From assembly GCA_026014495.1 (NCBI GenBank), contig JAOZIF010000074.1, positions 1-20,087 on the forward strand: a stretch of DNA of 20,087 bases, in the 5' to 3' direction. Made by a program: the position numbers and the translations under genes. A model generated the notes under the pieces. It saw only the letters and a list, made by a program, of their open reading frames with translations. It searched no databases and was not told where the DNA came from. Each line of letters starts with the position of its first letter. Positions within the stretch are counted from its first letter, which is position 1. This document shows positions 1-20,087 of this stretch, in pieces. This DNA comes from Candidatus Bathyarchaeum sp. (GTDB lineage Archaea > Thermoproteota > Bathyarchaeia > Bathyarchaeales > Bathyarchaeaceae).

Positions 1-5
1 AGTTG

Positions 6-82
6 TGGAGCCTCGGGCGGGATTTGAACCCGCGGCCAACAGCTTACGAGGCTGCCGCTCTACCGGGCTGAGCCACCGAGGC
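6..82 (-). tRNA. tRNA-Thr, anticodon CGT, intron-less, CCA encoded
   Basis: Reverse complement folds as a cloverleaf: acceptor GCCTCGG/CCGAGGC, D arm GCTC...GAGC, anticodon arm GCAGC-CTCGTAA-GCTGT, T arm GCGGG-TTCAAAT-CCCGC, discriminator T, then CCA. Anticodon at 46-48. Confidence 0.97.
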
Positions 83-110
83 ACATACTGTGAACTGAGC
101 GAAATACACA

Positions 111-118
111 TTTTTAAG
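111..118 (-). promoter_or_regulatory. Probable TATA box of the tRNA-Thr gene
   Basis: CTTAAAAA on the minus strand about 30 nt upstream of the mature tRNA 5' end (82). Confidence 0.45.
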
Positions 119-239
119 ATGTTCGGGAGTAAACAGTCATCACAACTGTAGCACTGACTTTTTGGTCGAGGATATGACCCAAAAAAATGGTTGATTCTAT
201 GTAATCTGATGGCTTTTACAGTGTCTTGCAATCATCTGC

Positions 240-271
240 AAAAAATTGAAAGTTGGGGGTTCCCAACTTTT
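240..271 (-). terminator. Hairpin plus T-tract terminator of the NosD-like gene
   Basis: Perfect 9-bp stem AAAGTTGGG (249-257) / CCCAACTTT (262-270) with a 4-nt loop, starting just after the stop at 274. On the minus strand it is followed by CAATTTTTT. Confidence 0.6.
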
Positions 272-273
272 GC

Positions 274-1944
274 TTATTCTTTCTTTGTCTTTAAGAAGTA
301 TAGACTAGCTACTCCAACGACGACGGCTATTGCTATTGCTGCTATAATCAAGGTTACTGAAAACGATTCTTCATCTGTTTCTGCGGGTTCTGCTCCTTCG
401 GCGATTGTAAAGTAGACTGTTTTAGAGGCTTCAGTGAGGTCGTCTGCGGCTTGTGCATAAACTGTCAAACTGTGTGTGCCTTCAGCTAGGTCGGAGAAAG
501 TTTTGCTGCCAGTGATAGTGACGTTTGCTTGTCCATCTAAGCTATATTGTATTAGTGATGCGTCTTCAGTTACAGTAAACTCGACAGTGACGTCGGTTGT
601 TGTGTATGTCTTGTTTTCAGGCGAACTAATGACTATTCCAAAAGGAGTTCCATAAGGCATAAGCGGATAACTATCTACGTTGCTTCCGTAAAGAGTGTAA
701 GGCGTATCACCTATTCCGTCACTACCATCCTCATCTTGGTCTTCACCACTCATCACGTCAACACCAGTATAGTCGCTCCAATAATTTCCACCCAGAGGAT
801 AAGAGACATCCCAAATGTTAGTTGACCTTGTTATAGATGTGTCATAGGAATTTTTATCGTAAAACTGGTCTGTATTATCGACAAAATAGTTGCCTCTAAT
901 CAGGTTATTTGAAGACTCTGAAAAGCCTATGCCAATATCGTTGTCTGTTATGTTGTTTGTAAAAATATAATTTTGCGAAGAATCAAAAAGGAATAGCCCC
1001 TCTACGTTGGTGCATATATTGTTTGAAGCTATGCTGTTTGCCGTTGAACCGCTACTAAGCTGGACTCCTCTATAGTTTTCAAAAATGTTGTTTTCGCTAA
1101 CGGTATTAGCTGAACACGCAAAGAACCCTATTCCAGTGTAGTTGTCTGTTAGGTTGTTTTGGGTTATTGCCGATCCTGTTGTGTAAGCCAACAATATGCC
1201 ATGTGCATTGTTCGCTAACTCCATATCGTAGACTGTTACGTTGTCACAGTTTACAAGAGCAAGATATCCTGCATCTGGATAAGTGCTTGGGCTTATAACT
1301 AAATCAGTTTTACTAACCAAGTAGTAGACTTTTTTGCCGTTAACTGTATTTGAGGTGTCAATAGTATGATCGTAGTGTGCACCTTCAGTTCCATAAATTG
1401 CGAGGTTATGTGTGTTGTTCATGAAGTTGTTTGTAAGTGTGATGTATGAGGATGATTCAATATCGATGCCTACATCGTTGTTTGTTAGTGTGTTTCCGCT
1501 AATTGTGTTGTCTGATGATGTGTAGGCACTGATTCCATATCCGTTGTATGTTAGAGTGTTTCCAGTTATTGTGCATCCAGTGCTGTTCAACAAAAATATG
1601 CCATAAAACGCAGACCCTACCTGCAGGTTCTTGACTGTTACGCTGGATGCGTACGACAAATCTATTCCGGCATCTAGCCCTGATACAATAGAGTAGCCTG
1701 CTCCATCGATTACAAGGTTGCTACAGTCAACATCAATGTAGTAACCGTAGATGTCACCTGTAAGAGTGTAAACGTTTCCATCCTTTTCTATCGGGAGTGT
1801 TTCGCCTGTTGAAACGTAAATGCTCCCATCACTTTCGATGTAGATAATTCCTTCAGTAGTTTGTGAACTAACTGTTTGAGTGTTGATTGCACATAAAGAA
1901 AATGTGATTAAAAAAACTAGAAACATAACTTTTTTTGTTTTCAT
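274..1944 (-). CDS. Secreted, C-terminally membrane-anchored right-handed beta-helix protein (NosD/CASH-like) with a C-terminal Ig-like module, 556 aa
   Basis: N-terminal signal peptide. Many 'N.I..N..GI.L..S..N.I..N' repeats. 'GGNYWSDY...DGIGDTPY' motif typical of NosD-domain surface proteins. 'YSLDG..N.T...GTHSLTVYA' Ig-like module. Terminal TM helix followed by KTKKE. Confidence 0.88.
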   Translation of the reverse strand: MKTKKVMFLVFLITFSLCAINTQTVSSQTTEGIIYIESDGSIYVSTGETLPIEKDGNVYTLTGDIYGYYIDVDCSNLVIDGAGYSIVSGLDAGIDLSYASSVTVKNLQVGSAFYGIFLLNSTGCTITGNTLTYNGYGISAYTSSDNTISGNTLTNNDVGIDIESSSYITLTNNFMNNTHNLAIYGTEGAHYDHTIDTSNTVNGKKVYYLVSKTDLVISPSTYPDAGYLALVNCDNVTVYDMELANNAHGILLAYTTGSAITQNNLTDNYTGIGFFACSANTVSENNIFENYRGVQLSSGSTANSIASNNICTNVEGLFLFDSSQNYIFTNNITDNDIGIGFSESSNNLIRGNYFVDNTDQFYDKNSYDTSITRSTNIWDVSYPLGGNYWSDYTGVDVMSGEDQDEDGSDGIGDTPYTLYGSNVDSYPLMPYGTPFGIVISSPENKTYTTTDVTVEFTVTEDASLIQYSLDGQANVTITGSKTFSDLAEGTHSLTVYAQAADDLTEASKTVYFTIAEGAEPAETDEESFSVTLIIAAIAIAVVVGVASLYFLKTKKE

Positions 1945-2152
1945 TTTTTTCCCTACTTACCATATATCTAGTTGCAACATCCTTTGTATTCATTTGATAT
2001 GAGGTTGTTGCTTTAACGACAAACATCGTCATAATGATTTGGTATAAAAAACTTTTTCAGAATTAACAAACTTGCATAATCATTAATGTTGAATTCTTCG
2101 ATAGGTAATTTTAAGACATTCGAAACAAACATTAGCTGCAGAGGTTCTCAAG

Positions 2153-3142
2153 TTGAGTTCAGCCAAGGAGCTGGGCGAAAGGAAAATCATAAAATTAATC
2201 CTAAACTGCCTAGACCAGATGCCCAACATGCCACTTCCTTTTGGAGACGACGCCTCCGCAGTAGACCTTGGAGACAACAAACTAGCCGTAATAAACATGG
2301 ACATGCTTGTCAGAAAAACTGATGTCCCAAAAGCCATGAGCCATTGGCAAGCAGCCCGCAAAGCAATAATAATGAACATAAGCGACCTCGCAGCAAAGGG
2401 AGCAAAACCCGTTGTCCTCTTAGCATCTATTGGCGTACCTGAAGAGTTGACAAAAACGGAGATAATCGAGATTGGCAAGGGACTAAATTCTGGTGCTCGT
2501 GAATATGGCGCTTACATACTGGGCGGAGATACCAACCAAGCTTCTGATTTGATAATAAGTTGTATGGCGCTCGGATTATGCAGCAAAAATAATCTGCTTA
2601 AACGTAGCGGCGCAAAGGCTGGTGACTACGTGGCAGTGACTGGGGCTTTTGGAAAAACAACGTGTGGCTTGAAGATTTTACTGGATGGTCTTTTTGCTCC
2701 CGAAATTCAGAGTGAACTTGTTGACTCTGTTTTTATGCCAAAGGCAAGAGTTCAAGAGGGCTTGGTTTTAGCGCAATCTAAAGCAGTAACAGCCTCTATT
2801 GATGTCAGCGACGGATTAGCATGGAGTCTCCATGAGCTTTCCAAGGTAAACAATGTGGGTTTTAGTCTTGACAATCTTCCAGTAGCTCCTGAAGTTGAAC
2901 GATTTGCGGATGTTTTTGGTTTTGATTGGGTGGACCTAGCTTTGTATGGTGGAGAGGAATACGAGCTTTTGGTAACTGTCAAGCCAGAGTTATGGCAAAA
3001 AGCAGCAAAAGCGATAGAAACAGTTGGGGGTTCGCTTACAAAGATTGGAGTAGTTACCAAAGAGAAGAATATTGCACTAAAACTAGACGAAAAAACTGTT
3101 CGCGTAGAGCCTCGGGGATGGGAACACTTTAAAACAGAATAG
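2153..3142 (+). CDS. thiL: Thiamine-monophosphate kinase
   Basis: Motifs ELGE..II, GDDA, D.LV...D, NISDLAAKGAKP, GGDT, IDVSDGL, ALYGGEEYEL and GWEHF C-terminus. TTG start preceded by GAGGT. Confidence 0.95.
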   Translation: MSSAKELGERKIIKLILNCLDQMPNMPLPFGDDASAVDLGDNKLAVINMDMLVRKTDVPKAMSHWQAARKAIIMNISDLAAKGAKPVVLLASIGVPEELTKTEIIEIGKGLNSGAREYGAYILGGDTNQASDLIISCMALGLCSKNNLLKRSGAKAGDYVAVTGAFGKTTCGLKILLDGLFAPEIQSELVDSVFMPKARVQEGLVLAQSKAVTASIDVSDGLAWSLHELSKVNNVGFSLDNLPVAPEVERFADVFGFDWVDLALYGGEEYELLVTVKPELWQKAAKAIETVGGSLTKIGVVTKEKNIALKLDEKTVRVEPRGWEHFKTE

Positions 3143-3172
3143 CTGAAAGACAAGAAAAGAAGGACAAACACT

Positions 3173-4267
3173 ATGATAAGGTCTTGCGATTCGGGAAGCA
3201 TGCCATTTGTAGGCGATTCTGCAAAGTTTTTGGTGGGAGCAGAGCAGTTCAGGCTACATCAAAGGGAGGAGTCTGCAGAGTACTTCGAAAAATGTGTGGT
3301 TGAAAGTTTTCTTGACAAACTCGGTGTTAAGCTTGAGGTCCCGAATTATCCTCAATTCAGAGACATGAGTGAAATGTTGCTGTCCATGATGGATGGATTA
3401 GAAAAAATTGATGCAGGCTACTTGGAGACCAAGGTTCCTTCTTTAAACAGCGATGGAAATCAAATTCCTGAAGTTTTGGCTATAGAACAGAATTCTCAGA
3501 TAATTCAGGAAAAGGCGAACAACACTTTCGAAGTTAGAGTTTGTGTCACAGGACCATACACGCTTGCCTCGTTTTTTCCTTACAAAGATGAAGAAATCTT
3601 TAGCAGACTAGGAAACGTTGTCGCCAAAATTGTTGAACAAAATATTTTCAGTAACAAACACGGCAAAACAAGTTTGATTTCAGTTGATGAACCACTATTC
3701 GGGTTGCTAGATGACCCGTTAATTGATTTTGGTTCCAAAGGACGAGAAAACCTTCTAGACACGTGGGAAACAATTTTTCACAAAGCCAAATCCAAAAACG
3801 CCCAGACAATGTTACATCTTCACAGCACAGCAAACCCACTTTTCTGGGAAATACCCTCATTAGAGGTAATCGACTCGCATGTTGACGACCCCATCACTAA
3901 AATGAAAAAAACTGGAGAACTGCTGGAGTCAAAAGACAAGTTTTTGAAGGCAAGTGTAACAGTTAACGACTTTGACCTGTTGATTAAAAACAAGATTGTT
4001 GCAGATTCAAAAGAAAAACTGGCTGAATCAAACATAAACGAGAAAATTGCTGACACTTGGACCCAAATCAACCATGGACTAATTGACCCCATAATATTTC
4101 TGGACACAGTAGACACCATGAAGAATCGGCTGGCTAATGTTGTTGAACGGTTTGGAGAACAAAGAATCCTGTATTCAGGACCAGAATGTGGACTAAAAGG
4201 ATACCCAACATACCAAAATGCAATTGAATGCTTAAGACGTGCTTCCAGTGTCGTCAAAAGTTTCTAG
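3173..4267 (+). CDS. Core (MetE C-terminal-domain-like) methionine synthase family protein, folate-binding domain absent, 364 aa
   Basis: N-terminal D.GS.P; VPNYPQFRDM; VCVTGP; S.DEP..G; H-x-H at H215/H217; GPECGL (C339). Single-barrel length. Recognised from memory as resembling the methanogen/anaerobic archaeal PRK06052-type family. Confidence 0.75.
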   Translation: MIRSCDSGSMPFVGDSAKFLVGAEQFRLHQREESAEYFEKCVVESFLDKLGVKLEVPNYPQFRDMSEMLLSMMDGLEKIDAGYLETKVPSLNSDGNQIPEVLAIEQNSQIIQEKANNTFEVRVCVTGPYTLASFFPYKDEEIFSRLGNVVAKIVEQNIFSNKHGKTSLISVDEPLFGLLDDPLIDFGSKGRENLLDTWETIFHKAKSKNAQTMLHLHSTANPLFWEIPSLEVIDSHVDDPITKMKKTGELLESKDKFLKASVTVNDFDLLIKNKIVADSKEKLAESNINEKIADTWTQINHGLIDPIIFLDTVDTMKNRLANVVERFGEQRILYSGPECGLKGYPTYQNAIECLRRASSVVKSF

Positions 4268-4319
4268 AACAGCTAATTGACTTCATGTAAATCAAACAAG
4301 AGTTTTCATAATGAACCTT

Positions 4320-4877
4320 TTAGTTTTCTTTAGGTTCAACGTTTAGTAATGCTAAAAGATTATGCACTATGTTGTATGTTAGTCCCCAGATTGACTTATT
4401 TTCTATGAGGTACGCGGGATATTCTTTGAGGTTGAATTTGACGTTTCCTTTACTGTGAACCAACTCTGCTATGGGCATCCAAAAGTATTCTGATAGTTCT
4501 TCATTCAGGTTTATTGCTTGTTCTTTTTCTTGCAGTATCACAAATGGAAGAATTTTCATGTCAGGTTTTTGTATCGACCTCACAGGCTCCATTGTTCCAA
4601 GAAAGCGGCAACCATCAAGAAGATTTATGCCTGTCTCCTCTAAGGTTTCTCTGACTGCGGTTGCTTGCAAATCTTTGTCGTTTGAGTCACGTTTTCCTCC
4701 AGGAAGAGCAGTTTGCCCTGACCATGTGTCATTTGGGTTTTCGGCTCTTTTCACAAATAAAACCTGAACGCCGCTATCAGATTCTTTCAAAAGAGCAACA
4801 ACTGCAGCTTTTGCATTAACAGAACATGTTGATTTTAGGGTCTTAGCAAGGTGGTCTATGATTACTTTAGCATCCAC
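4320..4877 (-). CDS. Nudix hydrolase, CoA pyrophosphatase (NudL/PCD1-like) subfamily
   Basis: AAVVALL...LFVKR...WSGQTALPGG (UPF0035-like motif), Nudix box GGKRD...AVRETLEETG, C-terminal IWGLT. GTG start with upstream GAGGA. Confidence 0.88.
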   Translation of the reverse strand: MDAKVIIDHLAKTLKSTCSVNAKAAVVALLKESDSGVQVLFVKRAENPNDTWSGQTALPGGKRDSNDKDLQATAVRETLEETGINLLDGCRFLGTMEPVRSIQKPDMKILPFVILQEKEQAINLNEELSEYFWMPIAELVHSKGNVKFNLKEYPAYLIENKSIWGLTYNIVHNLLALLNVEPKEN

Positions 4878-4935
4878 TTTTGGCTCTTCCTCAGGTTACG
4901 TGTACAGTTTAGCTTAGGGGTATGAAAAATTTGTG

Positions 4936-5340
4936 TTAATCTTTTGCCAAACTCAGTTTCTTAACTGTTAGTCGGTCAACATCTAAACTCAAGTTTTCGA
5001 GATTGTCCTCCCAAAAAATTTCCTGAGCCTCCTTACACACAGGCTCCCCCTCATAATCCGTAATACAATAACAGTATGCATGCTGTCGTTCGCCGTTGCT
5101 TGCCACATAGTAGTTCTTGCACACAAACTTCATGTCGTTGACTTTGATACCCAACTCTTCTTTCATTTCCCTCTTTAACGCGTCCTCTAAGCTTTCGTTG
5201 GGTTCCACATGCCCAGCAGGCAAACATACAATCCCGGGGTCAACCTTTTTGTCCATTCTGCGACGCTCAACCAAAAATTTGTTGTTCTTAACAATTATCC
5301 CAACAACAACATCAACAACTTCCAAAATGCACCCACTCAC
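4936..5340 (-). CDS. Nudix hydrolase, MutT-like, 134 aa
   Basis: Nudix box PAGHVEPNESLEDALKREMKEELG and an N-terminal VV.GII...KFL..RR strand. GTG start. Confidence 0.88.
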   Translation of the reverse strand: MSGCILEVVDVVVGIIVKNNKFLVERRRMDKKVDPGIVCLPAGHVEPNESLEDALKREMKEELGIKVNDMKFVCKNYYVASNGERQHAYCYCITDYEGEPVCKEAQEIFWEDNLENLSLDVDRLTVKKLSLAKD

Positions 5341-5465
5341 TTCTAGTTAGAAGAAATTAAGCTCAGAGCATATAATTTAAACATTTTTCATTAGCCTTTG
5401 CAAATTTTAGTCCAGTACACCCGTTTTCTGAGTTGCCAAAATAGCGTTATCAATAGTACAGTATG

Positions 5466-5473
5466 TTTATAAA
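5466..5473 (+). promoter_or_regulatory. Candidate TATA box for the membrane protein/KamA operon
   Basis: TTTATAAA about 140 nt upstream of the GTG at 5616. Position only, and the BRE is not convincing. Confidence 0.4.
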
Positions 5474-5615
5474 GTCCCCACCGAATGTATTTCATGTTGC
5501 ATTAATTGAACAATTGTCGACCTAGATTGTATGCGTAAATCTGCATTATGCCGTAAGTGCATACGAAAACGTCGACATACGTTAACAATTTAGCACAATA
5601 AGGAATTGAAAAAGT

Positions 5616-6137
5616 GTGAATGCTTTACGTGAAGAAATTAGGTACACTCTCCCAAAATTAATTGCGAATGTGGCGATTGCTCTTGCTTTTGTAGGGATGA
5701 GTTATGCCGTCCTATGGACGCTAACCAGTATCAGCAGCGAAATCGCGTATCTATTACAGATAGGATTATTGCTTGCAGCTGGAATCTTTCTAGCACGCAC
5801 CCTGTTTGATGCCTTAAGAATCGTCGATAATGTAACAGGAATTTTTGTTAGACTTGTTGGCATCAAAGATGGATTATCTAGACAGCGAGTCTTCAAAGAC
5901 ACCATGTACATAGTTGCCATTCTTTTGGTGACCGCTGCAGTATTTCCTGTTTTTAGTAACATGTCATCTTTTGGTTCAGTGTTGCAGGAAATCAGTACGT
6001 ATGCTGCTTTGGGTCTGATTTTGTTGTTCGTGTATGATATTGGACGAACTTTCTACAAAATTACCGAAAAAAAGGCTAACTCGGTTGCAAATCACTTTTC
6101 AAATTCAAGTAACGAGGAGAAGACTAATGAAAAATAG
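5616..6137 (+). CDS. Hypothetical 4-TM membrane protein, 173 aa
   Basis: Four hydrophobic helices. GTG start with AAGGA upstream. Its stop overlaps the KamA-family start by 11 nt. Confidence 0.8.
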   Translation: MNALREEIRYTLPKLIANVAIALAFVGMSYAVLWTLTSISSEIAYLLQIGLLLAAGIFLARTLFDALRIVDNVTGIFVRLVGIKDGLSRQRVFKDTMYIVAILLVTAAVFPVFSNMSSFGSVLQEISTYAALGLILLFVYDIGRTFYKITEKKANSVANHFSNSSNEEKTNEK

Positions 6138-7248
6138 TATTTGTACAGTTGAACAGCTCAAAGGCTTCATTGACCTGTCAGCTACAGAAGAGAAAAAATT
6201 GAGGCAGATTGTCAAAAATCATCCGATGCGTGTTACTCCATATTACATGTCGCTGATAGACTGGGACAATCCTGATGATCCTATACGAAAGATGGCGATT
6301 CCATCAATTGAAGAATTTAATCAACAGGGCGACTATGACACAAGTGGTGAAGCAGAAAACACCAAAATGTCTGGTCTTCAATACAAATACCAAGAGACAG
6401 CCCTGATATTAGCCACCAACAAGTGTGCAATGTATTGCAGGCACTGCTTTAGAAAGAGGTTGGTTGGCTTACAAACCAAGGAAATACTTGAACGCTTCGA
6501 AGATGCTGCAGATTACATAAAGCAACATGAACACATCAATAATGTTTTAGTCACTGGTGGTGACCCCCTTGTGCTCGAAAACGAAGTTATCGAAAAGCTT
6601 CTTTTGATTTTATCTGAAATTCCACAAATAAAGTTTATACGATTTGGTAGCAGGGCGCCAGTAACTTTTCCGTCACGGTTCAATGATGAGGAGCTTCTAC
6701 GAATTTTATCAAAGTATTCGCATCCAGACAGACGAATATACGTTGTCACCCAGTTTAACCATCCAAAAGAGATAACCAAACAGTCCATACACGCTGTAGA
6801 TAACCTGATAAAATCAGGCATTATAGTGAACAATCAAACAGTCTTACTAAAAAGCGTAAATGACAACGCTACAACTTTAGTTAATCTACTAAACAGACTT
6901 GTAAGTATTGGCGCAAACCCATACTATGTTTTCCAATGTAGACCAGTCAAGAGCGTGAAAAACAATTTCCAAGTGCCACTTTGCAGGGGAATAGACATTA
7001 TAGAAAAAGCAAAGGCACACTGTAACGGTCACAGTAAACGATTTAGATACATTATGTCACATAGAACGGGCAAAATAGAAGTACTTGGCGTATTCGACGA
7101 TGAGATATACTTCAAGTATCACCAAGCAAAAAACAGGAAAAGACTAGGCAAAATCTTCAAACACCCAGTTGATGAAACTGCTGGATGGCTCGACGATTTT
7201 GAGTCAACATCAATGCAAATGCTGGATGCAGTTCCCTATCCTTTGTAG
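6127..7248 (+). CDS. KamA-family (lysine 2,3-aminomutase-like) radical SAM/PLP enzyme, substrate uncertain, 373 aa
   Basis: PMRVTPYY..LIDW..P.DPIR, CAMYCRHCFRKR (C100/C104/C107), TGGDPL, RFGSR, NQTVLL, PYY..QC, GK (K316, PLP lysine). Start moved from 6034 to ATG 6127, which has GAGGAG upstream and matches the family length. Confidence 0.92.
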   Translation: MKNSICTVEQLKGFIDLSATEEKKLRQIVKNHPMRVTPYYMSLIDWDNPDDPIRKMAIPSIEEFNQQGDYDTSGEAENTKMSGLQYKYQETALILATNKCAMYCRHCFRKRLVGLQTKEILERFEDAADYIKQHEHINNVLVTGGDPLVLENEVIEKLLLILSEIPQIKFIRFGSRAPVTFPSRFNDEELLRILSKYSHPDRRIYVVTQFNHPKEITKQSIHAVDNLIKSGIIVNNQTVLLKSVNDNATTLVNLLNRLVSIGANPYYVFQCRPVKSVKNNFQVPLCRGIDIIEKAKAHCNGHSKRFRYIMSHRTGKIEVLGVFDDEIYFKYHQAKNRKRLGKIFKHPVDETAGWLDDFESTSMQMLDAVPYPL

Positions 7249-7568
7249 TATGTATCTTCGGTAACCGGATATATCTCCAGCGCCTTCACTGGACCATCTA
7301 GCACATGTGCAGTGTGCCGAACATTAGCCGGAACAAACATGCTGTCTTTTGAGGTCATAACAATTTTTTTGTCTTCAAAGATGAACTCCATTTTTCCCTC
7401 CAGAACAACAACAAGATGCTCTACTGGATGCGTGTGAAAAGGAATGTGCACGTCTTGGTTTTTCAACTCAAAGTAGTTGAGCGTTAACTCATTTCCGTGG
7501 ATAAGCCTTACGAGAACATCTTTGTACAGTTCTTTATGCAATAATGAATCTAATTGGAAAGATGACAT
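7236..7568 (-). CDS. Cupin domain protein, 110 aa
   Basis: Cupin motif 1 HTHPVEH..VVLEG.M and motif 2 SMFVPANVRH. ATG 7568 is preferred over GTG 7577 because AGGGTG lies upstream. Convergent 13-nt overlap with the KamA-family gene. Confidence 0.85.
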   Translation of the reverse strand: MSSFQLDSLLHKELYKDVLVRLIHGNELTLNYFELKNQDVHIPFHTHPVEHLVVVLEGKMEFIFEDKKIVMTSKDSMFVPANVRHTAHVLDGPVKALEIYPVTEDTYYKG

Positions 7569-7770
7569 GCAACACACCCTACAGTTTCTGATATGCTAAA
7601 GGAGCTGCTAACTTTATGTAGGTTGTGTCCCTGTGTGCACCAGTTTATTCGAGAGTTTTGCGTGTCTAATGTTAGATGTTTGCTTGTTTGCACATTTTTT
7701 TGGAAAGGTTTATCTTGCCTGAAGATTGGTTTTCCCATACACAACGCATCTGCAAAAAAACGTGACCAAC

Positions 7771-8688
7771 ATGATATGCGACAAGTATAATCGCCCAGTT
7801 CTTAACCTCAGGATTTCGGTTACCCAAAAATGTGACAAACATTGCCCATACTGTCACAGGGAAGGTGAAAGAAACCCCTCTACATTAATGACTGTGGATG
7901 AGATTGTGCGCATAGTCCGTTTAGCCATCAACCTTGGAATTTCCCGAATTAAACTAACAGGAGGAGAACCCCTTCTGCGCAAAGAAATCGTTGATATTGT
8001 CAGGGGCATAAATGGACTTGAAGGCTTAACTGACCTGTCGATGACCACTAATGGCACTCATCTGAAGGGTTTGGCTAAAGACCTGAAAGCAGCAGGACTA
8101 AGCCGAGTGAACATTAGTCTTCCCACTCTAGACCCAGACGTGTATAACTCGCTCATGGGAGGCAACCTACAAGATGCCCTTGACGGAGTTAAAGCTGCAG
8201 TAGATGCTGGAATGCAGCCCGTGAAACTAAACATGCTGGTGCTCAAAACCGTGAATGACACCGAAGTAGATTGCATGATAGAGTTTGCGGCACAGAATGG
8301 AACAATATTGCAGATGATTGAGTTGGAGCCAATTAACCTTAGCAAAGATTACTATGAGCGCTACCATGTTGGCTTGGATGCAATTGAACATAAATTAGAA
8401 AAATTGGCGTCGAAGACACAGGTTAGAAAGTTTATGCAGAAACGGCGAGTTTACGTTCTGCCGAAAGGGAAAGTTGAACTTATTCATCCAATAGAAAACA
8501 CGGAGTTTTGTGCGAACTGCACCCGCATTCGCGTGACAAGCGACGGCAAACTTAAGCCGTGCCTAATGAGAAAAGATAATCTAGTAGACATTCTATCGCC
8601 CATGCGAAATGGAGCCGATGATAAAAAACTAAAAGAAGTCTTCATTGAAGCCATCAACAAGCGTGAACCATTCTATAAGCCAAACTAG
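7771..8688 (+). CDS. moaA: GTP 3',8-cyclase (molybdenum/tungsten cofactor biosynthesis)
   Basis: D...RP...LRISVT..C...C.YC (CDKHCPYC), TGGEPLLR, SMTTNG, RVNISL, C-terminal CANCTRIRVTSDGKLKPC cluster motif. Start taken at ATG 7771. Confidence 0.95.
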   Translation: MICDKYNRPVLNLRISVTQKCDKHCPYCHREGERNPSTLMTVDEIVRIVRLAINLGISRIKLTGGEPLLRKEIVDIVRGINGLEGLTDLSMTTNGTHLKGLAKDLKAAGLSRVNISLPTLDPDVYNSLMGGNLQDALDGVKAAVDAGMQPVKLNMLVLKTVNDTEVDCMIEFAAQNGTILQMIELEPINLSKDYYERYHVGLDAIEHKLEKLASKTQVRKFMQKRRVYVLPKGKVELIHPIENTEFCANCTRIRVTSDGKLKPCLMRKDNLVDILSPMRNGADDKKLKEVFIEAINKREPFYKPN

Positions 8689-8787
8689 ACATCCTATATA
8701 AAATGGGGACTAGCGTGTGTTTTGACCCGAAAACCTTAGAACTAACGATGCCCTCTAGAAAAAGACAATACACGCCTGAACTTTGGA

Positions 8788-9972
8788 ATGATGAATATTT
8801 TGATGTCCGAAGAATCTTTGCCAAGTTCCAGTTCTAGCAAGAGGTCTTATGCCCTTGCCGCAATAATCATGTTACTTGTTGTCAGCACTTTAGTGTTTGC
8901 TGTGGCTTTTTTGAATCTTCAAAACCAAATGGAAGCCATGGACACTCGCATTACTGAGCAGAGCAGTGAAATCCAACAACTGCAAAACCAGCTTGATATC
9001 TTTGGTGCAATCAATCAAACAGGCGTGATGCCTTGGTCTACGATTTACAATCAGCTAAAAGATTCTGTTGTTCTTATCCAAACCGACCTTGGCTTAGGCT
9101 CAGGGTTCGTGTATGACCTTGAAGGGCACATTGTAACTAACTATCATGTAATAGAAAGCGCAGAACTCATACAGGTTACATTCTTGGATGGAAACATAAC
9201 TTCAGCCAGCGTAGTTGGCATGGACATCTACAGCGATTTAGCCGTCATAAAAGTTGATTCAATAGTTACAACGCTACAGCCTGTAGTTCTTGGCAGCTCC
9301 TCTGAACTTGCAGTGGGCGAACCAATCGCCGCTATGGGCAACCCGTTTGGTCTGAGCAGTACCCTAACAGTGGGCGTAGTTTCATCTCTTGAAAGAAATT
9401 TAGAGGCCACTGGAGGATACCTGATTATAGATGTAATTCAAATTGACGCAGCAGTGAACCCCGGCAACTCTGGCGGTCCCTTGGTTAATCTAAACGGTCA
9501 AGTTGTGGGCGTGAACACGGCCATTGAGTCAGAGACTGGCGCATTCACAGGCATAGGTTTCGCAGTGCCCTCGGACACAATTAAACGAGAAATTGACGTC
9601 CTAATAGAAACTGGAGGCTACGACCATCCGTGGGTAGGCATCTCTGTTTTGGAGATGAACCTAGCGCTTGCTGATGTCATTGGCTTAGATAAAGTTCAAG
9701 GTCTTCTTGTGATGAATGTGACCGCTGGAAGTCCAGCAGATTGGGCTGGGCTAAGAGCTGGAAATGAGTATGCCATTGTTGATGGGCTAGAAGTTCTGAT
9801 TGGCGGAGACGTAATCATACAAGTTGATGGAATTCCCGTTATAACCATGAACGACTTTGTGGTTTACATGGAAAGAAACATCCGCCCCGAAGATTCTGTG
9901 ACGTTAGGAGTTATCAGAGACGGGCATGAACTAGAGTTAATTGTAACTTTAGGCGAAAGACCCCAACCATAA
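8788..9972 (+). CDS. htrA: Membrane-anchored HtrA/DegP-family serine protease with one PDZ domain
   Basis: N-terminal TM plus coiled coil. Catalytic triad motifs TNYHV, DLAVIK and GNSGGPL. PDZ motifs 'GSPADWAGL...GDVI'. Confidence 0.93.
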   Translation: MMNILMSEESLPSSSSSKRSYALAAIIMLLVVSTLVFAVAFLNLQNQMEAMDTRITEQSSEIQQLQNQLDIFGAINQTGVMPWSTIYNQLKDSVVLIQTDLGLGSGFVYDLEGHIVTNYHVIESAELIQVTFLDGNITSASVVGMDIYSDLAVIKVDSIVTTLQPVVLGSSSELAVGEPIAAMGNPFGLSSTLTVGVVSSLERNLEATGGYLIIDVIQIDAAVNPGNSGGPLVNLNGQVVGVNTAIESETGAFTGIGFAVPSDTIKREIDVLIETGGYDHPWVGISVLEMNLALADVIGLDKVQGLLVMNVTAGSPADWAGLRAGNEYAIVDGLEVLIGGDVIIQVDGIPVITMNDFVVYMERNIRPEDSVTLGVIRDGHELELIVTLGERPQP

Positions 9973-10030
9973 CCTGATGAAGCATTACGCATCAAAACTG
10001 TGCTCAGAAAAAAGATAGCGTGCACATGTT

Positions 10031-10360
10031 TTAGAATGTTTTTTGTTGATGGGTTTTGTCTTCTTTTAGGCATTGAGGACATACACATTCAAATGGCAGA
10101 TTTTTTGTTTCACAAAGCTCAGCGTAATTGCAGTCTGAGCATGAAAAAACGTTACTGCATATCAGACAATTTTGCAGGAACACAACTTCATCGTTTAAAA
10201 TGCTGGATAAAGTGTTAGTGAGTTCTTCGATTTTGTCGAAACTTTTTATGCTGTACACTCCTTTGTCGCGATTGTATTCAAGACCAAGCCGTAGTAGGCG
10301 GCTGAATTTTTCTCTTTCAAGGTAAGGAAGTGTGAACGATTTTTTATTCAAAACCACCAT
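10031..10360 (-). CDS. Hypothetical protein with an 8-Cys C-terminal metal-binding cluster, 109 aa
   Basis: C-x2-C-x5-C-x2-C-x5-C-x8-C-x-C-x2-C. ATG at 10360 has an AGGTG RBS overlapping the rfcL stop (an alternative GTG lies at 10369). Confidence 0.8.
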   Translation of the reverse strand: MVVLNKKSFTLPYLEREKFSRLLRLGLEYNRDKGVYSIKSFDKIEELTNTLSSILNDEVVFLQNCLICSNVFSCSDCNYAELCETKNLPFECVCPQCLKEDKTHQQKTF

Positions 10361-10369
10361 GTTTGACAC

Positions 10370-11599
10370 CTAGATGTTGTTCATCGCCTTGAGATAGTCT
10401 ACTTCTTCAGGCTCTAGTTTAAGCCAAGAAGGTATTTGACTTGTTTTTTGTTTCTCTAAAATAATCTTGAGGAACGGGACAATATCTGTTTTAGCGGTAG
10501 TCTGTGAAACGTGACAATTCCGAGCTATTTTTGCGCAAATATTATTCAGTTTTGTTCTTTTGCCTTTGGTCCAAAACAACTTCATTATGCGCATTGGTGG
10601 GAATATGACTTCAAATGGTTTAAACGACTCTGGAGAAACCGTTCCAGCCTCGGCAATATAGTTAAAAAAGTACTTCAAAAGGCGCCAGTTTTCTGTTCCC
10701 ACTCTGCCTCTAAACAAATCTGCCCTTGAAACAAAATCGTACGCCTTTGCCAAATCCTCTGGGTCAGGGTATCTGAGTGGAAGATTGTCACTGATTGAAA
10801 GCATGAAATCGTCATAGTTGACGTTTGAACGGTTAAGAATCATTGCTGCTTCTCCAACAGATTGCGCCGAAAACACTCCCATAAGCGTTTCATACATGCC
10901 GATATCTTTGCTTCTTAAACTTAGAAACATGGTGTCTTGAACGGTTAGAACTGCTTTTCCTTCAGAACTGCTTTGCAGATCATTTATTGCAGACCGCATG
11001 TCGCCTCGGCTGTTCTGTGCAATTCTTTCAAGGGCTTCAAATTCGGCTTTAATGTTTTCTAGGGCACAAATTTTTTGTAAAGTAATTATTATCAAAGGTA
11101 TGCGTACTGGATGAAACCGTATCATCTGGCAGACTTTTTTTAGTGGTCTAAGTTTTTTTATGTCTGTGTTGTTGGCAGCCATTACAACGGGAATGAGCGA
11201 CTCTTTGACGATGTTGATTATGGCTTTTATTCCGCCTCTGTCCTGTTGACCAAAAACTCCGTCAACCTCATCCAAGAACAGTATGTTGCCCTTGGTGTTA
11301 GCAGTGAACGTGTCCAAGGCAACGAAAGATGTGGCTGGTTTGCCTACCTTGTTGATTGCCTTTTCTGTTCGAGTGTCGCTTGCGTTCATTTCAATAATTG
11401 TAAAGTTAAACTGGTTTGAGGCTGCGTTCACCATCGCAGTTTTTCCTACACCTGCGGGTCCATAAAGTAGCACTGCCTTTTTTCGTCGCCGTTTGTTTGT
11501 TAACCAGTTAACGAACGTGGTTTTTGCTAGTTCGTTGCCTACTACGTCTGAAATCTTTTTTGGGCGATACTTTTCAACCCATAAAAGATCGTTATTCAC
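10370..11599 (-). CDS. rfcL: Replication factor C large subunit
   Basis: WVEKYRP, Walker A GPAGVGKT, EMNASD.R, Walker B FLDEVDG, sensor GDMRSAINDLQ. Directly downstream of rfcS. Confidence 0.95.
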   Translation of the reverse strand: MNNDLLWVEKYRPKKISDVVGNELAKTTFVNWLTNKRRRKKAVLLYGPAGVGKTAMVNAASNQFNFTIIEMNASDTRTEKAINKVGKPATSFVALDTFTANTKGNILFLDEVDGVFGQQDRGGIKAIINIVKESLIPVVMAANNTDIKKLRPLKKVCQMIRFHPVRIPLIIITLQKICALENIKAEFEALERIAQNSRGDMRSAINDLQSSSEGKAVLTVQDTMFLSLRSKDIGMYETLMGVFSAQSVGEAAMILNRSNVNYDDFMLSISDNLPLRYPDPEDLAKAYDFVSRADLFRGRVGTENWRLLKYFFNYIAEAGTVSPESFKPFEVIFPPMRIMKLFWTKGKRTKLNNICAKIARNCHVSQTTAKTDIVPFLKIILEKQKTSQIPSWLKLEPEEVDYLKAMNNI

Positions 11600-11613
11600 T
11601 TATGTTCCCCTTT

Positions 11614-12591
11614 TTATTTTCCAAACTTTGAGAACTGAGCAAGTAATGCACTTAATTGGATGTCGCTGTTTGCGCCTTGCGTAAGCCTGTAGTCGTATTC
11701 TCCTATGATGTTTGTTAGTTCAGCCTTTTCGGTGTCAGATAAGTATGCAACTTTGAGTAATTCGCGCTGCATCTGGCGCACTATTTCTGAACCAGAAAAA
11801 CCATACTGCCCAATTAGGTCGTACATCAGTTTTCTTGCTTCTACAAAGTTGCCATTAAGCGCCTTGTTAAGCATTGCCTGTACTTGTCTGGGGCTTGCTT
11901 CACCAAACACTTGAAGAACTGTTTGCTCATCTATGACACCTGTTTGGTATGCAGCGGCGGTTTGCAGCGAATTTATTGCGTGTCGGAGGTCGCCTTCAGA
12001 GTATTCTACGATTCTTTCTGCTGCCTCTTCTAACAGCTGTATATCTTCTTTATCGGCAATCTTTTTGAGATGCTCTATCATGGCAATCTTGTCTAGTTTT
12101 GAGAATCTGAATATAGCACAACGGCTCTGAATTGGCTCAATAATTTTGCTCGAGTAATTACATATTAGAATAAATCTGCTGGTTCGAGAACTGGTTTCCA
12201 TTATTCTTCTGAGAGCTGTTTGGGCAGGTCCGGTCATTTGGTCGCTTTCATCTAGTATTATGAGAGAGTAAGGTGCGTCTCCAAAGCCTGTTCTGCCGTA
12301 GCGGGAGAAGTCTTTAATCCTGTCCCTTACGGTGTTGATTCCTCTTTCATCAGACGCGTTAAGCTCTAAGGTAAAAGATTTCCATTTATCTCCAAACAAT
12401 TCGCGTGCAATACATAAGGCAACTGTTGTTTTTCCTGTGCCTGGTATTCCAGCTAAAAGCAGATGTGGCATTGACTGTGGATTTTTAAGGAAAGCTTGGA
12501 GGCTTTCTACAACATGGTGTAGGTCCACAATTTCGTCTAGTGTTTTTGGTCGATACTTTTCAACCCACATAACTTCATCATTAAGCTTCAT
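11614..12591 (-). CDS. rfcS: Replication factor C small subunit, no intein
   Basis: WVEKYRP, PHLLLAGIPGTGKT, LELNASDERG, ILDESD, ALRRIME, IIEPIQSRC (SRC motif), GDLRHAIN. Confidence 0.97.
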   Translation of the reverse strand: MKLNDEVMWVEKYRPKTLDEIVDLHHVVESLQAFLKNPQSMPHLLLAGIPGTGKTTVALCIARELFGDKWKSFTLELNASDERGINTVRDRIKDFSRYGRTGFGDAPYSLIILDESDQMTGPAQTALRRIMETSSRTSRFILICNYSSKIIEPIQSRCAIFRFSKLDKIAMIEHLKKIADKEDIQLLEEAAERIVEYSEGDLRHAINSLQTAAAYQTGVIDEQTVLQVFGEASPRQVQAMLNKALNGNFVEARKLMYDLIGQYGFSGSEIVRQMQRELLKVAYLSDTEKAELTNIIGEYDYRLTQGANSDIQLSALLAQFSKFGK

Positions 12592-12770
12592 AACTAATGC
12601 TCCCGTAACCGTGTGACAAGTAACGTGTTAAGTTCCACTAATTTATTTTGCTATATGCCTTTATAACTGGAACAGAGCCCTGCACATCTGCCGAGCGATA
12701 TTTTGGATTTACATTTGTAATTCACAATACATATAACCAAATTCTGGCAAAAGGAAAACGGGGACACCCC

Positions 12771-13265
12771 ATGGCATATGATGCAATAAAAAAAGCTAAA
12801 GCACTACTGGTTCAAAAGGAGAACCTTGAAAAAGTTAAGTCACTGATTCTCCGAAAGGAACTCTTTGAAAGCACTAAACCAGTTTCTTTTCAAACAGAAC
12901 ACGTTGACAAACCTAAACCAGCCTCTATCCGAAATGAACATGTTGAAAACTCAGAAAAATCAAAGTTGATGATATGCATTGAAGTTCTTTGCACCTTGGT
13001 TTCTAGCGGTCCTATGACCATGACCCAACTGTTGAATAGGTTTGAAATGGATGAGTGTCGTTTGGAGCCTCATGTAAGGCTATTGTGGAATCGGGGTCTT
13101 ATTGAGGAAGAAACTTTTGACAATGACACAGCCTATTATGTTGTAACCGAAAGAGGCCTAACAGTGCTTAAGGTTGTTAGCCCGCTGATTAGAGAGGCAC
13201 ACAAGATTCAGATACGTGACCTTGAATTGATTTCAAGCACACTTTCAGGGGCAGGTTATTCATAG
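12771..13265 (+). CDS. Winged helix-turn-helix protein, probable regulator, with an N-terminal low-complexity extension, 164 aa
   Basis: C-terminal 'IEVL..L...GPMTMTQL......L..HV..L..RGLIEE......YVVTERG..VL' wHTH pattern. Start taken at ATG 12771, with ATATAA about 35 nt upstream. Confidence 0.78.
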   Translation: MAYDAIKKAKALLVQKENLEKVKSLILRKELFESTKPVSFQTEHVDKPKPASIRNEHVENSEKSKLMICIEVLCTLVSSGPMTMTQLLNRFEMDECRLEPHVRLLWNRGLIEEETFDNDTAYYVVTERGLTVLKVVSPLIREAHKIQIRDLELISSTLSGAGYS

Positions 13266-13291
13266 AGTAGGTATTCACAGACTGCTCGTTT

Positions 13292-13317
13292 ACTGGACGC
13301 TTCCAGTTCTTTTTCTT
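13292..13317 (+). terminator. Hairpin plus T-rich tract after the wHTH gene
   Basis: ACTGGA-CGCT-TCCAGT (6-bp stem, 13292-13307) followed by TCTTTTTCTT, 26 nt after the stop. Confidence 0.5.
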
Positions 13318-13380
13318 ACTAGTAGTGTAGAAGCTGGGCGCCTAAAAACAGAAACAAACAAGATGTGTGCATTTCTGTTG

Positions 13381-13947
13381 TTAGTGTTCTTTTTTGTTTT
13401 TTGAGAATCCGTAGGTTCCTAGTTTTTTGTGCAGGCTCCAGTATTCGCCTTGGTTGTATGTGAATGGGGCTGCTTTTGTGAAGTCAATGTTTCCTTTTTC
13501 GTCTAGGATTGATTGGTTGATGTGGACTTGCACAGTTTCTCCAATAAACAGGTCATGTGTGCCCAATGAAACTGTTTTTTTCAAAACGCACTCTATGTTT
13601 ACTGGGCATTCACGGATTAGTGGAGCCTTGACGTTGTCTGCTTTTTCTGGAGTTAGTTTTGTTTCAGAAAACTTGTCGATGTCTTTTCCGGATGTTATTC
13701 CACAGTAGTCTGTTTCTTGTATGATTTTGGTTGCGGGAATGTTTACAACAAATTCTTTGCTGTTTGTTATCAGTTTATGAGAGTATCGTGTTGGTCTGAC
13801 TCCTAACCCTATCATGGGCGGTTCAGAGCATACTGTTCCAGCCCATGCTAAAGTGATTATGTTAGGTTTTCCCGTGGAATCTATGCAGGTTACAAGAACA
13901 ACTGGACAAGGAAATAGTGCAGTATACGATTTCTTTGTGATTTTCAT
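13381..13947 (-). CDS. Flavin reductase-like FMN-binding protein (flavoredoxin, DIM6/NTAB family), 188 aa
   Basis: LFPCPVVLVT...GKPNIITLAW.G..CSEPP, EFVVNIP, CG..SG...DKF, APLIRECP..IEC, GTHDLFIGE. Start taken at ATG 13947. Confidence 0.9.
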   Translation of the reverse strand: MKITKKSYTALFPCPVVLVTCIDSTGKPNIITLAWAGTVCSEPPMIGLGVRPTRYSHKLITNSKEFVVNIPATKIIQETDYCGITSGKDIDKFSETKLTPEKADNVKAPLIRECPVNIECVLKKTVSLGTHDLFIGETVQVHINQSILDEKGNIDFTKAAPFTYNQGEYWSLHKKLGTYGFSKNKKEH

Positions 13948-14079
13948 GAACAACCGTTTTGTTGGAACTGCTATTAACACTTTCTAAGATATATGTGAAC
14001 AGATTTTGTTACATTATGAATTAGTACATTAAATTCATAACATATTTAGAATCGGAACAAGAACTAAAGCCAATAATAT

Positions 14080-15339
14080 GTGTGCGGGTCCTGTTTGAGT
14101 AAATTCACAAAAAACAATAAGGCACTTAGCCCAGTTATAGCTTCGATTATTTTAATTGCAGTTGTAGTAGCTGTCTCTGTCGCAGCAACCACATGGATGG
14201 GTTCAATGTCCCTTAACTTCATGCAGGTTGACGATTTGAGAATAACTGACAGCTCATGGGCTTCAGACATTTCCTATGTTGACTTAACCGTTAAAAATCT
14301 GGGAACAAGCTCAGCTACAATCAGCGAGGTAGAAGTAAACGACGTAACCGCCAGTGATGTATCAATTGTTTCAGGTGACTCAAAATTAGATGCTGGCGAA
14401 ACAGCAGTTCTCAGAGTAATTCAAAGCTTCACATCATCAAATAAATATGAATTCACGGTTGTCACTGCATCGGCCACAAAAATTGTATATGTTTCCACAG
14501 CTTGTTCTGGGTCTTCGGAAACATGGTACAACCCATTTTGGAGTAACAGAAAAACAGTAACAATCGACAACACCTTAAACCCAGATGATTTAACGGATTA
14601 TCAGATTCAGCTTATTGTTGAGTATGACTCGGACATGCTCGCCGATTTTTCTGACTTACGTTTCACAGCAAACGACAAGCAGACCTTAATTTCTTACTGG
14701 ATTGAAAGCTATGTCCCGTCAGACTCCGCAGTGGTATGGATTAAGGTTCCATCCATTTCTGCATCGTCCACTGAAACAATTTACATGTATTACGCAAATC
14801 CCTCAGCCACTTCAGAAAGCAGCCCTGACCAAACATTTAACCAATTTTTTAACTTTACACGAGACGGAGTAGTAAGCTATGGGGGTTCGAGTCAGGATGC
14901 GGATTCGTCACAGTGGGAAATAATTGACGATACTACCTTGAGAATGTGGGGAAACAACTGGAAAGCAATCATGAACACATTAACTGTTGCTGGCGACGGC
15001 AGCCAAGCAATCTGCTTTGATTTTAAGAGCACCGGAACTCAGGCAGAAATAAACGGAGTAGGAGTAGACACAGACAACAGCGTAAGCAATAACCTATTCT
15101 ACAGAGTATACGGAACCCAAAGCTGGGGAATTAGCGACCACTATGGATACACAGGTGCAGGAAACTGGCAGGCATACACCATAATTTTAGATAACTTCAG
15201 TGGCGACTTTAACAGAATTGTATTCGCTAACGACGCTGATAGCGTAGAAGGAAACGACGTCTGTTACCGAAACGTAAGAGTAACAAAATACACAGCCACA
15301 GCGCCCTCCACAGACGTAGGCACAGAAGAAACACTCTAA
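14080..15339 (+). CDS. Archaeal type IV pilin-like protein fused to DUF2341 and a lectin-like beta module (start uncertain: GTG 14080 or TTG 14095)
   Basis: Class III signal peptide KNNKA|LSPVIASIILIAVVVAVSVAA and a pilin globular domain. From about 14521, DUF2341-type motifs W..RK.VTI, DYQIQL, DFSDLRFT, SYWIE, VWIKVP and IYMYY.NP.A.SES. Confidence 0.85.
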   Translation: MCGSCLSKFTKNNKALSPVIASIILIAVVVAVSVAATTWMGSMSLNFMQVDDLRITDSSWASDISYVDLTVKNLGTSSATISEVEVNDVTASDVSIVSGDSKLDAGETAVLRVIQSFTSSNKYEFTVVTASATKIVYVSTACSGSSETWYNPFWSNRKTVTIDNTLNPDDLTDYQIQLIVEYDSDMLADFSDLRFTANDKQTLISYWIESYVPSDSAVVWIKVPSISASSTETIYMYYANPSATSESSPDQTFNQFFNFTRDGVVSYGGSSQDADSSQWEIIDDTTLRMWGNNWKAIMNTLTVAGDGSQAICFDFKSTGTQAEINGVGVDTDNSVSNNLFYRVYGTQSWGISDHYGYTGAGNWQAYTIILDNFSGDFNRIVFANDADSVEGNDVCYRNVRVTKYTATAPSTDVGTEETL

Positions 15340-15445
15340 CAACTACCATGTATTTGTGCCAGTTTAATTGGCAGATATAGCCCCCAAAAATGCAAAATCT
15401 CAGGTTTTTCGTCATAAAAATTTGATACAGGCAATTGAATTTAGC

Positions 15446-15453
15446 TTTTATAT
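15446..15453 (+). promoter_or_regulatory. TATA box of the gins-mcm-hel308 operon
   Basis: TTTTATAT about 55 nt upstream of the TTG at 15506, in the only sizeable gap before the three tightly packed genes. Confidence 0.5.
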
Positions 15454-15505
15454 CTGTCCGTCACATTGTTTGTGGGGCAAAACGTCTGCCCAAGGAGAAC
15501 TGGGA

Positions 15506-16081
15506 TTGTCTGCTGACCCTGCAAAATTTATTCAAGACGCTGATTTCGTCTTCGAAAATACGCCTGTTAAGGTAGTGGCAAACAGGAACAACCCAGCAAT
15601 CGAACTTCCAGGCATAAAAGTTGGACCCTTTCAAGAAGGAAAAGAGTACGAAGTCATGTATTGGGTAGCCACGGAGCTAAAAAAGGCTGGAATAGCTCGC
15701 ATCCGCATGGAAGAACCAATAGATGTGACTATGCTAAACAAGATACACTGGAAAGAACGTGTGCAGACATCACAAAAGACCACATCGCTTCCCGAGGACT
15801 TTTACCCTAAACTGCGACGTTACCTCGAAGAGCTAAATGAGCAGGCTATCAAAAAGCCAGAAAAAAGAAGCGATTATGAGAAAGCAAAAAATCTCTCCGA
15901 TGACATAACGCGGATGAGACTCAAAAAGATAGTTGCTTTAGCTTCATCTGGAAGAGACCAAACAGGTCAAATCCTGCGGAGCTTAACAAAAGAAGAAAAA
16001 TATGTGTATGAATCTTTACACAAGATTATTAACGACTGGAAAAATGGAATTCTAAAATCCAAAGGAGGCGACAGAACATGA
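15506..16081 (+). CDS. gins23: GINS complex subunit, Gins23 (B-A domain order) type, 191 aa
   Basis: N-terminal beta-rich B domain (VKVV...GPF..G..YEV..WVA..L...G), then a helical A domain (LPEDFY..LR.Y, R..KIV.LA, LT.EE). ATGA overlap with mcm. TTG start with AAGGAG upstream. Confidence 0.85.
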   Translation: MSADPAKFIQDADFVFENTPVKVVANRNNPAIELPGIKVGPFQEGKEYEVMYWVATELKKAGIARIRMEEPIDVTMLNKIHWKERVQTSQKTTSLPEDFYPKLRRYLEELNEQAIKKPEKRSDYEKAKNLSDDITRMRLKKIVALASSGRDQTGQILRSLTKEEKYVYESLHKIINDWKNGILKSKGGDRT

Positions 16082-18114
16082 CCGAGGAAGTACTAACAGC
16101 AGACCCAGAGGCGCTTTTTCTGGACTTTTTTAAAATGGACAAATACCGCGAAAGACTTTCAAGCATGGCTGTCGCTGGAAGCAAATCATTTGTTGTAGAT
16201 TTTGACGAACTGTTAGCATCAGAACCTAAACTCGCTCAGCAACTAATGGATAACCCCGACGAGTATCTCGAATACGCAAACCGAGCCGCTAAAGCTCAAC
16301 TGCAAATAGAGGAACCAGAATATGCAGAGGAGCTTGGAAGCATTACAGTGCGTTTTCGTGGACTACCCGAAACTACGCCGCTGCGAATTTTGGGCTCCAA
16401 GCATATTGGACACCTTGTGATGCTAGATGGCATTGTTGTCCGTGCCAGTCCCGCCCGACCTATGGTTATGGAAGCTGCATTCAAGTGTAAATGGTGTGGT
16501 GCTATGTCTCATGTTAGTCAGTCAGGTCCGTTTCTAACTGCACCGTTAGCGTGTAGTGCTCCAGAGTGTCGAAGAAAAAGTTCATTTGATTTTATTCAGG
16601 AAGAATCCACATTTATTGACTCCCAAGATGTTCGTATCCAAGAGCGTCCTGAGGATCTTCCTCCGGGTCAGCTTCCAAGGTGGCTGGACATTAAACTCCT
16701 AGAACGTGATCTTGTTGACGCTGCACGACCTGGAGATCATGTTTCAGTAGTAGGAATTACCCGTGCTGTTGCTGCACGTCTCCCAAAGGTTGGGCAGTTG
16801 CGTTCGTTTACTTTGCATCTTGACACAAACCACATAGATGTGGAAAGTAAGGAGCCTGAAAAGGTTCTTATTACGCCTGAAGAAGAAAAACAGATTCGTG
16901 ATTTGGCGAAAGACCCTACTATTCACACAAAAGTTCTTCATTCTTTAGCTCCTTCCGTTTACGGGTACGAGCACATCAAAGAAGCGATAATGTATCTTCT
17001 TTTTGGAGGAACTGGGAAACATTTCCCGGACATCACAATCAGGGGAGACTTGAACGTTTTGATGGTTGGAGACCCTGGAACCGCCAAGTCCCAGCTTCTA
17101 CAGTATGTGGCAAAAATTGCTCCTCGTGGATTGTACACGTCTGGTCGTGGAACTACTGCGGCGGGTTTGACTGCTGCGGTTCTTCGTGACAAAACTGGTG
17201 GAATGACCCTTGAAGCTGGAGCCTTGGTTTTGGCGGATAAAGGTGTAGCTGCCATAGACGAAATGGATAAGATGCGTACAGAAGACCGTGTAGCCATTCA
17301 TGAAGTCATGGAGCAGCATACTGTTTCAGTGGCTAAGGGTGGTATTGTGGCTACTTTGAATGCACGAACATCTATTCTGGCTGCGGCAAACCCCACATTG
17401 GGCAGGTATGACCCGTACAGGACTGTGGGAGAGAACATTTCGCTTCCAGTTACCATACTTTCAAGGTTCGACTTGATTTTTGTTTTAAGGGATGTGCCAG
17501 AGGCAACTAAAGATGCAAAAATGACAGATCACATTCTTGACCTTCACAGAACTGGAGTGTCTCCAACCGAAGCACCAATAGAAGGAGAGCTTTTCAGGAA
17601 GTATGTCAGTTACGCCAAAAACATAAAGCCTGTAATTACACAAGAGGCTTTGGATTGCCTCAAAGAATTCTATTTGCGTATGCGTTCAGCCAGCGAAACA
17701 GAAGGAACACCAGTGGCTATTACTGCGCGACAGTTGGAGTCGTTGGTTCGTGTGGCTGAAGCTAGGGCGCGTGTAGCTCTCAGAGACAAGGTTACGCTCG
17801 AAGATGCTGAACGAGCAATAGACATTATGAAAATTTCTCTTGAACAGGTTGGAATCGACATTTCTTCTCACCAGTTTGACATCGACATCATAATGACAGG
17901 AAAACCCAAGAGCCTGCGTGACAAGCTTTCAATAATTCTGGGAGTCATTACTACTTTGGAGAAGGAAACGGGAATGGTTGACAAGGAACGGTTGCTAGAG
18001 AAGCTTCAAGCAGAGTATGATATAATGGCTGGAGAAGCAGAGCGCCTCATTGGACAGATGCTAAAAGAGGGAACCCTTTTTGCGCCACGGGACGGTTTCC
18101 TCAAGAAGACTTGA
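16078..18114 (+). CDS. mcm: Replicative DNA helicase MCM, no intein
   Basis: C4 zinc finger CKWC...CSAPEC, Walker A GDPGTAKSQ, Walker B IDEMDK, pre-sensor-1 hairpin KGGIVATLNAR, arginine finger SRFD, C-terminal wHTH. Confidence 0.98.
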   Translation: MTEEVLTADPEALFLDFFKMDKYRERLSSMAVAGSKSFVVDFDELLASEPKLAQQLMDNPDEYLEYANRAAKAQLQIEEPEYAEELGSITVRFRGLPETTPLRILGSKHIGHLVMLDGIVVRASPARPMVMEAAFKCKWCGAMSHVSQSGPFLTAPLACSAPECRRKSSFDFIQEESTFIDSQDVRIQERPEDLPPGQLPRWLDIKLLERDLVDAARPGDHVSVVGITRAVAARLPKVGQLRSFTLHLDTNHIDVESKEPEKVLITPEEEKQIRDLAKDPTIHTKVLHSLAPSVYGYEHIKEAIMYLLFGGTGKHFPDITIRGDLNVLMVGDPGTAKSQLLQYVAKIAPRGLYTSGRGTTAAGLTAAVLRDKTGGMTLEAGALVLADKGVAAIDEMDKMRTEDRVAIHEVMEQHTVSVAKGGIVATLNARTSILAAANPTLGRYDPYRTVGENISLPVTILSRFDLIFVLRDVPEATKDAKMTDHILDLHRTGVSPTEAPIEGELFRKYVSYAKNIKPVITQEALDCLKEFYLRMRSASETEGTPVAITARQLESLVRVAEARARVALRDKVTLEDAERAIDIMKISLEQVGIDISSHQFDIDIIMTGKPKSLRDKLSIILGVITTLEKETGMVDKERLLEKLQAEYDIMAGEAERLIGQMLKEGTLFAPRDGFLKKT

Positions 18115-18131
18115 AGTAAGGGTCAACAACG

Positions 18132-20087
18132 TTGAAGATTGAAGAGCTGCAGTTACATGATTCTGTAAAACAGGTTTTAGCTGATTTAGGGCTTACTGAG
18201 TTGTATCCGCCTCAGCAGGAAGCTGTTTTAGCGGGTGCTTTGGATGGAAAGAACCTTGTTTTGGCGAGTCCCACTGCTTCAGGTAAGACTTTGGTTGCTG
18301 AACTGTGTGCACTTAAGCATGTTTTGGAGCGGGATGGCAAAGTTCTGTATTTGTCTCCGTTGCGGGCTTTAGCCAGTGAGAAGTTTGAGGAATTCGGAAA
18401 ATACACGAATATACGCAAAGCTAACGGCAGACGGGTCAGCGTGGGCGTCAGCACAGGCGACTACGACAGCAGTGACCCGTGGATGGGAAAACATGACATC
18501 ATAGTGACCACAAACGAGAAGGCAGATTCTTTGCTGCGGCACAGAGCCAAGTGGGTAAGTGATGTTTCTCTTGTGGTTGCCGATGAAGTGCATCTTCTTA
18601 ACGATGCAGACCGTGGACCAACCCTTGAAGTCGTGCTTGCGCGGCTCATGCAGGTGAATCCCGACATTCAACTTGTGGTCTTGAGTGCTACAATACAGAA
18701 TGTGGAAGAGGTTGCGGATTGGCTTAAGGCAATCTCGGTTACAACAGAATGGAGACCTGTAACCCTCAGGGAAGGCGTGATACTGCATGACGAGGTTTTG
18801 TTCAAGGACGGCGGTGCACTCAAAATAGAGAAAGCCGCTAAAGACCCAACCCTGAATTTGGCGGTTTACACAGTAAAATCTGGAAACCAAGCCTTAGCAT
18901 TTGCAGGCACCAGAAGAAACTCGATAAGTCTAGCCAAAAAAGTTGCAGCAAAAATCAAGCCTCTGCTCTCAAAGCCCATGAAACGTTCTTTAAAGCAGTT
19001 ATCTGAACAAATTCTTTCAACAGGAGAGCGAACCAGACTTGGCGAGCAACTAGCAGAAGTGGTTAGTTGCGGAGCCGCGTTTCATCATGCTGGCTTGAGT
19101 GGTGGTCACAGGAAAATAGTTGAGGATGCGTTTAAGGCAGGAAAAATCAAGGTTCTAACCGCCACGCCAACATTAGCGTTTGGGATGAATCTTCCAGCAA
19201 GAATAGTAATAATCAACGAATACAGAAGATACGAATCTAGTTACGGCTACTATCCGATTCCTGTTCTTGAGTATAAACAGATGGCTGGGCGTGCGGGAAG
19301 ACCACGATACGACAAGTTTGGGGACTCGATACTGGTAGCCAAAACTGAAGATGAACGCGAGTATCTTATGGAAAGCTACATTTTGGCTGAAACCGAAAAA
19401 ATATGGTCTAAACTTGCGGTGGAACGTATACTTCGGTCTCATGTTTTAGCTACGGTTGCGTCGGATTTTGCTCATACAGAGCAGGGAATCTACGAGTTTT
19501 TTGGCAAGACATTTTATGCTTACCAGTATGACCCCCGGGCGATAAAGGGAGTTATCCAAAAAAGTTTGGGCTTTTTGTTCACAGAAAAAATGATTGAATA
19601 TGTTGGCGACAAGATTTATGCCACCAAATTTGGACGAAGAGTCTCCGAACTATACCTTGACCCCCTCACGGGAGTTACAATAAGAGATGCCCTTACAAAC
19701 CGTGCACAACACGTCACTGACGTTAGTTTTCTTCACATGATTGCCCGCACCCCAGACATGTACCCTAAGCTTCGCCCTTACGCAAACGAGATGGATACTC
19801 TCCAGTTTTTTATTGAAGACCACAAAGACGAGTTCATGTTTGAGCTTCCTGACCCATGGATGGACAGGCTAGCTTTTGAAAACTTTCTTGGAGAAGCAAA
19901 ACTCTCGTTAGTGCTCAAGTCTTGGATGAACGAAACAAGCGAAGACGAAATGATTGAACAATACAGAGTTCAGCCAGGAGACCTTTATCGGCTAATCTCA
20001 ACAGCCAAGTGGCTTGTTCATGCATCTAATGAGTTGGCTTCGCTTCTCAAACACAAAGACCTGTTGGCTGACCTATCGAGGCTAACA
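18132..20087 (+). CDS. hel308: Ski2-like SF2 helicase Hel308/Hjm, truncated by the window edge (652 codons visible, not in the supplied ORF track)
   Basis: Manual translation from TTG 18132 is open to the window end: MKIEEL...LYPPQQEA (Q motif), SPTASGKT, P.RALASEK, DEVH, LSAT, FHHAGL, ATPTLAFGMNLPA, QMAGRAGRP, FGRRVSELYLDP. Confidence 0.96.
   Translation, partial: MKIEELQLHDSVKQVLADLGLTELYPPQQEAVLAGALDGKNLVLASPTASGKTLVAELCALKHVLERDGKVLYLSPLRALASEKFEEFGKYTNIRKANGRRVSVGVSTGDYDSSDPWMGKHDIIVTTNEKADSLLRHRAKWVSDVSLVVADEVHLLNDADRGPTLEVVLARLMQVNPDIQLVVLSATIQNVEEVADWLKAISVTTEWRPVTLREGVILHDEVLFKDGGALKIEKAAKDPTLNLAVYTVKSGNQALAFAGTRRNSISLAKKVAAKIKPLLSKPMKRSLKQLSEQILSTGERTRLGEQLAEVVSCGAAFHHAGLSGGHRKIVEDAFKAGKIKVLTATPTLAFGMNLPARIVIINEYRRYESSYGYYPIPVLEYKQMAGRAGRPRYDKFGDSILVAKTEDEREYLMESYILAETEKIWSKLAVERILRSHVLATVASDFAHTEQGIYEFFGKTFYAYQYDPRAIKGVIQKSLGFLFTEKMIEYVGDKIYATKFGRRVSELYLDPLTGVTIRDALTNRAQHVTDVSFLHMIARTPDMYPKLRPYANEMDTLQFFIEDHKDEFMFELPDPWMDRLAFENFLGEAKLSLVLKSWMNETSEDEMIEQYRVQPGDLYRLISTAKWLVHASNELASLLKHKDLLADLSRLT

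What the first reader, a model, noticed from the sequence alone, without database searches (positions are those of the whole stretch)
6127..7248. KamA-family aminomutase whose lysine-binding Asp pair is replaced, suggesting a different (possibly acidic) substrate
Seen: intact CxxxCxxC, the Arg two residues after the last Cys (R109) and a PLP lysine (GK316). The motif PYY..QC-D of lysine 2,3-aminomutase reads PYYVFQC-R (R272), and the VVD-APGGGGK loop reads YIMS-HRTGK (S311). Established: in Clostridium subterminale LAM, D293 and D330 bind the lysine epsilon-amine, and glutamate 2,3-aminomutase replaces them with Lys and Asn. Inference: Arg/Ser here fits a carboxylate side chain (Glu, Asp or aminoadipate) rather than lysine. 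No ablB acetyltransferase or epmA lies nearby, so neither the N-acetyl-beta-lysine nor the EF-P route is suggested. Beta-glutamate is a known archaeal osmolyte. The D330 alignment needs a gap and is less certain than D293.
Basis: partly seen in the sequence, partly recalled or inferred. Interest (0 to 1): 0.7.

Follow-up and report, generated by a model that had tools for sequence, protein, structure and literature searches.

The report
Unnamed short aminomutase lacking lysine-binding residues
This archaeal gene encodes an enzyme of the lysine 2,3-aminomutase family that belongs to a large, deep, uncharacterised branch in which the lysine-binding residues are replaced, so it almost certainly shifts the amino group of some other amino acid, and glutamate is the best but unproven guess.

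Summary
ORF 6127-7248 (373 aa) has C100/C104/C107, R109, R272 in place of LAM Asp293, S311-H312 in place of Asp330-Ala331, and the PLP lysine K316.

The genome is a Bathyarchaeia genome of the genus of Ca. Bathyarchaeum tardum. The protein passes only the generic KamA subfamily model and falls far below every named equivalog: lysine, glutamate, arginine aminomutase and EpmB.

Trees place it outside the branch that holds LAM/AblA, bacterial Eam and EpmB. It sits in a separate "short R-type" branch, split with support 100. The branch's hallmarks are C..CFRKR, HKY..T, QCRP, K304, MSHxxGK-E and its own C-terminal beta domain. The motif occurs in at least 594 species genomes of anaerobic archaea and bacteria. 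All are annotated only as "KamA family" or mislabelled as lysine aminomutase.

No neighbour gene is conserved across the branch. Lineage-level neighbours are a 4-TM protein and a cupin here, and an MscS channel in a sister Bathyarchaeia lineage.

An acidic substrate (glutamate to beta-glutamate, a one-enzyme osmolyte) is the best-supported reading, but it rests on inference. By unchecked notes and my recollection, the published methanogen glutamate aminomutase is a different, long K/N-type lineage.

First-stage readers of this scan had already noted this gene pair in other genomes.

The parts
6127..7248 (+). Short R-type KamA-family radical SAM/PLP aminomutase gene (373 aa, P0001)
   Evidence: It passes TIGR00238 (250.8 vs cut-off 199.2 bits) but none of the equivalog models. 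The AF2 model has pLDDT 93.4, and the best PDB match is LAM 2A5H with TM 0.79.
6424..6453 (+). CxxxCxxC radical SAM cluster motif plus F108 and R109 (CAMYCRHCFR)
   Evidence: C100, C104, C107, F108 and R109 are invariant in 23 diverse R-type sequences. F108 replaces Thr of LAM and Gln of Eam.
6379..6399 (+). Residues 85-91 (QYKYQET) of the GLQ(H/Y)KYxxT motif. K87 and T91 stand in place of LAM Arg112 and Arg116
   Evidence: T91 is 100% conserved in core sequences and 97% across the R side, against Arg in 98% of the Asp-type side. K87 stands against Arg in 84%.
6940..6942 (+). R272 codon, on the column of LAM Asp293 (Lys in Eam)
7036..7080 (+). K304 to E318: KRFRYIMSHRTGKIE. It holds S311/H312 on the Asp330/Ala331 columns, the PLP lysine K316 and E318
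   Evidence: Profile-profile alignment, conservation table and the model, which shows a beta-hairpin of strands 307-312 and 315-323.
7087..7206 (+). C-terminal beta domain specific to the subfamily (FKYHQAK...GKIF...WLDD, invariant W354). It replaces the LAM_C domain
   Evidence: No PF12544 hit. W354 is invariant. These columns are gaps in more than 80% of Asp-type sequences. Strands 326-334 and 343-347 appear in the model.
5616..6137 (+). Upstream 173-aa 4-TM membrane protein ORF whose end overlaps the aminomutase start by 11 nt
   Evidence: The same pair is seen in L003, L004, L006, L008 and L054. Only a weak sub-threshold DUF3995 hit was found.
7236..7577 (-). Convergent cupin_2 gene whose 3' end overlaps the aminomutase 3' end by 13 nt
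   Evidence: PF07883 E=1e-12. The arrangement is conserved in L003, L004, L006, L007 and L054.

Best explanation
The gene encodes a working SAM-, [4Fe-4S]- and PLP-dependent amino-acid 2,3-aminomutase. It belongs to a deep, unnamed branch of the KamA family, called here the short R-type.

The catalytic apparatus is that of lysine 2,3-aminomutase. Three cysteines hold the cluster that cleaves SAM. K316 carries PLP. R109 holds the substrate alpha-carboxylate. The side-chain pocket is rebuilt: Arg272 and Ser311/His312 stand where LAM has Asp293 and Asp330. Lysine therefore cannot be bound the LAM way.

The most likely substrate is an acidic amino acid, with L-glutamate first, giving beta-glutamate. 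The gene has no conserved partner enzyme. Its product is therefore most likely used as such, for example as a metabolically inert compatible solute, rather than fed into a pathway.

Shown: family, fold, motifs, phylogenetic position and distribution. Inferred: that it is an aminomutase, the nature of the substrate and the physiological role.

Tiered confidence:
- aminomutase of a distinct subfamily: about 0.85
- not lysine: about 0.85
- acidic substrate: about 0.45
- glutamate as osmolyte: about 0.3-0.35
For: Family and fold:
- The KamA subfamily model is passed.
- 2A5H matches at E=7e-71 and 36% identity, and the model has TM 0.79 to it.
- The cluster cysteines, R109, GGD and K316 are invariant across 23 diverse members.

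Separate branch:
- FastTree (121 rows) and IQ-TREE PMSF (78 rows) both split R-type from LAM, Eam and EpmB with support 100.
- None of 11 R-type proteins reaches any equivalog cut-off.

Pocket:
- R272 aligns with Asp293 and S311 with Asp330.
- A PGAP-named Eam has Lys/Asn at these columns, so a cation plus a hydrogen-bond donor there has a precedent for glutamate.
- Position 272 behaves as a specificity site within the branch. Subclades with Met272 mostly have Pro311, and one of them (P0142) sits inside a Liv-type ABC amino-acid transporter operon.

Not redundant with lysine enzymes:
- 13 of 50 carrier genomes also hold an Asp/Asp-type gene, but only 1 holds a long Lys/Asn-type gene.
- Ca. B. 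tardum has two R-type genes plus one LAM-type gene.

Free amino-acid chemistry: fusions to a Ddl-like ATP-grasp, an NRPS condensation domain and an adenylation-type domain inside an NRPS cluster.

Osmolyte reading:
- It is stand-alone in 80 loci, with no catabolic partners.
- An MscS channel lies 32-80 nt (mostly about 46 nt) downstream in 7 loci of a sister Bathyarchaeia lineage. This mirrors the salt-induced mscS-kamA-ablB operon of Ca. Methanoperedens (PMC11337218).
- The distribution is patchy (8 of 151 Bathyarchaeia genomes) and crosses domains, as expected for an adaptive accessory gene.
Against: - No member of the branch has been assayed, so substrate identity rests on two or three residues.
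- S311 is Ala in three orthologues.
- E318, two residues after K316 on the same strand face, is conserved (100% of core sequences) and could pair with R272 or bind a cationic group.
- No Na+ or c-di-AMP riboswitch precedes the gene in 19 bacterial loci, although such riboswitches do precede some ablA and eam genes.
- The MscS link is a single lineage-level event.
- R-type members also occur in the gut bacterium Collinsella and in tiny DPANN and CPR genomes.
- The changes R112K and R116T alter residues that I recall as PLP-phosphate ligands in LAM. Cofactor binding may therefore differ.
Confidence: 0.4

Rival explanations
1. It is a 2,3-aminomutase for a small or neutral amino acid, for example alanine to beta-alanine, or serine or glutamine. 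In this reading Arg272, perhaps paired with Glu318, merely fills the space that the lysine chain occupies in LAM.
For: Engineered alanine 2,3-aminomutases arise from LAM by changing the Asp330-equivalent residue to Gly or His (PMC9850924). Here a His (H312) sits next to that column. E318 is conserved and stays conserved in the Met272 subclades.
Against: The genome already has an MfnA-type decarboxylase (476 bits, above its cut-off), which is the usual archaeal beta-alanine source. No archaeal phosphopantothenate synthetase was found, so there is no missing-gene argument. An invariant Arg is an unusual way to make a small neutral pocket.
Confidence: 0.15
2. It is a 2,3-aminomutase for another anionic amino acid, such as 2-aminoadipate, aspartate, O-phosphoserine or cysteate, rather than glutamate.
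For: The evidence is the same cationic pocket. The segment 304-313 is unusually basic, with K304, R305, R307, H312 and R313. This could suit a di-anionic or phosphorylated side chain.
Against: Moving the amine of aspartate from C2 to C3 regenerates aspartate, so that reaction is pointless. No linked aminoadipate, LysW or phosphoserine genes appear in 80 loci. The basic residues may simply replace the lost Arg116 at the PLP phosphate.
Confidence: 0.15
3. It is still a lysine or other basic amino-acid aminomutase, for example for ornithine or arginine. In this reading it binds the cationic side chain through different acidic residues, such as E318, D187 or E119.
For: E318, D187 and E119 are 99-100% conserved in the core clade and absent from LAM. 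The arginine-aminomutase model gives the second-best score and the longest alignment.
Against: An invariant Arg sits on the Asp293 column next to the substrate channel. R-type genes coexist with true Asp/Asp genes in 13 of 50 genomes. All scores are less than half of the equivalog cut-offs. No AblB or EpmA is present.
Confidence: 0.07
4. It is not an aminomutase. It would be a KamA-fold radical SAM enzyme that uses PLP, or K316, for different chemistry or on a non-amino-acid substrate.
For: There are about ten family-wide active-site differences, including loss of Arg112 and Arg116 and a shortened loop before the PLP lysine. The branch is deep and has no characterised member.
Against: All characterised KamA-family enzymes are 2,3-aminomutases (my knowledge). 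K316, R109 and the SAM-binding motifs are invariant. Fusions to amino-acid ligases and NRPS domains fit production of a beta-amino acid.
Confidence: 0.1

Closest known systems
Lysine 2,3-aminomutase (KamA of Clostridium subterminale, PDB 2A5H; AblA of methanogens; NCBIfam TIGR03820)
   Same: It shares the same fold (TM 0.79, 36% identity), the CxxxCxxC cluster, the carboxylate-binding Arg two residues after the last Cys, GGD, and a PLP lysine after a Gly. The radical 1,2-amino shift is presumably the same.
   Different: - Asp293 becomes Arg and Asp330 becomes Ser(-His).
- Arg112 becomes Lys and Arg116 becomes Thr.
- Thr133 becomes Phe and Pro325 becomes Lys.
- The loop before the PLP lysine is 2 residues shorter.
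- There is no LAM_C domain. There are no Cys at the positions I recall as the LAM zinc ligands (Cys268 is Asn247 here, and there is no C-terminal CxCxxC).
- It scores 262.8 vs cut-off 525.4.
- It lies on the other side of a split with support 100.
- It has no AblB partner.
Bacterial glutamate 2,3-aminomutase (Eam, Clostridioides difficile type; NCBIfam TIGR04368; represented here by the PGAP-named P0183 cluster)
   Same: It is a KamA-family enzyme in which the Asp pair is replaced by a cationic residue plus a polar residue. This is the logic behind the glutamate prediction.
   Different: Eam has Lys/Asn, a C..CQRRR motif, a roughly 60-aa N-terminal extension and the long Gly-rich loop. It nests inside the Asp-type side of the tree. 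The query has Arg/Ser-His and C..CFRKR, has no extension, and scores 271.5 vs cut-off 650.
Methanogen glutamate 2,3-aminomutase (Methanococcus maripaludis C7; Tunckanat et al., Biochemistry 2022, 61:1077; paper not held here)
   Same: It is an archaeal stand-alone radical SAM aminomutase that makes the osmolyte beta-glutamate. That is the physiological role proposed here.
   Different: By my recollection and by unchecked notes of other agents, it is a long form with an N-terminal extension of about 160 aa or more and the Lys/Asn signature. One such long form was seen here in a Desulfobulbaceae genome: 652 aa, with CQRNW, NMK and FNVPKLGK. I could not fetch the methanogen sequence itself to place it on the tree.
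EpmB (YjeK) of E. coli, EF-P beta-lysylation
   Same: It is a short KamA-family protein without the LAM_C domain.
   Different: EpmB keeps the Asp293-column Asp and groups with the Asp-type side. It needs EpmA and EF-P, which archaea lack. The query scores 196.8 vs cut-off 369.3.

Membership tests
KamA family radical SAM proteins (TIGR00238) | Score over the curated subfamily cut-off | tested here: met
   250.8 bits vs cut-off 199.2.
KamA family radical SAM proteins (TIGR00238) | CxxxCxxC cluster motif, Arg two residues after the last Cys, and a PLP-binding Lys preceded by Gly | tested here: met
   C100/C104/C107, R109 and G315-K316. All are invariant or nearly so in 23 diverse relatives. K316 aligns with the LAM PLP lysine.
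KamA family radical SAM proteins (TIGR00238) | LAM-like three-dimensional fold | tested here: met
   The AF2 model has pLDDT 93.4. 2A5H is by far the best PDB match (E=8e-32, TM 0.79/0.72), and the next hits have E about 1e-7.
Lysine 2,3-aminomutase KamA/AblA (TIGR03820) | Equivalog score cut-off | tested here: not met
   262.8 vs 525.4 bits.
Lysine 2,3-aminomutase KamA/AblA (TIGR03820) | Asp293 and Asp330 that bind the lysine epsilon-ammonium | tested here: not met
   Arg272 and Ser311 occupy these columns.
Lysine 2,3-aminomutase KamA/AblA (TIGR03820) | C-terminal LAM_C domain (PF12544) | tested here: not met
   No PF12544 hit. LAM-type relatives do have it.
Lysine 2,3-aminomutase KamA/AblA (TIGR03820) | Groups with LAM/AblA in a family tree | tested here: not met
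   It lies on the opposite side of a split with support 100 in two trees.
Lysine 2,3-aminomutase KamA/AblA (TIGR03820) | AblB acetyltransferase partner (osmolyte route) | tested here: not met
   No TIGR03827 match in the 93%-complete genome. No GNAT gene lies in the window.
Glutamate 2,3-aminomutase Eam (TIGR04368) | Equivalog score cut-off | tested here: not met
   271.5 vs 650 bits.
Glutamate 2,3-aminomutase Eam (TIGR04368) | Lys and Asn at the Asp293 and Asp330 columns | tested here: not met
   The query has Arg and Ser. PGAP-named Eam P0183 has Lys and Asn.
Glutamate 2,3-aminomutase Eam (TIGR04368) | Converts L-glutamate to beta-glutamate | not testable with these tools
   This needs an anaerobic enzyme assay.
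EpmB (TIGR03821) | Equivalog cut-off and an EpmA/EF-P partner | tested here: not met
   196.8 vs 369.3 bits. No EpmA scored above its cut-off. Archaea use aIF5A, not EF-P (established knowledge).
Arginine 2,3-aminomutase (TIGR04468) | Equivalog score cut-off | tested here: not met
   264.9 vs 600 bits.

The most novel reading that the evidence does not exclude
The short R-type branch is a third, independently evolved family of radical SAM amino-acid 2,3-aminomutases. Its side-chain specificity would be set by positions 272 and 311/312.

Its core Arg272 clade, spread across archaea and bacteria including DPANN and CPR, would be a one-enzyme beta-glutamate (or other anionic beta-amino acid) synthase. 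Its Met272/Pro311 subclades would be natural radical SAM aminomutases for hydrophobic amino acids, for example the long-sought SAM-type leucine 2,3-aminomutase.
Probability: 0.3. Interest if true: 0.75.

Novelty: new variant of a known kind. Interest (0 to 1): 0.55.

Why it matters
Few substrate specificities are known for the KamA family: lysine in two stereochemical versions, glutamate and arginine. This report delineates a whole deep branch, in hundreds of species across both domains, that databases call "KamA family" or wrongly "lysine 2,3-aminomutase".

If its substrate is glutamate, that would explain how many uncultured sediment and vent anaerobes could make beta-glutamate. These include Bathyarchaeia, ANME-1, Asgard archaea, DPANN, Cloacimonadota and Desulfurobacteriaceae. 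It would also be a case of convergent pocket design, Arg/Ser-His against Lys/Asn.

If the substrate is something else, it adds a new beta-amino acid to microbial metabolism and a new scaffold for biocatalysis.

Either way, genome-based claims that these organisms make beta-lysine or N-acetyl-beta-lysine from this gene are unsafe.

Tried and rejected
- **Beta-alanine supply.** The genome has an MfnA-type decarboxylase above its cut-off, no PanD and no detectable archaeal phosphopantothenate synthetase. There is no gap for the enzyme to fill.
- **Conserved partner genes.** BLAST clustering of the neighbours of 80 loci found no family shared beyond single lineages. In Cloacimonadota the gene lies between purD and purN. 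In Desulfurobacteriaceae it lies between a nitroreductase-domain gene and folK. Both look like plain synteny.
- **Osmolyte-type riboswitches.** None was found in 19 bacterial loci. The only hits were an unrelated yjdF riboswitch and tRNAs.
- **Covariation of positions 272 and 311 on the tree.** At most 4 independent pairs exist, so it cannot be tested.
- **Link to organisms known to accumulate beta-glutamate.** Named cultured carriers are Thermovibrio ammonificans, Desulfurobacterium spp. and Collinsella tanakaei (a more distant member). I know of no osmolyte data for them.
- **Key papers.** Ruzicka and Frey 2007 and Tunckanat et al. 2022 are not held. Statements about them rest on my memory and on citing papers.
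- **Residue-level superposition on 2A5H.** Model coordinates are not returned, so it could not be done.
- **Contexts of further Met272 members.** The contigs were too short.
- **ESM Atlas.** It returned only generic KamA clusters.
Full report
**What is there**

The window is a Bathyarchaeia contig carrying housekeeping genes: thiL, two Nudix genes, moaA, htrA, RFC large and small subunits, GINS, MCM and Hel308. The closest named relatives are Candidatus Bathyarchaeota/Bathyarchaeia MAGs. A same-genus genome, G090, matches in size and coordinates the complete genome of Ca. Bathyarchaeum tardum CP122380.

ORF 6127-7248 (+) gives a 373-aa protein, P0001. The start at 6127 has a GAGGAG site 8 nt upstream and matches the 373-aa length of over 100 homologues at 74-88% identity.

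- C100, C104, C107 and R109
- P265-YYVFQC-R272
- Y308-IMSHRTG-K316

**Family and fold**

Pfam sees only the Radical_SAM domain and no LAM_C. NCBIfam places the protein over the generic KamA subfamily cut-off (250.8 vs 199.2 bits). It falls far under every functional equivalog:

| Model | Score (bits) | Cut-off (bits) |
|---|---|---|
| Glutamate 2,3-aminomutase | 271.5 | 650 |
| Arginine 2,3-aminomutase | 264.9 | 600 |
| Lysine 2,3-aminomutase | 262.8 | 525.4 |
| EpmB | 196.8 | 369.3 |

The only solved relative is Clostridium subterminale LAM, 2A5H (E=7e-71). An AlphaFold2 model built on 23 relatives is confident (pLDDT 93.4, pTM 0.91). It matches 2A5H far better than any other PDB chain (TM 0.79/0.72, 36% identity; next hits E about 1e-7).

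**The two Asp positions**

The phmmer alignment to 2A5H has no gap between LAM residues 226 and 293, so R272 is the Asp293 equivalent.

For Asp330 I compared a profile of 23 R-type sequences with a profile of 17 LAM/Eam-type sequences (hhalign, probability 100). S311 falls on the Asp330 column and H312 on Ala331. Two residues of the Gly-rich loop are deleted, and G315-K316 fall on the Gly-Lys of the PLP site. A plain MAFFT alignment shifts this loop by one residue, so this equivalence is probable, not certain.

A cluster that PGAP names glutamate 2,3-aminomutase (P0183, Lacrimispora) carries Lys and Asn at these columns.

**A separate, deep subfamily**

A full HMMER scan of 1.8 billion representatives gave 4663 relatives. 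Those that align over the whole length share a distinctive set of features. Conservation counts on 80 close and 34 distant R-type sequences against 45 Asp-type sequences show family-wide differences:

| Query residue | R-type | Asp-type / LAM |
|---|---|---|
| Q85 | Gln | Thr or Val |
| K87 | Lys | LAM Arg112 |
| T91 | Thr | LAM Arg116, Arg in 98% |
| F108 | Phe | LAM Thr133; Gln in Eam |
| R272-P273 | Arg-Pro | Asp293 |
| K304 | Lys | Pro in 100% |
| M310-S311-H312 | Met-Ser-His | Asp330 region |
| E318 | Glu | Pro |

The branch also has its own C-terminal beta domain with an invariant Trp354.

A FastTree of 121 sequences and an IQ-TREE (LG+C20 PMSF) tree of 78 sequences both split the family in two, with support 100:
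- One side holds a PGAP-named LAM (P0165), the Bathyarchaeia LAM-type genes, the three Eam-type sequences and E. coli EpmB.
- The other side holds only "C..CFRKR" sequences, including the query.

None of ten further R-type representatives reaches any equivalog cut-off.

**Distribution**

A scan of one genome per species found the P[YH]Y.F[QHL]CRP motif in at least 594 genomes. The 80 best (53-78% identical) span:
- Archaea: Bathyarchaeia, Methanothrix, ANME-1, Methanolliviera, Thermoplasmata, Asgard archaea and four DPANN phyla.
- Bacteria: Cloacimonadota, Desulfurobacteriaceae/Thermovibrio, Thermodesulfatator, WOR-3, Fusibacter, Desulfobulbaceae, Planctomycetes, Spirochaetales and a CPR genome.

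Archaeal and bacterial sequences interleave on short branches, which suggests transfer between domains.

Within Bathyarchaeia the gene is patchy. It occurs in 8 of 151 sampled genomes, all in the window's own order. Another 6 genomes have a LAM-type gene and 12 have a short Asp/Asp type with FQMDLV.

Cultured carriers include Thermovibrio ammonificans and Desulfurobacterium species. All are annotated only as "KamA family radical SAM protein" or as lysine 2,3-aminomutase.

**Surroundings**

In the window's lineage three genes travel together:
- a 160-195-aa 4-TM protein whose gene overlaps or directly abuts the aminomutase start (11-nt overlap in the window)
- the aminomutase
- a convergent cupin gene overlapping its end by 13 nt

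In a sister Bathyarchaeia lineage (7 loci) an MscS mechanosensitive channel gene follows 32-80 nt downstream, about 46 nt in most. Elsewhere the neighbours differ. No family is shared across lineages, and no aminotransferase, BKACE, acetyltransferase or other beta-amino-acid enzyme recurs.

The genome has this single KamA-family gene, no AblB and no EpmA.

**What it most likely does**

The invariant cluster cysteines, R109, GGD and K316, together with the LAM fold, argue for the LAM mechanism. SAM is cleaved at the cluster. The 5'-deoxyadenosyl radical abstracts a C3 hydrogen from the substrate-PLP aldimine, and the amine migrates through an azacyclopropylcarbinyl radical. This mechanism is established for LAM and inferred here.

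Lysine is excluded as it is bound in LAM, because an Arg stands on the Asp293 column. Four observations bear on the substrate:

1. Eam shows that a cation plus a polar residue at these two columns goes with glutamate.
2. Inside the R-type branch, position 272 varies together with the loop. Arg272 goes with Ser/Ala311-His312. Met272 goes with Pro311 in five of six cases. One Met272 member lies inside a Liv-type ABC amino-acid uptake operon, with two ATPases, a Peripla_BP_6 binding protein and two permeases. This fits 272 being a side-chain specificity site, hydrophobic there and anion-binding here. The covariation itself cannot be tested statistically, because there are at most 4 independent pairs.
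3. R-type genes coexist with Asp/Asp-type genes in 13 of 50 carrier genomes, but with a long Lys/Asn-type gene in only one. This fits a function different from lysine aminomutase. It is compatible with overlap with glutamate aminomutase, but I have no base rate.
4. Fusions to a Ddl-like ATP-grasp, to an NRPS condensation domain, and to an adenylation-type domain within an NRPS cluster fit a free beta-amino-acid product.

A stand-alone enzyme acting on the most abundant cellular anion would give beta-glutamate. Beta-glutamate is a known, metabolically inert osmolyte of marine methanogens (PMC1224877). The MscS neighbour mirrors the salt-induced mscS-kamA-ablB operon of Ca. Methanoperedens (PMC11337218).

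I put about 0.85 on [quoted passage not shown], about 0.45 on an acidic substrate, and about 0.3-0.35 on glutamate as an osmolyte.

**Cautions**

- S311 is Ala in three Bathyarchaeia orthologues, so its hydroxyl is not essential.
- E318 lies two residues after K316 on the same strand. It is conserved even where 272 is Met. Its role could change the reading, whether as partner of R272, ligand of PLP or binder of a cation.
- I could not measure distances because model coordinates are not returned.
- No osmolyte-type riboswitch precedes the gene in 19 bacterial loci.
- The MscS link is one lineage-level event.
- A beta-alanine role was examined and dropped.

**Relation to what is known**

The enzyme works like a LAM or Eam but is a member of neither.

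The methanogen glutamate 2,3-aminomutase of Tunckanat et al. 2022 is cited, but the paper is not held. By my recollection and by unchecked notes of other agents in this scan, it is a long form with an N-terminal extension and the Lys/Asn signature. I saw one such long form here, of 652 aa, with CQRNW, NMK and FNVPKLGK. I could not fetch the published sequence to place it on the tree, and this is the main open point for novelty.

First-stage readers of this scan had already noted the same aminomutase and membrane-protein pair in several other genomes. No checked follow-up of this clade was shown.

**Verdict**

The finding is better described as an uncharacterised, deep and widespread KamA subfamily than as a LAM with two substitutions.

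Noticed in passing
window 5616-6137 (+): A 173-aa 4-TM ORF is translationally coupled to the aminomutase by an 11-nt overlap. The pair is conserved in related Bathyarchaeia (L003, L004, L006, L008, L054). In Ca. Bathyarchaeum tardum (L007) the ORF is only 96 aa, so it is truncated or frameshifted there. Only a sub-threshold DUF3995 hit was found.
   Followed up: partly
window 7236-7577 (-): A cupin_2 gene is convergent with the aminomutase and overlaps its 3' end by 13 nt. The arrangement is conserved in at least five related loci. Its function and any link to the aminomutase are unknown.
   Followed up: partly
L136:7001-8104 and L137:4988-6091 (protein P0142): An R-type subfamily member with Met272/Pro311/His312 sits inside a Liv-type ABC amino-acid transporter operon, with two ATPases, a Peripla_BP_6 binding protein and two permeases. 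It is a candidate radical SAM aminomutase for a hydrophobic amino acid.
   Followed up: partly
L135:7001-10447 (protein P0151); also P0138 and P0147: R-type aminomutase domains occur fused to an adenylation/DdaG_C plus RidA region inside an NRPS cluster, to a Ddl-like ATP-grasp next to a 7TM_transglut gene, and to an NRPS condensation domain. These suggest beta-amino acids built into secondary metabolites.
   Followed up: partly
G090 (= CP122380, Ca. Bathyarchaeum tardum): L112:3986-5104, L115:3962-5122, L098:3920-5257: The cultured relative carries two R-type genes in different contexts plus one LAM-type Asp/Asp gene. The LAM-type gene is followed by a 184-aa ORF that was not annotated here.
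   Followed up: partly
L099-L110 (Bathyarchaeia genomes G106, G050, G016 and others): A third KamA type in Bathyarchaeia is short (about 367 aa), keeps both Asp residues (FQMDLV, IDAPGGGGK) and lacks the LAM_C length. It was found in 12 of 151 sampled genomes and is unassigned.
   Followed up: no
L009-L014 and L064, gene +1 (e.g. L010:7146-8240): An MscS-family channel gene lies directly downstream of the R-type aminomutase gene, 32-80 nt away (about 46 nt in most loci), in a sister Bathyarchaeia lineage.
   Followed up: partly
L141 (GCA_975970955.1, labelled [Eubacterium] cellulosolvens): The contig carrying an R-type gene has an archaeal-looking gene set (ELP3-type radical SAM, PIN, large PQQ_2 beta-propeller proteins like those in L003). 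The organism label may reflect a mis-binned contig.
   Followed up: no
L123:581-2539 (-) (G178, Desulfobulbaceae): A 652-aa long-form KamA homologue has its Cys cluster at residue 365 and carries CQRNW, NMK and FNVPKLGK, the Lys/Asn glutamate-type signature. It coexists with an R-type gene in the same genome.
   Followed up: no
window 10370-20087: A tight run of replication genes is present: RFC large and small subunits, GINS23, MCM and a Hel308-type helicase. A DUF2341 protein with an archaellin/pilin-type N-terminal signal lies between them.
   Followed up: no
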